Positions 1-64,000 of a stretch of 64,000 nucleotides of DNA are shown piece by piece. The translations under genes were made by a program, and so were the position numbers. Position 1 is the stretch's first letter, and each line of letters begins with the position of its first letter. Under the pieces are notes generated by a model. That model was not told the origin of the DNA, ran no database searches, and worked only from the letters and a program-made list of their open reading frames with translations. This DNA is from Kiritimatiellia bacterium (GTDB taxonomy: Bacteria; Verrucomicrobiota; Kiritimatiellia; RFP12; UBA1067): positions 50,314 to 114,313 of the forward strand of contig JAFSMR010000006.1 of NCBI GenBank assembly GCA_017447805.1, read 5' to 3'.

Positions 1-13
1 CATTGTTCGGTCA

Positions 14-613
14 GTGATTCTAAAGCCTATAGAAGAGCTCGAGAGGGTGCTTGGGCGTTTGCCGGGTTTCGGCAGGCGCTCGGCTTCTCGTGCCGCTTTG
101 GCGTTGGTGAGAGAGCCTTCTCGCCTTCTTGAGCCTTTGAAACAGGCGCTTGACAATGCCGCGAAAGAAATAGTCGTTTGTTCGAGATGCGGCGCTTTTA
201 CGGTTTCGAATAGAAATCCTTGCGATACTTGCACCGATCCTACGAGGGATGGCGCGGTCGTTTGCGTAGTCGAAGAACCTGCCGATATAGTCTCGATAGA
301 AGCAAGCGGCGCTTTCAAAGGACGCTACCATTCGCTCGGCGGAAAGCTTTCGCCTTCACGCCGACAAGGACCCGAAAAGCTGCGCTTAGATTCACTCTTG
401 GAGAGGGTGAAGGAAGAAGGTTTTACGGAAGTTTTGCTAGCTCTTTCTACAGATATGGAAGGCGATGCGACTGCGCTTTATGTAAGGGAAATGCTGAAAG
501 ATACCGGCGTTAAAGTTACACGCCTTGCGTTTGGGCTTCCGGCGGATTCGGGAATAGCCTATTCCGATCCTCTTACGTTGAGAAGGGCGATACAGGGGAG
601 GAGAGATGTCTGA
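14..613 (+). CDS. recR: recombination protein RecR
   Basis: 199 aa, GTG start. Cys4 zinc finger (CSRCG...CDTC) followed by a Toprim-type acidic region (VVEEPADI, DMEGD). Typical RecR length and layout. Confidence 0.9.
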   Translation: MILKPIEELERVLGRLPGFGRRSASRAALALVREPSRLLEPLKQALDNAAKEIVVCSRCGAFTVSNRNPCDTCTDPTRDGAVVCVVEEPADIVSIEASGAFKGRYHSLGGKLSPSRRQGPEKLRLDSLLERVKEEGFTEVLLALSTDMEGDATALYVREMLKDTGVKVTRLAFGLPADSGIAYSDPLTLRRAIQGRRDV

Positions 614-1601
614 AGTAAAACTCGAGCATGTCGGCAAAATTTATTCTCGCGGCGATGCGCCGGCGGTGGAAGATTTTTCGCTCGAGATAAAGGATGGCGA
701 ATTCTTGGTTTTGGTAGGCCCTTCCGGTTGCGGCAAATCTACGACGCTGAGGATGATTGCGGGACTTGAAACGCCTACGAGCGGAAAGATTTCGATTGGC
801 AATAACGATGTAACGAATCTTGCACCGAAAGACCGCGATATCGCGATGGTTTTCCAGAACTACGCGCTTTATCCTCACATGAGCGTGCGGCAAAACATGT
901 CGTTCGCGCTGAAACTCAGGAAGTATCCGCGATTCGAAATAAAGCGTCGCGTAAAGGCGGCATCCGAAGCATTGGGGCTGGAGCCGTATTTGAATCGTCT
1001 GCCGAAGGCGCTTTCGGGCGGGCAGCGCCAAAGAGTAGCGCTTGCGCGGGCGATTGTGCGCGAGCCTGCGGTATTCCTCTTCGATGAACCATTATCGAAT
1101 CTCGATGCGAAAATGCGCGTGGAAATGCGCGCCGAAATCATTCGTCTTCACCAGCAGCTTGGCGCTACGATGATTTATGTAACTCACGACCAGACCGAGG
1201 CTATGACGATGGGCGATAGAATCGTCGTAATGAACGCCGGCAAAATTCAGCAAGTCGCCGCACCGCTCGAAATATACCGCCACCCGGCCAATACTTTCGT
1301 CGCGAGTTTCATCGGAACCCCGCCAATGAATCTATTCGCGCCAGGGACTATCTTGCCGGATAAAACAGTAGGCATAAGGCCTGAAAACATAACTCTAGAA
1401 AGAGCTCCGGCGATATCGAAAGATTCTCTTCACGGCAAAGTCGATTTCATCGAACCATTAGGACCGGAAACGCTTGTGCACTTTACGATGTTCTCGGGCA
1501 AAGCGAAAGCGATTGCGAGGCTTTCCGGCTTTAGACAATTCGGACGCGGTGAAATCGTCGGCGTGAAATTCGATTCGAAAGAGGCAGTAATTTTTCCTTG
1601 A
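606..1601 (+). CDS. ABC transporter ATP-binding protein, MalK/UgpC/MsmX sugar-importer type
   Basis: Walker A GPSGCGKST, signature LSGGQRQRVALARA, Walker B FLFDEPLSNLD, H-loop VTHD, MalK-like C-terminal domain. Start overlaps the recR stop by 8 nt. No permease or binding protein nearby. Confidence 0.85.
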   Translation: MSEVKLEHVGKIYSRGDAPAVEDFSLEIKDGEFLVLVGPSGCGKSTTLRMIAGLETPTSGKISIGNNDVTNLAPKDRDIAMVFQNYALYPHMSVRQNMSFALKLRKYPRFEIKRRVKAASEALGLEPYLNRLPKALSGGQRQRVALARAIVREPAVFLFDEPLSNLDAKMRVEMRAEIIRLHQQLGATMIYVTHDQTEAMTMGDRIVVMNAGKIQQVAAPLEIYRHPANTFVASFIGTPPMNLFAPGTILPDKTVGIRPENITLERAPAISKDSLHGKVDFIEPLGPETLVHFTMFSGKAKAIARLSGFRQFGRGEIVGVKFDSKEAVIFP

Positions 1602-1695
1602 GATGAAACCGAAATTCCTAAATACGATCTTCAATATATGCGTAATTTTTTGCGCGTTCGCCAAGGTGCCGGGTTATTGAAAGGATCTCGATTCG

Positions 1696-3660
1696 ATGAG
1701 CGATGCAATAATAGAGATGCAGAATCTTATTGCCGAATTGAATTCGGCTGCAGATTCATATTATTCCGGCAAAGCCGAGTTGATGACGGATTTCGAATGG
1801 GATGCGAAGTTCGATCGTCTCAAGGCGTTGGAAGAAGCGACGGGGCAAATCTTGCCGGGCTCGCCGACAGCGAAAGTTTCTTCCGATTCGCTCGCCGGCG
1901 AAAAAGAAGCCCACGAATATCCGGCGCTTTCGTTGGCAAAAACGAAGAGCGTCGCAGACTTGGCAAAATGGTCGGAAGCTAGACCGATTTGGCTTAGCTG
2001 GAAGCTTGATGGTCTAACGCTTGTCGCGACATACGATGACGGGAAACTCGTAAAATTGATGACTCGCGGCGATGGGAGTATTGGCACGAATATAACGCAT
2101 CTCGCGCCGGCGATTCGAGGAATTCCCGAAACAATCGAAGATAAAGGCCATATTGTGATTCGCGGCGAAGCGGTGATTTCGTATGACGATTTCGAGGCCT
2201 TCGTAGCTTCTTCGAAAGAAGATTACGCCAATCCTCGCAATCTCGCTTCTGGCTCGTTCGCGCTGAAAGATGTCGATGAAGTCGCCAGGCGCAACATCCG
2301 CTGGATTCCTTTTACGCCTGTGCATCTCGAAAAAGATATCGTTTCGTGGGGCGAAAGAATGGCCTATCTCGAATCGCTAGGCTTTAAATGCGTCGAGCGC
2401 GAAGAAATATTCGAGCCGACTGAAGAGACGATTTCGGCGTCAATCGAACGCTGGACGAAAAAAGTAACTGATAAAATAAATCCATATCCTGTCGATGGCT
2501 TGGTTGTATGCTATGATGATACCGAATATGCAAAGACTGGTTCGGTAACCGGTCATCATGCGACCAAAGCCGGTCTTGCGTTTAAATGGGCGGATGAAAG
2601 CGCCGCCACGACGCTTGAAAGTATCGAGTGGAGCTCGGCGGTTTCTTCTATTTCGCCTGTCGCGATATTTAAACCTGTCCAACTCGAGGGTACGACTGTA
2701 AAGAGGGCGCTACTTTGCAATATTTCCGAATGCGAAAGATTGGGAATTGGCGGCGTGGGAACGAAAATCGAGGTAATAAAAGCGAATAAGATAATCCCGA
2801 AAGTGATAAGCGTTACCGAAAAGGTAGGCGAGCTCGAGGTCCCCGGGAAATGTCCCGTCTGCTCAGCGCCGACTGAAATTAAGATTTCCGCATCTGGCGC
2901 AAAGACCTTAAAATGCACGAATGAGGAATGTCCTGCGAGAGTCCTTAGAAAATTCATGCGATTTGTTTCGAAAGAAGGCATGGATATCGATGGGCTTGCA
3001 GGCCAGACTCTTGCGAAATTCGTGAACATGGGTTGGATAAAGGATTTGGCCGATATCTATAAACTCCCGCAGCATGCGGGTGAAATAGCTCTAATGGAAG
3101 GGTTTGGCTCCAAGAGCGCCGAAAATATGACGGCTGCGATCGAAAACGCCAGAATACGAGACGCCGCGAATTTTCTCGTCGCGCTTTCGATTCCTCTTTG
3201 CGGCAAAGATGTTGCAAAGCGCTTGCTTGGCGCTTATCCGAATTTGCGCGAATTGATTAAAGCGGCCGAAAGAGGTGAATCTTTTGCAGGTATCGATGGA
3301 ATAGGCGAGGTGAAATCCGCCGCATTTGTCGAGTGGTTTTCGAAAGAATCGAATCGCCTGTTGGTCGAAAAACTCCTCGCTGAAATAGAAATAAACGAAT
3401 ATAAAGCCGCGCTCGAGGGTGGCTCGTGCCAAGGCCTCACTTTCGTAATCACGGGTGACGTGACGAATTGGCCTAATAGAAATGCGCTTAAGGATTATAT
3501 AGAATCGCAAGGCGGCAAAGTCGCCTCGGCGGTTTCCGCAAAGACGAGCTTCCTGATAAACAACGATCTTGAATCTTCGAGCTCCAAAAACAAGAAAGCA
3601 AAGGCTCTTGGAATCGAGATTATCAGCGAACAAGATTTCATATCACGCTTTGGAAAATAA
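1696..3660 (+). CDS. ligA: NAD-dependent DNA ligase LigA
   Basis: 654 aa. Adenylation motif KLDG (SWKLDGLTL), Cys4 zinc finger (CPVCSAP...CTNEECPA), HhH region, C-terminal BRCT (GLTFVITGDV). Confidence 0.95.
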   Translation: MSDAIIEMQNLIAELNSAADSYYSGKAELMTDFEWDAKFDRLKALEEATGQILPGSPTAKVSSDSLAGEKEAHEYPALSLAKTKSVADLAKWSEARPIWLSWKLDGLTLVATYDDGKLVKLMTRGDGSIGTNITHLAPAIRGIPETIEDKGHIVIRGEAVISYDDFEAFVASSKEDYANPRNLASGSFALKDVDEVARRNIRWIPFTPVHLEKDIVSWGERMAYLESLGFKCVEREEIFEPTEETISASIERWTKKVTDKINPYPVDGLVVCYDDTEYAKTGSVTGHHATKAGLAFKWADESAATTLESIEWSSAVSSISPVAIFKPVQLEGTTVKRALLCNISECERLGIGGVGTKIEVIKANKIIPKVISVTEKVGELEVPGKCPVCSAPTEIKISASGAKTLKCTNEECPARVLRKFMRFVSKEGMDIDGLAGQTLAKFVNMGWIKDLADIYKLPQHAGEIALMEGFGSKSAENMTAAIENARIRDAANFLVALSIPLCGKDVAKRLLGAYPNLRELIKAAERGESFAGIDGIGEVKSAAFVEWFSKESNRLLVEKLLAEIEINEYKAALEGGSCQGLTFVITGDVTNWPNRNALKDYIESQGGKVASAVSAKTSFLINNDLESSSSKNKKAKALGIEIISEQDFISRFGK

Positions 3661-3675
3661 GAGGAGTCTATAGTT

Positions 3676-4266
3676 ATGGCAAAGAAAGTTGCTTCGTCCG
3701 TTAAAGTTCCAGATGAAAAGAAAATAGCCTCTCTCATACACGAGCTCTTGCTGGAGTTGGGCGAAGATCCCTCGCGCGAAGGACTGAAGAAGACGCCCGA
3801 GCGCGTAGCTAAATCGCTCGCATTCCTGACGCGCGGCTATCGGCAGAATATCAAGGCTGTCGTGAATAACGCGCATTTCGCGAGCGGCACGAATCACATG
3901 GTTATTTTGAAGGATATCGAATTGTATTCGATGTGCGAACATCACATGCTGCCGTTCTACGGCAAATGCGCAATCGGCTATATTTCGAAAGGCAAGGTTC
4001 TTGGCGTATCGAAGCTCGCGCGAATCGTCGATATGTTCTCGAGACGTTTGCAGATTCAAGAAAGAATGACAGAAGAAATCGCCAATGCGATCATGGAAGA
4101 GACCGGCGCGATGGGCGTTGGCGTAGTAATAAACGCCAAGCATCTCTGCATGATGATGAGAGGCGTCGAGAAACAAAATTCCGAAATGACGACTTCGGCC
4201 GTGCTCGGGACTTTCCGCACCGATGCGAAAGTTCGCGAGGAATTCCTTTCTCTCATCAAACAATAG
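3676..4266 (+). CDS. folE: GTP cyclohydrolase I (FolE type I)
   Basis: 196 aa. Hallmark [11 protein letters not shown] and the full-length FolE pattern (RVAKS..., [14 protein letters not shown]). Confidence 0.93.
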
Positions 4267-4275
4267 TCGAAAACG

Positions 4276-4914
4276 ATGAAAGCCTGCTTTTTCGATCTTG
4301 ATGGAACTCTAGCCGATACTCGGGCGGATTTGGCCGCAACGGTAAATGATACTCGCAAAGAGCTGGGGCTTGAGCCAAAAGGACAAGAGGAAATTCTTTC
4401 TTATGTCGGACGCGGCGCGAAATATCTCCTGGCCAATTCCATCCCCGAGAAGGCGGAAGAAAAAGATAAGCTTTTCGAAATTTTCATGCTTCATTATGGC
4501 GACCACATGCTTGATTCTATCGAGCTGTATCCAGGCGTGGTCGAAACCCTGGAAGAACTGAAAGCGCGCGGATGGAAACTAGGCGTAAATACGGCGAAGC
4601 CCGCGTTTGCGACACACGCGATAATCGAGCATTATAATCTCGGCAGATTTTTCGGCAACGCGGTAATCGCCGGCGGCGACTCGACCGAAATGAAACCTTC
4701 CCCTATCCCATTGCAAGATTGCTCGAGGAGAATGGGTGGACATTTGCTTACCCCGGAAGATTGGATGGTCGGCGATAATTGGACAGATATCAAATGTGCC
4801 GCCAATGCCGGAATAAAAAGCGCATTTTGTTCTTTCGGCTTCGGAATTTTGGCAGATTCTTCCCCAACTGTAACAATTACGTCTTTCCCAGACCTCTTAA
4901 AATATTTATTATAA
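4276..4914 (+). CDS. HAD-superfamily hydrolase, phosphoglycolate-phosphatase-like
   Basis: 212 aa. HAD motif I FFDLDGTLADT, motif III K (NTAKP), motif IV GDNWTD. Confidence 0.75.
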   Translation: MKACFFDLDGTLADTRADLAATVNDTRKELGLEPKGQEEILSYVGRGAKYLLANSIPEKAEEKDKLFEIFMLHYGDHMLDSIELYPGVVETLEELKARGWKLGVNTAKPAFATHAIIEHYNLGRFFGNAVIAGGDSTEMKPSPIPLQDCSRRMGGHLLTPEDWMVGDNWTDIKCAANAGIKSAFCSFGFGILADSSPTVTITSFPDLLKYLL

Positions 4915-5104
4915 CCCCCTGGGTTAGGTAATTGCGTCCGTGGACGAAGGTAGCGTCAAAAAATGAATGGAACCTCCGACCGGCTTCGCCGCGCGAGGGG
5001 ATGAAATTGGGCGTGCGAAAGCGATGATGGGGACGAAGGGAAGGGGTGAAATTGTAAATAATGGGCAAAATAGGGGGTGTTTTCAATAGAATATCACTTC
5101 CCTC

Positions 5105-5134
5105 TTGAAGCGGAGGGGGTAAATTTGGTAAAAT
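5105..5134 (+). promoter_or_regulatory. sigma70-type promoter TTGAAG-N18-TAAAAT with TG extension
   Basis: TTGAAG at 5105-5110 and TGgTAAAAT at 5126-5134. Followed by SD AAGGAG and the ATG at 5161. Confidence 0.5.
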
Positions 5135-5160
5135 ATAGCCGAAACTTCTAAGGAGTATAC

Positions 5161-6156
5161 ATGAACCAAGCAGAGAAAGAGCGCGCTGAGAAACTCGGTA
5201 AAAAGTGGACCCCAAAAGGCTACATCAAGAAGGAGATCGAAGCAATTCGCCAGCAAGTTGGCGATAAGAAAGTTTTGCTTGCGATGTCCGGCGGCGTAGA
5301 TTCAAGCGTTTGCGCCGTGTTGTTGCACAAGGCAATCGGCAAGCAGCTTACGTGCGTTTTCGTAGATCATGGTTGCATGCGCAAAAACGAAGCGAAGGAA
5401 GTTAAGCAGGTATTCAAAGGCAAATTTGGAATCAACCTAATTCAGATCGATGCGGAAAAGCGTTTTCTCGATAAGGCCAAAGGTATTACCGACCCTGAGC
5501 TCAAGCGCAAGTGCATCGGCGCCGAGTTCATCCGCGTGTTCGAGGAAGAAGCGAAGAAGCTCGGCAAAATCGAATTCCTCGGCCAAGGCACGATATATCC
5601 TGATATCGTAGAATCGGGGGTAGGCGGGCACAAGGCCGTAAAGGCGCACCACAATGTCGGCGGGCTTCCGAAGGATATCGGTTTCGAAGGGCTTGTCGAG
5701 CCGGTCAAGTATCTTTACAAGGATGAAGTTCGTAAAGTCGGAAGGGCGCTTGGCATTCCGGCGAAGATGGTGGAGCGTCAGCCGTTCCCGGGTCCGGGCC
5801 TCGCGGTAAGGTGCCTTGGCGAACTTACGAAAGAAAAGCTCGATATTTTGCGCGAAGCCGATTTCATCTTCCGCGATGAAATGGCGAAGGCCAAGCTCGA
5901 TAAGAAGGCGCAGCAATTCTTTGCGATTATGACGAATGTCAAATCTGTCGGCGTGAAGAATGGCGCGAGGACCTTTGGTTATGTAATCGCGATTCGCGCT
6001 GTATCTACATCGCAGTTCGTGAAGGCGGGTATCGTAGAGCTGCCGTTCAAGTTCGTTACGGCCGTGGCCGAGAAGATTGCGACCAAGGTAAAGGGCGTAA
6101 ATAGGGTAGTTTGGGATATTACCCCGAAACCGCCGGCGACAATCGAGTGGGAATAA
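5161..6156 (+). CDS. guaA: GMP synthase ATP-pyrophosphatase/dimerisation subunit (no glutamine amidotransferase domain)
   Basis: 331 aa. PP-loop SGGVDSSV; conserved GuaA C-terminal motifs (GQGTIYPDIVES, HHNVGGLP, LVEPVKYLYKDEVR, QPFPGPGLAVR, KPPATIEWE). The N-terminal GATase domain is absent. Confidence 0.85.
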   Translation: MNQAEKERAEKLGKKWTPKGYIKKEIEAIRQQVGDKKVLLAMSGGVDSSVCAVLLHKAIGKQLTCVFVDHGCMRKNEAKEVKQVFKGKFGINLIQIDAEKRFLDKAKGITDPELKRKCIGAEFIRVFEEEAKKLGKIEFLGQGTIYPDIVESGVGGHKAVKAHHNVGGLPKDIGFEGLVEPVKYLYKDEVRKVGRALGIPAKMVERQPFPGPGLAVRCLGELTKEKLDILREADFIFRDEMAKAKLDKKAQQFFAIMTNVKSVGVKNGARTFGYVIAIRAVSTSQFVKAGIVELPFKFVTAVAEKIATKVKGVNRVVWDITPKPPATIEWE

Positions 6157-6192
6157 ACATTTTCAACCACAAGCAAGACTAGAGGTAAGCAA

Positions 6193-7494
6193 ATGTTCAA
6201 CAATAAAGTTTATCACAAGATCGACGCGCTATCCGGCAGCGTTGCAACTCTTCGCGCCGAAGGCGTGAAATACAACGAAATCGCCGAGGTCGAATCGCGC
6301 GCCGGGACATCTCTTGCGCAGGTAATCAAGCTCGACGGCCCGAATGTAACGCTTCAGATTTTCGCAGGTGCCCGCGGCGTCGATACATCCGCGCGCGTCA
6401 GGTTCTTGGGCGAAACGATGAAAGTTCCGTTTTCGGAATCGCTCCTCGGGCGTGCATTTACCGGCGCGGGCATTCCTCGCGATGGCGGACCAGAAATCAC
6501 GGATAACCCATCGCCCATCGGCCAGCCATCGGTCAATCCCGCAAAGCGCGTGATGCCGCACGAGATGGTGAGAACGAACATTCCGATGATCGACCTCTTC
6601 AACTCGCTTGTTAAATCGCAGAAGCTGCCGATTTTTGCAAAGGCAGGCGAACCGTATAACGAGCTGTTGGCGCGAATCGCATTGCAGGCGGATTCTGATG
6701 TTATTATCATTGGCGGCATGGGGCTGAAGTATGATGAATATCTGAAATTCCGCAATACGCTCGACCAATCCGGCGCGCTTGCAAAGACGGTCATGTTCGT
6801 CCATACCGCGGCCGACCCTACGGTCGAATGTATGCTTGTTCCCGATGTGTCGCTCGCGGTCGCCGAAAAGTTCGCGCTTGGCGGCAAGAATGTGCTTGTC
6901 CTTCTGACCGATATGACGAGCTTCGCCGACGCCATGAAGGAAATCGCCATTACCATGGAACAAATTCCTTCAAACCGCGGATATCCCGGCGACCTGTATT
7001 CGCAGCTCGCCGCAAGATACGAAAAGGCGGTGGACTTCGATGGCGCCGGCTCCATTACCATTCTCGCGGTAACGACGATGCCAGGCGACGATGTAACTCA
7101 CCCGGTTCCCGATAATACCGGTTATATTACAGAAGGCCAGTTCTATCTTCGTAATGGACGCATCGAGCCGTTCGGCTCGCTTTCCCGTCTCAAACAGCAG
7201 GTCAACAAGAATACGCGCAAAGATCATCGCACTGTAATGGACGCTATGATCAAGCTTTACGCGCAGTACAAAGAGACTGTCGAAAAGCAGTCGATGGGCT
7301 TCAAGATGTCCAATTGGGATCAGAAGCTATTGAAGTATGGCGCGGCATTCGAAAAAGAGATGATGGATTTGTCGGTAAATATTCCTCTCGAAGAAGCGCT
7401 GGATTTAGGCTGGAAGATTCTCGCGGATAATTTCGAGCGTGATGAAGTCGGCATACCATCGAAGTTGACAGACGAATTTTGGCCTAAGAAATAA
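6193..7494 (+). CDS. ntpB: V/A-type ATPase subunit B (non-catalytic nucleotide-binding subunit)
   Basis: 433 aa. B-subunit pattern: degenerate P-loop region [50 protein letters not shown]. No other V-ATPase gene in the window. Confidence 0.85.
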
Positions 7495-8282
7495 TGAATA
7501 TCGGATTTTTCGGAGGCGGTAAGATGGCCGAAGGGATACTTTCGGCCATCAAGAAACCTCAGCATGTAACAATAGCCGAAAAAGTAGCGACAAGGGCTAA
7601 AGAGCTCGGCGAGAAATACAAAGTGAAAGTGGCGCGCGATTTGAAAGATGTCGTGCGCCGCGCCGATTTGATATTCCTCGCCGTTCGCCCGCAAGATGTC
7701 GAAAGCGTCGCGCAAGAAGTAACCGGGGAATTTTCGAAAGAGCAGACTCTCGTATCGATCGTCGCCGGCAAAACGCTATCTTCGCTTCGCAAGGCATTCG
7801 GGAAGAATGTTAATCTAATTAGGGTAATGCCGAATCTCGCGCTTAGGTCGGGCGCGGGAATGTGCGCAGTTTGTGCAGAAAAAAGGACGCCCCGCGCCGC
7901 GCTTGACGAAGTTCTAGCCATCTTGGGCTCTGCGGGCAGGTGCGTAGAATTGAAAGAAAAGGCCTTCGACGCCGTTACTGCTCTCAGCGGGTCGGGTCCG
8001 GCTTATTTCGCCTATATGTGCAAGGCGATGGCTGAAGGCGGCGTCAGCCTAGGACTAAAGAAAGATGTCGCGGATTTGCTCGCACGCCAGACGATGTTTG
8101 GTACGGCAAAATTCCTCGTGGAATCTGGCTTCGAATTAGAGCCGTTCATCGAGGGCGTTGCGACGAAAGGCGGGACTACTGCCGCAGGAATGGTCGAGCT
8201 CGACAAGAATAAAACATTTAAGGACATCGTCGCCAAGACTTTGTCGGCAGCCGCAAAACGATCATCGGAATTGGCAGGATGA
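7494..8282 (+). CDS. proC: pyrroline-5-carboxylate reductase
   Basis: 262 aa. N-terminal Rossmann GFFGGGKMAE; ProC C-terminal pattern (ALSGSGPAYF, TKGGTTAAG). Its ATG overlaps the ntpB stop (TAATG). Confidence 0.9.
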   Translation: MNIGFFGGGKMAEGILSAIKKPQHVTIAEKVATRAKELGEKYKVKVARDLKDVVRRADLIFLAVRPQDVESVAQEVTGEFSKEQTLVSIVAGKTLSSLRKAFGKNVNLIRVMPNLALRSGAGMCAVCAEKRTPRAALDEVLAILGSAGRCVELKEKAFDAVTALSGSGPAYFAYMCKAMAEGGVSLGLKKDVADLLARQTMFGTAKFLVESGFELEPFIEGVATKGGTTAAGMVELDKNKTFKDIVAKTLSAAAKRSSELAG

Positions 8283-10198
8283 CGAAGAAATTTTCAGCTT
8301 TTGTTTTTGCCGTCTTCGGCGCATGCCTCGTTGCCTTAGGCGCAGTCGACGCTGCAAAACTAGAAAATGCCAAGGAGCAGCTGAAGAAGCTAAAAGAAAA
8401 TAAAGCTGAAATTACCTTCGATTCTTATGGCGTGCTCAAGATTCCGCAATTCGATTCTTCCGGCACGAATAAACTCGATGCGCTCGAGTGGCGCATCAAG
8501 CCGATGCCGGCGAGTGAAAAAGATTCTGCTTTTACGCCACTCGCCGGCATACCTGCGCTTGGCGCTACATGGAATACGAAACTTGCCGATTTGTATGGGC
8601 ATGTAATTGGCGAAGAATGCCGCGCGGCCAATATCGATGCAGTCCTTGCGAAGTGGCTTAACTTTTATACCTACGACCCAAACGGCGGCGTGGCGCAATC
8701 TTTTGGCGAGGACCCGACTTTGACGATTAAGCTTTCGGTCAGTCTGATCAAAGCAATCCAAAATCACGATGTCGCGGCTTTTATCGGGAGCTTTTGCTTG
8801 GAAGAAGGAAGAAACAATATCGATTCGAGAACTCTTCACGAGATATATCTGCCTGTATTCCGCTCGGCGGTGAAGGATGCCGGGGCGCTCGGGCTCGTTG
8901 CTTCAAAAGAACCTTATGATGAAATTCCCTGCTGCGATAACCAATATCTCGTCAGAGGAATCATGCGCGGCAATTGGGGTTTTTCGGGCCCGATCGCCAT
9001 GGATTTTTTCGATGAGCGCTCGTATATGAGCGAAGTCGATATGGTGCTCGATAAAGATAAAGAAAAATGTTCGATTTCCGGCGATCTTGGTGCGCTTAGG
9101 TTATTCTATATCATGGCCAAGACCAAAGCCCTCGGCGAAGGAGAGCGTGAAAAGGGCGCCGGCACGAATGAATGGCACTCTTCAATCGCGCGCAAGGTGG
9201 CGGAAGAATCGATCGTGCTCCTTAAAAACGATAAATCGCTTTTGCCGATTGACGCCGCTAAAATAAAGAAGATAGCGATTCTTGAATGCACTAGCGAGAA
9301 TGAAGAGGAATTAAAATTATCCAAGGGCATCAAGGAATACTTCCTAGGGAGCGGAAAAGTCGAAATCATAGAAAATTTCAAATTGGATCAGCAAGGCTCG
9401 ACGGCGGAAATATTGCTCGCCAACCCCGATATCGTGTTTTTGTTTTTGCCGGGAAGCGATAAATATTCAAAAGATTCCGGCGCTATTTCCGGCAATATTT
9501 CCTTATTGCTCGAATCCCATCCGGAACATGTAGTAGCAATAGAAAGCTCTTCATTCGGCTTCAAAATGCCGCGCCTTGGCGAATTTTCTACATTCATCCA
9601 TGTTCCATCGCCAAGCGAAGAATCGCCCAAGGCGCTCGCCAAAGTCGTTTCCGGCGAGATTAACCCTTCAGGACGCCTCAACTTCACTTGGCCGAAGGAA
9701 TCGTCTTTCAATATTCCAATTCCAAAGCTGAAGAAAGAGCAGTATTTCGGCTATAGGGAATTCGACAGATATTCGCGTGACCCCCTTTTCCCGTTTGGCC
9801 ATGGCCTTAGCTATACGTCATTTCGATATGAAGTGGATTTCGCAGAAGTCGTGAAGCTGCCGGGCGATGAAGGTTGGTCGGTATCATTCCCCGTAAGAAA
9901 CGTCGGCAATCGTAAAGGGATGGAGGTTGTCCAATTTTACGCCTCTTACCCGAATTCCAAAGTCGAGCGCTGCGAAAAGGAACTAAAGGGGTTCGCAAAG
10001 ACGCGAGCGCTAGAACCAAAAGAATCCGAGGCTTTGACAATCGTCATCTCGCCGCGCGATTTGGCGTATTGGGATGTATTTCTCAATAGATTTCGTCTTG
10101 ATGCGGGCGATTACGCGATATTGGTCGGCGCTTCTTCCGGCGATATTCGTGGTAAAGCAAAAATATCCGTTTCGAAAGATTATGTATTCGAGGATTGA
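8279..10198 (+). CDS. secreted glycoside hydrolase family 3-like protein (divergent active-site residues)
   Basis: 639 aa with signal peptide. GH3 core similarity (SFGEDPTL, WGFSGPIAMDF) and the C-terminal FPFGHGLSYTSF plus Fn3-like domain. The KHF motif is replaced by GSF. Confidence 0.7.
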   Translation: MTKKFSAFVFAVFGACLVALGAVDAAKLENAKEQLKKLKENKAEITFDSYGVLKIPQFDSSGTNKLDALEWRIKPMPASEKDSAFTPLAGIPALGATWNTKLADLYGHVIGEECRAANIDAVLAKWLNFYTYDPNGGVAQSFGEDPTLTIKLSVSLIKAIQNHDVAAFIGSFCLEEGRNNIDSRTLHEIYLPVFRSAVKDAGALGLVASKEPYDEIPCCDNQYLVRGIMRGNWGFSGPIAMDFFDERSYMSEVDMVLDKDKEKCSISGDLGALRLFYIMAKTKALGEGEREKGAGTNEWHSSIARKVAEESIVLLKNDKSLLPIDAAKIKKIAILECTSENEEELKLSKGIKEYFLGSGKVEIIENFKLDQQGSTAEILLANPDIVFLFLPGSDKYSKDSGAISGNISLLLESHPEHVVAIESSSFGFKMPRLGEFSTFIHVPSPSEESPKALAKVVSGEINPSGRLNFTWPKESSFNIPIPKLKKEQYFGYREFDRYSRDPLFPFGHGLSYTSFRYEVDFAEVVKLPGDEGWSVSFPVRNVGNRKGMEVVQFYASYPNSKVERCEKELKGFAKTRALEPKESEALTIVISPRDLAYWDVFLNRFRLDAGDYAILVGASSGDIRGKAKISVSKDYVFED

Positions 10199-10991
10199 GC
10201 TGTTTGGATGGCCTGAGCCGGCCGCGGCAGATTCCGGCATAGCGCGAATCGTAAGCGCGCATGGCGATTATTTTCATGTCGTTTGCAATGAGGCGGAAGG
10301 GGAGGTAATCGCGCGAAAGAAGAAAAGCGCATTCCTTTCGCCTGATGCGAAAAAGCCTATCACTGGCGATTTCGTCAAGATTCGCTATAATCCCAATGGC
10401 GAGAGTTTTATTACGGATGTCCTTGAGCGTTATTCCGTATTCGAGCGGCGCGACCCTACAGCGCGAAGAAAATCGCAGGTCCTTGCCGTCAATTTCGATA
10501 CTCTTTTCATAATGATGAGCATGAACGCCAATTTCTCGATCCCGAGGCTTGAGCGTTATCTCGCTCTCGCGGAAGATTTAGGACGCGCCGAGCCGGTCGT
10601 AATATTGACAAAAAAGGATTTGACCGATAATATTCCCGCTCTTCCGGATTTAGGCGGCGTTAGGGTAATCGCGATTTCATCCGTAACGGGCGAAGGGATC
10701 GATGAAGTAAGAAAAATCGTCCAGCCTAGAAAGACGGTCGCTTTTATCGGCTCTTCTGGAGTAGGCAAATCTACCTTGCTGAATGTCCTCGCCGGCGAAA
10801 ACTGGATGGCGACGCAAGAAATTCAAGAGTGGAGCGGCAAAGGCCGCCACACGACGACCAGTCGCGAACTTGTAATGTTGCCTTGCGGCGCAATGATTAT
10901 AGATACTCCTGGAATCAGGGAAATCGGCATCGTCGGCGAGCAAGAATTCGAGCTTGCCAAAGGCGCATCATCCCATCGCTGGCGCGGCTAG
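10182..10991 (+). CDS. rsgA: ribosome small-subunit-dependent GTPase A (RsgA/YjeQ), C-terminally short
   Basis: Circularly permuted GTPase order: G4 LTKKD, G1 GSSGVGKST, G3 DTPG. N-terminal OB region. Start set at the internal ATG 10182; the longer ORF from 10074 lies inside the GH3 gene. Only about 25 aa follow G3 and they contain no Cys cluster. Confidence 0.8.
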   Translation: MYSRIELFGWPEPAAADSGIARIVSAHGDYFHVVCNEAEGEVIARKKKSAFLSPDAKKPITGDFVKIRYNPNGESFITDVLERYSVFERRDPTARRKSQVLAVNFDTLFIMMSMNANFSIPRLERYLALAEDLGRAEPVVILTKKDLTDNIPALPDLGGVRVIAISSVTGEGIDEVRKIVQPRKTVAFIGSSGVGKSTLLNVLAGENWMATQEIQEWSGKGRHTTTSRELVMLPCGAMIIDTPGIREIGIVGEQEFELAKGASSHRWRG

Positions 10992-11422
10992 CGGCTTGTG
11001 CCTTGGATGCGGCCCATTGCATCGCGATAGATTGTTTTACCGTTGCGATCGGTTTCAGATGTCCCTTGCACTCTCCCCATAGCATCGCGATAGGTAGTTT
11101 TGCCATTGCGGTCGGTCTGAGATGTCCCTTGGAGTCGCCCCATCGAATCGCGGTAAGTCGTTTTGCCGTTGCGGTCGGTCTGTGAAGAGCCCATGTTGCG
11201 TCCCATCGAATCGCGATAGGTAGTTTTGCCGTTGCGGTCGGTCTGTGAGGAGCCCATGTTGCGTCCCATCGAATCGCGATAGGTAGTTTTGCCGTTGCGG
11301 TCGGTCTGTGAGGAGCCCATGTTGCGTCCCATCGAATCGCGGTAGGTCGTTTTACCATCGCCAAAGCAGGCGATCGCCAAAACTACCAGCGCGGCCGCGA
11401 TTATAATTTTCAAATTCTTCAT
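10988..11422 (-). CDS. putative lipoprotein made of six tandem 21-aa repeats (GKTTYRDSMGRNMGSSQTDRN)
   Basis: 144 aa. Signal peptide ending LAIAC (lipobox-compatible). The remainder is six YD-like repeats. SD AAGGAG lies upstream. Confidence 0.7.
   Translation of the reverse strand: MKNLKIIIAAALVVLAIACFGDGKTTYRDSMGRNMGSSQTDRNGKTTYRDSMGRNMGSSQTDRNGKTTYRDSMGRNMGSSQTDRNGKTTYRDSMGRLQGTSQTDRNGKTTYRDAMGRVQGTSETDRNGKTIYRDAMGRIQGTSR
10991..11353. repeat. 63-bp tandem repeat, about 5.8 units (coding, in frame)
   Basis: Unit starts at 11039, 11102, 11165, 11228 and 11291. The three units from 11165 to 11353 are nearly identical. Confidence 0.9.
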
Positions 11423-11524
11423 AAGATTTGCTCCTTTGCTTGCTCTTCATGAAGTTAGGAAGATGAAGAAGGGTTTTCTGACAAAATTATTTAATTTTCT
11501 TTGGCGTGAAGAAGAGACGAAAAA

Positions 11525-11563
11525 GGAATGCAGCTTAAGGGGAAATCCTTAAAGCTGCATTCC
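11525..11563 (-). terminator. intrinsic terminator of gdhA
   Basis: 16-bp stem GGAATGCAGCTTAAGG / CCTTAAAGCTGCATTCC with one bulge. Followed on the minus strand by TTTTT. Confidence 0.75.
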
Positions 11564-11588
11564 TTTGGCGAATTCGCCCGCGCGTTTT

Positions 11589-12971
11589 TTAGCAAACGCC
11601 CTGAGCGACCATTGCATCGGCTACTTTTACGAAGCCGGCGATATTGGCGCCCATTACATAGTTGCCTTTCTGGCCATACTTCGCGGCGGCTTCCCAGGCG
11701 TTATCGTGAATTGACTTCATGATGCCTTTGAGCTTTGCATCTACTTCTTCTCTCGTCCAGCTGAGGCGCTCGGAGTTTTGACTCATTTCAAGTCCGCTTG
11801 TCGCTACTCCGCCTGCGTTCGACGCCTTGCCGGGTGAATACATGATCTTCGCGCCGACGAATGCCGCGATTGCATCCGGCGTAGAGGGCATGTTGGCGCC
11901 TTCACCGACGAGTTTGCAGCCATGCTTGAGTAGATATTCCGCATCCTTGCCATCGAGTTCGTTTTGGCGTGCGCACGGGAAGGCCGCGTCGATCTGGTCC
12001 GCGAGCTGCCAGCTGTTTGCCTTTTCGAAGAACTTGACGGCTTTCGTCTTCTTCGCGAAATCGGCCAGTTCTCCTCGCTTGACATTCTTGAGAACCATGA
12101 TATCCTTGAGCATCTTCTCGGTGATGCCGTCCTTCGCGTAAATCGCGCCGGAGCGGTCGGATAGCGTAAGCACCTTTGCGCCGAGCTGCATTAGCTTTTC
12201 CGCCGCGTAGCTCGCTACATTACCGGAGCCGGAAATCACGCACTTCTTGCCCTCGAAGGTTTCACCCCTCATCGCGAGCATGTTTTCCGCGAAATACACA
12301 TCGCCGTAACCAGTCGCTTCCGGACGAATCAGCGAACCGCCGAACGAAAGTCCCTTGCCCGTCAAAACACCCGTCCATTCATTTGCCAGGCGCTTGTATT
12401 GGCCGAAGAGATAGCCGATTTCGCGGCCGCCTACATTCATATCGCCGGCAGGAACATCGGTATCGGGCCCGATATGACGGTATAGCTCGGTCATGAAGCT
12501 CTGGCAGAAACGCATTACTTCAGCGTCGCTGCAACGCTTGCCGGGAGTATGTGGGCTTACTTTCGGATTGAAATCGCTGCCGCCCTTGCCGCCACCCATA
12601 GGAAGCGTCGTAAGCGAGTTCTTGAATACTTGCTCGAATGCGAGGAATTTGAGAACCGAGAGGTTGACGGTCGGGTCGAAGCGAAGGCCGCCTTTATAAG
12701 GACCAATCGCGCTATTCATCTGAATTCTGTAGCCACGATTGACGCGAACAATTCCCTTATCGTCTACCCACGGCACGCGGAAGATGACGATGCGCTCAGG
12801 CTCGACCATGCGTTCGAGAATCGCATTCTTTTCGTATTGCGGATTTGTCTTGAGGACTGGATCGAGAGTCGTCAAAACTTCATCGACGGCCTGAATGAAT
12901 TCAGGTTCATTAGGATTCTTCGCCTTAACGCTGGCGAGAACAGAATCAACATATTTGCTCATGCTATGCAT
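11589..12971 (-). CDS. gdhA: NADP-specific glutamate dehydrogenase
   Basis: 460 aa. Hexameric GDH signature LPMGGGKGGSDFNPK and full-length similarity. An alternative ATG lies 9 nt downstream (12962). Confidence 0.95.
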   Translation of the reverse strand: MHSMSKYVDSVLASVKAKNPNEPEFIQAVDEVLTTLDPVLKTNPQYEKNAILERMVEPERIVIFRVPWVDDKGIVRVNRGYRIQMNSAIGPYKGGLRFDPTVNLSVLKFLAFEQVFKNSLTTLPMGGGKGGSDFNPKVSPHTPGKRCSDAEVMRFCQSFMTELYRHIGPDTDVPAGDMNVGGREIGYLFGQYKRLANEWTGVLTGKGLSFGGSLIRPEATGYGDVYFAENMLAMRGETFEGKKCVISGSGNVASYAAEKLMQLGAKVLTLSDRSGAIYAKDGITEKMLKDIMVLKNVKRGELADFAKKTKAVKFFEKANSWQLADQIDAAFPCARQNELDGKDAEYLLKHGCKLVGEGANMPSTPDAIAAFVGAKIMYSPGKASNAGGVATSGLEMSQNSERLSWTREEVDAKLKGIMKSIHDNAWEAAAKYGQKGNYVMGANIAGFVKVADAMVAQGVC

Positions 12972-12999
12972 TTCTCCTATAATAAGATTACCTTACTAA

Positions 13000-13016
13000 A
13001 GCATATTGCGTGCCAA
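13000..13016 (-). promoter_or_regulatory. candidate sigma54 (-24/-12) promoter of gdhA
   Basis: The minus strand reads TTGGCACGCAATATGCT. This matches TGGCACG-N4-TTGCW at all positions except one, with correct GG/GC spacing, about 30 nt upstream of the ATG. Confidence 0.4.
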
Positions 13017-13098
13017 AGGCAATTGCCGCCAAAAACAGGTGAAATTTTACATATTATGTAAAATCATCAAATTTCGTTTGTAAAAAATGTAAAAGCAT

Positions 13099-13340
13099 GT
13101 TCAGGGCGCGTCGCCCCGCGCGTCGCCGTTTGGGAGGGCCGCAATTTATTGCGGCCGCCGTAGTTCGAGTTTGAAGTTGTAGTCGTAGAAAGGAATTGTT
13201 TATTTTTTTTTATGATTAACCATGTAGAACATGTAGAAACAGGTAGGGCGTGCCGCGCCGCTCACCGCCGGTTGGATTTTGTTGTTAATGTTGTTTTCAT
13301 CTTATTATTAAAACAACTAAAACAACTTGGAACAACGTTT
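13099..13340. repeat. mosaic intergenic repeat block L1
   Basis: Contains modules shared with 18796-18975, 19926-20175, 20934-21180, 47426-47500 and 56849-56930. Modules: GTTCAGGGCGCG, CCGCCGTAGTTCGAG...GTAGTCGTAG, ATGATTAACCATGTAGAACATGTAGAAACAGGTAGGGCG...GCTCACCGCCGG. Confidence 0.8.
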
Positions 13341-13346
13341 TTATGA

Positions 13347-13374
13347 CCCGCGCTAACTGCGCGGGCTATTTTTC
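13347..13374 (+). terminator. orphan plus-strand intrinsic terminator
   Basis: CCCGCGC-TAACT-GCGCGGG followed by CTATTTTT. No annotated plus-strand gene upstream. Confidence 0.5.
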
Positions 13375-13412
13375 AACCGCGCGGCTAAATTATGAAAAAT
13401 TGCGAGCTCGTA

Positions 13413-13442
13413 TTGAAAATCGCCGCAAAATTTTTCTATAAT
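13413..13442 (+). promoter_or_regulatory. sigma70-type promoter TTGAAA-N18-TATAAT
   Basis: Hexamers at 13413-13418 and 13437-13442, about 250 nt upstream of the DUF1016 gene. Confidence 0.45.
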
Positions 13443-13691
13443 ACGAACATAAAATTTGAGAATGGGAAAACGAAAATGACCTGTTTTTTAACGAAGCGGC
13501 TAGTCGATATCGGCGCATAATTGCGCTAATAGCGGCATTTTCCGCCGTTTTTACGCTAAACCTGTGTCGTACTATGGAGTTGGTCTCCATAGTAACTAGG
13601 CCCCATTGTAACTCCATAGTAACCGACTTGTCGATGTTATCGACAGGAAAGGAATCAAGGCTGTGAAGGTGGTTGTCACTGGAGGTGGAAA

Positions 13692-14777
13692 GTGAAAGAA
13701 AACAAACAAGTTGTAAGCGAGATTCTTTACCGTTCTGTCCGTAAGGTAATCGAAGGGGCTCATAAGTTCGTTTCTGTCGCCGCGAATGCCGCACTGGTCA
13801 AGCAGAATTGGGAAATTGGAAGGCTTATTGTAGAGAATGAGCAGAAGGGGGCCAGAAAAGCCGCTTATGGCGCGGCGCAGATTGACGGCCTTGCAGTTCG
13901 TTTGACGCTTGAGTACGGCAATGGGTATGATGCACGCAATCTTCGTTACATGCGCTCGTTCTACCTTGCCTTCCCGATTTGGAACGCAGTGCGTTCCGAA
14001 TTGAACTGGACGCAGTACCGAATTCTTATGAGAGAGTACGATCCATTCGCACGAGAATGGTATATGAACGAGTGTGTTGCCTGCGGCTGGAGTTCGCGCG
14101 AACTCGATCGACAGGTTTCCACGCAAGCGTACTTTCGCTTGCTGGCCTCTGCCAACCCTGATCGCCGCAAGAAGCGCAAGGAATTGCCGCTCACAAAGCT
14201 TCCGGCAAAACCAAAGTCGCTGGTGCCGACAGATTTTATAAAGAATCCAATGATGCTAGAGTTCCTGTCATTGCCGGAAGATGTGAAGATACGCGAGACG
14301 AAGCTAGAGTCGGCGATTCTTTCGCATTTGAAGGAAGTGTTGATGGAGCTCGGCCGAGGGTTCTGTTTTGTGGCGCGGCAGAAGCACATGCGCTCCGGAA
14401 GCGAAGATTACTTTATCGATCTCGTATTTTATAATTGCATTTTGAAGCGGTATTTTCTTTTTGACCTCAAAATGGGTAAAATCACCCATAAAGATATAGG
14501 GCAGATGGACATGTATCGGCGGATGTTCGACGACCTTGTCTGCGAGAACGACGATAATCCGACAATCGGTATCGTGCTTTGCGACGAAACGGATCCGAAT
14601 ATTGCCAAATATTCTGTCTTGAGCGGGAATGACAAACTCTTCGCGGTCAAGTATGATAAGGTGATGCCGAGCGATGAAATTCTTCGTCATGAGATTGAAG
14701 TGCAAAAGGAAAACTATCGACTTCAAATGATGGAATCAGAACTGCCGCTAGTGGAGAGAAGAAGGACGCGGAAATGA
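13692..14777 (+). CDS. PDDEXK-fold nuclease, DUF1016/YhcG family
   Basis: 361 aa, GTG start with SD GGAGG 6 nt upstream. YhcG-like N-terminal helical domain (NWEIGRLIVE, YGNGYDARNLRYMRSFY) and C-terminal D...D-x-K core (IDLVFYN...LFDLKMGK). Confidence 0.8.
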   Translation: MKENKQVVSEILYRSVRKVIEGAHKFVSVAANAALVKQNWEIGRLIVENEQKGARKAAYGAAQIDGLAVRLTLEYGNGYDARNLRYMRSFYLAFPIWNAVRSELNWTQYRILMREYDPFAREWYMNECVACGWSSRELDRQVSTQAYFRLLASANPDRRKKRKELPLTKLPAKPKSLVPTDFIKNPMMLEFLSLPEDVKIRETKLESAILSHLKEVLMELGRGFCFVARQKHMRSGSEDYFIDLVFYNCILKRYFLFDLKMGKITHKDIGQMDMYRRMFDDLVCENDDNPTIGIVLCDETDPNIAKYSVLSGNDKLFAVKYDKVMPSDEILRHEIEVQKENYRLQMMESELPLVERRRTRK

Positions 14778-14833
14778 ATTTTGCTGAAAATAATGCATCA
14801 TAAGATTTTTTTTATAAATTTTCATGTTCCCCA

Positions 14834-14862
14834 TTGAGCTGAGAAGAAATATTTGATATAAT
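14834..14862 (+). promoter_or_regulatory. promoter TTGAGC-N17-TATAAT with TG extension
   Basis: TTGAGC at 14834-14839 and TGaTATAAT at 14854-14862. Starts a roughly 325-nt untranslated leader ahead of the ATG at 15195. Confidence 0.55.
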
Positions 14863-15067
14863 GTGAGCGTTCTTTGGGAAGGGCTACTTGTCTAACAACT
14901 GGGCATGGGCTTGTTCTGAGGGATGATATAGTCCGGGAAACGGATGGGTGGAGTCTAGTCTACTTCGTGTGAGCCGACCTACCTGTATACGCCTTGGATG
15001 CATGATTAACGCTGCTAAGCGGTCGCCAGTAGAAACTTAGGAACTTTCACGAAGACGATACATTGCA

Positions 15068-15103
15068 GGAATGTGAGTTTCACATCCTCTCTTTGTGTTT
15101 CTT
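15068..15103 (+). terminator. terminator/attenuator-like hairpin inside the leader
   Basis: GGAATGTGA-GTT-TCACATCC (8 bp, one bulge) followed by the T-rich TCTCTTTGTGTTTCTT. Confidence 0.35.
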
Positions 15104-15194
15104 CCTGGTTTCCTAAGACCTCTACTGGAGCATGGAGGGAGGTTATCTTTTCATGTGTGATTGCTAAGCGAACGAGAATGTAGAAGCAAAACAT

Positions 15195-15824
15195 ATGAAA
15201 GATTTGATAATTATAGGCGCACGAGGATGCGGAAGAGAAGTAGCAGATTGGGCTAAGAGTTGTATAGGTTATGGCTCTGAGTTTGTTATCAAAGGTTTTC
15301 TTGACGGTAAGGCTGATGCTCTTGATGGTTTTGGGGAATGGCCGCCAATTCTTGGTAATGTAGAGGGCTATAAGTTTTCTAATGATGAAGTTTTTGTAGT
15401 TGCTTTAGGAGATCCAAAGTGGAAACGACATTATGCGGAGATTGCACTCTCTAACGGTGGTTTACCATATACATTGATAGAGCAGTCGGCAAGAATTGGT
15501 GCGCACTCTAAAATAGGAAAGGGATGTTTGGTTCTCGCAAATGCGCGTATTTCTGTTAATTGTGATATTGGCGATTTTGTCTTGTTAAGCTCTTCATGTG
15601 TTATAGGGCATGATGTTAAGATTGGCGCGTTTAGTCATGTAGGCGCATTTGGCTTTATGGGAGGATTTTCCTCGTTGGGAGAAAATGTAACTATGCATCC
15701 AAGAGTATCGGTTTTGCCACACAAGAAAGTTGCCGATAATGCAACTCTTGGAGCTGGTAGTGTTTGTATTAGAAATGTAAAACCGGGAATAACAGTGTTC
15801 GGCATTCCCGCAAAAGAGATTTAA
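15195..15824 (+). CDS. NeuD/PglD/VioB-family sugar N-acyltransferase (left-handed beta-helix)
   Basis: 209 aa. N-terminal Rossmann-like IIIGARGCGREV, then hexapeptide repeats (IGKGCLV, IGDFVLL, IGAFSHV). Confidence 0.8.
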   Translation: MKDLIIIGARGCGREVADWAKSCIGYGSEFVIKGFLDGKADALDGFGEWPPILGNVEGYKFSNDEVFVVALGDPKWKRHYAEIALSNGGLPYTLIEQSARIGAHSKIGKGCLVLANARISVNCDIGDFVLLSSSCVIGHDVKIGAFSHVGAFGFMGGFSSLGENVTMHPRVSVLPHKKVADNATLGAGSVCIRNVKPGITVFGIPAKEI

Positions 15825-15846
15825 TAAACCAAATTGGAGAAATAAA

Positions 15847-16080
15847 ATGGATATAAATACATTCATTGATCAGGTCGCAGAACAATTTGATGACCTTGAA
15901 GGCGTACAAGTCAAGCCAGATTCGCATTTTCGCGATTTACCGTCATGGTGTTCAATAGTTGCTATTTCAATCATTTCAATGATTGATGAAGAATACGGTG
16001 TTCAACTAAGAGGAGATGATATACATTCATCGCAGACTATACAGGATATATTTGAAAAGGTAACTGCCAAGAAGGTCTAA
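15847..16080 (+). CDS. acyl carrier protein (polysaccharide-modification type)
   Basis: 77 aa, acidic. A W-C-S motif sits where WDS/DSL carries phosphopantetheine, followed by helix II (IVAISIISMIDEEYGV). Confidence 0.65.
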   Translation: MDINTFIDQVAEQFDDLEGVQVKPDSHFRDLPSWCSIVAISIISMIDEEYGVQLRGDDIHSSQTIQDIFEKVTAKKV

Positions 16081-16084
16081 AACA

Positions 16085-17161
16085 ATGGCTTTTTTAACTG
16101 CCAAAGGAGTTCGTATCGCAGGTATCTCGGCGGCTGTTCCATCGTGTACTGAAGATGTTCGTTCGTTAAATACATTTTTATCTCTAGAAGAAGCTGAGAA
16201 ATTTATTGCATCTACTGGAGTTGTGCGAAAGCATGTATCGAAGAAGTTATTGTCAAGCGATTTGTGCGTGGCGGCAGCTGACCGATTGATTTTAGATTTA
16301 GGCTGGGAACGAGACAGTATTGATGGATTGGTTGTTGTTACGCAATCGCCTGACTTTTTTAGACCATCGAATGCTACATTGATACAAGATCGTTTGGGAC
16401 TTTCAAAAGAGTGTGCTGCGCTTTGCATTTCATTTGGTTGCTCTGGCTGGGTGTATGGCTTACAATCGGCTAGCGGTATGTTGTCTAATGGGCTTAAACG
16501 GGTTCTTGTTTGCTGTGGAGAAGGAATACAAGCATACCATCCCCTTGATAAAAGCACTTATCCATTGTTCGGATCTGCCGGTACATGTACTGCGATAGAA
16601 AGTTGTGCGACTAATAAGCCTACACACTTTCATTTAGCCACTGATGGATCGGGATGGCATGCTATTTATATGCCAGACGGGGGTTATAGATATCCTTTTT
16701 CAATGGATTCACTTACATTGCAAGAAGTTGAGGGTGGTATTAAACGAACGCGTCTTAATACCGCTATGGATGGAATGGATGTCTTTTCATTTGGTATATC
16801 AAAACCACCAAAGTCGATAAAGGCTTTGTGTGATAATTTTGACATCAATATTGCCGATATTGATTATCTACTATTGCATCAAGCTAATCTTCTTCTTAAT
16901 GCCAAGATTGCAAAAAAAGTATGTGTTCCCCCAGAAAAATGTCCACACAACATTGAAGAATTCGGTAATTCCTCTTCCGGCACATTGCCTTTACTTATGG
17001 TTACAAGACTTGCTGATAAATTGAGAAGCGAGCCTTTGAAATTTATCGGATGTGCTTTTGGTGTAGGTTTGTCTTGGGGAAGTGTTTATTTCGAGACAGA
17101 TAAACCAATCATTTCTGAACTTGTACTTGTGGAGGATTCATATGCTGCCGTTTACTCTTAA
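16085..17161 (+). CDS. 3-oxoacyl-ACP synthase III (FabH-like)
   Basis: 358 aa. Cys-His-Asn triad context: ISFGCSGWVYGL, LLHQAN, FGNSSSGTLP. Confidence 0.85.
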   Translation: MAFLTAKGVRIAGISAAVPSCTEDVRSLNTFLSLEEAEKFIASTGVVRKHVSKKLLSSDLCVAAADRLILDLGWERDSIDGLVVVTQSPDFFRPSNATLIQDRLGLSKECAALCISFGCSGWVYGLQSASGMLSNGLKRVLVCCGEGIQAYHPLDKSTYPLFGSAGTCTAIESCATNKPTHFHLATDGSGWHAIYMPDGGYRYPFSMDSLTLQEVEGGIKRTRLNTAMDGMDVFSFGISKPPKSIKALCDNFDINIADIDYLLLHQANLLLNAKIAKKVCVPPEKCPHNIEEFGNSSSGTLPLLMVTRLADKLRSEPLKFIGCAFGVGLSWGSVYFETDKPIISELVLVEDSYAAVYS

Positions 17162-17888
17162 TGGGAAGACGATTCTTATTACAGGAGCATCTTCAGGCAT
17201 AGGCAAAGGTATTGCTATCGCTTGTGCCGAGGCTAGGGCGAAATGTATCTTGATTGGGCGCAATCGTGATAGATTGCTTGAAGCCCAAAACGAGTGTGTC
17301 GGCAGTGGCCATGAAGTTGAAGTCGTTGATATAACGAATGAAAGCGAAATGTCGTCTCTGATCGAACGACTTCCTCAATTAGATGGCGTGGTACAAAGCG
17401 CTGGAATAGGAGATAACCACACGCCGCTTAAGTTTATTTCATCCAGTTTTTTTGATGAGATAGTTGCTGTAAACTTGAAAGCACCAATCTTGTTTCTTGC
17501 TAAACTAGAAAAGAAAAAACTATTAAACAAAGGTTCGTCCATCGTCTTTGTATCGTCAATTGCTAGTTTTCATGCTACACCTGCACATAGTCTTTATTGT
17601 GCGACGAAGGGAGGGATTACTGCGTTTGTAAAAGCTGCAGCACTTGATTTAGCAGGGAAAAAGATTCGTGTCAATGCACTAGCACCTGGGATGGTTAATA
17701 CGCCGCTTATAAAATTCGGAAGTATTACAGAGGAGCAACAAAGGATTAATGAATCACGATACCCGTTAAAGCGATATGGCGAACCAGCAGATATTGCAGG
17801 GGCGGCAGTATATCTTCTTAGCGACGCATCATGTTGGGTGACAGGGCAACAATTTGTCTTAGACGGCGGCATTACAATAGGCGGATAA
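17142..17888 (+). CDS. short-chain dehydrogenase/reductase (FabG-like ketoreductase)
   Basis: TGASSGIGKG cofactor motif and catalytic YCATK. Start set at ATG 17142 with SD GGAGGA at 17131. Overlaps the KASIII end by 20 nt. Confidence 0.88.
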   Translation: MLPFTLNGKTILITGASSGIGKGIAIACAEARAKCILIGRNRDRLLEAQNECVGSGHEVEVVDITNESEMSSLIERLPQLDGVVQSAGIGDNHTPLKFISSSFFDEIVAVNLKAPILFLAKLEKKKLLNKGSSIVFVSSIASFHATPAHSLYCATKGGITAFVKAAALDLAGKKIRVNALAPGMVNTPLIKFGSITEEQQRINESRYPLKRYGEPADIAGAAVYLLSDASCWVTGQQFVLDGGITIGG

Positions 17889-17952
17889 AAATAGTGAGAA
17901 CATAGGACCTAAATTCTCGGTTGAGAATAACTAAAATATAACCTGGAAGGAG

Positions 17953-17981
17953 AGAGGTCTCTTGGGCGGCCTCTTTTTTTC
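17953..17981 (+). terminator. intrinsic terminator after the SDR gene
   Basis: AGAGGTC-loop-GGCCTCT followed by TTTTTT. Confidence 0.7.
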
Positions 17982-18216
17982 TGTATAAATTCTCGATTTA
18001 ATTGTGCCGGCCCAGGTTAATTTCAGTATCGCTTCGGGAGGGAAGCGCTTGTCGCGTCTGGGAAAGGCTTGGCATTATCGGTCGCGACAAGCGCGCCCTC
18101 CCGCAAGATATGCTAACCTTAATCTGTCCATGGCAAATAAGAATGTAGGCAATCCCAATTCTTCCCTCGCACGAGTGCTAGCTCTACTTGAGTTTGAGGA
18201 GTGATTAGGGCGAAAT

Positions 18217-18468
18217 ACAAGCGCTTGCATTGTCATAATCAATTTCAGATATGACGATGCAAGCGGTTGTTTTGCCGGAATTGGTTTTGATTCCGATGGT
18301 GCAAGCGCTTGCTTTGTCGGAATTGATTTTGATTCCGACCGTGCAAGCGCTTGTTTTGCCGCGTTTGATTTCAAATATTGGAAAACAAGCGCTTGTTTTG
18401 CGATATTTGGTTTTGGATATCGAAAAGCAAATGGTTGCGAGAGGTCATAGCAAAGCGAGACGGCTTTG
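18217..18468. repeat. 42-bp tandem repeat array, family 1 (6 units, each with palindrome CAAGCGCTTG or a variant)
   Basis: Units start at 18217, 18259, 18301, 18343, 18385 and 18427, in exact 42-bp register. Confidence 0.9.
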
Positions 18469-18488
18469 CGACATTGCGGAAGGGTGAT

Positions 18489-18782
18489 GGGAAACGAAAA
18501 ATGCTCTTAAAACAAGCTCACAGGCTCCGCCATAAAGTGAAAGTGACCTTTGACGGGGTGCGCAAGCCCCGCCATAAAGTGAAAGTGACCTTTGACGGGG
18601 TGCGCAAGCCCCGCTAGAAAGTGAAACCTACTTTTGACGATGTACGAAAGCGCCGCTAGAAAGTGAAACCTACTTTTGACGATGTACGAAAGCGCCGCGA
18701 GAAAATGAAAGCTACTTTTGACTAGGTGCGAATGCTCCGCCAGAAAGTGAAAAATATCTTTGACGAGATTTGCGAGCTCTTA
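18489..18782. repeat. 42-bp tandem repeat array, family 2 (7 units, AAAGTGAAA...CTTTTGAC...CCGC)
   Basis: Units start at 18489 (degenerate), 18531, 18573, 18615, 18657, 18699 and 18741. Units 18531 and 18573 are identical, as are 18615 and 18657. Confidence 0.9.
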
Positions 18783-18795
18783 ACTATTCTTTTGT

Positions 18796-18975
18796 CGGCG
18801 GTGAGCGGGGCGACGCGCCCTACCACGGCGGCCACGCTTTGGCCGCCCATGCGAAGCGTTCTACATGATTCTACATGATCTACATGGTTAATTAACCCAT
18901 ACAACAAGCCTCCCCGGCGGTGAGCGGGGCGTGGTGTGTTACCAATACCAAGCTCAAGTAGTTTCGATGAATATT
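18796..18975. repeat. mosaic intergenic repeat block L2
   Basis: CGGCGGTGAGCGGGGCG occurs twice (18796, 18915). Three CTACATG words plus GGTTAATTAAC. The 61-bp segment 18915-18975 is repeated at 20115-20175. Confidence 0.8.
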
Positions 18976-18997
18976 TTCAGCAAGCCGCGCCGCCCTA

Positions 18998-19026
18998 TTG
19001 CACTTGAGCGGAGAATTTGGTATAAT
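18998..19026 (+). promoter_or_regulatory. promoter TTGCAC-N17-TATAAT (TG-extended), 10 nt before the ATG
   Basis: TTGCAC at 18998-19003 and TGgTATAAT at 19018-19026. ATG at 19037, with no SD in between. Confidence 0.55.
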
Positions 19027-19036
19027 ACCCCGCGCA

Positions 19037-19348
19037 ATGATAGAGCGAGATACAACAGCATTGTCTTTATCGCCTACCTACAAGGCGGGTAGGGCAGTTC
19101 TTTCTAACGATGGAAAATATTCATTTTTTTCCTATGATGGAAATGTTATAAAATTTATGACATCACCTCGTCTTGATAGATATGTAAAAGTAAATAAGTG
19201 GGATAATGGATATATAGAAGTTATTGCGCAGTATGGTGAAAAGAAAGTAGAAGAATATATCGACCTCATTCCGATTCTAAAAAACCTTTATATAAACCCT
19301 CAAACCTTTTTGAATCCAATAAAAGAAGTGGAGGTCACCAGTGCCTGA
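19037..19348 (+). CDS. hypothetical protein (103 aa)
   Basis: ORF begins 10 nt after a consensus -10 element. No family recognised. Overlaps the next ORF by 8 nt. Confidence 0.5.
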   Translation: MIERDTTALSLSPTYKAGRAVLSNDGKYSFFSYDGNVIKFMTSPRLDRYVKVNKWDNGYIEVIAQYGEKKVEEYIDLIPILKNLYINPQTFLNPIKEVEVTSA

Positions 19349-19562
19349 AGCTGTCACTAAAGATATCGCCGATGCAGCGGATATGATAGTCAACGGCTAT
19401 GCTTATTCATGTTGCGAAGATTATTTTCGCGTGCTTAACCTTCGTACAGGCAAGGCGGCCGTTATTAATAAGAACTTTGAAGTTATAGAAACAAATATGG
19501 ATGAAGTTGATTTATCCATGGCTTTGGGGTATTTGTCTGAAAACAAAAAGTTTATGAGGTAA
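19341..19562 (+). CDS. hypothetical protein (73 aa)
   Basis: Compact ORF coupled to its neighbours. No family recognised. Confidence 0.45.
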   Translation: MPEAVTKDIADAADMIVNGYAYSCCEDYFRVLNLRTGKAAVINKNFEVIETNMDEVDLSMALGYLSENKKFMR

Positions 19563-19567
19563 TTATC

Positions 19568-19846
19568 ATGCCAAAATATTATGGATTTAAGGTGTATGGT
19601 TATTATCTTTATTTCACATCTCATTGCATAGTTGAAGCAATGCATGTTCATGCAAGCGACGCAAAACTGACAGAATCTGGTTCGGCCAAATTCTTTGTTA
19701 AAGCAGATGGCGGAACACGCGTTGCAGAAAAAGGGCGATTATCTGATAAAGAAGTTTTAGGTATACAAGAATTTATAAAAATGCATTACAAAGAAATGTA
19801 TTTGCAGTGGGCTGAATTATCTAGCGAAGGCTTTTATCGGGGATAA
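19568..19846 (+). CDS. DUF4160-like small protein
   Basis: 92 aa. N-terminal YYLYFTS...EAMHVHAS resembles the DUF4160 pattern (Y-F-x-x-x-E-x-x-x-P-H-x-H). SD GAGG 5 nt upstream. Confidence 0.5.
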   Translation: MPKYYGFKVYGYYLYFTSHCIVEAMHVHASDAKLTESGSAKFFVKADGGTRVAEKGRLSDKEVLGIQEFIKMHYKEMYLQWAELSSEGFYRG

Positions 19847-19925
19847 TTTGAAGGTTTTCAATCGTCATTTAATCTTTGTATAATAGTCATTCATTTTGGG
19901 CGGGACGCCGACGGCCTGAGGTTGT

Positions 19926-20175
19926 TAAATGTTGCCAATTTCATGTTTTAGGTGAAGGATCAAGGTGAAGGTGAACAATGTTGCCAGTGTTGCCATTGTT
20001 GCCATTTCCAATTTCCATTTCCCAATTGGTTATTGGTATTGGTACTGGCAACATTTTCACATTGGCAACATTCCCCAAATTCCATTCTACGACTACAACT
20101 TTAAACTACAACTACGGCGGTGAGCGGGGCGTGGTGTGTTACCAATACCATGCTCAAGTAGGTTCGATGAATTAT
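19926..20175. repeat. mosaic intergenic repeat block L3, including a roughly 95-bp imperfect palindrome
   Basis: Module CCAATTTCATGTTTTAGGTGAAGGATCAAGGTGAAGGTGAACA (19935-19977) recurs at 21065-21107. GTTGCCA/CCAAT word palindrome centred on CCAATTGG (about 19977-20072). Module ...CTACGACTACAACTTTAAACTACAACTACGGCGGTGAGCGGGG. Confidence 0.8.
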
Positions 20176-20190
20176 TCGTAAAATTCGTTA

Positions 20191-20219
20191 TTGATTCATT
20201 CGGCGAATTATGGTAAAAT
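20191..20219 (+). promoter_or_regulatory. promoter TTGATT-N17-TAAAAT (TG-extended) of the toxin-antitoxin operon
   Basis: TTGATT at 20191-20196 and TGgTAAAAT at 20211-20219. Confidence 0.55.
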
Positions 20220-20250
20220 ACCTGCCAAAAGTCATAAAAGGAAGAATATA

Positions 20251-20508
20251 ATGCCCTTGATAAAACCAGTCTCGGATCTTAGAAACTATCCTGATGTCCT
20301 GAAAGGCGTGAAGGTAGGGCAACCTGTCTATCTTACGAAAAACGGCGAGGGTAGGTACGTTATTATCGATATCGAAGATTATTCTATCTTTGAAGAAGCA
20401 ACGCGCCTCGGCACGGAGCTAATGCGTGGACGAATTTCTGGGGAAAGAGAAGGGTGGATGTCGTCGCAAGCGATGCGAGAACATTTCAAGGAGCGCGCCA
20501 ATGTCTGA
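20251..20508 (+). CDS. type II antitoxin, Phd/YefM family
   Basis: 85 aa. N-terminal pattern PVSDLRNYPDVL...GQPVYLTKNGEGRYVIIDIEDY. Start set at the internal ATG 20251 behind SD AAAGGAAG. Confidence 0.8.
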   Translation: MPLIKPVSDLRNYPDVLKGVKVGQPVYLTKNGEGRYVIIDIEDYSIFEEATRLGTELMRGRISGEREGWMSSQAMREHFKERANV

Positions 20509-20818
20509 GTGCGAGGTTTTCTATTCACCTCTTTCCAGACGAGACCTTGACGACATATATTCATATATCAGCGTTGAACTCGCCAACCAATCGTCGGCGG
20601 CAGAAATTGTCGCCGACATACTTGATGCGGCGGATAATCTTGCTTCATTTCCCAATATTGGCGGATTTGTAAGAAATGTACCGTTCTTGGTGGGCGAATA
20701 TCGGTATTTGACTGTTCGCAACTATATTGTCTTTTATCGTTTGGCAGATAATAGTGTTTTTGTGGATCGTATACTCTACAACAAAAGAGATTACGCTCGA
20801 CTACTAGGACTTCAATAA
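20501..20818 (+). CDS. type II toxin, RelE/ParE family
   Basis: 105 aa. ParE-like pattern (Y..LS.RDLDDIY.YI, YRYL.VRNYIVFYR...V.VDRILY). Start overlaps the antitoxin stop by 8 nt (ATGTCTGA). Confidence 0.8.
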   Translation: MSECEVFYSPLSRRDLDDIYSYISVELANQSSAAEIVADILDAADNLASFPNIGGFVRNVPFLVGEYRYLTVRNYIVFYRLADNSVFVDRILYNKRDYARLLGLQ

Positions 20819-20933
20819 TAAAACTGTTACTTCATCGAGGGTGATATGGAAGCTTTTACATTAATTCCTAATTAGTAACGCATTTTGCAAAATGCGTTAT
20901 GGTTGTGACAGGGATCACGGGATAGAAAAGATT

Positions 20934-21180
20934 GGTGAATGTTGCCAATGTGAAAGTGTTGCCAATTCCAATGTTGCCAATTCCAATTTTTTCGGCGGCG
21001 GCCGCGGGGTGGTGAGTCCTACCTGTTTCTACATGTTCAACATGGTTAATCATAAAAAGAATCGCCAATTCCATGTTTTAGGTGAAGAATCAAGGTGAAG
21101 GTGAACATAGGTGACAATTCCATTCTCCAACTCCAACTCGAAACTCGAACTACGGCGGTGGGGCGGAGCTCACCGCGCCG
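20934..21180. repeat. mosaic intergenic repeat block L4
   Basis: GTTGCCAAT words. The CCTACCTGTTTCTACATGTTCAACATGGTTAATCAT module (inverse of 13211-13245). The GGTGAAG module (21065-21107). ...CGAACTACGGCGGTGGGGCGGAGCTCACCGCGCCG. Confidence 0.8.
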
Positions 21181-21207
21181 CAGGCGCAAAATAGTAACTT
21201 TAGGCTA

Positions 21208-21236
21208 TTGCGCCAAAGATGAAGAAATGCTATAAT
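21208..21236 (+). promoter_or_regulatory. promoter TTGCGC-N17-TATAAT (TG-extended) of serA
   Basis: TGcTATAAT at 21228-21236, only 14 nt before the ATG at 21251, with no SD. Confidence 0.5.
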
Positions 21237-21250
21237 ATGCGGCGTCTTCC

Positions 21251-22477
21251 ATGCGTGGTAGACAAATGTCCGTGATGAACTCTACGGAAGAAAGGTTAGA
21301 TAAAGTGAAGGCACAATACAAATATGCCTGCCTCAATCCTATTGCAGAGGTAGGTTTGGAAAAGTTAAGCGAGGAATACTCGCGTACTGAAAATGCGCAA
21401 GAAGCGCAAGTCATCTTCGTGAGATCTGCGAAGATGGATGAAATGGAGCCTGGCAAAGACCTGCTCGCGGTAGCGAGGGCTGGCGCCGGGGTAAACAACA
21501 TTCCTCATGCCGAATACGCGAAGAAGGGCGTGGTAGTATTCAATACTCCCGGCGCGAATGCGAATGGCGTGAAGGAGCTTGTTATCGCGGCGATGTTGCT
21601 CTCGAGCCGCGATATAATTGGCGGTGTAGAGTGGGTCAAGGCAAATGCCGCAGATCCCGCGATAGCCAAAACTGCGGAAAAGGCCAAGAAATCCTTCGCC
21701 GGAACTGAAATACAGGGCAAGAAGCTTGGAGTGATCGGTCTAGGCGCGATTGGCCAGAAGGTAGCCAATGCGGCAATTGGCCTTGGGATGGAAGTATACG
21801 GTTACGACCCATACCTATCGGTTGATGCGGCGTGGAATCTAGATCATTCCGTTAAGCACTGCCGGAATGTCGAGGCGATTTACAGCGCTTGCGATTTCAT
21901 AACGATACATGTTCCGGCGCTTGAATCGACGAAGGGGATGATTAATGCCGACGCGATAGCAATGATGAAGCGCGGCGTAATAATCATCAACGCGGCGCGA
22001 GATGCTCTAGTAAACGAGAAGGATATGCTAGCTGCAATCGAATCGGGCAAAGTAAGGAAGTATGTAAGCGACTTCCCGAACAGCGTAACGGCGAACGGGA
22101 AGGGCTGTGTAGTAATTCCGCATTTGGGCGCTTCGACAGAAGAATCCGAGGATAACTGCGCGGTTATGGCGGTAAAGGAAATTCGCGAATTCATCGAATA
22201 CGGCAATATCGTAAATTCTGTGAATTACCCCGCCTGTTCGCTCGGCGTGCCGACGAAAGAGGCGCGAATTGCGATTTGCCACAAGAATGTCGCGAATATG
22301 ATCGGTCAATTCACCTCGATTCTCGGTCAGGCAGGCGTGAACATCGATGCAATCGCGAATAAATCGCGCGGCGACTTCGCATACACGCTGATCGATGCCG
22401 ATTCGAAGATTCCAGCCGATGTAATCTCGGCGCTCGAAGCGAGCGATGCCGTTGTGAAAGTTCGCGTAATAAAGTAG
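21251..22477 (+). CDS. serA: D-3-phosphoglycerate dehydrogenase with C-terminal ACT domain
   Basis: 408 aa. 2-hydroxyacid dehydrogenase NAD motif GVIGLGAIGQKVA; catalytic region HLGASTEES; ACT-like tail. The start may lie a few codons downstream. Confidence 0.88.
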   Translation: MRGRQMSVMNSTEERLDKVKAQYKYACLNPIAEVGLEKLSEEYSRTENAQEAQVIFVRSAKMDEMEPGKDLLAVARAGAGVNNIPHAEYAKKGVVVFNTPGANANGVKELVIAAMLLSSRDIIGGVEWVKANAADPAIAKTAEKAKKSFAGTEIQGKKLGVIGLGAIGQKVANAAIGLGMEVYGYDPYLSVDAAWNLDHSVKHCRNVEAIYSACDFITIHVPALESTKGMINADAIAMMKRGVIIINAARDALVNEKDMLAAIESGKVRKYVSDFPNSVTANGKGCVVIPHLGASTEESEDNCAVMAVKEIREFIEYGNIVNSVNYPACSLGVPTKEARIAICHKNVANMIGQFTSILGQAGVNIDAIANKSRGDFAYTLIDADSKIPADVISALEASDAVVKVRVIK

Positions 22478-22525
22478 GCTAGATAAGTTTATAATAAGGC
22501 AACACAAGCCCGATTACGGGCTAAT

Positions 22526-22563
22526 CGACACGCGAAGCGCTTTATCAGGTGCTTCGCGTGTCG
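22526..22563 (+). terminator. terminator-like hairpin after serA
   Basis: 13-bp perfect stem CGACACGCGAAGC / GCTTCGCGTGTCG with a 12-nt loop. The T-tract is weak. Confidence 0.5.
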
Positions 22564-22586
22564 CTATTGCTTCTCGGCGGCAGTTG

Positions 22587-22595
22587 TGGTATAAT
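22587..22595 (+). promoter_or_regulatory. extended -10 element TGgTATAAT, 8 nt before the cstA ATG (leaderless candidate)
   Basis: The sequence reads TGGTATAAT-ATGCGGTC-ATG. Confidence 0.55.
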
Positions 22596-22603
22596 ATGCG
22601 GTC

Positions 22604-24289
22604 ATGAACGGAGCAATATTGTTGTCGATAGCGGTAGCGGCGTTTGGCGTCGGCTATTTCTTATATGCAAAATTCCTCGAAAAGAAACTTGGCGTGGATG
22701 CGTCGCGTCCAACGCCAGCGCATACGAAATGCGATGGGGTGGATTATATACCGGCGAATTCGACCGTGCTGTTCGGCCACCATTTCGCCGCGATTGCCGG
22801 TGCCGGCCCGATAGTCGGTCCTGTGCTCGCGGCGGAGTTTGGATGGGCGGCAGTATCGCTTTGGGTAATATTGGGGTGCATCTTCATCGGCGCGGCGCAT
22901 GATATGATTTCGCTGTTCCTTTCGGTTCGGCATGATGGCGAATCGATAGGTTCTGTAATCGGAACGATTCTCGGTCGTCCGGGCAAGATTCTATTCCTCC
23001 TATTCTCCTGGTCGGCGCTTGTGCTCGTAGTTACGGAATTTACGCGTCAAATCGTCGGCACTTTCGTAGCAGACCCCGCAATAGCAACGGCATCGCTTCT
23101 TTTCATCGCCGAAGCGATAGTATTCGGCCTATGCGTCAATAAATTCAAGATGTCGGTTCTTTGGACTTCGCTGTTCTTTGTCCCGCTTATGTTCGCTTTC
23201 GTTTGGATTGGCAATGTGTTCCCGCTCGATCTCACTAAATGGGGACTTGGGAAGGAAACCGTCGCGTTAGTTTGGACAATTGTCCTCTTGGTATATTGCT
23301 TCTTCGCATCGACTTGTCCCGTTTGGATTCTTCTTCAGCCCCGCGATTACCTGAACGCCTATCTTCTTTACGCGATGATGGCGCTGGGAATTGTAGGCGT
23401 ATTTGTTGCGCATCCAACGCTCCACACCGATGCATTCGTCGGTTTTCAGGCGGTGGGGCGTCTTGGCGGGGTAGATATGCTATTCCCGTTCTTGTTTGTG
23501 ACAGTGGCATGCGGCGCATGTTCAGGCTTCCATGCGCTAGTCGCTTCGGGTACTAGCGCCAAGCAACTTGGAAGCGAAAAGTCGATTCGCCCTGTGGCTT
23601 ACGGCGGTATGCTTCTGGAAGGGGTGCTTGCGATTATTGCGTTAATAGGCGTTGCCGGAACATATATGCATCAGGCCGATTACACGCAGGCGATAAAGGG
23701 CATGGAACCTGTGCAGATGTTTGCTTCTACCATCGCAGGTTTTTGCGTAAAGGTATTTACGACAATCGGACTTTCCTCCGAGACCGGCAAGCGAATCGCA
23801 GAATCCTTCATGCTGCTTTCGGTATCTGCGTTTTTGATGACTACTGTGGACGCCGGAACCCGTCTTGCGCGCTTCAGCTGGCAGGAACTTATGCCGAAAA
23901 AGGCGCCTGTCGCGCGCAATATGTATTTCGGCACATTCCTCGTTTGCGCGCTCGCGGCCGGATTGCTACTAGGCAACCCCAATGCGGCCAAGCAGATATG
24001 GACGATTTTCGCTTCTGCGAACCAGCTACTCGCCGCTTTGACATTGCTCGCCGCGACCCTATGGTTTGCAAAGAACCGCAAGCCTTGCTGGATGACGGCG
24101 TTGCCGATGCTATTCATGCTCTCGGTTTCTTCGTGGGCCCTTAGCGCCATATTCTTAAAGAGCGTAAAGACGGGCGACTGGATGAGAATTATCGCTACGG
24201 CGTTTCTGCTTATTCTCGCGGCGGTTGTCGTTGCGCTGGGAGTAAAGACCGCGTGCAAGCTACGCGGCGGCAAAACAGAAGTCGAATGA
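22604..24289 (+). CDS. cstA: carbon starvation protein A (peptide/pyruvate transporter family)
   Basis: 561 aa polytopic membrane protein. CstA N-terminal signature (HHFAAIAGAGPIVGPVLAAEFGW). Confidence 0.9.
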   Translation: MNGAILLSIAVAAFGVGYFLYAKFLEKKLGVDASRPTPAHTKCDGVDYIPANSTVLFGHHFAAIAGAGPIVGPVLAAEFGWAAVSLWVILGCIFIGAAHDMISLFLSVRHDGESIGSVIGTILGRPGKILFLLFSWSALVLVVTEFTRQIVGTFVADPAIATASLLFIAEAIVFGLCVNKFKMSVLWTSLFFVPLMFAFVWIGNVFPLDLTKWGLGKETVALVWTIVLLVYCFFASTCPVWILLQPRDYLNAYLLYAMMALGIVGVFVAHPTLHTDAFVGFQAVGRLGGVDMLFPFLFVTVACGACSGFHALVASGTSAKQLGSEKSIRPVAYGGMLLEGVLAIIALIGVAGTYMHQADYTQAIKGMEPVQMFASTIAGFCVKVFTTIGLSSETGKRIAESFMLLSVSAFLMTTVDAGTRLARFSWQELMPKKAPVARNMYFGTFLVCALAAGLLLGNPNAAKQIWTIFASANQLLAALTLLAATLWFAKNRKPCWMTALPMLFMLSVSSWALSAIFLKSVKTGDWMRIIATAFLLILAAVVVALGVKTACKLRGGKTEVE

Positions 24290-25194
24290 CTGGTTTGATA
24301 TTGGCTCTGCTAAGAAGCTTCACGCTTCTTGCTTCGATAATCATTCTTACTTGGAATGCGAAGTGGTTTCCATCCGGCAGAGCCGACCACCGCGCTTCAC
24401 CGGAAAAGGAAGCTGCGACAATCAAAACTGCCGCTGGATACTTAAGACAGGCGTTAGATGATATGGATAGCGAAGGCACGAACGATGTAATTATCGTGCT
24501 TAACGAAATGATCAACCGCCAAGTTGCTAAGGAGCTTATAAAGGAAATCGGCCGCACCAATTTGAACTTGGCTGCGGTTAGTCAATATCGGCGCCATAAT
24601 AACAAGATCGATTATCAGCAAGATGCTGTTGCGACTACATTGCCCGTAGCAAGCGCCAATTTTTCTCATTGGCGAAAAGCAGCGCCGAAAATCGGCAATC
24701 AGCCGCCTAGAGGAATGGTTATTGCCGAACTAATCGTTGCGCCGGCAGTTACATCTAGAGTATATGCGGTCCATCTAAAATCAAACTACGGCGCTAAGAC
24801 AGATGAAGATTATGCAAAGAATCGCGCAAAAAGGCATAACGCGGTGCAAGAACTTCTGGGACTTGAAAAACTGCCGAAATCGAAGAAAAAGCGCAATGAG
24901 GCGATGCCGGCAATCATTGCCGGCGATTTTAATGCCGATGCGTGGAATGATGAGTTTGCGCAAGAGACAATCTTCAATGACTTGAAAAATGCAGGCTTTG
25001 AAAATCCTCTCGAACAGCTTCCGGCGGAAGAGCGCATTACTTACCCTGGATATGGCCAATGGAAGAATAGGACATACGATTATATAATGCTGCGCGATTT
25101 CAAAGTCTTGGAAAAGCCGAAAATCATTCCGATAGAAGATATTTCAGATCATAACGCCGTTATCCTTCGCGCAGAGGCGATTTCTGCGCCATGA
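24286..25194 (+). CDS. endonuclease/exonuclease/phosphatase (EEP) family protein, membrane-anchored or secreted
   Basis: N-terminal hydrophobic segment, then ILTWNAKW, AGDFNAD and SDHNAV motifs. Start set at ATG 24286, overlapping the cstA stop (ATGA). Confidence 0.72.
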   Translation: MTGLILALLRSFTLLASIIILTWNAKWFPSGRADHRASPEKEAATIKTAAGYLRQALDDMDSEGTNDVIIVLNEMINRQVAKELIKEIGRTNLNLAAVSQYRRHNNKIDYQQDAVATTLPVASANFSHWRKAAPKIGNQPPRGMVIAELIVAPAVTSRVYAVHLKSNYGAKTDEDYAKNRAKRHNAVQELLGLEKLPKSKKKRNEAMPAIIAGDFNADAWNDEFAQETIFNDLKNAGFENPLEQLPAEERITYPGYGQWKNRTYDYIMLRDFKVLEKPKIIPIEDISDHNAVILRAEAISAP

Positions 25195-25220
25195 AATTTT
25201 CAAAAAAAGGCGTTTCCCCC

Positions 25221-25249
25221 TTGTAAAAACGCAAAAAATATGATAAAAT
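25221..25249 (+). promoter_or_regulatory. promoter TTGTAA-N17-TAAAAT (TG-extended) of pckG
   Basis: TTGTAA at 25221-25226 and TGaTAAAAT at 25241-25249. SD AAGGAG lies before the ATG at 25298. Confidence 0.55.
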
Positions 25250-25297
25250 TTGCGGCATTAAAACACCTGTAAGGATAAACCTCTAAGGAGTATAGAC

Positions 25298-27250
25298 ATG
25301 GCAAAGACGCCTAAATTCGCTAACGCAAAGATTTTCGCTTGGGTCGACAAGTGGAATAAAATCTGCACACCTGACAAGATTGTTGTCGTAAAGGGCACGG
25401 CTGAAGAGCATACCGCCATTTGTGAAATGATGGTGAAGAATGGCCAGTTCACGAAGCTGAACGCCAAGAAGCGCCCTGGGTGCTATTTGGCGCGCTCGCA
25501 TGAAAGCGATGTCGCACGCGTCGAAGGCCGCACATTCATCTGCTCCAAGAACGAGATCGATGCAGGCCCCACGAACCACTGGATGGGCCCCGTGGAAATG
25601 AAGGCGAAGATGACTAAGGCATACAAGGGTTCGATGAAGGGCCGCACGATGTATGTAATTCCTTTCGCCATGGGTCCGATCGGCAACCCGATTACCCAGT
25701 ATGGTATCGAGCTTACCGATTCGCCCTATGTCGTAGTGAACATGAACATCATGACCCGCACAGGCGATGAAGTAATCAAGCAGCTCGGCAAGGATGGCGA
25801 TTTTGTTCCTTGCATCCACTCTGTCGGCGCGCCGCTCAAGAAGGGCGAAAAGGATGTCGCATGGCCTTGCGCGAAGAAGATTGAAGATAAGTATATCACC
25901 CAGTTCCCCGAGGATGGCGAAATCTGGTCGTTCGGTTCGGGCTACGGCGGCAATGCTCTTCTCGGCAAGAAGTGCTTCGCGCTGCGTATCGCTTCTAAGC
26001 TCGCGAAGGATAATGGCTGGATGGCCGAGCACATGCTCATCTTGACCCTCACGAGCCCCGAAAAGAAGAAATACCATGTAACCGCCGCGTTCCCGTCCGC
26101 TTGCGGCAAGACGAACCTCGCTATGATGCTCCCGAAGCTCGATGGCTGGAAGCTTCAGACGATTGGCGACGATATCGCGTGGCTCAAGCCTGGCGCGGAT
26201 GGCCGCCTTTATGCGATCAACCCAGAGAACGGCTTCTTCGGCGTTGCTCCTGGCACAAGCAAGTTCTCCAACCCGAACGCGTTGCTTTCCTGCAAGAAGA
26301 ATACGATCTTCACGAACGTCGTTCTTACGCCTGATGGCGATATCTGGTGGGAAGATATGGGTATCGACGCACCGGTCGAAGGTATCGACTGGAAGGGCAA
26401 TCCTTGCTATCGCTGCGTAGACGATAAGCGCCGCATGGGGCCGAAGCCTGGCATGACCAAGGCAGAGGTCAAGGAAATGGGCTATGTCGCCGCGCATAAA
26501 AACAGCCGCTTCACCGCGCCTGCAATCAACTGCCCGGTTCTCGATAAGGAAGGCTTCAACGGCAAGTTTGAAAAGAAGCCTACCGGCGTCCCGATCGATG
26601 CTATTCTCTTCGGCGGAAGACGTCCTTCCACGATTCCTCTAGTAAACGAGGCGAAGAGCTGGACTCACGGCGTATTCATGGGCTCGGCGGCAGGTTCTGA
26701 AGTAACGGCTGCCGTAATCAGCGACCAGATCGGTCAGGTTCGCCGCGATCCTATGGCGATGCTTCCATTCTTCGGCTACAATGTTGCGGACTACTTCCAG
26801 CACTGGCTTGAGATGGAGCGCACGAGCACTGATCCGACGAAGCTTCCGAAGATTTACTTCGTGAACTGGTTCCGCAAGACGGCCGATGGCAAATTCATGT
26901 GGCCTGGCTTTGGCGATAACAGCCGCGTGCTGAAGTGGATTTGCGAGCGTATCGATGGCAAGGTTGGCGCGAACGAGACTGCGATCGGCAATTTGCCGAA
27001 GTTCGAGGATATCGACCTCAGCAACAACGAGGGCGAGCCCGGCTTTACGGTCGAACCCGAGCTTCTCAAGCAGATTCTCACTGTCGATACGGAAGGCTGG
27101 AAGAAAGAAATCGCGACTGTCGGCGCATCGTATGATGAATACGACCAGAAGGCGAGCAAGGATTCCAAGGCTGTCAACAAGGCTGCACGCAGAGTTCCTG
27201 CCGCGCTCCGTCAGGTTCTTGCGAATGTCGCAGCAGCTCTCGAAGCCTAA
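25298..27250 (+). CDS. pckG: phosphoenolpyruvate carboxykinase (GTP)
   Basis: 650 aa. GTP-PEPCK motifs (FPSACGKTN, GSGYGGNALLGKKCFALR, GDDIAWL, NSRFTAP). Confidence 0.95.
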   Translation: MAKTPKFANAKIFAWVDKWNKICTPDKIVVVKGTAEEHTAICEMMVKNGQFTKLNAKKRPGCYLARSHESDVARVEGRTFICSKNEIDAGPTNHWMGPVEMKAKMTKAYKGSMKGRTMYVIPFAMGPIGNPITQYGIELTDSPYVVVNMNIMTRTGDEVIKQLGKDGDFVPCIHSVGAPLKKGEKDVAWPCAKKIEDKYITQFPEDGEIWSFGSGYGGNALLGKKCFALRIASKLAKDNGWMAEHMLILTLTSPEKKKYHVTAAFPSACGKTNLAMMLPKLDGWKLQTIGDDIAWLKPGADGRLYAINPENGFFGVAPGTSKFSNPNALLSCKKNTIFTNVVLTPDGDIWWEDMGIDAPVEGIDWKGNPCYRCVDDKRRMGPKPGMTKAEVKEMGYVAAHKNSRFTAPAINCPVLDKEGFNGKFEKKPTGVPIDAILFGGRRPSTIPLVNEAKSWTHGVFMGSAAGSEVTAAVISDQIGQVRRDPMAMLPFFGYNVADYFQHWLEMERTSTDPTKLPKIYFVNWFRKTADGKFMWPGFGDNSRVLKWICERIDGKVGANETAIGNLPKFEDIDLSNNEGEPGFTVEPELLKQILTVDTEGWKKEIATVGASYDEYDQKASKDSKAVNKAARRVPAALRQVLANVAAALEA

Positions 27251-27285
27251 CGAGACGCAAGCTTTAACATAAAGCCAATGAAAAA

Positions 27286-27326
27286 CGCCGCGCTTGAGAT
27301 TCAAAAACGAGCGCGGCGCTTTTTTC
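27286..27326 (+). terminator. intrinsic terminator of pckG
   Basis: 9-bp GC stem CGCCGCGCT / AGCGCGGCG followed by CTTTTTT. Confidence 0.8.
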
Positions 27327-27686
27327 GGGAGAAGAAATTTGAAGGGCGGCGAAATTAGGGAATATGATTTGCACCCTATGGGCGCGAGGGTCGATGATGC
27401 TATCGCAAGGCTAGATAGAATAATCTCGGCCGAGCGCTCGAAAGGGCATGGGACATTTTGCGTCGTAACGGGATATGGTTCGACTGGGGGGACTGCAAAA
27501 ATAAAGAATGCAGTCCTCGCGGCTTGCAGAAAATATCTAAGGCAAAACCATATCCGCGGATTTCTCGATGGGGAAAAAGCCGGTGATATATTTTCGGCGG
27601 AAGCGCTAGCATTCCCTAATCTATATTCGATACCGGTTAGTGCTAAACGCTCGCCTAATCCTGGTGTAGTGTTTATCGCGGTCTAG
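27294..27686 (+). CDS. Smr-domain protein (start uncertain; TTG at 27339 plausible)
   Basis: Smr-like core EYDLHPMG..DDAI..LDR.I......G....VVTGYG. The ATG at 27294 lies inside the pckG terminator hairpin. Confidence 0.5.
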   Translation: MRFKNERGAFFGRRNLKGGEIREYDLHPMGARVDDAIARLDRIISAERSKGHGTFCVVTGYGSTGGTAKIKNAVLAACRKYLRQNHIRGFLDGEKAGDIFSAEALAFPNLYSIPVSAKRSPNPGVVFIAV

Positions 27687-27698
27687 GCTAGGCGAGAT

Positions 27699-29897
27699 AT
27701 GAAATTCAAGCAAAAGCGGCCGCTGAAAATATTACTTTTGTGCCTCGCGGCATTTTTGCTCTTTTCGCTTATCGCATTTTCGCTTTCTTGGGCTTTCATA
27801 GATTGGGATGAAACGGGTGCGCAGAATTACCCCGGCGGGATAGTATTACGCGATTCCAACGGCGAAATCATAAGGGTAACTCTCGGCGAAGATGATATCG
27901 ATTGCCGTCCTACATATGTTGCTGACAAGGATGATTGGATTGTCAAGGCGATTGTCGCGGTCGAGGACGGAGATTTTTGGAATCATCGCGGAGTTCGTCC
28001 TTTGAGTATAGCCAGGGCATTCTTCCAAAATCTGCTCTATCGCCGGAGGATATCCGGGGCATCTACGATTACGATGCAAACGGTCCGGCTAATCAGGCCT
28101 CATAAAAAAGGCTATGCCGCGAAATGGCGAGAAGCGTTCGAGGCGATGAAGATGGAGCGCTCGCACGACAAATTATGGATAATTTCGCAATATCTCAATC
28201 GCGCTCCATTTGGTTCCAACTATGTAGGCATAGAAGCGGCCTCACATGGTTGGTTTGGCAAAAGCGCAAAGGAACTTGGTCCGGCAGAAGCGGCGATGCT
28301 CGCGGCGATGGTGCAAGCGCCTTCGCGCCTTAGGCCAGATAGAGATAGAGCTGGCGCGATGAAGAGACGAAATTACGTGCTTGAAAGAATGCGTCTTTTG
28401 GGGTATCTCGATGATGAAATTTATGAAGGCGCAAAGAAGGCTTTCCCATCCGTTCGCCGCGCTACGAGACCTTTCTTGCACCCATATTACACAGATTGGT
28501 TTCTTTCGGAATTGAAAAATAGCGCGAATAAAGAAGAGGTAAGACAAACAGATATCATTACTCCGCTGAATACCGATATTCAGGAAATTTGCGAAAGGGT
28601 AGTCGAGGAAGCGGCAAATGCCGGAGGATGGTCGGTCGCTGCGGTTGTTGTGAAGATCGGCTCTAAAGAAGAATCCTGGGCGGATAAAGTTATCGCTCTA
28701 GCATGTAGCGGCGACTATTTCGATAAATCATCAGGTCAAGTAAATACGGCAATCGCGCCGCGTCCAGCAGGCTCTTCTCTTAAGCCATTACTCGCCGCGC
28801 TTGCACTTGATTTAGGCATAGTATCGCCAGATGAAAGGTTGAAGGATATTCCTCTTGCCTATAAAGGATATCGACCGGCAAATTTCGATTCGCGCCATAG
28901 GGGAGTCGTAACCTTGCGAGAAGCGCTAATCCTTTCGCTCAATATACCTTTTATTACTATGCTGGAAAAGGTAGGGCTAGAGCGATTTGGCTCGACTTTA
29001 AGGGCTTCCGGCTTTAACAATATGAATGAGCCCAATGAGCGCTTTGGCCTCGGTATGGCGATAGGTAATGTCGAAATTTCGCTCCTCGAGCTAGTCAAAG
29101 CATACGCAGCGTTTGCAAGATCTGCCGCCGGGGACGAAAAAGCTTCGCCTTATTCCCCCGGCTCGGCCTATATCGTAAGCGATTATCTTTCTGGCGCCGA
29201 AAGGTCGGCATCTGCGCTAGGACATATTGCCGATATTGAATTGCCGCGTTTTGCCTGGAAGACCGGCACCTCGAGTGCATATCGCGATGCTTGGACTGTC
29301 GCTTGGAATCCTGAATATGCAATAGGCGTATGGGCAGGTCATAAGCGCGGCGGATTTGGAGATAAAACGCTAGTTGGCGCGCAAGCCGCTGCGCCGCAGG
29401 TTTGGCGAATTCTGCGCTCGTTGTATCCTAGCGGCAGGGGCCCTTGGTTTGCGCGTCCTGAGATGGTCGAAACGAGGGATGTTTGCCCTCTAACAGGCAG
29501 GCTTGCTTCGCCGCAGTGTCCTGAGAGCGAAGAAGGGTGGTTTATTCGCGGCCATTCATCACCTTCATTTTGCGCTGCGCATCGCGTTGGATATTCGGGC
29601 GCAATAGAAACGGTAGATACTGCGTCAGGTATTGCGCGAGGAGAAAAACTCGCAATCATGAAACCGGAAAATGGCGCAAAGTTCGTTTTGGTAGAAGGGA
29701 TGAATCAGCAGGCAATCGTAGCAAAGGCTATAGGGTGCAAAAATGATTGCGTCCTTTGGTGGTTTTTGGATTCTTGCCCGGTCGCCCGTTCGCTAGGCGC
29801 AAATCCTGTAGTAATCGAGATGGAGCGCGGAGAGCATGTTTTGACTTGCTCGGATGCTTCTGGCGAAACTTCTACAGTAACATTTACTGTCGAATAG
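27699..29897 (+). CDS. pbpC: penicillin-binding protein 1C (bifunctional transglycosylase/transpeptidase)
   Basis: 732 aa. GT51 motifs EDGDFWNHRGV and GASTITMQ. Transpeptidase SxxK (SSLKP) and KTGTS. PBP1C-type C-terminal domain. Confidence 0.85.
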   Translation: MKFKQKRPLKILLLCLAAFLLFSLIAFSLSWAFIDWDETGAQNYPGGIVLRDSNGEIIRVTLGEDDIDCRPTYVADKDDWIVKAIVAVEDGDFWNHRGVRPLSIARAFFQNLLYRRRISGASTITMQTVRLIRPHKKGYAAKWREAFEAMKMERSHDKLWIISQYLNRAPFGSNYVGIEAASHGWFGKSAKELGPAEAAMLAAMVQAPSRLRPDRDRAGAMKRRNYVLERMRLLGYLDDEIYEGAKKAFPSVRRATRPFLHPYYTDWFLSELKNSANKEEVRQTDIITPLNTDIQEICERVVEEAANAGGWSVAAVVVKIGSKEESWADKVIALACSGDYFDKSSGQVNTAIAPRPAGSSLKPLLAALALDLGIVSPDERLKDIPLAYKGYRPANFDSRHRGVVTLREALILSLNIPFITMLEKVGLERFGSTLRASGFNNMNEPNERFGLGMAIGNVEISLLELVKAYAAFARSAAGDEKASPYSPGSAYIVSDYLSGAERSASALGHIADIELPRFAWKTGTSSAYRDAWTVAWNPEYAIGVWAGHKRGGFGDKTLVGAQAAAPQVWRILRSLYPSGRGPWFARPEMVETRDVCPLTGRLASPQCPESEEGWFIRGHSSPSFCAAHRVGYSGAIETVDTASGIARGEKLAIMKPENGAKFVLVEGMNQQAIVAKAIGCKNDCVLWWFLDSCPVARSLGANPVVIEMERGEHVLTCSDASGETSTVTFTVE

Positions 29898-29932
29898 CCC
29901 TAAGGCGAACCGATTTTTCCGCTATAAAAACC

Positions 29933-29957
29933 AACGCCACGCTTGAGGCGCGGCGTT
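29933..29957. terminator. hairpin between convergent pbpC and rpmA
   Basis: AACGCCACGC-TTGAG-GCGCGGCGTT. A T5 tract follows on the minus strand. Confidence 0.6.
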
Positions 29958-30025
29958 ATGTTTGGGATCCTGAATGCTTCGTCCTAGGTACGGTTTAGCT
30001 TTCTTATCCCTTCTTTTGAGGGTTA

Positions 30026-30262
30026 TTAGCCCTCGACAATCGTTACGACTTTACCATCCTTTACGAACTTCACCTTGCCATCTTTGAGGGCAAAGAGAGT
30101 GAAGTCGCGACCCTGGCCGACATTCTTGCCGGGGTGGATTTTTGTGCCGCGCTGTCGGACGATGATTGAGCCTGCCTTGAGGAGCTGGCCATCGTAAGCC
30201 TTAACACCGAGATATTTCGGGTTTGAATCGCGACCGTTTCTTGCTGATGCGCTGGATGCCAT
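30026..30262 (-). CDS. rpmA: 50S ribosomal protein L27
   Basis: 78 aa. NGRDS...LGVK...G..I.RQRGTK.HPG.NVG.G.D.TLFA signature. Confidence 0.95.
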
Positions 30263-30277
30263 ATCTAATTACCTCCC

Positions 30278-30592
30278 TTACGCAATTTTTGTTACGGTTG
30301 CGATTGTGAGATCCTGACGGTGACCGACTTTGCGGCGCGCACCTTTGCGGCGCTTTGCCTTGAAGTTGATTACCTTAGGTCCGCGTTTTACACCATCTAC
30401 GGATAGTGTAACCTTGGCGCCCTCCACATAAGGAGTGCCAACCTTGAGCGTCGTCCCATCGGAAACGGCGCATACCGTGTCGAGGACTGCTTCCTCGCCG
30501 GGATTGACCGAGAGCTTTTCAATCTCGATCTTGTCGCCAACCTTGACAAGAACCTGCTTGCCACCAGTGGCCAGTACTGCGTATTGTTCCAT
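30278..30592 (-). CDS. rplU: 50S ribosomal protein L21
   Basis: 104 aa. YAV...GGKQ start and basic KRRKG.RRK.GHRQ tail. Immediately upstream of rpmA. Confidence 0.95.
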   Translation of the reverse strand: MEQYAVLATGGKQVLVKVGDKIEIEKLSVNPGEEAVLDTVCAVSDGTTLKVGTPYVEGAKVTLSVDGVKRGPKVINFKAKRRKGARRKVGHRQDLTIATVTKIA

Positions 30593-30662
30593 CTTTCAGT
30601 TTCCTTCTCTCGCCTTCCATGTGGAGGCTGCGAAAGCATCCACGAAAAGCAAAGTGGCAGAT

Positions 30663-30692
30663 ATTATACACTATATTACCCTACCTTGTCAA
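30663..30692 (-). promoter_or_regulatory. consensus promoter TTGACA-N18-TATAAT for rplU-rpmA, overlapping the 3' end of prmA
   Basis: Minus strand: TTGACA at 30692-30687 and TATAAT at 30668-30663. The roughly 60-nt leader carries the hairpin 30621-30643. Confidence 0.65.
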
Positions 30693-31520
30693 TAGGGCAC
30701 TAGTCCATTCTCCATAAGTTTTTTTTGCGCATTCCTTCAGCCCTCTCGCGGAATATGCAGCCAAGACTTCATCATAGAGGGTTGTCAAAATGCCGGAAAC
30801 TACGAGTTTTTCTTCTACATATAGTAGAATTTCGTCTGCGTAGCGTATAAGTAGTGGTGCGAGGATGTTCGCGACGACTAGTGAATACTTGCGGCATTTG
30901 GGGTCGGGGGAGTTTGAACCTAGCGCATAGCGATAGTATTCGACATCGGCAGAATTTAGCGATGCGTTTTCGATTGATGCCTTGACGGCCTCTGGGTCGA
31001 CATCAAAACCTGCCACGCGCGTGTAGCCTAAGAGGGAGGCGGCGATCGAAAGAATGCCCGAGCCGCAGCCCATATCTATCATCGTTCCGCCTTGCGGGGC
31101 GAGTTCATCGATGAATTCCAGGCATGCGCGAGTCGTTTCATGCTTACCAGTTCCAAATGCCATGCCTGGGTCGAGAGTAACGACGACTCCTCCGCCTTCG
31201 GGCATTGGTTCCCAGGGCGGGTGAATCGCGAGACGCGGCGAGATTCGCTCGGTAGTAAAGTGGCGGCGATAAGCAAAGCGCCAATCTTCATCGGCTATTT
31301 GCTCCGATTCAATCGCTGCATCTACGCCAACGATATCAAGGGCAGCTTTAAGAGCGGCGCGAGCTGCTTCGGAATCTGAAGCATTTTCAAAATATATCCC
31401 CACCTCGGCAAGGGGCTTTTCTATATCGCGCCAGCTCGACAAAATGAAATCCCCACCATCGAATACTTCGAAGAGGGGATTTACAAATCGCTCTGCAACC
31501 GAGCAGAATACCCGTTGCAT
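30681..31520 (-). CDS. prmA: ribosomal protein L11 methyltransferase
   Basis: 279 aa. SAM motif DMGCGSGILSIAA; PrmA pattern (AFGTGKHETT). Confidence 0.85.
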   Translation of the reverse strand: MQRVFCSVAERFVNPLFEVFDGGDFILSSWRDIEKPLAEVGIYFENASDSEAARAALKAALDIVGVDAAIESEQIADEDWRFAYRRHFTTERISPRLAIHPPWEPMPEGGGVVVTLDPGMAFGTGKHETTRACLEFIDELAPQGGTMIDMGCGSGILSIAASLLGYTRVAGFDVDPEAVKASIENASLNSADVEYYRYALGSNSPDPKCRKYSLVVANILAPLLIRYADEILLYVEEKLVVSGILTTLYDEVLAAYSARGLKECAKKTYGEWTSALLTR

Positions 31521-31732
31521 TAGGCCTTTGCCTTGGCTGCGAGCTTCTTTACAACTGCAGGACGCTGCACCAACACGCGGACTTCTTCATCGCCCATCAG
31601 TTTGACATCATCAGCCTGCATGCCGAGCTTGACGAGACGAGCTCTCTGCGCCTTGTTTTTACGTGCCTTGCCGGCAGGTGTCTTGCATGGGCGAACATGC
31701 GATTCTTTGCGTAATGTACGACCTGTACCCAT
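31520..31732 (-). CDS. small, highly basic hypothetical protein (70 aa)
   Basis: Lys/Arg-rich ORF behind its own near-consensus promoter. Its stop overlaps the prmA start. No family recognised. Confidence 0.5.
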   Translation of the reverse strand: MGTGRTLRKESHVRPCKTPAGKARKNKAQRARLVKLGMQADDVKLMGDEEVRVLVQRPAVVKKLAAKAKA

Positions 31733-31777
31733 AATATCTACCTCGACTTTCTTCTATAAGACAGAAATTGAGTGCGT

Positions 31778-31806
31778 ATTATACCCTATTTTTTGGCAAA
31801 AATCAA
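31778..31806 (-). promoter_or_regulatory. promoter TTGATT-N17-TATAAT
   Basis: Minus strand hexamers at 31806-31801 and 31783-31778. Confidence 0.55.
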
Positions 31807-31901
31807 GGGGGTGGCTTATTTTTATCAAATTTTCTTCTCTCGCGTTTTAAGATAAAAGATGAGAAAATTCCAATTTCCCCTTGTATATCTATGACGGAAA
31901 A

Positions 31902-31910
31902 TGGTATAAT
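31902..31910 (+). promoter_or_regulatory. extended -10 element TGgTATAAT, 6 nt before the ATG at 31917 (leaderless candidate)
   Basis: The sequence reads TGGTATAAT-TGGCGC-ATG. Confidence 0.55.
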
Positions 31911-31916
31911 TGGCGC

Positions 31917-33233
31917 ATGATTATCAAAGAAGTAATAGATAAGAAGCGCGAAGGGCATAGCTTGGATAGCGCGGAAATACGCGATTTTATTAAAGGTTTC
32001 ACCAAAGGCGAGATTCTCGATGCGCAAATGAGCGCGCTAGCGATGGCGATTTGTTGCAAGGGCATGAGCACTCGCGAGACGGCAGATTTGACTGATTCGA
32101 TGATGAGATCTGGCGTAATGCTGGATTGGGGCGAAGGGTTGCCAACGGCAGATAAACATTCGACTGGCGGTATTGGCGATAAGCTTTCGCTGATTATTCA
32201 GCCACTCGCGGCGAGCTGTGGATTGCGCGTTCCTTCGCTTACCGGCAGAGGGCTTGGCATTACGGGAGGTACGGCAGATAAACTTGAAACCATTCCTGGC
32301 TACAACGCTTCGCTTAACTTAGAGGAGATGAAGGCAGTCGTAGAAAAGACGAGCCTCGCGATGACAGTTCAGACCGCCGAAATCTGCCCCGCCGACAAAA
32401 AGCTATATGCCTTAAGAGATGTAACAGGAACGGTTGCATCGGTCCCGCTTATTACCGCTTCGATTCTTTCGAAGAAATTCGCCGAAGGAGCAGAAACTTT
32501 GGTATTCGATGTCAAGTGTGGCAAAGGGGCTTTTATGAAAACTCGCGAAGAGGCGCGCGAGCTCGCGAGGTCTCTAGTGGATTCTTCCAAAGCATCTAAG
32601 CGTAAATCGGTCGCCCTAATTACCGATATGGATAATCCCTTAGGACTAAAGGTCGGCAATGCGAATGAAGTCGAAGAAGCGTTGGAGATGCTAGATCCCA
32701 ATTGCCGCGAAAAGCAACTTCGCCTGAAAGAAGAAATCGATTTATCTGTCGAACTCGCTTCACGCATGGTCGCGCTCGCAAAAGGTCTCAGCTTGGAAGC
32801 AGCGCGCGAGCTCGCGCGCACGAAACTCGCCGAAGGTGCGGCGCTAGAAAAATTCACTCAGATGGTCGCCGCGCAAGGCGGGGATCTCGAGGCGTTCAAG
32901 ACGATGAGAGAAAAAGCGAAAGTAAGACGCTTTAGGATTTCTGCGATGCGTTCCGGGTTCGTAGAAGCGATAGATTCTGCGCGCGTCGGGTTGGTCTCGC
33001 TGGGCTTAGGCGCCGGAAGAGAAAAATCGGGCGATGTAATAGATATTCATGCCGGAATCGACTTTGAAGTAAAGGTAGGTGATAGAGTAAGCGTAGGCGC
33101 GCCTCTCGCTACTCTTGTAACTTCAACTCGTCCTGAAGCGCTGGAAGCGAATGCCGCGATGCTGCTGAAATCAATCGCGATTGGGCATAACCGAAAGGAA
33201 AGCACAAGTCTGATACTGGAAACTATCGAATAA
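31917..33233 (+). CDS. thymidine/pyrimidine-nucleoside phosphorylase
   Basis: 438 aa from the internal ATG. Motifs DKHSTGGIGDK and SGRGLG.TGGT.DKLE (here TGRGLGITGGTADKLE). Confidence 0.9.
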   Translation: MIIKEVIDKKREGHSLDSAEIRDFIKGFTKGEILDAQMSALAMAICCKGMSTRETADLTDSMMRSGVMLDWGEGLPTADKHSTGGIGDKLSLIIQPLAASCGLRVPSLTGRGLGITGGTADKLETIPGYNASLNLEEMKAVVEKTSLAMTVQTAEICPADKKLYALRDVTGTVASVPLITASILSKKFAEGAETLVFDVKCGKGAFMKTREEARELARSLVDSSKASKRKSVALITDMDNPLGLKVGNANEVEEALEMLDPNCREKQLRLKEEIDLSVELASRMVALAKGLSLEAARELARTKLAEGAALEKFTQMVAAQGGDLEAFKTMREKAKVRRFRISAMRSGFVEAIDSARVGLVSLGLGAGREKSGDVIDIHAGIDFEVKVGDRVSVGAPLATLVTSTRPEALEANAAMLLKSIAIGHNRKESTSLILETIE

Positions 33234-33255
33234 AAAGAGAAGGGAATCTGGAATA

Positions 33256-34617
33256 ATGGTAGACTTCAATGAAATGCGCAAGAAATTCCCGCCGAAAGAC
33301 CCCGGGAAGAAAAAGCGCAACGCGGCGATAAAGCGAATAGCGCAAGAATACGAGATGAAAAAAGCAGAGCTAGGCGGGATTAAGGCGCCGGCGCTGAAAA
33401 AAGGTATCGTATTTTACATAGTCGTAATCATGGGTATGCTAATGGTCGCTTCGCTGATACTTTCGGTAGCGGGCAAAGGGGGCAAGCGATTCGCATCCAA
33501 GCAAGAACAGGATGTGCAAAAATCGCTCTCGAATCTTGCTATTGCCTTAGGACGCTTTAGATACCATACTGGAGATTGGCCGACAGATGAAGAAGGCCTA
33601 GATATTCTCGCTTCCGATAAAGTGATAAAGCGAGGGTGGAATGGGCCATATATCAGGAAAGTCGTGAAAGACCCATGGGGCAATCCTTACATCTATATGC
33701 GTGGCAGAGAAGAAGATTTGCCGACGCTGTTTTCTGCCGGACCCGATGGCAAAATCGGCACGCCCGACGATCGCATGGCAGACAGGAAACTTTATGACGA
33801 ACCTTTTAAAGATATTTCGTGGACTAAAGACTGGATGCCTCGAGGGTTGCGAGGATATGTCCTAGCGCAAGGCAACCATGAAGTAAGCGATCAAGAAATG
33901 AAAAGGCGCCTTGAAAAGGAAATCGCCGATATAAAGGCGCGCAACAGAAAGACGATTGCCGAAGCCGAGGAGCGTCATAATGTTTTTATGACAAGCTCAG
34001 TAAGCGAAGAAGAATTGAAAAAAAATATCCTCGCCATGTACTCTGCTCCGATAGGAAAGAAGAAGGTTGCAATATTGACCAGTTGGAGCTTCGAAGATAA
34101 AGAAGGTGAAGCGGTCGATGTAATCGCTCGCACAGAAGGCGATGGGGCGGAACTTTTCGTGAACAATGAATCTGCCGGGACGAAGGGCATTAGTCCTGAA
34201 GGGCTAATCGATTGGTCTGTTCCGTATCAGGCTGGAGAAATAAAGGTAATCGGCTATAAAGACGCTCATCCAATTGCCGAAGATACAGTAAGAAGTGCGT
34301 TTCGTGCGAGTTCCGTAAAGCTCGAGGCGACTAAGAAGCGACTTGGAGATGATGAATTCGCGTTTGCTCTTGCGACAATCTGCGATGAAGATGGCGTCGC
34401 CGTTCCAGGCGCGCAAATCGCAGATGTGGAATTTTCGATAGAAGGTCCAGGCGAGCTCGTAAGCACGATAAGTTTTATCGAAGAATATAGCGGGTTAAGA
34501 TTATACGGCGGCGCGTTTAGAAGAACAGGCGCAAGCGGTGAAGCTATTATCTTAAACGCGAAAGCGCCAAATCTTCGTCCGGCGCGTCAAATAATAGATT
34601 GGCAGATTTCCGACTAG
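33256..34617 (+). CDS. membrane-anchored protein with a type II secretion GspG-like pseudopilin domain and a C-terminal Ig-like/beta-sandwich domain
   Basis: 453 aa. Basic N-terminal tail, one TM helix, then the GspG-type core (WPTDEEGLDIL...WNGPYI...DPWGNPYIY...SAGPDGKIGTPDD). The C-terminal roughly 200 aa resembles glycosidase accessory Ig-like domains. No prepilin G/FTLxE cleavage motif. Confidence 0.6.
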   Translation: MVDFNEMRKKFPPKDPGKKKRNAAIKRIAQEYEMKKAELGGIKAPALKKGIVFYIVVIMGMLMVASLILSVAGKGGKRFASKQEQDVQKSLSNLAIALGRFRYHTGDWPTDEEGLDILASDKVIKRGWNGPYIRKVVKDPWGNPYIYMRGREEDLPTLFSAGPDGKIGTPDDRMADRKLYDEPFKDISWTKDWMPRGLRGYVLAQGNHEVSDQEMKRRLEKEIADIKARNRKTIAEAEERHNVFMTSSVSEEELKKNILAMYSAPIGKKKVAILTSWSFEDKEGEAVDVIARTEGDGAELFVNNESAGTKGISPEGLIDWSVPYQAGEIKVIGYKDAHPIAEDTVRSAFRASSVKLEATKKRLGDDEFAFALATICDEDGVAVPGAQIADVEFSIEGPGELVSTISFIEEYSGLRLYGGAFRRTGASGEAIILNAKAPNLRPARQIIDWQISD

Positions 34618-35356
34618 CGGCAAGTTTTGCCGCTAAGCTGCGCTGGACATCCGGAACAGCTTCCAGCAGTTTCTTCGTGTAAGGATGGCGAGGATACTCG
34701 AATACTTCGCTCGCGCTACCTTCTTCCACAAAGAGACCTTTCTCCATAATCGCAACTCTATCGCAGACATTTTTAACGACTGCCAAATCGTGGGCTATCA
34801 AGATTATCGTAATACCTGCTTCTTTGCGAAGGTCGCGAAGAAGATTCAAAACCCTGGCCTGGACCGAAACATCGAGCGCGCTTACAGGTTCATCGGCGAT
34901 TAAAACTTCACCACCGGCCGCAAGCGCGCGGGCAATGGAAATTCGCTGGCACTGACCACCTGACATTTCTCGCGGATATTGCTCCAGCACGGCTTCGCTC
35001 AAGCCTACTCTCGCGAGCAGCGCGGCCAAATCTGGCGGCGTTTTCCTCGCGAGGCGCCGAGCGGTTTTCGAGTATTTATATGCTTCAAGGAGTGTTGCCT
35101 TGACTTTCATGCGAGGATTAAGCGAGCCAACGGCATCTTGGAAAATCATTTGCATCGCCAAGGGGCCGCGATTGATTTTTCCGCTGCTCGCTTTTTCTAG
35201 CCCCATTATCGTTTTTGCAATTGTAGATTTGCCGGAGCCAGATTCGCCGACTATACCAAAGATTTCGCATTTTGCAACTGAAAACGAAACACCTTTAACT
35301 GCTTCAAACGAGCCGTATTTTACATGGAGATTTTCTACTTCAAGTATATTCGTCAT
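34547..35356 (-). CDS. ABC transporter ATP-binding protein, OppF/DppF type
   Basis: 269 aa. GESGSGKST, MSGGQCQRISIARAL, ADEPVSALD. Its last 71 nt overlap the convergent gene 33256-34617. Confidence 0.85.
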   Translation of the reverse strand: MTNILEVENLHVKYGSFEAVKGVSFSVAKCEIFGIVGESGSGKSTIAKTIMGLEKASSGKINRGPLAMQMIFQDAVGSLNPRMKVKATLLEAYKYSKTARRLARKTPPDLAALLARVGLSEAVLEQYPREMSGGQCQRISIARALAAGGEVLIADEPVSALDVSVQARVLNLLRDLRKEAGITIILIAHDLAVVKNVCDRVAIMEKGLFVEEGSASEVFEYPRHPYTKKLLEAVPDVQRSLAAKLAASRKSANLLFDAPDEDLALSRLR

Positions 35357-36708
35357 TTTAGTAGAGCTTCTTTTGCCTTGAGAAGAGCTTCTAGGCGAGC
35401 TTTGATTTTTTCTAGCGCTGCATTTGCGCGTTCGCGATAAACTTCCTGATTTATTCCGCCGGTTGTGCCTTCGTGAGTTTTTGCGGCTACGGCCGAATCG
35501 GGGTTTTCATCGCGAAGCTGTTCGAGATTATCGCGCACATCATGATAAGCATCGCGCCACGGCGTGCCTTCGGCGACTTTTCTCAAGGCGACATCGGTCG
35601 CGAAAACTCCAGGCGTGAATGCTTCGCGACAACGCGAAGAATCGAAAGTCAATCCCTCGACTACTTTTGCAAGAATGCGAAGAGTCGTGCGCGTTATATC
35701 AAGGCCTTTCATGTAAAGAAGCTTGCAATCTTGCAGATCGCGGTTGTAACCGCCTGGCATCGCGTGCAAAAGCGAAAGCGCGGCAGTTTGAAGCCCTAGA
35801 ACTTGCGCGGCTTTGGAACGAACGAGTTCGAGCACGTCAGGGTTGAATTTCTGCGGCATTATCGAGGAACCCGTGCAATATTCGCGCGGCAATTTGAAAT
35901 AAGCGAATTCCGGCATCGAGAAAATAATCAGGTCTTCTGCGAGGCGCGATAGCACGGCCATCAATTGCGCAAGCGCCGAAAGTAGCGCAGCTTCGCATTC
36001 ACCGCGCGCCATAGAAGCGCCGAAGCAATTGTGAATCGTGCGCGAAAAGCCAAGAAGGGCGGTCGTGCGTTCGCGATCGAGCGGCAATGGCACTCCATAG
36101 CCCGCCGCGCTGCCGAGAGGATTCAGGTCTGCGAGGCGATAGGCCGCTTCGAGATTTTCGAGCTGGTCTAAAATCATTTCGGCGTGCCCGGTCGACCACA
36201 TCTCGATTGATGAGGGCATCGCGGGCTGGAGGTGCGTTCTGCCGACGAGAGGAATATTGCCGGCTTTTTGCCCGAAAGAGCTAAGCGCGCTTGCGAGCGT
36301 TACGGTCTCTGCGGCGGTCCTGAGAATCGCCTCCTTCATGTGCAAGCGGACATCTACCGCCACCTGGTCGTTGCGAGAGCGGCCGGTATGGATTTTTTTG
36401 CCTAGATCCCCGAGCTTTTCCGTTAGCATCCGTTCGACTGCCATGTGGACATCCTGGTCGTCTTCGCGAATTGTAAATTCACCTTGCTCCGCGCATCTTG
36501 CGATTTTGCCGAGTTCCGTTTTTACCTTTTCGGCTTCTTCTTTCGTTACGATCGGGGGCGAAATTTTCATTTCGCTTAGCATTGTCACATGAGCTGCCGT
36601 GCCCATGCAGTCCCAAACCGCAAGAGCGAGATCGAGAATCGGGTCGTCGCCTACGGTATAGCTTAAGATATCTTTGTCGACTTGATTATCTGTTATCGTC
36701 TTTTCCAT
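35353..36708 (-). CDS. argH: argininosuccinate lyase
   Basis: 451 aa. TGRSRNDQ and the fumarate-lyase signature GSSIMPQKFNPD. Confidence 0.93.
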   Translation of the reverse strand: MEKTITDNQVDKDILSYTVGDDPILDLALAVWDCMGTAAHVTMLSEMKISPPIVTKEEAEKVKTELGKIARCAEQGEFTIREDDQDVHMAVERMLTEKLGDLGKKIHTGRSRNDQVAVDVRLHMKEAILRTAAETVTLASALSSFGQKAGNIPLVGRTHLQPAMPSSIEMWSTGHAEMILDQLENLEAAYRLADLNPLGSAAGYGVPLPLDRERTTALLGFSRTIHNCFGASMARGECEAALLSALAQLMAVLSRLAEDLIIFSMPEFAYFKLPREYCTGSSIMPQKFNPDVLELVRSKAAQVLGLQTAALSLLHAMPGGYNRDLQDCKLLYMKGLDITRTTLRILAKVVEGLTFDSSRCREAFTPGVFATDVALRKVAEGTPWRDAYHDVRDNLEQLRDENPDSAVAAKTHEGTTGGINQEVYRERANAALEKIKARLEALLKAKEALLK

Positions 36709-36709
36709 T

Positions 36710-37651
36710 TTAAAGAGTCCTTTCTTCGCATTTGCGCGCTTCTTCTAGCGCTATTTCAAGTTTTGCTTCTGCGTTTTCCAATAAAATTCTCAAATCGTCC
36801 TTTGGCTTTTTGAATCTCGCAAGTTCCAATAAAAATTCACTGTAGGCTTTTGATGCCGCTGCGAGTTCTTCGCTGCGTCCTCCACCGTATGCAATAATTT
36901 GAGAAGCTTTTGAATATGCCGCGAGGCGAATTCGCGGGTCTTGGTCTGCGAGGTCGATTGCCTCTGCAAATGTGCAAGAGCGATATTTTTGCGCAAAAGG
37001 CGCATCGAAGGCCGAAGGATAAAGATGCAGGCGACTTGCGAAGCGAAGAACATCGCCCGGGAGCGCTACGCCTGGAACAATTACGGAGCGCGCGAGGCGA
37101 AGATATTCTTCATCATCTTCGATTTGCGCGACCTCTCCCTTTAGCCATTTATCAAGCCGCATATAATCATCTTGCGCTCGTAAATCTGGGTCGGCGGCGA
37201 TCAGCGCTTCTTTTGCCTCTTCATCGGAAAGGTGCTCGTCTTTTGTCGCAAGATAATATGCTTTTACGATTTCCAGACGGAATTTATCGAGGTCGGCGTA
37301 GGCGGGAGAGGTCAGATATATTTTCAGGAAGCTCGTCCCATCATCGTGTTTTCTTTCGAGAACTACGATTTCGCTTATATTTGTTCTGCATTCGCCGATA
37401 TATACTAGCGCGGCAGGTTCTTTGAATCGTCGGGAAGGGTTGCCTCCAGAAAGCCTTTCGTGAAGCTGCAACGACTCGCCTATTTTGCCGGCGAAGGAAG
37501 CGATCGGGCCTTGATATTCGCGCCGCATATCTGCCGGGCAATCTGCAATTACTTGCACAAAACCATTTGCCATTGTGAGAGTCGGCGCTTGAAAGCGCTC
37601 TATTATTTCCGCTCTCGTCAAAGCGAGCATTAAGATAGATGCGCCAATCAT
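36710..37651 (-). CDS. hypothetical protein (313 aa)
   Basis: Long ORF coupled by a 4-nt overlap to the upstream ATPase gene, with a 1-nt gap to argH. Acidic/helical C-terminal half. No family recognised. Confidence 0.55.
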   Translation of the reverse strand: MIGASILMLALTRAEIIERFQAPTLTMANGFVQVIADCPADMRREYQGPIASFAGKIGESLQLHERLSGGNPSRRFKEPAALVYIGECRTNISEIVVLERKHDDGTSFLKIYLTSPAYADLDKFRLEIVKAYYLATKDEHLSDEEAKEALIAADPDLRAQDDYMRLDKWLKGEVAQIEDDEEYLRLARSVIVPGVALPGDVLRFASRLHLYPSAFDAPFAQKYRSCTFAEAIDLADQDPRIRLAAYSKASQIIAYGGGRSEELAAASKAYSEFLLELARFKKPKDDLRILLENAEAKLEIALEEARKCEERTL

Positions 37652-38550
37652 GATTTTTCCTCCGTGGGATGATTTTTGTCTTCAGCGATTTCCGGGCAAA
37701 CAGTAAACGAATCGCTCGAACAATAATCGCGCGCGTATGGGCAGCGAGGATGAAACGCACAGCCTTTTGGCCAGGCGCTAGGTTGCGGGACTACACCCTT
37801 AATGCCGACAAGAGGCGCATCTTTGGGCGCATCGAGAGAAGGGACTGCTGCGAGCAAGCCTTTTGTGTAAGGATGGCGGGGGTGAGAAAGGACGTCTACT
37901 ACTTTGCCCGATTCAACGACTTCACCTGCATACATTACATATACGAAATCGGAATATTGCGCTACGAGCCCGAGGTTATGGGTGATAAAAAGGATGCTAG
38001 TTTTTCTCTCGTCGGCGAGGCGTGCGATAAGTTCTAGGACTTCCTTTTGGGTAGTTACATCAAGCGCAGTAGTCGGCTCGTCTGCAATCAGAAGATCGGG
38101 CTCTTGCGCGAGCGCCATCGCGATCATAACGCGCTGTTGCTGGCCACCCGAAAGTTCGCAGGGATATTTCTTCGCGGCGCTAATATCTAGTCCAACTGCT
38201 TCAAGAAGATGTGCGGTTTTTTCTTTTTCTTCATGCTTCGACCAATTTGTGCCTTCGGCGATTTGAGCGCCGCAGCGGATTGTCGGGTTAAGCGACTGCA
38301 TCGGATTCTGGAAAATATACGCAATGCGCATATCGCCGCGCGAAATGACGCCGGAAATTTCCGCTCTATCTACCAAGCCGCCGATTGCAAGCGCGCTTAG
38401 CGATTTTCCGCAGCCTGATTCACCGACTATCGCTACACGGGAATTTTCTGGTATCTCGAAAGATACATCGCGAACGGGGACTGATGTTTTCGCGTCCTTC
38501 CCTCGAGCGAACCTAAAGGCGATTCTCAGGTGTTCTACTTTGAGGTTCAA
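37648..38550 (-). CDS. ABC transporter ATP-binding protein, OppD/DppD type
   Basis: 300 aa. GESGCGKS, LSGGQQQRVMIAMAL, ADEPTTALD. Opp-type C-terminal extension with Cys residues (CAFHPRCPYARDYC). Confidence 0.85.
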   Translation of the reverse strand: MNLKVEHLRIAFRFARGKDAKTSVPVRDVSFEIPENSRVAIVGESGCGKSLSALAIGGLVDRAEISGVISRGDMRIAYIFQNPMQSLNPTIRCGAQIAEGTNWSKHEEKEKTAHLLEAVGLDISAAKKYPCELSGGQQQRVMIAMALAQEPDLLIADEPTTALDVTTQKEVLELIARLADERKTSILFITHNLGLVAQYSDFVYVMYAGEVVESGKVVDVLSHPRHPYTKGLLAAVPSLDAPKDAPLVGIKGVVPQPSAWPKGCAFHPRCPYARDYCSSDSFTVCPEIAEDKNHPTEEKS

Positions 38551-39215
38551 TTTTTCTCCCTCATCGTAAGACGTGAAATTGCGATATAAAGCGCAACAAT
38601 CGCAACTGCGCAGCCGATTACCAGCGGCAATTTGCTTGCGGCCATGGCTTTGCCTTTGACAACAAGTTCAAGGTAGCTGATGTCGCCCGTTTCGCGCGCG
38701 ATTATCCAACCAACGAGCGCGAGAATAATGCTCCAGATTCCGGCTCCGAGGGCCGTGAAAAACGTAAACGAGCTTAGCTTCATTCGCGAAATGCCGGCGG
38801 GGATTGAAATCAGCTGGCGAATAACAGGAAGAAGTCTGCAGATAAACGTTGTCATCGCGCCGTATTTGTTGAATATTTCGCAAGCTCTATCGAGATGCGC
38901 TTTTTTTACGAAAAACCACTTGCCGTATTTTTCGAGGAAGGGCTTGCCGAGTTTTAACGATAGAAAATAATTCGCGTAAGCTCCGGCGAGCGAACCTAGG
39001 ACTCCGATTAGAATCGCAATCAAGAGTTGTCCGGTTGCGCCGAACGAACCTAGCTCGCCGCGCGCCGCCATGAAGCCAGCCGGAATCATAACTACTTCGC
39101 TCGGGAAAGGAATGAAGCTCGATTCGATCGTCATGAATACAAAAATCGCAATAAAGCCCCAGACTTGAAAGAACGCGATGTGCGCATCGATGAATGTTGC
39201 GATTGTCTCTAGCAT
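38547..39215 (-). CDS. DedA-family membrane protein
   Basis: 222 aa. DedA/SNARE-associated pattern (IPFPSEVVMIPAGF, GK.FLEKYGKWF, RLLPVIRQLISIPAG). Confidence 0.85.
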   Translation of the reverse strand: MLETIATFIDAHIAFFQVWGFIAIFVFMTIESSFIPFPSEVVMIPAGFMAARGELGSFGATGQLLIAILIGVLGSLAGAYANYFLSLKLGKPFLEKYGKWFFVKKAHLDRACEIFNKYGAMTTFICRLLPVIRQLISIPAGISRMKLSSFTFFTALGAGIWSIILALVGWIIARETGDISYLELVVKGKAMAASKLPLVIGCAVAIVALYIAISRLTMREKN

Positions 39216-40177
39216 ATTTGGTAATCCTTGAATTCCGTCCTATCTAAATTGCGTTTGATCGAATATAATTCTTCACCTGCGCGAATGGAGATGTCGCCTT
39301 CGAGGCGGTCGGCCTTGGAATATGCGCCGACGAGGCGAAGGGCGATATTAAAATCTTCCTGCGATTTCAGCTCAGGGATAATCGCCGTAGGGCCTGGGCA
39401 ATTCACTGGCGCGAGTTTTAGTCCGACGGGAAATTCTTTAAGGAGGGCGTTTTCGTTTTTGTCTCTGCCGAGAATTACGCTTGAAAAGCCTGGCAAGCGA
39501 AAGCGCCGCGCTACAGAAAGAATTTCGACGAGTTTTCTTTCGCCTAGACCTTCGTGGTCCTTGAGGTCTTTGAGTTTTCGCGAATAACCTTCTTCCGTCA
39601 ACTTGCAACCGCCGGCGGGCGAAGGGTAATCGATGATGCCGAATTCTTTCGCGAGGGCGATTTGCCGCTCGCGGCAGCGGCCGGAAATATCGAGCAGCTT
39701 TTCTCTATCCAGCTTGCCTTCCGATTCAGGAATGGTAGGCTCCAGCAAGAGAGCGCTAAGAGGGCGAATCAGCCTGCCGACAAGCCCAGAAGATTTTGCG
39801 ACTACGCCAAGAGCTTGCTTGTTCTGGCTCATGGGACGTTGGCCCATTACCTCGCCCGTGGCGACAAAATCGAAACCATCCCTTTGCATCATTTCGCCTG
39901 CGCGCTTTATCATCGTAGCATGGCAATCGATGCAGGGATTCATCGCGCCGCCAAAACCGTGTGGAGGATTTTCGAGTAGTTTTATCTCGTCATCGGTAAA
40001 ATCGATTATGTGCAATTTTACACCAAGAGCCGAGGCGGCTTTTTTTGCGCCATCGGCCGAAAAGAAAGGAGTAGAAAAGCATATCGCTTCTATATAAGCG
40101 CCTGCGCGCTCCAGAACTTTCACGGCGAGTTGGCTATCGAGTCCGCCACTCATCAAACTGAATCCACGGCATTTCAT
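39209..40177 (-). CDS. PP-loop ATP pyrophosphatase, MnmA/ThiI-like (putative tRNA sulfurtransferase family)
   Basis: 322 aa. PP-loop SGGLDS; NPCIDCH motif; GEVMGQRPMSQ. Confidence 0.65.
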   Translation of the reverse strand: MKCRGFSLMSGGLDSQLAVKVLERAGAYIEAICFSTPFFSADGAKKAASALGVKLHIIDFTDDEIKLLENPPHGFGGAMNPCIDCHATMIKRAGEMMQRDGFDFVATGEVMGQRPMSQNKQALGVVAKSSGLVGRLIRPLSALLLEPTIPESEGKLDREKLLDISGRCRERQIALAKEFGIIDYPSPAGGCKLTEEGYSRKLKDLKDHEGLGERKLVEILSVARRFRLPGFSSVILGRDKNENALLKEFPVGLKLAPVNCPGPTAIIPELKSQEDFNIALRLVGAYSKADRLEGDISIRAGEELYSIKRNLDRTEFKDYQIC

Positions 40178-41613
40178 TTGATAAATCCTTCCTCTTTTCT
40201 ATCTCTGACGCGTGCGAGGAATCTTAGGTGCAGAAATACGGGTAGCGTCGTCGCAATCGCGCAAAGTAAATCGGATACAGGCAACGAAAGCCAAATCGCG
40301 AGAGTCTTGTTCGCCATGAAGAAGGGAAGAAATATTATCATGGGCAGCATGATTATACCTTGGCGCATAGTAGAAAGGACAATTGCCGATAACGGGCGTC
40401 CAATAGCCTGAAAATATGTGGTTGCCGCTACATTGATTCCGATCGACCAGATTGTGCAGTTGGCAATCATAAGGTCCTTTGTTGCGAGGTCTAGTAGCGC
40501 GGGGTTATCGGAAGATACGAACATTTTGGATAGCAGGCGCGGGAAGGGCGGGATAACCTGCAATACGAATGCGATAAAGCAAAGGGCACTTGTTACGATT
40601 ATTCCGAGTATAAACGCTTTTCTCACGCGTCTGAAATTCCTCGCGCCCCAATTATAGCCGATTATTGGCTGCACGCCTTGCTGTGCGCCGAGGATAGGCA
40701 GAACGATTAGAATAAGCACGCTTTCGAAAACGCCGAGGCTCGCGAGCTGTTTGGTGGCTTCGGCTTTATCGGTAATCCAGTAAGTAAAGGCTGCCGGGAA
40801 AGCGACATTTATCATCGCGCCGAGAAATTGTTGCAGGAATGGCGCAAAGCCGATTCCGCAGGGTTTTGCGAGGAGCTTCGGATATATTGCGATGCGCTTC
40901 AAATGGAGTTTTACTATGCTCTTTCCGCTTAGATAATAGCGGCTTGCAAAAAGGCAACTTGCGCACATTGCGATATTCGTCGCCCAGGCGGCGCCCGCTA
41001 TGCCCATATTGAAGGTAAAGATGAATATCGGGTCTAGAATCAAATTCGTACCAAAGCCTACTACCATGCAGAGCATTGAAGTCTTTGCGCTGCCTTCCGC
41101 CCTCATCATCGCAGAAAAACCGAATGCCAAATGCGAGAAGATGTGCGAGAAAAGAACGATTTGCAGATATGTTTTGGCGGAATTGAACGCATCATGGCTT
41201 ATTCCTCTGCCGCCGCACCAACCAAGAACCGTATCGATATTGAAAAATATCAGCGGCGTTAGAGTAAGGAAGAATAGTAACTTTATAGCGACCAATTGGC
41301 CGAGCAGTTTTTCGCAGGTCTTCCTATCGCCTTCGCCTAGCTTTATCGAAAGAACAGCCGAATGCCCCGCGCCAACGAAGACGCCAAACGCCCCGAAGAA
41401 AAGCATTATCGGGAATGTAATCGTCATTCCGGCCATCGCCGCTTCTCCACACCCGTGCCCGATATAAAAGCGGTCGACTACGGAATAGAGCGCGTTTAGG
41501 CTCATCGAAATAAGCGCAGGCCACGAATATTTGAAGAGAAGTCTCAAGGGGCTGGCGTTTTCCAGTTCCTCGAGTCTTTTTTCATTCTTCTTCATTCGCG
41601 AAAGATCCGGCAT
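40174..41613 (-). CDS. MATE-family efflux transporter
   Basis: 479 aa with about 12 TM segments. MATE N-terminal pattern (PALISMSLNALYSVVDRFYIG). Confidence 0.88.
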   Translation of the reverse strand: MPDLSRMKKNEKRLEELENASPLRLLFKYSWPALISMSLNALYSVVDRFYIGHGCGEAAMAGMTITFPIMLFFGAFGVFVGAGHSAVLSIKLGEGDRKTCEKLLGQLVAIKLLFFLTLTPLIFFNIDTVLGWCGGRGISHDAFNSAKTYLQIVLFSHIFSHLAFGFSAMMRAEGSAKTSMLCMVVGFGTNLILDPIFIFTFNMGIAGAAWATNIAMCASCLFASRYYLSGKSIVKLHLKRIAIYPKLLAKPCGIGFAPFLQQFLGAMINVAFPAAFTYWITDKAEATKQLASLGVFESVLILIVLPILGAQQGVQPIIGYNWGARNFRRVRKAFILGIIVTSALCFIAFVLQVIPPFPRLLSKMFVSSDNPALLDLATKDLMIANCTIWSIGINVAATTYFQAIGRPLSAIVLSTMRQGIIMLPMIIFLPFFMANKTLAIWLSLPVSDLLCAIATTLPVFLHLRFLARVRDRKEEGFIK

Positions 41614-41625
41614 TTGGCCAATTGT

Positions 41626-42243
41626 TTAGAATACGATAGCTGTTTCGCTTAGTGCTGCGCGGATTCTCGCCATCTCGTTTAGGCTCATCTGCAACTCGCC
41701 GAGCTGTAGTGATTTTAGGCTTTTCCACGCGCTCAAATCTTCCGGCAGACGAATAATCGAAGTCCTGGAAAAAGAAAGATGTTCAAGCCCTTCCTTTTTC
41801 GCAAGCCATTCCGGGACTTCCTTGATTTGGCTATTGCCCGATAAATCGATATCCGTAAGACGCGGCAAATTCTTGAGTCCCTCCGGAACGGCCGTTAGAT
41901 TATTATCGCGAAGATATATTCTGCGCAGATTCACGAGATTGTCGAGAGATGGAATTTGCGTAAGCTTATTGCCATTAAGGCGAAGCCACTTCAATCCCTT
42001 GAGAGAAAGAAGTTCTTCCGGAAAAACTTCAAGCTCGTTCCGGTCGAGATTCACATAATCGATAATATCGCCGACCTTGAAAAGTTCCTGCACTTGCTTC
42101 AAATCTTTAAGATTGCGATCTTGAAGATAGATTCTGGCTTCTTTGGGAACTTGTTTATATGCCGGGATAGGCTCGTTAAACCACCCCGCCAGAATGCTGG
42201 CGGGTATGGTTAACATAAACGCAACTAAGGCGAAGTTTTTCAT
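41626..42243 (-). CDS. secreted leucine-rich-repeat protein
   Basis: Start set at the ATG overlapping the tpiA stop (TAATG). Signal peptide MKNFALVAFMLTIPASILA. About 6 LRR units (LxxLxLxxNxLxxxP). The longer ORF to 42492 runs inside tpiA. Confidence 0.7.
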   Translation of the reverse strand: MKNFALVAFMLTIPASILAGWFNEPIPAYKQVPKEARIYLQDRNLKDLKQVQELFKVGDIIDYVNLDRNELEVFPEELLSLKGLKWLRLNGNKLTQIPSLDNLVNLRRIYLRDNNLTAVPEGLKNLPRLTDIDLSGNSQIKEVPEWLAKKEGLEHLSFSRTSIIRLPEDLSAWKSLKSLQLGELQMSLNEMARIRAALSETAIVF

Positions 42244-42998
42244 TAGTTGCCTGCCGCTACGATTTGAGCGAAATCCGCGGCTTTGAGTGCGGCGCCGCCG
42301 ATCAATCCGCCGTCGATATCGGGCTTCGCGAGAAGTTCTGCGGCATTGCCCGGCTTCATGGAGCCGCCATATTGAATTCTTACAGTCTCGGCGGTTTCTG
42401 CGCCAACGAGCTTTGCGAGGGTCGCGCGAATGAGCGCGTGCACTTCCTGCGCTTGGTCGGGAGTAGCTGTTTTGCCTGTTCCGATTGCCCAAACTGGTTC
42501 GTATGCGATTACGAGCTTAGTGCAATCGGCCGCAGTGACATCCTTGAGGCCGACATTCATCTGGCGTTCGATCACTTCGACGAGCTTGCCGGCTTCGCGC
42601 TCTTCGAGCGTTTCGCCTACGCATACGATTGCGGTAAGCCCTGCTGCGATTGCTGCGCGCGTGCGCTGATTTACGGTTTCATCGGTTTCGCCGAAATATT
42701 GACGACGCTCGGAGTGGCCGATGATTACATATTTCGCGCCTGCATCGAGAAGCATGCCGGTAGAAATTTCGCCGGTGAAAGCGCCGCTTTCTTTCCAGTG
42801 GCAATTCTCGCCGCCAATGCCGACATTCGTGCCAGATGCCGCGGCTACTGCGGCCGGGATATCTATTGCCGGTGTGCAGCATACGACTTCGACATTTGTG
42901 TATGCTTTTGTCGCTTCTGCGACTGCTGTTACCAGAGCGGCGGTTTCGGAAGGCTTGATATTCATCTTCCAGTTGCCGGCGATTATTTTCTTTCTCAT
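42243..42998 (-). CDS. tpiA: triosephosphate isomerase
   Basis: 251 aa. AGNWKMN, GHSERR, AYEPVWAIGTG. Confidence 0.95.
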   Translation of the reverse strand: MRKKIIAGNWKMNIKPSETAALVTAVAEATKAYTNVEVVCCTPAIDIPAAVAAASGTNVGIGGENCHWKESGAFTGEISTGMLLDAGAKYVIIGHSERRQYFGETDETVNQRTRAAIAAGLTAIVCVGETLEEREAGKLVEVIERQMNVGLKDVTAADCTKLVIAYEPVWAIGTGKTATPDQAQEVHALIRATLAKLVGAETAETVRIQYGGSMKPGNAAELLAKPDIDGGLIGGAALKAADFAQIVAAGN

Positions 42999-43041
42999 TT
43001 TCTTAGGTTCCTTGTTTTTTATTATGGTCAGATTGTAAATT

Positions 43042-43533
43042 TTATTTCTTTTCTTGGGTGCTTGCGAATTTGCGATATTTCACTTTCGCTTCCTTGAACA
43101 TTTTGCCTACTACATCGAGGAAGGCATAGTCGCCGCCATACACGACTTCCTTTATGCCTGCGTTGACAAGCAATTTGGCGCAAGTAAGGCATGGTGAAAT
43201 CGTTATGTATATCGTGCCGCCATCGAGGGCGTGACCATATAGCGCCGCTTGGCAGATTGCGTTTTGTTCTGCGTGGGTGCAGAGGCATTCTTCGAGGTGT
43301 GTTCCGCTTTCGGTCTTTCCGGCGCATCTCGGGCATCCGCCCTCGAAGCAGTTTTTCACTCCTCGCGGCGTCCCGTTGTAACCTGTCGCGAGTATGTGGT
43401 GATCTTTCATCACGACTGCGCCGACGTGGCGGCGCGTGCAGTTGGAGCGCTTTGCCACTACCTCGGCAATACCCATGAAATATTCATCCCAAGAAGGGCG
43501 GGGATCGGCGATTTTCTTTTTCGAGCCTGCCAT
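43042..43533 (-). CDS. deoxycytidylate (dCMP) deaminase
   Basis: 163 aa. Zinc motifs HAEQNAI and PCLTCAKLL. Confidence 0.88.
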   Translation of the reverse strand: MAGSKKKIADPRPSWDEYFMGIAEVVAKRSNCTRRHVGAVVMKDHHILATGYNGTPRGVKNCFEGGCPRCAGKTESGTHLEECLCTHAEQNAICQAALYGHALDGGTIYITISPCLTCAKLLVNAGIKEVVYGGDYAFLDVVGKMFKEAKVKYRKFASTQEKK

Positions 43534-43549
43534 TTCGATATTCGCTTCT

Positions 43550-44962
43550 TTAGAGGTTTTGGAGTTTTTCTTCCGCCTTCTTCAGAAGCTCGCGGTTTTT
43601 ATCTGCAAGCTGCGGCTTTTTCTTGAACGAGGCGCAGAGGGCGGTTTCGAGATTGCCATCCTCTAGCCCCGTTGCCTTGAAAGCTTTGAGCGCGGCGAGC
43701 ATCATGGTATTAGCGGCTTTCGGCACGCCGAATTCTTCAGCCATTCGAATCGCCGGAACGCGCTTTAGCGTAACGCCTTCGGGGGGCGGAATATCGACCG
43801 GCACGCTTTCGTCTACGATAATCAAACCGCCTCTCTTTACATCAGGCGCGAAGCGCTCGTAAGAAGGTTGATTCATGCAAACGAGGACATCGGGATGCTC
43901 GACGGTCGGCGCGCCGATTCTCGTCCCGCTTACTACTACCGAGCAACTTGCAGATCCTCCGCGTTGTTCGGGTCCGTAGGAGGGGAACCAAAGAGTATGG
44001 CGCTTTTCGAGACGTGCCGCTTCCGCTACGCACAGCCCGAGCGAAAGGATTCCTTGTCCGCCGTAGCCAGCGAATTTGAATCGCTTTTCGGCAATCGCGG
44101 GATCATCCTCGACCGGCGGCGCGCTATCTTTTTCGATAAATAGCGAAGCACACGAATCGAAATGCGGAACATCTATAGATTGCGGCCTGTTTGTTTCATC
44201 TCCCGTCGAATCTCTGAAAACGCCGAGGGGGAATTCTTTTTCCATCTCGTTTATGCAAAACGCCGCGGCATCCTGCGCGTTCATCTTGAAATTCGTGGGG
44301 CAGGGCGCCAGGATTTCGAGAAGCGCATAGCCTTTTTTATCGCGTTCGATTTCGAATACTTTCCTTATCGCCTGCTTGGTCTGCATAATACGCTTGGTAT
44401 CGGCTACGCTTACGCGCGCGATATACACGGGCGCTTTTAGATTATTGAATACTTCGCAGACGTGCAAAGGGTATCCGGTTATGGAGCTGTCGCGTCCGAA
44501 AGGCGAGGTCGTCGTCTTTTCTCCTTCAAGCGTAGTTGGCGCCATTTGCCCGCCCGTCATGCCATAGAGCGAGTTGTTGATGAAGATGCAGCCGAATTTT
44601 TCGCCGCGCGAAGCGGCTTGGAAGGCGTTATTGAAGCCAATCGCCCCGAGGTCCCCATCGCCTTGATATGCAATCGTTACGGCATCCGGCCTCGCCCTCG
44701 CAGCGCCCGTTGCCGCCGCGGAAGCGCGTCCATGCGCCGCGGAAATGTGGGAAGCATCCCAATAGTAATATGTGAAAACACCGCAGCCGACGGGATCTAC
44801 GAAAATCGTATTATCTTGCAATCCCATCTCGGCGCACGCTTCTGCAATCAACTTGTTTACGATTCCATGTCCACAGCCCGGACAATAGTGAGTCGTTCGC
44901 GCATGGGCTTTGCCGCAGCGCGGGAATTCGCTGTACATTCCTTTTTGTTCGAGTATCTTCAT
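43550..44962 (-). CDS. 2-oxoacid:ferredoxin oxidoreductase, fused beta (TPP-binding) and gamma subunits
   Basis: 470 aa. N-terminal CPGCGHG and GDGD TPP motifs. The C-terminal roughly 190 aa are gamma-like (FAGYGGQGILSLG). Confidence 0.85.
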   Translation of the reverse strand: MKILEQKGMYSEFPRCGKAHARTTHYCPGCGHGIVNKLIAEACAEMGLQDNTIFVDPVGCGVFTYYYWDASHISAAHGRASAAATGAARARPDAVTIAYQGDGDLGAIGFNNAFQAASRGEKFGCIFINNSLYGMTGGQMAPTTLEGEKTTTSPFGRDSSITGYPLHVCEVFNNLKAPVYIARVSVADTKRIMQTKQAIRKVFEIERDKKGYALLEILAPCPTNFKMNAQDAAAFCINEMEKEFPLGVFRDSTGDETNRPQSIDVPHFDSCASLFIEKDSAPPVEDDPAIAEKRFKFAGYGGQGILSLGLCVAEAARLEKRHTLWFPSYGPEQRGGSASCSVVVSGTRIGAPTVEHPDVLVCMNQPSYERFAPDVKRGGLIIVDESVPVDIPPPEGVTLKRVPAIRMAEEFGVPKAANTMMLAALKAFKATGLEDGNLETALCASFKKKPQLADKNRELLKKAEEKLQNL

Positions 44963-46017
44963 CCCAAGACCTCCTTCGCCGCTTTGATCGCCTCGTCTAC
45001 GCCAACTACTTCACCGCCCATTCTATGTACCATCCGGACTTTCGCGGCTTCTTCGCCTAGCCCCGCCTTGGCGAGATTAAGCCTTATATCGTCCGCGAAT
45101 TGTCCGGCATCGAGTTCGATAGTCATTATCTTTTTGCCCTTGAGAGCCGCGGCGAGTTGCTCGCGCGGGAAGGGGTTTAGGGTTATCGGACGGAACACGC
45201 CGGCCTTGATGTTTTCTTTTCGTAATTCTTCTGCGCTCGTCCTTGCGATACGGCTTGAAATTCCATAGCCGCAAATTACGATTTCGGCGTCGTCGCATAG
45301 GAAAGTTTCCGCTTTGGCGTCGGCCGCCATGCGAGCGTATTTTTCTTGAAGGTGGTTGTTGAACTCTTCTTGTTGTGCGGCGTCGAGATATATGGATTTT
45401 ACGAGGTTTTCTCTCGTCTTCGCTTCGCCTTGCGCGGCCCATGCCGAAAAATCGGGCCTATCCAGCTCTTTTTCAGGCAGAGTCAACGATTCCATCATTT
45501 GCCCCTGCAAGCCATCGACGAGCACAACCGCCGGGGTGCGCCATTTCGCGGCCATCTTAAACGCTTCGATCGTATAATCTAGCATTTCCTGCACGCTCGC
45601 TGGTGCGATTGTGAATGTCTGGTAGTTGCCGTGACCTCCGCCTTTGACGGCTGGCATATAATCGCCTTGTTCGGGATATACATTGCCAAGCCCCGGACCT
45701 GCGCGCATTACATCTACTACTACCGCCGGCAATTCGGCACCCGCGAGATACGATAGGCCTTCTTGCATTAGCGAAAAGCCTGGCCCGCTCGTAGCAGTCA
45801 TCGAAAGTTTGCCGGCGCCCGCCGCCCCGAACATCATATTGATGGATGCCGTCTCGCATTCCGCCTGGACAAACGTCCGCCCCAGCATCGGAAACCACTT
45901 CGCCGCGCCATGTGCGATCTCGCTAGCTGGCGTTATCGGATAGCCGAAATACAATTCGCATCCGGCGTATAACGCGCCGATTACTACTGCTTCATTCCCT
46001 TTTACGAATTTCGTCAT
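44959..46017 (-). CDS. 2-oxoacid:ferredoxin oxidoreductase alpha subunit
   Basis: 352 aa. GNEAVVIGAL..GYPITPASEI pattern. Confidence 0.88.
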   Translation of the reverse strand: MTKFVKGNEAVVIGALYAGCELYFGYPITPASEIAHGAAKWFPMLGRTFVQAECETASINMMFGAAGAGKLSMTATSGPGFSLMQEGLSYLAGAELPAVVVDVMRAGPGLGNVYPEQGDYMPAVKGGGHGNYQTFTIAPASVQEMLDYTIEAFKMAAKWRTPAVVLVDGLQGQMMESLTLPEKELDRPDFSAWAAQGEAKTRENLVKSIYLDAAQQEEFNNHLQEKYARMAADAKAETFLCDDAEIVICGYGISSRIARTSAEELRKENIKAGVFRPITLNPFPREQLAAALKGKKIMTIELDAGQFADDIRLNLAKAGLGEEAAKVRMVHRMGGEVVGVDEAIKAAKEVLG

Positions 46018-46262
46018 GCCTTCACCACCTTTATCGCATAAGGTTCAGGACAATTGTAGAAACATATTCCACATCCTATGCAGCCAAACCCGACATATCC
46101 GACAGGTTTAATGCCCATAGAATTGAGCGTAGTTTTTATTTCTAGACACTTCCTGGGGCACGCCGCAACACATCTGCCGCAGCCTTTGCAGGAATCTTCT
46201 TCAATCTCTGGATGACTTTCCAATTTCTGACCTTCTTCCAATAATACTCCACCCGCGCCCAT
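46014..46262 (-). CDS. 2x[4Fe-4S] ferredoxin (oxidoreductase delta subunit)
   Basis: 82 aa. CKGCGRCVAACP and CIGCGICFYNCP. Confidence 0.8.
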   Translation of the reverse strand: MGAGGVLLEEGQKLESHPEIEEDSCKGCGRCVAACPRKCLEIKTTLNSMGIKPVGYVGFGCIGCGICFYNCPEPYAIKVVKA

Positions 46263-46282
46263 ATTGTGCGCAAGTGCCGCAT

Positions 46283-46291
46283 ATTATAGCA
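46283..46291 (-). promoter_or_regulatory. extended -10 element TGcTATAAT upstream of the oxidoreductase operon
   Basis: Minus strand TGCTATAAT, then a 20-nt interval without SD before the ATG at 46262. Confidence 0.5.
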
Positions 46292-46346
46292 TTTTTTCTT
46301 CATTTCCGCAAGTAGCCGCAGGTGCCCTGAACGGCGCGCTTGCGCG

Positions 46347-47210
46347 CTAGATAGTCAGTAAAATCACGCCGGCTAGAATTGCCGTTAGCGCTAGACCATT
46401 TCGCCAAAGATTGCGCTCTGCAAAAATCGCCCCGCCGATTATAAACGTACCAATCGTGCTCGTCCGGCGAATCGTCGAAATTATCGATATCCTGGCGTCG
46501 CTATATGATATTGCTGTGAAATACAGAAAATCGCTAAGCGCGAGCAATATGCCGACAGCTGGAATCGTCACACGCCATTTTAGAGGAGTAGAATCGAATT
46601 TACGGGCAATGAGGCAAGCTATCAGGTATATGACGCACATCCCGCCCATGAACCAAAACAGCACGGTAAGCGGCGGGATCGAGAGCTTTTGCAGCAGAAG
46701 TTTATCATATAGCGCGCTTGCAGAACCAAAGAGCGTAGCGAGAATCGCCAAGATTATGGATGGTGTTTTAAGCGAAAACCCCTCGCGCTTTGTCGCAAAC
46801 GAAAATGCTATGCAACCGGCAAAAGTAATCGCGAACCCGGCCGTCTGCAAGGCTGTAGGCCACTCGCTCAAGAACAGAATCGCAACAAGAGTTGTCCAAA
46901 TCGGGCCAGTCGCGCGAATGGGCCCCATAATCGTAACAGGCAAAGTTTTTAGCGCCCAATATGCGAATGACCAACTAGCCCCGACGATTGCCGATTTTGC
47001 TGCGAGGAGCAGAAAAGTCTTCGTCCCGATTGCCATTGTCGCACCAAGATCTCCGCGAAAGGCGAGGACGGCGAGCACCGACAAAAAGCCGCTAGCGCTC
47101 GTCATCAAGAGAACTTCGAACGCGCGATTGCCGCTTACGCTATGCTTTTTGCAGATATCATATAGCGAGAGTGTTACTGCAGATGAGATTATAAATGCTA
47201 GCCAGCCCAT
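46347..47210 (-). CDS. EamA/DMT-family transporter
   Basis: 287 aa with 10 predicted TM helices arranged as two EamA halves. Confidence 0.8.
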   Translation of the reverse strand: MGWLAFIISSAVTLSLYDICKKHSVSGNRAFEVLLMTSASGFLSVLAVLAFRGDLGATMAIGTKTFLLLAAKSAIVGASWSFAYWALKTLPVTIMGPIRATGPIWTTLVAILFLSEWPTALQTAGFAITFAGCIAFSFATKREGFSLKTPSIILAILATLFGSASALYDKLLLQKLSIPPLTVLFWFMGGMCVIYLIACLIARKFDSTPLKWRVTIPAVGILLALSDFLYFTAISYSDARISIISTIRRTSTIGTFIIGGAIFAERNLWRNGLALTAILAGVILLTI

Positions 47211-47289
47211 AACGGCAAACTATTTTACCACATTTTCCGTCCGCAATCAATACCCCGCCGGTGTGTGTGGCGCAGTTTCTTAGCCCTTT

Positions 47290-47500
47290 TGCCTTTCAAC
47301 TTTCAGACTTTTGACTGCGCAGCGAAGCCGCGCGTCAGGTAGGTCATTAGGAATTAGCAGTTAGTAGTTAGTAGTTTTTATTTAATGCGAGAGGCGCTCA
47401 AGGCGCAGAGGTTGTTCGGCTCATCGCCCTGAACATCTGAACTTTCTGAACATCTGAACGCGGCGAAGCCGCCCTGAACGGCGGCGCGGGCGCGAAGCGG
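47290..47500. repeat. mosaic intergenic repeat block L5
   Basis: TAGTAGTTAG words. GCCCTGAACATCTGAACTTTCTGAACATCTGAAC...GCCCTGAACGGCGGCGCGGGCG, the inverse of 56849-56930. Confidence 0.75.
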
Positions 47501-47503
47501 ATG

Positions 47504-48493
47504 TTAGAGCATTTCGGCGAGGATTGGGGCGGCGTGATTGAAAAAGCGTTGCCAGCCTTTGCACAATGTTAGACGATTTCGCGGGCAATCGCCTTTACAT
47601 AGTGCATAAGAAGGGCAGTTTAGGCATTTGGCGCTGAGATTAGAGCGCTTCGCGTTTGCAAAAGTCAGATATTTTGGGCTCTGAAGGATTTCTTGCCATG
47701 AATTTTCCATTATGTTGCCGAGGCGAAGGCTTTTTTCTACGAAGAAATCGCATGGATATACCGCGCCATCGAAATCCACTACCAAATAATGATCGCAAGC
47801 ATCTGAAAACGAACATTGCGTAGGATAGCCGCGAAATAGCGACGAGACGATAGAATCGAAAAGACGAATCGAGATTACACGAGAATCTTCTTTTCGCCAT
47901 TCATCGAAAAGCCTTACGAGAAATTCGCCCCATTCTTCGCCGGAAATCGCAAATTCCGGATAAGGGCCGGTGCATTCTATGTATTGGTGAAAGCGGGTTT
48001 GAAAGTTGTCTCTGAGGAATCTATATAGTCTCTCAGGCTCGGATACATTAGCCTTGGATACGACAGTCAAAAGATTGTAGTCTACATTTGCTTTTTCAAG
48101 AAGTCGAATACCATTTACGGCGTTTTGAAATGATTCGCCGCGCATTTTCTGGTGGAGCTGAGGGGGGCCATCTATTGAAGCGCCGACTAGCCATGAGCCG
48201 CGCGCAAATCGCTCTGCGAAATCTTGTGTGATGAGAGTCGCGTTGGTTTGGATCGAACGAATTATAGGGGCGCTTGAGATGATATCGAAAATGTAACTAG
48301 GCGCCAATAGAGGTTCGCCGCCTTGGAGAGCTATCGACTTTTCCGAAAAGGGCAGTTCGCAATATGAAGAGACTAGTCTTTCGAGAACCTCCTTGCTCAT
48401 AACGCCTCTTTCATGCTCGAGGTAAAAGCAGTATTTGCAAGATAGATTGCAAGCGCTTCCGACTGGCTTCAGGAGTATGGAAAATGGACGCAT
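47504..48493 (-). CDS. radical SAM/SPASM-domain enzyme, anaerobic sulfatase-maturase-like
   Basis: 329 aa. CNLSCKYCFY (CX3CX2C), GGEPLL, C-terminal SPASM CX2CX5CX3C (CLNCPSYALCKGDC). Overall anSME-like pattern. Confidence 0.85.
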   Translation of the reverse strand: MRPFSILLKPVGSACNLSCKYCFYLEHERGVMSKEVLERLVSSYCELPFSEKSIALQGGEPLLAPSYIFDIISSAPIIRSIQTNATLITQDFAERFARGSWLVGASIDGPPQLHQKMRGESFQNAVNGIRLLEKANVDYNLLTVVSKANVSEPERLYRFLRDNFQTRFHQYIECTGPYPEFAISGEEWGEFLVRLFDEWRKEDSRVISIRLFDSIVSSLFRGYPTQCSFSDACDHYLVVDFDGAVYPCDFFVEKSLRLGNIMENSWQEILQSPKYLTFANAKRSNLSAKCLNCPSYALCKGDCPRNRLTLCKGWQRFFNHAAPILAEML

Positions 48494-49896
48494 TATGAGC
48501 GATCTTCCGGCTCTTCTTCCAGGATTATTGCGGCAGATCTGCCACCTGTGGAAGCGACGCCAATAGTTTCCGAGGGGTCGAAGTTATCTGCTATAACGGC
48601 TGCTCTGCGCGGTGAAGAGCTATCCCCCGCGAGCCACGGGCGCGGCTCAGTCAAAAGATATGCGCTTGAGCTGAGATTGGAAAGCTTTTCCATAGGGCGC
48701 TCGGGGACGATTTGAGGCGGAAGGACTTTGTTCTTCAGCGCTAGCGCAACTTTTACCAGCCCTGCGGCCATCGAAGCTTTCATCGTGTGGCCGATATTGC
48801 CTTTTATCGAGCCGATGCCGACGAGCGGGCCGCCGGCGCGGTGCTCGCCCCAGAGTTTTTGGATTGCCGCGACTTCACGCTCTTGGGGGCCGTTTAAACC
48901 CGAGCCATCCGCTTCGATGAGAGAAATGGTTTTGGGCTCGGCGTCGATTCGTTTCATCGCGTTCGAAAAAATCAGCGAACCATCGCCTTCCGGGTTATGC
49001 CCAATAGATACAGAGCGAATTAGGGCATAGATTCTATCGTGGTCGCGAAGGGCATCTTCTCTTCTTTTCAGGACGAAGAACGCCCCGCCTTCGCCGGGGA
49101 TTGTTCCTTCGGCATCTTGCGAGAATGGCTCGAGAGTAGGCTTGGTCGAAAATCTTACGATTCCAGAGAGGCCTTGGAGATATGCGCGGCCTAGCGGCGA
49201 AGTCACGACCCCCGCGAGCACAGTATCTGCATCGCCAGAGCGCAAATCTCTAATGGCATCCATTATTACAGCCGCGCCAGTCAAGTTGCCGGCATCGAGA
49301 ATCGTGGCAGCGCCGCCGAAAGAACATTCGCGGGCAATCCACGAGACGAAGCGAAAGCCGCTGCCTAGAAGGAACGAGGCTGCATTTGGGACAGGGAGCG
49401 ATTCGCGAAGCTTTTCCTTTACTTCTTCAATGGAATTTTCCGGCGCGCTAGGAAAGAAGCGCCGCAAGATATCCATCGTCTGATCCAGAAACGCGGTATG
49501 TTGAAGCCAGTTGACGGTTGAAGCGTTGAAGGGCGGCGCATAGCCTAAGCGGACAGTGCCGCGGCGCATTTCGTGTGCGTGCGGCCGAATCGAGGCGTCT
49601 CCGAGCGCATCGAAGGCCAATTGGGTCGCGAAATAAAGGTCTTGGTTTTCGCCGGCATTTATCTGCCGTGGAAAATTCTGCATCGCTTGCACGCATGAAA
49701 ACAGGTTGCCGAGCTGTCCGATACGCGTTGGGTAAGGGTTGTCGAATAGCTTCTTCGTGCCATAGGGAATTTCAGTATCGGGCCCGGGAACGCTAAGCAT
49801 GTTCTTCGAGCCCATTATTACATTCCAAAGCGCACGAGGATTCGCACATCCGGCGAATCTGCAACTCATACCTACTATAGCTATTGCGCTATTCAT
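48493..49896 (-). CDS. stand-alone ketosynthase-fold protein with degenerate active site
   Basis: 467 aa. Type I PKS KS pattern (IAIVGMSCRF.G, KGNIGH..ASMAAG, ...IILEE). Asn204 replaces the nucleophile Cys (LDAGNLTG versus DTACSSS). Asp330 replaces the first His (EADGSGL versus EAHGTGT). Confidence 0.75.
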   Translation of the reverse strand: MNSAIAIVGMSCRFAGCANPRALWNVIMGSKNMLSVPGPDTEIPYGTKKLFDNPYPTRIGQLGNLFSCVQAMQNFPRQINAGENQDLYFATQLAFDALGDASIRPHAHEMRRGTVRLGYAPPFNASTVNWLQHTAFLDQTMDILRRFFPSAPENSIEEVKEKLRESLPVPNAASFLLGSGFRFVSWIARECSFGGAATILDAGNLTGAAVIMDAIRDLRSGDADTVLAGVVTSPLGRAYLQGLSGIVRFSTKPTLEPFSQDAEGTIPGEGGAFFVLKRREDALRDHDRIYALIRSVSIGHNPEGDGSLIFSNAMKRIDAEPKTISLIEADGSGLNGPQEREVAAIQKLWGEHRAGGPLVGIGSIKGNIGHTMKASMAAGLVKVALALKNKVLPPQIVPERPMEKLSNLSSSAYLLTEPRPWLAGDSSSPRRAAVIADNFDPSETIGVASTGGRSAAIILEEEPEDRS

Positions 49897-49936
49897 GCAA
49901 GCGATGAAGTTGCGGCGTTGAAATCGGGAAGGGGAT

Positions 49937-50030
49937 TGGCGGAGGGAGGGGGATTTGAACCCCCGGTACGAGAGTTAACTCGTACGACGATTTAGCAAAC
50001 CGTTGCCTTCAGCCACTCGGCCATCCCTCC
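49937..50030 (-). tRNA. tRNA-Ser (anticodon GCU), CCA encoded
   Basis: The minus strand folds as a cloverleaf: acceptor GGAGGGA/TCCCTCC, anticodon stem ACGGT/ATCGT with loop TTGCTAA, long variable arm CGTACGAG..CTCGTAC, T arm GGGGG-TTCAAAT-CCCCC, discriminator G plus CCA. Confidence 0.9.
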
Positions 50031-50049
50031 AAATCGTTTAACGCCGCAT

Positions 50050-50058
50050 ATTATATCA
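50050..50058 (-). promoter_or_regulatory. extended -10 element TGaTATAAT upstream of tRNA-Ser
   Basis: The minus strand reads TGATATAAT, 19 nt before the mature tRNA 5' end. Its TGA is also the nagA stop codon. Confidence 0.5.
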
Positions 50059-51213
50059 AATTCTTCTCTCGCCGTCAACGAAGACGCCGACAGTTTTCCA
50101 ATTTTTCTTGTTGAGCATCACGAGGTCGGCGATGTAGCCTTTTTGGACTTTGCCGAGATCTTTGCCCCAACCCTGCTCGATAGCCTGATTCCAAGAAGTA
50201 GTGCGAACGAGGTCCTTGAGAGGTATGCCGGTTACTTCGTGGACATTCTTGAGACCCTTGCCCATCCAAAGAGTCGAGCCCGCGAGGTTGCCGCCCTTGA
50301 CGAGACGAGCCTCGCCGCCTTCGAGCTTTACTTCCAGGCCGCCCATGGAAAACGCGTACCCATCTTTGCAGTGCGAGCATCTGAGCGAATCTGTAATCAT
50401 TTGGATATGTGCGAGATTTCTGCGTGTAAAGATAAGTTTCAGCATATCTGGGCAGAGGTGAATCTTATCGCAGATTACTTCGGTATTGAGGTCTTCAATA
50501 AGGAAGCCAGCGCCGACCATGCCGATTTCGCGGTGATGAAGCGGGGTCATCTGATTGCAGAAATGGGTCATGTGGCGAAGGCCATTTTTATATGCCGGCA
50601 TCAAATCCGCGAGCTTCGCGCCTGTATGGCCGCAGCTGGGGACGACGCCGATGCTGAAGCAATCCTTGGCGAATTTCGCGCCGCCTTCGGTTTCTACGGC
50701 ATACGAAATTTGCTTGACGGGGAAGACCGCGGCGATTTCCTTGACTTCTTTGATCGAAGGCTTGCGCACGAATTCAGGGTTCTGCGCGCCACAGCACTTG
50801 ACATTGATGAACGGCCCTTCGAGGTGAATGCCGGGGGTCTTCGCGTATGGCATTCCGCGCTTGGCGTACTTGCGAAGATTTTCCGCGGCGGTGAGGAGCT
50901 CTTCGTGAGAAACAGTAAGGGTCGTCGGCAAGAATGTAGTTACGCCTTCTTCGAGCTTGCCCTTGGCGATTTCGAAAATCGCTTTAGGATCCGGGTCGCA
51001 GAAATCGTAGGTGTTTGCGCCGTGAGTATGGACATCGATGAAGCCGGGCATTACATAATTGCCTTTGGCGTCAAACGTCTTATCGGTCGGCCTGGATTTC
51101 ACTGCGGTTTTATCGACAGATTTAATGCGCTTGCCTTCAATTACAATTGTTGCGCCTTCCAGATCTAGTGCTGGAGAGATTACATGCGCATTATAAATAA
51201 CTGTTCTTTCCAT
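50056..51213 (-). CDS. nagA: N-acetylglucosamine-6-phosphate deacetylase
   Basis: 385 aa from the internal ATG 51213 (SD AAGGAG upstream). Amidohydrolase motifs GFIDVHTHG, HLEGPF, HCNQMT. Confidence 0.88.
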   Translation of the reverse strand: MERTVIYNAHVISPALDLEGATIVIEGKRIKSVDKTAVKSRPTDKTFDAKGNYVMPGFIDVHTHGANTYDFCDPDPKAIFEIAKGKLEEGVTTFLPTTLTVSHEELLTAAENLRKYAKRGMPYAKTPGIHLEGPFINVKCCGAQNPEFVRKPSIKEVKEIAAVFPVKQISYAVETEGGAKFAKDCFSIGVVPSCGHTGAKLADLMPAYKNGLRHMTHFCNQMTPLHHREIGMVGAGFLIEDLNTEVICDKIHLCPDMLKLIFTRRNLAHIQMITDSLRCSHCKDGYAFSMGGLEVKLEGGEARLVKGGNLAGSTLWMGKGLKNVHEVTGIPLKDLVRTTSWNQAIEQGWGKDLGKVQKGYIADLVMLNKKNWKTVGVFVDGERRI

Positions 51214-51285
51214 TATCGGCTTCTCCTTTTTGGATTGTTTGCCGATATTATACCAAATCTTGCAAATTGGCTCAACGGCCAAATA

Positions 51286-52236
51286 TCATTTTTTCGATTT
51301 TAATATGGCGTATGCTCTGCGGTGGATTATTTCTATATTGTCGAAATATTTGCGCGCGACGGGTTCTAGACCGAGGGCGTTTTTGCAGACCATATAACAA
51401 ACGCCGCCTTTTTTTAGCGCTCTCAGAGCAGTTTCGTAAAAGACTTCGGCGATTCTATATTCACTATAATAAGGCGGATTTCCGGCAAAAAAATCAAAAG
51501 TTTCATCCATTCTCTTTGGCGTGCCGGAATCTGCTAGAATAACTTCTGCATTAATGCCGAGTTGCGAAGCGTTTTTATTCGCCTCTTCGACTGCTCGAGA
51601 ATGTGAATCGACCATCACGAGGTCGATATTTTTTACGGCCGTGGCCACGAGCAGACCTACGAGGCCGCACCCACAGCCCATATCGAGCAAGCGCAGAGTT
51701 TCTTGCGTGCGCGCCTCTTGGAGTTCGCGCGAGATTGTTTCGGCTAGCGCGAGGCCTCCTTCATCCGCTCTTCGATGGCAAAAGCACCCCGGCGCGCTTT
51801 CGAGTTCTATCGGCTTTGCCCCCGGCACGCTTGCAGTCCATTTCGCGGTAAAATTCCTCACTCGCTTGGGGTCGCAAAGTATTTTATCGATTAAATCGTT
51901 TTTGTCGCGCTCTTTGCCGTCGAATTCGAGCATGAAGCGCGGCGGCTTCAGCTCGCCACCTAGACGCAGGCTGATTTCTTGCAGGAGGTCTAGAGAAAGC
52001 TCCGCGCTCATTCTCTTGGGACCGGTCTTGAAATAAATTTTATCCCAATCGCCCTCCGGCAAATGCGGCGAGCAGATTGTTTTTGCGTGGTGGACTTTTT
52101 CAATCGCATGCCGCTCGTAGATATCGAGAGTATGGCATGTCACATCACCTTCGAGAAGGGCGGATGGCTTCTTCTTGCCATGGCGGCCTTTCTCGAATAA
52201 ATCAGATGCGCGGTAGCCTACGAGCAATGTCTTCAT
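51286..52236 (-). CDS. class I SAM-dependent methyltransferase, RsmC/RlmG-like (NPPY type)
   Basis: Start set at ATG 52236; the longer ORF overlaps the gltX 3' end. Motif I LDMGCGCGLVG and motif IV GNPPYY. Confidence 0.72.
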   Translation of the reverse strand: MKTLLVGYRASDLFEKGRHGKKKPSALLEGDVTCHTLDIYERHAIEKVHHAKTICSPHLPEGDWDKIYFKTGPKRMSAELSLDLLQEISLRLGGELKPPRFMLEFDGKERDKNDLIDKILCDPKRVRNFTAKWTASVPGAKPIELESAPGCFCHRRADEGGLALAETISRELQEARTQETLRLLDMGCGCGLVGLLVATAVKNIDLVMVDSHSRAVEEANKNASQLGINAEVILADSGTPKRMDETFDFFAGNPPYYSEYRIAEVFYETALRALKKGGVCYMVCKNALGLEPVARKYFDNIEIIHRRAYAILKSKK

Positions 52237-52270
52237 GGGCGTGAGATGAATTTTCCCGGGCGCCAAATTA

Positions 52271-53596
52271 TTACTGCGCGAGCTTTTCGGCGGCCGAGCG
52301 CAGACGAGCGAGGGTCTTTTCGCGCCCAAGGAGTTGCAGCATCTCAAAGAGGCCAATCCCTTCGCCTCTTCCTGATACCGCGACTCTGATCGGATGCACC
52401 CACGGGCCCATCCCGTTGCCTTGCGAGAGCGCTTTTACGACATTCTCGAGTTCTGTAGCTTCCCAGTTTGGCGCTTTTTCGAAACGCTCGGCGATATCGA
52501 ACAATAGCTCTTTGACGCCGGGTTTCTTCAGACGCTTTTCCACCGCTTTTTCGTCGAACGGGAAATCATCGTTTACGAAAGGAAGGGTCATGGAAGGAAT
52601 GTCGTTCAAGAATTTCACTCGCGGCTGAAGCTGGCTTGATAGATATGCCCACCAAGTCTTGTCTTTGGCGGCATTCGATTCCTTCGCGCCTGAGCGCTTT
52701 TCTACTTCTGAAGCGAAATCTTCGGCGGGAATCTTCTTTATATACTCGCCATTCATCCATGCGAGTTTCTTCATATCGAATTTTGCCGCTGTTACATGAA
52801 CGCGCTCGAGCTCGAACAGCTTTACCATTTCATCGCGGCTCAATACTTCGCGCTCGTCGCCGGGATTCCAGCCCAGCAATAGCAAGTAGTTAAAGAGCGC
52901 ATCTGGCAAATAGCCTTGCTCGCGAAATTCGCCGACGAATGCCGCGCCATCTCTTTTCGAGTAGGGCTTGCCTTGCTGGTTGACAATCATCGATAGGTGG
53001 GCGTATTTCGGAACACACGCGCCAAGCGCCTTGAAGATTTCGATATGCTTGAATGTGTTTTCCACATGGTCGTCGCCGCGGATGATATGTGTTACATTCT
53101 GGTCTATATCGTCCACGACATTCGCGATATGGAAAATCGGCGAGCCATCCGAGCGGACGATTGCGAAATCCTGGATGTCTTCAGCCTTCTTCGCCATGTG
53201 GCCTTTGACGATATCGTCAAATTCAATCGTGCCTTCCTTAGGCATCCTGAACATCACTACTTCGCCAGTCTTGCCATCGCGGCTCGTCTTTTCTATTTTA
53301 TAAGCCCGGCCGCAAGCGATAAGTTTATCAACGGCTTCGAGATGACGCTTCACATTCTTCGTCTGGTAGAAAACTTCCTCGTCCCAGTCTAGTTTCAGCC
53401 ATTCCATGCACTCGAAAAGCGCTTTTATTGCTTCAGGAGTAGACCTTTCCAAATCAGTATCTTCTATACGAAGAAGGAATTTGCCGCCGGTGTGGCGCGC
53501 AAAAAGCCAATTGTATATCGCGGCGCGAATATTGCCGATATGAACTTTGCCAGTTGGACTTGGCGCAAATCTGCATCTAATTGTTTCTGATGACAT
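52271..53596 (-). CDS. gltX: glutamate--tRNA ligase
   Basis: 441 aa. RFAPSPTGKVHIGN (HIGH) and a KMSKS-like PYSKRDG. TGATATAAT lies 10 nt upstream of the ATG. Confidence 0.93.
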   Translation of the reverse strand: MSSETIRCRFAPSPTGKVHIGNIRAAIYNWLFARHTGGKFLLRIEDTDLERSTPEAIKALFECMEWLKLDWDEEVFYQTKNVKRHLEAVDKLIACGRAYKIEKTSRDGKTGEVVMFRMPKEGTIEFDDIVKGHMAKKAEDIQDFAIVRSDGSPIFHIANVVDDIDQNVTHIIRGDDHVENTFKHIEIFKALGACVPKYAHLSMIVNQQGKPYSKRDGAAFVGEFREQGYLPDALFNYLLLLGWNPGDEREVLSRDEMVKLFELERVHVTAAKFDMKKLAWMNGEYIKKIPAEDFASEVEKRSGAKESNAAKDKTWWAYLSSQLQPRVKFLNDIPSMTLPFVNDDFPFDEKAVEKRLKKPGVKELLFDIAERFEKAPNWEATELENVVKALSQGNGMGPWVHPIRVAVSGRGEGIGLFEMLQLLGREKTLARLRSAAEKLAQ

Positions 53597-53697
53597 AGCG
53601 CCGGATATTATATCATTTTTCTCCCCAACGGTCTAGTGGGCAACTTGAGAGAAGCTGCCGCTCACAAACTCCGGAACCTTCAATCTTCAACGGTAAG

Positions 53698-54660
53698 TTA
53701 CGCGAGGCGGCGCCAAAATTCTTCTGGTGCGCGGAACGAGCCGTATGCGGCGTTTTGCAAAATGCGCTTTGGCGAGGAAGTATTTAGGGCTACTGAATCG
53801 AATCCGAGCCTGTAGGCGTATTCTACCGCCGGTGCGGCGGGGTCGATTTTGAACTCTTCACAGAGCGCGAGATATCTTTGGCGAAACGCAAAAGCCTCTG
53901 CATCGCGGATTGGGTCGGCCGGGCGATAGTCTATATGCGCGCCACCGGTCAAGAAGCCGCCATTGAATACGGCAGAATCTATCAGTAGAACGCCATTTTG
54001 CTTGAGTTCCGAGACGAAATCGATGAGTTCTTGTGGATGCACGAGCAGCGTTGGCGCGCAGGCGAACATCGTCCAATCGAATTTTACGCCGCTTTGCCAT
54101 AATTCTTTGATTGCGCGCCAATCTTTCGCGCCGATGCCTACGGCTTGTGCTTCGCCTTGGCTCTTTAGCTCGAATAGCGCGCGGTAAGCGCCAAGGATAT
54201 CGTCTTTCGCCGCCGTTCGGTCCTTGGCAGCAGCTAAATATTCATCGGGGTCGTGCACAGATACCATGTCTATCGGATAACCGCCGAGCAAAGATTTCGC
54301 TTCATTGTAGCATCTGATTATGCCGTCGTAGGAAATATCCTGCATTGCATCCCATTCCAGGTTCGCCCAGGCGCCTGGTTCAAAGGTCGGCTCTTCGCCT
54401 TTCTCGAGATGTCTTGAACGCCGCCAGCCGAGTTTTACAGAAATTGAAATTTCGCTTGGACTCTTTCCTAGTTCCCTAAGAGCCTTGCCGATGCATTCCA
54501 GCGATAGGCCTGCGCCATATTTTCCGGCAGAATCGATAGTAGGGCAATCGTAAGCCTTGAACCATTCGGCGGCAATCGCTTTTTTAGTCTCGAAGGGGAT
54601 ATCTTTATATAGATTGCCGAGGCAACTCGTGCCGAAGATTACGGGCGATAACTTATTCAC
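53698..54660 (-). CDS. aldo/keto reductase family oxidoreductase
   Basis: 320 aa. AKR fold pattern (IFGTSCLG, IDSAGKYG, VSVHDPD). Confidence 0.72.
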   Translation of the reverse strand: MNKLSPVIFGTSCLGNLYKDIPFETKKAIAAEWFKAYDCPTIDSAGKYGAGLSLECIGKALRELGKSPSEISISVKLGWRRSRHLEKGEEPTFEPGAWANLEWDAMQDISYDGIIRCYNEAKSLLGGYPIDMVSVHDPDEYLAAAKDRTAAKDDILGAYRALFELKSQGEAQAVGIGAKDWRAIKELWQSGVKFDWTMFACAPTLLVHPQELIDFVSELKQNGVLLIDSAVFNGGFLTGGAHIDYRPADPIRDAEAFAFRQRYLALCEEFKIDPAAPAVEYAYRLGFDSVALNTSSPKRILQNAAYGSFRAPEEFWRRLA

Positions 54661-54678
54661 AAGAACCTTCCTTTTTCG

Positions 54679-56793
54679 CTATTGGCGTTTATAGGTCGAG
54701 ATTTTTACCGGCCCTAGCAAGCCGGATTGCAATACAGGCCAAGTAGAGGCATCGAATTTCTTATAGTTGATATCGACCATATTGATATCTGTGAAATATT
54801 TCCATTCGATGCCGTTGATATCGTTATAGCGAATTCTATTGGCGCCGAGATTCGTTATTTCGATTTCAAGTTTATTGCCGGTATCTTTTAGAATATCGCC
54901 CGGGATGCCGAATTTATATGGCGGCATGAATCTTACGCCGAGGTCGATTCCGTTCAGGCGCACGCGCGCGATTTCCCTGACATCGCCGAGGTCGAGATTC
55001 CTGAATAAATCTTTTGCGTCCCCGATGGAAGTAGAATAATCGAAGGTGCAGGAATATTTAATCGTGCCGGAGAAATATTCGAGCCAAGTTTCCCATCCAT
55101 CGAGCGAGCCATCTTCTTTCGCTGTTAAATCGGTTTCGGCGTTCTCTTCCGGCCCGCCTGCGATAGTTTCGAGATGCCAAGCGCTCGCGAGGATTTTGGA
55201 TTCGAGAGGCTGAGGCTTTTCGGTTATATCTTTTACGCTGAAATTATCGCCGATGAGGAAGAGAGAATGGTTTGGAAGAATCACGCCGCGCTTAGTTTCG
55301 AATGCGTTGCCTGAAAGGGGAGATGCGAGAGTAAATATTTCCGGGCTCGTGATTTCTTTCGCCTGCGAAGTTTGATTGACTACGAAATACATAGTTTTGC
55401 CATCTTTTTTCCAGCGCGTTGCCATTAGCCCATTATCTTTAATATTGAATGGCATTTTCTTCGCTTCTGCGGGAGCAAGATGAGTCTTTTCAGGGTCGAT
55501 TATCGCGGCATAGCGGGTTTTATCGATTTTCTTATCTTTGAGTTGGCGCGGCGAGATATAGTCGAAAGCATAGCCTTGTTCATATAGATCTTTTGCGACA
55601 GCGCCGATTTTTTCGCCGTAGAACCAATCGATTGCATGAACAGACATTTGTTTCAGGTGATTGCCGCTTTTCTTGCGGAATGTATCGGGATCCCAGATTA
55701 TCAGCAAATCATTATCGCATTGCCAAGTCTGGAAAAGCGACTGGCAGCGCGTAATATAGGCGTTAAGCGCGCCGACTTCGCGCCAGATCGGGTTGCGCGG
55801 ATTCATTTCGAGGCTCGCGTAGAAACACCAGCCTGGCCATGTCGCTTCGACCGGCGAGTAGCAAAGGCCGTGATAGAATACATGGTTTACGCCAGAAAGG
55901 AAGAGTCTATCGATGAAGAGTTTTATTTCGCCGGGTTTCTCATTGAAGTGCTCGTCAATCCACGTGCAGCTTTCTGCCGATACCAATGTCGTGCCCTTTA
56001 CATGGGAAGCGGAAGACGCGAATTTAGATATAAGAATATCGCGGTCTTTTTTGCCGAACATTTCTGTTTCGGGAATATCTGCGAGACTATAGAAATCTAG
56101 CCAGTTCGAAGGTGCGCCATGGGCTTCGTTGCGTGTAATATAGCCGTTTTCGCGGCACCAATCGGTCCATACCTTGAATGTAGCGAGCTGCGCTTCATCG
56201 ATATCGGCTTTTTTATCGCGAGGAGCCGCGCCATAATATTCATAGCTATCGTGATAAAAGGCGCGGGGTCTTTCGGCTTTGCCATCCTTGCCGAAAATAG
56301 GGTCGAATTGCGCGATATGAAGACGCATCGCCGCGGGATTGAACGGGTCGATCATCAAACCTTGCGCGCCGGGACCCGCTCGCTTCACTTTCTGTCCGCT
56401 CGAGGCGCCTAGCTCTGCGGGGATCCACGGTCCGCCAAAGCACCACCCGGAGCCCATCGTCAAGTCGATATCGAGATTATGGCTGCGCGCTTTCCTAGCC
56501 GCCATGTTCCAAGCTTCCACCCATTGGGGCGAAAGCAGGTCGCGCCAAAGCTTTCTATAGCATTTATCGGGACCATTTGCGCCGTATATCGGAATTACAT
56601 GAAAACCGCCAAAACCTTTCGCTTCCATTTCCGAGCACTGGTATTCAAGCCCCGCTTCATCCACGGCGCTAGCCATCCACCAATTATATGCCCAAGGCTT
56701 CATTTCCTTGGTAGGCGTAGGCCAAGTAAAAGTATCGGCAAAGGCGAGCGAAGAGGCTGCACACAAAATCCCTAAAGCTAGTCTAGTTTTCAT
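54679..56793 (-). CDS. secreted glycoside hydrolase-like protein (GH106-like N-terminal pattern, galactose-binding-like C-terminus)
   Basis: 704 aa with signal peptide. KPWAYNWWM...GLEYQCSEMEAKGFGGFHVIP resembles the rhamnosidase GH106-type N-terminus. The family call is tentative. Confidence 0.5.
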   Translation of the reverse strand: MKTRLALGILCAASSLAFADTFTWPTPTKEMKPWAYNWWMASAVDEAGLEYQCSEMEAKGFGGFHVIPIYGANGPDKCYRKLWRDLLSPQWVEAWNMAARKARSHNLDIDLTMGSGWCFGGPWIPAELGASSGQKVKRAGPGAQGLMIDPFNPAAMRLHIAQFDPIFGKDGKAERPRAFYHDSYEYYGAAPRDKKADIDEAQLATFKVWTDWCRENGYITRNEAHGAPSNWLDFYSLADIPETEMFGKKDRDILISKFASSASHVKGTTLVSAESCTWIDEHFNEKPGEIKLFIDRLFLSGVNHVFYHGLCYSPVEATWPGWCFYASLEMNPRNPIWREVGALNAYITRCQSLFQTWQCDNDLLIIWDPDTFRKKSGNHLKQMSVHAIDWFYGEKIGAVAKDLYEQGYAFDYISPRQLKDKKIDKTRYAAIIDPEKTHLAPAEAKKMPFNIKDNGLMATRWKKDGKTMYFVVNQTSQAKEITSPEIFTLASPLSGNAFETKRGVILPNHSLFLIGDNFSVKDITEKPQPLESKILASAWHLETIAGGPEENAETDLTAKEDGSLDGWETWLEYFSGTIKYSCTFDYSTSIGDAKDLFRNLDLGDVREIARVRLNGIDLGVRFMPPYKFGIPGDILKDTGNKLEIEITNLGANRIRYNDINGIEWKYFTDINMVDINYKKFDASTWPVLQSGLLGPVKISTYKRQ

Positions 56794-56800
56794 GCCGCCT

Positions 56801-56809
56801 ATTATATCA
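56801..56809 (-). promoter_or_regulatory. extended -10 element TGaTATAAT, 7 nt before the ATG at 56793 (leaderless candidate)
   Basis: The minus strand reads TGATATAAT-AGGCGGC-ATG. Confidence 0.55.
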
Positions 56810-56848
56810 ATTTTCCCCGTTATGATGCAAGCGGAATTTCCAAATTTC

Positions 56849-56930
56849 TTTCAGGGCGCTTCGCGCCGTTCAGAAAGTTCAGTCGTTCAGATGTTCAGGG
56901 CGCGCCGCCCCTCAGTCCGCCGTAGTCGCA
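56849..56930. repeat. mosaic intergenic repeat block L6
   Basis: TTCAGGGCGCTTCGCGCCGTTCAGAAAGTTCAGTCGTTCAGATGTTCAGGGCGCGCC...CCGCCGTAGTCGC. Shares modules with L1 and L5. Confidence 0.75.
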
Positions 56931-56957
56931 AAAAGTATAGAAAATTAAAGTTACCCC

Positions 56958-56987
56958 TTGCAATGGGGGATAGGAAAATGATATAAT
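56958..56987 (+). promoter_or_regulatory. promoter TTGCAA-N18-TATAAT (TG-extended) of the caspase-domain gene
   Basis: TTGCAA at 56958-56963 and TGaTATAAT at 56979-56987. SD AGGAG lies before the ATG at 57023. Confidence 0.55.
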
Positions 56988-57022
56988 GGGGGCGGAAAAT
57001 CAAAGTAGGAGCATCGAAGATC

Positions 57023-60000
57023 ATGAAAATTACTATGCATACCAAACTGTTGGGGGTAATGGCAAGTGTTCTTGTATCATTATCCGCCGGCGCAGCGACA
57101 AAATATGGCCTTGTTGTCGGCATCAACGACTTCCTGTATCAAAACGATTTGGACGGGTGCGTCACAGATGCAAACAATGTATACAGTCTCTTGACCAATT
57201 ACGGCGGCGGCTGGACGAGTTCGAACATCACGAAGCTTACCGATTCAAAAGCGACGAAGTCCGCGATTTTGAATGCGATTTCTTCGTATGCCAACAAGGC
57301 GGTTTCCGGCGATACATTCATCTATACGCAGTCAAGCCATGGCGGCGAGGGGGTGCTTTGCTGCTATGACGACAATATCTCGGCAACGGAACTTGGAACC
57401 GCACTTAGGAATTTCAAAAGCGGCGTAACAGTCCTTTGCGTAATAGATGCTTGCCATTCCGGCAGCTTGCCCAACAAGGATGCAAACAGCAAAGCTGTCA
57501 GCGGGAAGCTCGATTTCGATTCGTTTATCGATGAAGTAAACCGCACGATCGAAAGCGCGCCAGCGACGAGGGATGGCGTCGCCAGAATTGCGAACACGGA
57601 AATCGGCTGGTGCGTCGCCGCAAGCGCGAGCGAGACATCTGCCGATATGTTCGAATATTACGGCGGTTTATTCTCTTATCCCTTTGTGCAAGGGGCTAAA
57701 TCCGGCTCTGTGGACGCTACCTATTTTTCGTCCCCAAACGGTGACGATCTATCGGTAGGCAACGCCGATGGTTATTGCACGGCAGACGAAGCATTTTACT
57801 ATGCAAAGACTGCGGCGCTCGCGTATGACAATTCTTCTTACAGACAGACGGCTGGGATATACAACGAGAGTGTTTGCAAGAAGGTCGTTTTGTCTACATC
57901 GAATCTTGTTTCGCTCAATACGGCGGCGGATATCGCGCTTAAATTCCGTTCGTACATGTATGATCCTGATTCCAGTCTTTATGTAAAAGGGGCGGGTTGG
58001 TTCGGACAGACGAAGACATCTTACTATGGCAACAGCGCTCTTCAATGCACTCCGCCGGTGCAATACGGGACAGCATGTTTGGATACTACGGTAATCGGAC
58101 CCGGTACGATTTCTTTCATGTGGAAGTCATCGACCAGTGATTACGGTTATTTGAGTTTGTATGTCGATGGCACCGAAGTAGATTGGATTTCAGGCGCTAC
58201 AGGATGGACATCGTGCAGTTACGACATAACAGATTCCGGAACTCATACCATATCTTGGGAGTATGTAAATACTAGTTTTGGATACTATCATGACGATGAT
58301 ATAGATGTTTGGGTTCAAATTTCCGGGTTTGCATTAAGGGACGACTGCGCGTGGATAGATAAGATCAATTGGACAGGTGATGTTCCAATGGAATTAGGCG
58401 ATACGCTAAACTGCGATTATCTTGATTTCGAACTCACGACTTCCGGCGATGTCAATTTAAGCTATGATTCAAACAACGAAGCTCTTAGGATGGCTGTGAG
58501 CGGCGATGGCTCTTATGCAGTTGTATCTACTTCTGTGCAAGGTCCTTGCATTGTAGATTTTGCCTGGGCCGGGTATGCTGCTTCCGGGACCGTTCAAGGA
58601 GGACTCATGATAAATGGTAACGTTGCAGATGTGAGCTCAACGGATGGATCATGGTCATATTCTTCATGGTCCTTGCCGAGTGAATCTACTTATTATCTCG
58701 ATTGGATTGCAATGTCTTCCGGAAGTAGCGCGAATGGTTCTGTAGAACTTGCCGATGTTGTCGTTTGGCCAGGAGTACTCTTTGATGCGAACGGTGGGTC
58801 GGGGTCAGATGTAGACCTATCTTCTCTCAGTGCGAATTCCAGCAACTGCTATTACGATAGTGACGATGGCATAAATTACGCCAAGGCAAAAACGAAGGTT
58901 ACCTTGCCTGGAGAAGATGTGTTTAGCCGCGATGGCTACGATTTTGCCGGTTGGGAGATCGACGGCGTTACATATTCGGCCGGTTCTACTTTCACGATTG
59001 GCTCAAAGCCGGTTACAGTAAAGGCACTTTGGACCGAGCGGGAAGATAGCCTTTTCGAGCTGTATTACGCGACGCGCACGCCAGTTATGGCTAAAGGTGC
59101 ATGGTCTGGCTATATCTTGGATGATTACAACTATGTAATCGGATCTGTTGAAGTAAAATCCGGCGCGTTTAAGAATAGCAAGAGCTCGGTTACATTCTCC
59201 ATTACATTGCGCAACAAGAAGACCGTCAAGGTTAAAGGCACGATGAGCCTTAATCTAAATGGAGGATGGGATTGCGTCGCAGTTGGCAATGGTTTTCTAG
59301 TGCAGGCGAATTTCTTGCATCAGAATGTCTACGGCCTCGTAAATGGCTTCTATTTCGATTGCGCGAGGGATTTCATGTCTGACAAGGATTCCTCCAGCAA
59401 TCAGTTCAAAAACAAGATTAAAGCGGCCAAGAATAACTATGTCTTGAGCGAGTTATCGCATCCCTTGGAAGGTAAGGCCAATCTCGCCAACGGCTTCATT
59501 GGCCTATCGGTAGTAGTCGATGCCAAAGGCAAGACGAAGCTTTCAGGCGCTCTTCCCGACGGCAACAAGGCGAGCGGAAAACTGATGCTTCTTGCAGATT
59601 CTCGCGGCGCATTCTTGCCGCTCTGGACGCAGATAAATTCGAAGAAGGGATTCTTCGGCGGTCAGATTTTCTGGATGGACTACTTTGTCCCGTTAAATAC
59701 GGATTACGGCGATTGGTTTACCCAGCAGTTCTACTCGTTGATAGAATATGATGATTCCAGCAAGCTTTCAGCTTCGAAGCCCGTGAAGAATGGTCTTTAT
59801 AGTTTCTATATGCCATCTTACTACGGATCGTATCCTGCGAGTATCGATGGTTCGGCTGTAGACCAGACGTCGCTGCCATCCTATCTCATGACTACGCTTG
59901 TAATGTTCTCCGGCAATAAATGGGTGGTCGCGAGTAATGATACCGGCAAAATCAAGCTCACATACGTCCCCAAGACAGGTCTTGTCAAGGGTAGCTTTAC

Positions 60001-60124
60001 GATAAGAACACTCAAGAAAAAGCACAAAGTTACCGTCAATGGCGCATATATCAATGGTTGGAGCAACTGCAATGGCTTTATCAAGGGCAAGACTTCGATG
60101 CCGCTGATGATAGGTTTCTATTGA
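57023..60124 (+). CDS. secreted multidomain protein with an N-terminal caspase-fold (peptidase C14) domain
   Basis: 1033 aa with signal peptide. C14 dyad context YTQSSHGG (His) and VIDACHSGSL (Cys). Two lectin/CUB-like beta-sandwich modules (ISFMWKSS...DGTEVDWISG). One Listeria-Bacteroides repeat (FDANGG...GYDFAGW...ALW). Confidence 0.78.
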   Translation: MKITMHTKLLGVMASVLVSLSAGAATKYGLVVGINDFLYQNDLDGCVTDANNVYSLLTNYGGGWTSSNITKLTDSKATKSAILNAISSYANKAVSGDTFIYTQSSHGGEGVLCCYDDNISATELGTALRNFKSGVTVLCVIDACHSGSLPNKDANSKAVSGKLDFDSFIDEVNRTIESAPATRDGVARIANTEIGWCVAASASETSADMFEYYGGLFSYPFVQGAKSGSVDATYFSSPNGDDLSVGNADGYCTADEAFYYAKTAALAYDNSSYRQTAGIYNESVCKKVVLSTSNLVSLNTAADIALKFRSYMYDPDSSLYVKGAGWFGQTKTSYYGNSALQCTPPVQYGTACLDTTVIGPGTISFMWKSSTSDYGYLSLYVDGTEVDWISGATGWTSCSYDITDSGTHTISWEYVNTSFGYYHDDDIDVWVQISGFALRDDCAWIDKINWTGDVPMELGDTLNCDYLDFELTTSGDVNLSYDSNNEALRMAVSGDGSYAVVSTSVQGPCIVDFAWAGYAASGTVQGGLMINGNVADVSSTDGSWSYSSWSLPSESTYYLDWIAMSSGSSANGSVELADVVVWPGVLFDANGGSGSDVDLSSLSANSSNCYYDSDDGINYAKAKTKVTLPGEDVFSRDGYDFAGWEIDGVTYSAGSTFTIGSKPVTVKALWTEREDSLFELYYATRTPVMAKGAWSGYILDDYNYVIGSVEVKSGAFKNSKSSVTFSITLRNKKTVKVKGTMSLNLNGGWDCVAVGNGFLVQANFLHQNVYGLVNGFYFDCARDFMSDKDSSSNQFKNKIKAAKNNYVLSELSHPLEGKANLANGFIGLSVVVDAKGKTKLSGALPDGNKASGKLMLLADSRGAFLPLWTQINSKKGFFGGQIFWMDYFVPLNTDYGDWFTQQFYSLIEYDDSSKLSASKPVKNGLYSFYMPSYYGSYPASIDGSAVDQTSLPSYLMTTLVMFSGNKWVVASNDTGKIKLTYVPKTGLVKGSFTIRTLKKKHKVTVNGAYINGWSNCNGFIKGKTSMPLMIGFY

Positions 60125-60130
60125 TAATAT

Positions 60131-61024
60131 ATGAATATGTCAAAATGTAAGAGTACTAAAATATTCAAGTATATCACCGCGGGGGCAATAGTCCTCGCGG
60201 TGGTGATTACGATTGCTCTTCTTTTCTTGCTCTATCGCGAAAAGAATTCAGCAATCGAGCAAGAGAAAGATACGCAAGCGACTCCCGGTAATTTGATAGA
60301 AGAAAAAACGCCGGATGCAGGAAGCGTAGAGAGTAAAAAACTTGTTTCGAGCAAAGGCAAAGAGAAAGGCGAAGAAAAGAATCTTACGCAAGAAGAATAT
60401 AACGCCATTCGAAAAGGCAAAAAATACGATGCGCAAAAAACAATAGAGCGCAAGCGCGCGCAGAGCATACAACCCGCTGCGCCATCTATTGCCTACGAAG
60501 ATTTATCACCTGAAGATCAAGCGCTTTTCGATAAAATCGATGCGGCGTATGAGGCAGATAATCTTGAAGAAGCGATAAAACTATCTGCGGAAGTTCGCGA
60601 AAACGGCTCGAAGACTGTCCGCGAGCAGATGATTTTTGCGCTAGGCTGGTTTGGCGAAAAGGCGATCGAGGAGCTTTTGCCATATTTAGCCGATCCGGAC
60701 GAGGAAGTCGCCGATTGGGCGTTATCTAACTGGAATTCCGCCTTGGCCGAAGTAGAATCGCAAAACGATAAAATCAAGATCGTCGAAACAGTAATGAAAT
60801 CGTTGACCAACAAGGAGTTTCTTGAAGATGTAAGCATGGAATATCTTGATGTCGACGATAGAATTGCGATAGAATCGATAATAAGGGTAGTTAACGAAGC
60901 GACGAATGAAGGCGCCGCGCAGGCGAAGGAAATGTATTCCATGATTACCGGTCGAGATTACACTACCGAGCAAGAGGCGCGTCAATGGATGGAAGATTTT
61001 GCGCCTGATACGACCAAAGAATAG
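60131..61024 (+). CDS. membrane-anchored HEAT-repeat protein
   Basis: 297 aa. One N-terminal TM helix, a Lys/Glu-rich linker, then HEAT/PBS-lyase-like repeats (ALGWFGEKAIEELLPYLADPDEEV). Starts 6 nt after the caspase-domain gene. Confidence 0.6.
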   Translation: MNMSKCKSTKIFKYITAGAIVLAVVITIALLFLLYREKNSAIEQEKDTQATPGNLIEEKTPDAGSVESKKLVSSKGKEKGEEKNLTQEEYNAIRKGKKYDAQKTIERKRAQSIQPAAPSIAYEDLSPEDQALFDKIDAAYEADNLEEAIKLSAEVRENGSKTVREQMIFALGWFGEKAIEELLPYLADPDEEVADWALSNWNSALAEVESQNDKIKIVETVMKSLTNKEFLEDVSMEYLDVDDRIAIESIIRVVNEATNEGAAQAKEMYSMITGRDYTTEQEARQWMEDFAPDTTKE

Positions 61025-63063
61025 CGTGTCGAATCTTCTTTACCGGATGTAAAAGATTTATTCATCGGCACGGGAATTTTCCGTGCCGAAATCTTTATCG
61101 TATATATTCCAGATTCGGGATTTTGGATAATCGCTTTCTCGACATTATTCAGCTTATCGGGAGAAGTGAGATTGTTCGGGAAAAATTTTTTGCCGGAAGG
61201 GGAGATTATTTCGATATCAAGATCGTTCACAAGATTTTTCTTTGCCGCCACAAGCGAAGGGGCGTCGGTGTAGGCTAGGACAGCCTTAAGGGGGATTTTG
61301 CCATCTGGAATAAAGTAAAAAATTTGTTCTTCGCCAGCAGTAATTATTCTTGAATCGAAAACTTCGATGTTTCTCGTTCCATCCGGTAGAGCGGCCGCAA
61401 TATCTACAAGTCCCCAGCCTTCGACAAAATTCGGGGTTTCTGGCGGAATTTCGCGAAACTCGGCTACTCCATATTGCCCAGGAGTAATTGATCTTGCGCC
61501 AAGAATCAGCATCGCCTTGATTGTTGCGGAATCGGGATTTTCGATATTTCGATATTTACGCAAATATTCTCTAAGAAGCGCGGCGCATCCGGCAACGATA
61601 GGACACGCCATGCTAGTTCCCGATTTGCAGCAGTATGGCGTTTCATTGCCTCGCGGAGAAATTTGAGATCGCAAAGAGCAAATCATTGTGCCTGGCGCGA
61701 TGATATCGGGTTTTATTCTTCCATCATCGCAGGGGCCGCGACCGGAAAAGGCGGCAATTCCAATTGTTCCTTGTTTAGCGGGCAAGCCTGGATCATCAGA
61801 GGCGATTGGTTCGGAAGAAAAAAAACGAGGAGAAATCTTTCCGTAGCCTATCTTGCACGGACGAAAATTTTCGCATGCACCGACCGAGATTATGTTTTTT
61901 GCCGTTGCTTGGGAATTAAGAGAATCCAAATCTACTATTCCATCATTGTTTAAATCGGCAGCATCATTGCCCGAAGCGAAGAGAATAACGAGGTCGGGAT
62001 GTTCGAAAGCGAATTTATCGATAACTTTGCAATCTTCAATGTAGGCGCCGAGGAAATCCGCCCCTCCTGGACCCAATTCGCGGCCTTCCCCCCAACTGTT
62101 GGAATGAATCCTTGCGCCTTTTTTGCCTTCTTCATCGATGTATGCTTGAAGAAAGAGATCTTTTAGATTAGTAGGGCGGATTTCTTCGCCACTCTCGCCC
62201 ATTAAAGATTGAATAATCAGATTCGCTTCGTATGCAGGTGCACGGTAGAGTCCGCGCGAAAGTTTCCCATCGCCTATCGCCGCGCCGCAAATATGGGTGC
62301 CGTGTCCCATAGGGTCGCTCCAATCCCCGGCTCTGCCCACGGCGTATGCACGCAAAACCCTGCCCTTGATATCAGGGTGCAGAGTCTCGAAATTGCCGGT
62401 ATCCAGCCCTGTATCGGCAATTGCGATAATTTCGCCTTCGCCGCTTAAGTGAAGATTGTTTGGACCATTGCCGAGATTAAGCGAGCGGTAATCCATTAAC
62501 TCGCTTTGCGAAGATTTATCGACGAGCAATTTAGCGTTGTTTACGACCGATAGATCGATCCAAGCGACTTCATCGTCGGCGGCAATTTCAATAATGGCTT
62601 TTTCGTTTAGAATAGCGCGTATGATTTCACCAGAGGAATATACCGTTTTGCATCCTTCGAGCGAAGCGATTTTATCTTCGATTATTGGTCTTGCCGCTTC
62701 TTCGAATAGGCTCACAAGGTATTCATGAAAGCCAGATTCGAGGGGACTGGAAAATTTATATTCCTTTTTGTACGGGCCCATGTAGGAATGGGGAATTCTT
62801 TCGGCAATAGATTCAGCTTTATTTCTTTCGCACTTAATCAAGTAGGCCTCATCCGGTAGATAGCCATAAATTCTAGCTCCCTCGTTGAGAATTGTTTTGC
62901 GCCATTCTGGGGTAATGGCAGAAGGAGATGAAATTATATATAGAGATGCAGCTTCTTCGATAAAGGTTCCCTCGTCAGATATTTCGCCGGAGCGCAAAAT
63001 AATTGAAGCCTCTAAAGGAATTAGAGGCTTTAGGACGAGAATAATCGCAATCAGTCGTTTCAT
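60982..63063 (-). CDS. secreted subtilisin-like serine protease (peptidase S8)
   Basis: 693 aa with signal peptide. Catalytic triad motifs AIADTGLD, HGTHICG, SGTSMACP. C-terminal beta-sandwich tail. Confidence 0.88.
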   Translation of the reverse strand: MKRLIAIILVLKPLIPLEASIILRSGEISDEGTFIEEAASLYIISSPSAITPEWRKTILNEGARIYGYLPDEAYLIKCERNKAESIAERIPHSYMGPYKKEYKFSSPLESGFHEYLVSLFEEAARPIIEDKIASLEGCKTVYSSGEIIRAILNEKAIIEIAADDEVAWIDLSVVNNAKLLVDKSSQSELMDYRSLNLGNGPNNLHLSGEGEIIAIADTGLDTGNFETLHPDIKGRVLRAYAVGRAGDWSDPMGHGTHICGAAIGDGKLSRGLYRAPAYEANLIIQSLMGESGEEIRPTNLKDLFLQAYIDEEGKKGARIHSNSWGEGRELGPGGADFLGAYIEDCKVIDKFAFEHPDLVILFASGNDAADLNNDGIVDLDSLNSQATAKNIISVGACENFRPCKIGYGKISPRFFSSEPIASDDPGLPAKQGTIGIAAFSGRGPCDDGRIKPDIIAPGTMICSLRSQISPRGNETPYCCKSGTSMACPIVAGCAALLREYLRKYRNIENPDSATIKAMLILGARSITPGQYGVAEFREIPPETPNFVEGWGLVDIAAALPDGTRNIEVFDSRIITAGEEQIFYFIPDGKIPLKAVLAYTDAPSLVAAKKNLVNDLDIEIISPSGKKFFPNNLTSPDKLNNVEKAIIQNPESGIYTIKISARKIPVPMNKSFTSGKEDSTRYSLVVSGAKSSIH

Positions 63064-63761
63064 TGTTCTTTTGCGCGATTAGCTAGGAATGCGCTTGCAT
63101 CTGCTACAGCGCGATTCGTGAGCGCGGCGAGCGACCAAATCTTCATCGCGGCATCATCCGTTGCATCGGCGCCAAGAGGCGAGAAAATCGGGATTGGCCC
63201 CCAAACGGTTACTGCGCATTCTTGCGAGTATTCGCAGAAATGAACGACTTTGCCGGATTTCGCTTCGCGGATTTTCAGCCTTGCAGTCCAAGTCTCTTTA
63301 TCGTAATCTGCGGTCAAGAGCGAGAAGAGGACAGTGCAGAAACGTGCGGCCTTGGTGCCATCTGCCACTGCCGGGCCGGAATACGCGAGGTCGATGATGT
63401 AATCGGGGTCTTTCGCAACGACAATGAAACCTGCAGCTTCCAGAGAATCCGTTGCGTTATCGCGAAAGAGAGTAGAAGCGTTTATTTGCGGGATGTAGGT
63501 AGTAGTCGAGTATGTTTCGGAATGAACATCATTTGCGTGGCGACCATGGCGGGCGTAGCTTGAGTCGTGACCCCAAACGGTAGTGTAACTATGGACAGGT
63601 TGATATGTCGTGAAAATCGCCTCGAAGCCGGAAAGCTGAACGCGCAGTTCTTTGCCTTCTTCGAGCGGGGAAATTTGTGTCACTGGATTTTCGGTATGAT
63701 AAAGAGTAAAGCAACCAGTAAGAGACAAAAGGGCACATGCGGCAATAATTAGATTTTTCAT
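63060..63761 (-). CDS. lipoprotein of unknown function
   Basis: 233 aa. Lipobox LTGC. 4-nt overlap with the S8 protease gene. Confidence 0.6.
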   Translation of the reverse strand: MKNLIIAACALLSLTGCFTLYHTENPVTQISPLEEGKELRVQLSGFEAIFTTYQPVHSYTTVWGHDSSYARHGRHANDVHSETYSTTTYIPQINASTLFRDNATDSLEAAGFIVVAKDPDYIIDLAYSGPAVADGTKAARFCTVLFSLLTADYDKETWTARLKIREAKSGKVVHFCEYSQECAVTVWGPIPIFSPLGADATDDAAMKIWSLAALTNRAVADASAFLANRAKEQ

Positions 63762-63779
63762 CGGCTGTTTGTTCCTTTC

Positions 63780-64000
63780 TTAGTTTAGATAGTTTTCGTC
63801 AAGGCGCATCTTTGCTTCCAGCTCTTGCGCTTTATCATTGATTTCGGCGGCAAATTCTTTATCTCCAAGCGCGTTTAGGCATTTTGCATATTCTTTTAAG
63901 ACTACCGGGTCATCGCGCTTTATTGAAATCATCGCGGCGAAGCAGTTCGCGGCTTCCGCCATATTGCCCACGCTTTGATAGGTTCTTGCCGCGATTCCAA
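63780..64000 (-). CDS. TPR-like repeat protein (5' end outside the window)
   Basis: The reading frame stays open to the window edge; the GTG at 63971 is only the track start. TPR-like A..Y...G....A...F pattern. Confidence 0.5.
   Translation of the reverse strand, partial: GIAARTYQSVGNMAEAANCFAAMISIKRDDPVVLKEYAKCLNALGDKEFAAEINDKAQELEAKMRLDENYLN

Follow-up and report, generated by a model that had tools for sequence, protein, structure and literature searches.

The ketosynthase-like protein (KSL) and the radical SAM/SPASM enzyme encoded by overlapping genes in this stretch of DNA from a gut Kiritimatiellia bacterium (the window, i.e., the whole 64-kb stretch that was analysed) are probably products of two unrelated genes that this species has come to carry as a single transcription unit. 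Both genes are on the minus strand, with KSL (467 aa, ketosynthase fold) at 48493-49896 and the radical SAM/SPASM protein (329 aa), which is most likely the organism's anaerobic sulfatase-maturating enzyme (anSME), at 47504-48493. As the preliminary description had it, the two genes meet in a TAATG overlap (48491-48495, minus strand), in which the TAA stop of KSL and the ATG start of the radical SAM gene have a single base, 48493, in common. The junction, GATCGCTCATAATGCGTCC, is species-specific, and its arrangement was constant in 17 of 17 contigs that carry this exact KSL.

The preliminary description had raised the prospect of a novel system composed of a KS pseudoenzyme and a SPASM maturase, and proposed a neighbourhood check for recurrent pairing of the two genes. 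The prospect failed that check in the comparison with other species, which were without the pairing from all three viewpoints: an anSME homologue was near KSL in 0 of 37 informative species-representative loci of other Kiritimatiellia species and near BIG, the large gene that usually follows KSL, in 0 of 80 metagenome loci, and KSL was a neighbour of the anSME in 0 of 6 distinct anSME contexts of other species. In L141, the locus of the nearest foreign anSME, the gene ahead of the anSME is truncated and is not a KSL. Literature searches turned up nothing relevant on a link between ketosynthases and anSMEs, or on a cassette of KS, PPTase and aminomutase in Kiritimatiellia. Because the pairing is confined to this one species, it looks like a chance operon fusion and not a new two-enzyme system, and it is the fortuitous fusion of an anSME into an operon, one of the possibilities listed at the outset, that the data support. 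A tight stop/start overlap alone is no proof of functional coupling, and here the deflationary reading is that of a one-species juxtaposition. The more interesting object is the class-wide, strongly conserved, uncharacterised and catalytically hollow PKS-like cassette from which KSL comes.

KSL and its cassette

The identification of KSL as a degenerate ketosynthase held up well. The protein matches both halves of the ketosynthase domain in Pfam (ketoacyl-synt N, PF00109, E 4e-22, and C, PF02801, E 2e-18) and ketosynthases in the PDB at E values as low as 2e-41, and Pfam found no AT or ACP domain in it, in agreement with what had been described. The phmmer alignments against solved type I PKS ketosynthases also confirmed the proposed residue states: N204 (codon 49285-49287) falls on the nucleophile Cys (DTACS vs DAGNL), D330 (codon 48907-48909) lines up with the first His (EADGSG, compared to EAHGTG in the PKS enzymes), and the second His is kept as H370 (codon 48787-48789, in NIGH). 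Where a condensing beta-ketoacyl synthase has its Cys-His-His triad, KSL has Asn204/Asp330/His370. An AlphaFold model of KSL, built from 37 close homologues, was of low confidence (pLDDT 53, pTM 0.59), and a Foldseek search with it against the PDB returned PKS ketosynthases for all of the top 50 matches (E ~1e-20, TM ~0.55); since the model is poor, the search backs the coarse KS fold only, and no residue-level conclusions are drawn from it.

The state of the nucleophile site in the window is no peculiarity of this species. The column at position 204 holds N, M, V, I, L or A and has Cys in 0 of 128 family members, and Cys is likewise never found there in a further 61 loci, i.e., Asn204 is no conserved replacement and the column drifts freely. 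Because the nucleophile is missing family-wide, the prediction is that KSL cannot condense. The column of the first His is Asp (D330) in 123 of 128 relatives, the gut clade, and H370 is kept in 124 of 125 family members; in the deep-branching members both His residues are kept and the nucleophile is replaced by Ala, Gly, Thr or Ser. The flanks of these sites are near-invariant (DAG-x-LTG, EADGSG and KGNIGH), which is more conservation than a pure scaffold requires, so that residual catalysis or ligand binding by KSL is possible. The KSL of the window has 52-81% identity to 38 species representatives and retains 154 of 156 family-invariant columns, with two changed (the L032 sequence being excluded from the set that defines these columns). 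A dN/dS of ~0.08 indicates purifying selection, and KSL is constrained even where BIG is not adjacent. A representative search with KSL returned mostly giant multi-KS synthases, along with three useful stand-alone distant relatives.

As judged from its orthologues, KSL is the counterpart of the first gene in a conserved Kiritimatiellia cassette, KSL-BIG-KamA-like. By tblastn counts, 28 of 37 loci have BIG, of ~1,100 aa, downstream of KSL with an ATGA or GTGA overlap, and in 22 of the 37 the next gene is the KamA-like radical SAM gene; seen from the BIG side, 61 of 70 loci have KSL as the gene immediately before BIG. PanB is directly upstream of KSL in all 13 of 13 deep-branching loci, and in the gut-lineage cassettes the KamA-like radical SAM enzyme is truncated. 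The domains of BIG are an N-terminal KS-AT linker, Acyl_transf_1, a weak PS-DH and ACPS, the last being a C-terminal PPTase. Its AT motif is G[F/C/L][S/A/V/G]GG instead of GHSxG, with nucleophile positions that drift freely, and its PPTase motifs, VGVDVE and FWCAKEAVSKALGTG, are invariant. No conserved carrier-protein serine was found in BIG, no KR domain was detected in KSL and BIG, and the two together encode no active KS, no active AT and no ACP. What has been lost from the cassette is thus the pair of KS and AT nucleophiles, while the fused PPTase is intact. In public records the cassette has no annotation beyond "polyketide synthase" or "PPTase superfamily protein".

KSL is probably the KS portion, at the N-terminal end, of a pseudo-module that derives from a PKS and is split in two, with BIG as the remainder. 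It would then serve a complex that bears the PPTase, as a subunit with a structural or ligand-binding role in phosphopantetheine/carrier-protein metabolism, a role suggested by the KS-AT linker, drifting AT nucleophile, DH-like region and invariant PPTase motifs of BIG. In real synthases the KS-AT linker packs against the KS.

Several known systems have features in common with KSL and BIG. Chain-length factors (KS-beta) and KSQ domains also have a KS fold with a replaced nucleophile and no acyl-enzyme intermediate, and act as partner or accessory units, but in them a Gln is conserved at that site, neither His is lost, and they are decarboxylases beside an active KS or ACP, whereas KSL has a variable nucleophile column, Asp at the first His in 123 of 128 relatives, and no active KS or ACP. 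The KS0 domains of trans-AT PKSs, in which the Cys is kept and the HGTGT His is lost, are likewise retained in an assembly after losing condensation chemistry; unlike them, KSL is without the Cys too and is free-standing. The order KS, linker, AT, DH-like, PPTase in KSL plus BIG recalls enediyne-type PKSs (KS-AT-ACP-KR-DH-PPTase) and PUFA synthases, and the best family-level matches of KSL and BIG were PfaA-type and type I PKS models. The differences are that KSL-BIG is split in two genes at the KS/linker boundary, has no KS and AT nucleophiles, no conserved ACP serine and no detected KR, and often has a KamA-family gene after it and, in the deep branches, PanB before it.

BIG was not found in the 64-kb window, where the anSME gene is in BIG's usual place after KSL. 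Three species of the window's sub-clade have BIG without KSL, and the contigs L138 and L139 have the gene order epimerase, epimerase, BIG, KamA-like, with no KSL. The tetranucleotide composition of these two contigs correlates with that of the window at r = 0.974-0.975 (window vs itself, 0.937-0.977; other loci, at most 0.856), and their GC content is 50.8% vs 49.3% in the window. A screen of amino-acid composition pointed to the P0395/P0511 BIG cluster as a composition match to the window. Since window-like contigs carry BIG and the KamA-like gene without KSL, the cassette has probably been split, not lost, in the window's species, the assignment of L138 and L139 being by composition alone. 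Another BIG homologue, P0399, which is on 14 contigs of the sequencing projects that also gave the window, was rejected as the window organism's copy, its loci having ~62% GC and a tetranucleotide correlation with the window of ~0.61. The gene order NagA, tRNA-Ser, KSL is synteny common to the window and its relatives, and in the sub-clade KSL would have stayed at this ancestral site, with BIG and the KamA-like gene at another site; the arrival of the anSME gene directly behind KSL would be confined to this one species.

The radical SAM/SPASM protein

The 329-aa protein has the two expected Pfam domains (Radical_SAM, E 5e-15, and SPASM, E 4e-13), and its top model is the anSME model TIGR03942 (274.5 bits, E 1e-81), with the best non-anSME family at 140 bits. 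The curated equivalog cutoff of TIGR03942, 349.45 bits, is not reached by this score; five Kiritimatiellia orthologues, one of which has a sulfatase gene next to it, reach 238-270 bits with TIGR03942 and are also under the cutoff, so the shortfall is clade-wide. Residues 1-323 align with the Clostridium perfringens anSME, anSMEcpe (4K37; E 2e-48, 36% identity), and the length of 329 aa, compared to 363-412 aa in characterised anSMEs (~40 fewer), reflects loop deletions. The model scores, the alignment and the loop deletions all bear out the preliminary view of a SPASM enzyme that resembles anSMEs but is shorter.

All 11 of the 11 anSME cluster cysteines are kept: C15/C19/C22 of the radical SAM cluster (CX3CX2C) align with C15/C19/C22 of anSMEcpe, C227/C233/C248/C303 with the C255/C261/C276/C330 of auxiliary cluster I, and C290/C293/C299/C311 with the C317/C320/C326/C348 of auxiliary cluster II (ligand roles in anSMEcpe from PMC5715301). 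It is on model scores and these cofactor ligands that the protein is placed, as a candidate, among bona fide sulfatase maturases. In addition, its D249, Y24 and Q57 align with D277, Y24 and Q64 of anSMEcpe, which we take to be active-site residues adjoining the substrate. From homology, the enzyme would convert Cys or Ser in the sulfatase motif C/S-x-P-x-R to formylglycine, an oxidation by way of a 5'-deoxyadenosyl radical, with two auxiliary [4Fe-4S] clusters to take the electron away. It resembles the known anSMEs (anSMEcpe, AtsB, ChuR; TIGR03942) in its CX3CX2C motif, its full SPASM domain with eight auxiliary Cys, its end-to-end alignment and its family's occurrence as a stand-alone gene in a sulfatase-rich order, and differs from them in its 329-aa length with several shortened loops, in scoring under the curated cutoff and, in this one species, in its translational coupling to an unrelated KS-like gene.

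In cultured Kiritimatiellales a single anSME serves hundreds of sulfatases (PMC6388578). There are no sulfatase genes in the 64-kb window, and sulfatases were found in the related loci L031, L044 and L134. The contexts of the anSME orthologues are unrelated and mostly not beside sulfatases; in one case the neighbouring, divergently oriented gene is a sulfatase, and some orthologues are amid glycoside hydrolases. No credible small ORF for a RiPP-type precursor flanks the radical SAM gene, and a RiPP-type SPASM peptide maturase was rejected on that ground and on the scores of peptide-maturase models (at most 140 bits vs 274.5). As the short Kiritimatiellia anSMEs score under the NCBIfam cutoff, they are likely under-annotated in sulfatase-rich gut/rumen bacteria.

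Competing explanations

Two of the alternatives concern the radical SAM gene and its partnership with KSL. It is improbable that the radical SAM/SPASM protein is a diverged SPASM enzyme that acts on a peptide, lipid or cofactor and is no sulfatase maturase. Such an enzyme would account for the score under the curated cutoff, the ~40 residues fewer than in characterised anSMEs, the window without a sulfatase and the orthologues mostly away from sulfatases, but the anSME models are ~135 bits above every other SPASM family, all cluster ligands and the equivalents of D277, Y24 and Q64 are conserved, there is no precursor-like ORF, one orthologue is beside a sulfatase with others amid glycoside hydrolases, and stand-alone single anSME genes are the norm in sulfatase-rich Kiritimatiellales (PMC6388578). 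We find it harder still to believe that KSL truly functions together with the radical SAM enzyme, as a pair newly arisen in this species, whether with KSL as scaffold, chaperone or substrate of the maturase or with both in a joint lipid or peptide modification. The one-base TAATG coupling, fixed in every contig with this KSL, is exactly the sign expected of such a pair, and in this sub-clade KSL is without its usual partner beside it; yet three independent viewpoints gave no co-occurrence in other lineages, KSL keeps its 154 of 156 invariant residues and thus a function without visible shift, and the radical SAM protein is the same in score and ligands as orthologues far from KSL. KSL was also rejected as an anSME substrate, as its sole loose match to C/S-x-P/A-x-R is SSPRR at 427, where the target is Ala in most orthologues, and any role of KSL in sulfatase maturation acquired in this species is highly improbable.

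The remaining alternatives concern what KSL does, whether or not it has a neighbour. That KSL is a decaying remnant of a broken PKS gene, one that stayed in place once the cassette had split, would agree with its lost catalytic Cys and one lost His, and with partner genes that are not in the window, but it is effectively refuted by the constraint on KSL, i.e., by an intact ORF with the low dN/dS and only two of the invariant columns changed, and by a nucleophile loss that is ancient and family-wide. Far more credible, albeit still doubtful, is that KSL keeps a non-condensing catalysis via the invariant Asp330, His370 and Lys365, alone or in a complex with BIG, e.g., on an acyl or malonyl thioester that it would decarboxylate or hydrolyse. 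The near-invariance of the active-site flanks around a single drifting column speaks for it, as does the fact that KSL stays constrained in loci that lack BIG next to it. The deep-branching members also speak for it, with both His residues and a nucleophile replaced by Ala, Gly, Thr or Ser, a combination that allows malonyl decarboxylation in KSQ/CLF-type and Cys-mutant ketosynthases. Against it, the gut clade has Asp in place of the first His, a residue that ketosynthases require in order to decarboxylate, the cassette has no carrier protein or active AT to provide a substrate, and the same motifs have structural roles in the thiolase fold. With a similar degree of reserve, we suggest that KSL and BIG may form an exapted housekeeping machine for phosphopantetheinyl transfer and the handling of carrier proteins, in which only the PPTase would be catalytic and the dead KS and AT would be a binding platform. 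This would explain the near-universal, single-copy and constrained KSL, its linkage to PanB and its survival in broken operons. The joint form of the suggestion, that the species' sole anSME was then placed under a tRNA-driven transcript, is offered just as tentatively. If it is true that the cassette activates carrier proteins, it would show clearly how a synthase of the assembly-line type can be reused as a scaffold, and would correct the routine mis-scoring of Kiritimatiellia genomes as polyketide producers.

The tRNA-Ser and transcription of the unit

The favoured reading, of two unrelated genes in one transcription unit, leads to the tRNA gene upstream of them. A tRNA-Ser(GCT) is located at 49937-50030 on the minus strand (ARAGORN; Rfam tRNA, 56 bits), and the tRNA was the single Rfam match among RNA elements in the flanks. 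The 40-nt spacer between it and KSL (49897-49936, minus strand) has no promoter-like site, as had been described, and no obvious Shine-Dalgarno sequence, and the minus strand has no terminator-like site from the tRNA up to KSL. Immediately before the tRNA-Ser, at 50050-50078 on the minus strand, is a promoter-like site, TTGACG-17 nt-TATAAT, with 11 of 12 sigma-70-like matches and a TG-extended -10, the best in 46200-51600, that overlaps the 3' end of the NagA-like gene. The tRNA-KSL-anSME transcript likely begins at this site, and the unit would probably be a tRNA-mRNA co-transcript.

The linkage of the tRNA and KSL is ancestral. A tRNA-Ser(GCT) is directly upstream of KSL in at least nine other species (loci L012, L020, L022, L023, L025, L032, L038, L039 and L041), with a spacer of 6 nt in L012 and L038 and of 34 nt, including a TATAAT box, in L020, L023, L025, L039 and L041. 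This adjacency, together with the upstream promoter-like site and the spacer free of a terminator, supports the earlier idea of the two genes being carried on the transcript of the tRNA. There is a precedent in the thrU-tyrU-glyT-thrT-tufB operon of E. coli, which is a tRNA-mRNA co-transcript. There, as here, a tRNA with its own promoter is directly upstream of coding genes with no promoter or terminator between; the difference is that co-transcription in the window is predicted from sequence and that some relatives have the TATAAT box in the spacer. At its other end the unit is closed by a 293-nt gap (47211-47503, minus strand) in which no credible small ORF was found, and which contains short tandem repeats and, at 47222-47250, a promoter-like site (TTGATT-17 nt-TAAAAT, with TG) that would serve the EamA transporter gene located downstream.

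The KSL locus and its transcription

The KSL locus is a compact unit on the minus strand of the window, in which a NagA-like amidohydrolase gene (50056-51282) and tRNA-Ser(GCT) (49937-50030) are followed, across a spacer of 40 nt, by KSL, the 467-aa ketosynthase-fold protein (48493-49896, with both beta-ketoacyl synthase halves recognized by Pfam), and by a 329-aa open reading frame with Radical_SAM and SPASM domains (Pfam; 47504-48493). The TAA stop of KSL shares one base with the ATG of this second frame (TAATG), and a gap of 293 nt then precedes an EamA-family transporter gene. The coordinates and motifs of the preliminary description were all correct on re-check, and its observation itself, a degenerate ketosynthase (KS) directly ahead of a short maturase-like enzyme, was confirmed. 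Three short tandem repeats, CTTTCAGA (x2.5), TTAGTAG (x3.3) and CTGAACAT (x3.8), lie at 47293-47459 in the gap before EamA. Elsewhere in the window (57023-60124, plus strand), a gene next to one annotated as a GH106 glycoside hydrolase encodes a protein of 1,033 aa whose Peptidase_C14 domain is caspase-like.

Of the sigma-70-like sites in 46200-51600, the strongest, at 50078-50050 just upstream of tRNA-Ser, reads TTGACG-17 nt-TATAAT (TG-extended, 11/12 matches); no promoter-like site was found in the tRNA-KSL spacer, nor any terminator-like site on the minus strand between the tRNA and KSL, and EamA is preceded by its own, separate promoter-like site. In at least nine other species, too, KSL comes directly after this tRNA; the spacer measures 6 nt in two of them and 34 nt, with a TATAAT box, in five others. 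Given these predicted signals and the recurring adjacency, the earlier suggestion that the pair rides on the tRNA transcript is plausible for the window's species. The tRNA-KSL link is ancestral, and the radical SAM gene is the only newcomer. The 6-nt gaps from tRNA 3' end to KSL start codon (L012:5994-6001 and L038:1626-1633, two related loci) imply that tRNA and mRNA are co-transcribed in those species and that, once the tRNA is processed, KSL is left with an almost leaderless mRNA. Opposite tRNA-Ser, on the plus strand (49940-49995), a sub-threshold Rfam match to a plastid psbI-rps4 3'UTR family (53.5 bits; gathering score 68) is almost certainly an antisense image of the tRNA.

A degenerate ketosynthase and a short maturase

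Alignment to solved type I PKS ketosynthases bore out the proposed Cys-to-Asn and His-to-Asp substitutions in KSL, with Asn204 at the nucleophile Cys, Asp330 at the first His and His370 at the second. The nucleophile column holds N, M, V, I, L or A and never Cys (0/128 relatives), and this variability makes Asn no meaningful replacement; Asp330 (123/128) and His370 (124/125) are nearly invariant, and 61 further metagenomic copies have the same pattern. In a deep-branching group (41-48% identity) both His residues have been kept, and the nucleophile site is occupied by Ala, Gly, Thr or Ser. Degeneracy is a family trait, the condensation chemistry having been lost long ago. KSL of the window is not decaying, being changed at 2 of 156 family-invariant columns (leave-one-out control mean 1.2%), with a dN/dS against its relatives of ~0.08, an approximate ratio since dS is saturated. 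A low-confidence structure model (pLDDT 53) matched PKS ketosynthases only and added nothing beyond the fold.

By every available sequence test, the radical SAM protein is one of the anaerobic sulfatase-maturating enzymes (anSMEs). Its top match was the NCBIfam anSME model (274.5 bits, E 1e-81), against 140 bits for the best non-anSME SPASM family, and residues 1 to 323 align with the Clostridium perfringens anSME (E 2e-48). All three radical SAM and all eight auxiliary-cluster cysteines (cluster ligand roles are given in PMC5715301) are conserved, and equivalents of D277, Y24 and Q64 are present. The protein falls short of the curated cutoff of 349 bits, and the scores of five orthologues found in other Kiritimatiellia, among them one encoded beside a sulfatase, are likewise too low (238-270 bits); proteins of ~330-340 aa (55-63% identity) are abundant in the class. 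It was rightly described as anSME-like and short, anSME being its best family and trimmed loops the cause of its shortness. Cultured Kiritimatiellales have a single anSME gene for hundreds of sulfatases (PMC6388578). No sulfatase gene was found within the 64-kb window, and no precursor-like reading frame flanks the radical SAM gene.

The usual home of KSL

The usual partner of KSL is BIG, a protein of ~1,100 aa, whose start is overlapped by the KSL stop (ATGA or GTGA) in 28 of 37 informative loci; a KamA-family radical SAM gene (256-305 aa) is next after BIG in 22 of those 28, and of 70 loci viewed from the side of BIG, 61 have KSL immediately before it. This three-gene cassette, conserved in Kiritimatiellia, comprises a Cys-less KS, the ~1,100-aa protein and a radical SAM protein of the KamA family in truncated form, and its genes are joined by stop/start overlaps (typical copy L023:6001-11478; also L007, L009-L028, L030, L032, L035, L036, L039-L041 and L050-L129). 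Nothing on it was found in the literature searches run, and its proteins, where named in public records, are "polyketide synthase" or "PPTase superfamily protein". Six of the KSL loci (L010, L014, L016, L033, L034 and L037; 60-71% identity, syntenic, Kiritimatiellia-type) are filed in Faecalibacterium, Barnesiella, Gemmiger, Methanomethylophilaceae and Alistipes bins, and these contigs were probably mis-binned in those "cleanbin" MAGs.

BIG consists of KS-AT linker domains, an acyltransferase (AT) fold, a region weakly matching PKS dehydratases (DH) and a C-terminal PPTase. The AT nucleophile motif, G[F/C/L][S/A/V/G]GG in place of GHSxG, shifts from one lineage to another. The PPTase motifs (VGVDVE and FWCAKEAVSKALGTG) are invariant, and no conserved carrier-protein serine is visible in BIG. 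With their order of KS, linker, AT, DH-like region and PPTase, KSL and BIG therefore resemble a single iterative type I synthase, reminiscent of the enediyne/PUFA type, that has been severed between KS and linker and has lost its KS and AT chemistry. PanB (ketopantoate hydroxymethyltransferase), the first enzyme of pantothenate synthesis, is encoded directly upstream of KSL in all 13 deep-branching loci (L109, L112, L113, L115, L116, L118, L119 and L121-L126; e.g., L124:2754-3560), an adjacency that links the cassette with the metabolism of phosphopantetheine and suggests that the PPTase is its working part. The KamA-like proteins gave sub-threshold EpmB matches (142-176 bits), and 3 kb from a KSL-less BIG, L130 has a gene (12395-13267, minus strand) for a 290-aa class II tRNA-synthetase-like protein (PF00152) of about EpmA/PoxA size; a link to EF-P lysylation would be conceivable.

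A pairing confined to one species

The window comes from a Kiritimatiellia bacterium of the gut or rumen. With one genome scanned per species, KSL orthologues (52-80% identity) were located in 38 loci, none of which had a homologue of the radical SAM protein of the window. Conversely, KSL was absent from six distinct contexts of anSME orthologues (neighbours: sulfatase; GH95/GH92; GH97 and ABC permease; DNA ligase and RND pump; RuvB; PBP), and anSME from 80 loci centred on BIG. The window's arrangement was found only on contigs with an identical KSL, 17 in all, the three shown being from three different samples. A lack of such neighbours elsewhere is what the preliminary description itself had named as counting against its proposed KS-pseudoenzyme/SPASM-maturase system, and that system finds no support. 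A fortuitous arrangement is the best reading: in one species only, an ordinary short-form anSME would have come to lie behind KSL, which is the first gene, now orphaned, of a cassette that derives from a PKS and has been split, and would share the tRNA-led transcript of KSL.

That the cassette can be split follows from KSL loci with no BIG downstream (9/37) and BIG loci with no KSL upstream (9/70), where MurG-like, LpxD-like or unknown genes precede BIG. On the KSL tree, members without BIG fall into at least two or three separate clades, and the nearest relatives of the window's KSL are L004-L006 and L008, which are BIG-less, and L007, which is BIG-positive; three BIG genes of this sub-clade are encoded without KSL. 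One of these three, P0399, was ruled out as that of the window's organism by GC and tetranucleotide signature. The P0395/P0511 cluster, on 19-kb contigs with the order epimerase, epimerase, BIG, KamA-like radical SAM gene and with neither KSL nor anSME, had a tetranucleotide r of 0.974-0.975 against the window (window versus itself, 0.937-0.977; any other locus, at most 0.856) and a GC of 50.8% versus 49.3%. On this compositional basis, which is not proof, it is much more likely that the cassette was split in the window's species than that BIG was lost. KSL would most likely work with a BIG encoded elsewhere, in a complex that bears the PPTase and to which KSL would contribute a KS-fold subunit, non-catalytic or ligand-binding. 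Such a complex would be the only really new biology of the locus, which as a finding on the window is of modest interest; the cassette family merits separate attention.

The window is at 49% GC, against 58-65% for the species whose KSL most resembles its own (L004-L008), a large compositional shift for a narrow clade; within the window, KSL is at 55% and the anSME gene at 46.5%. In another related locus (L047:989-7041), an anSME orthologue is ~3.7 kb downstream of a GltX 81% identical to that of the window, where GltX is upstream of the anSME gene at a similar distance, and anSME may have stood in the GltX neighbourhood before it came to abut KSL.
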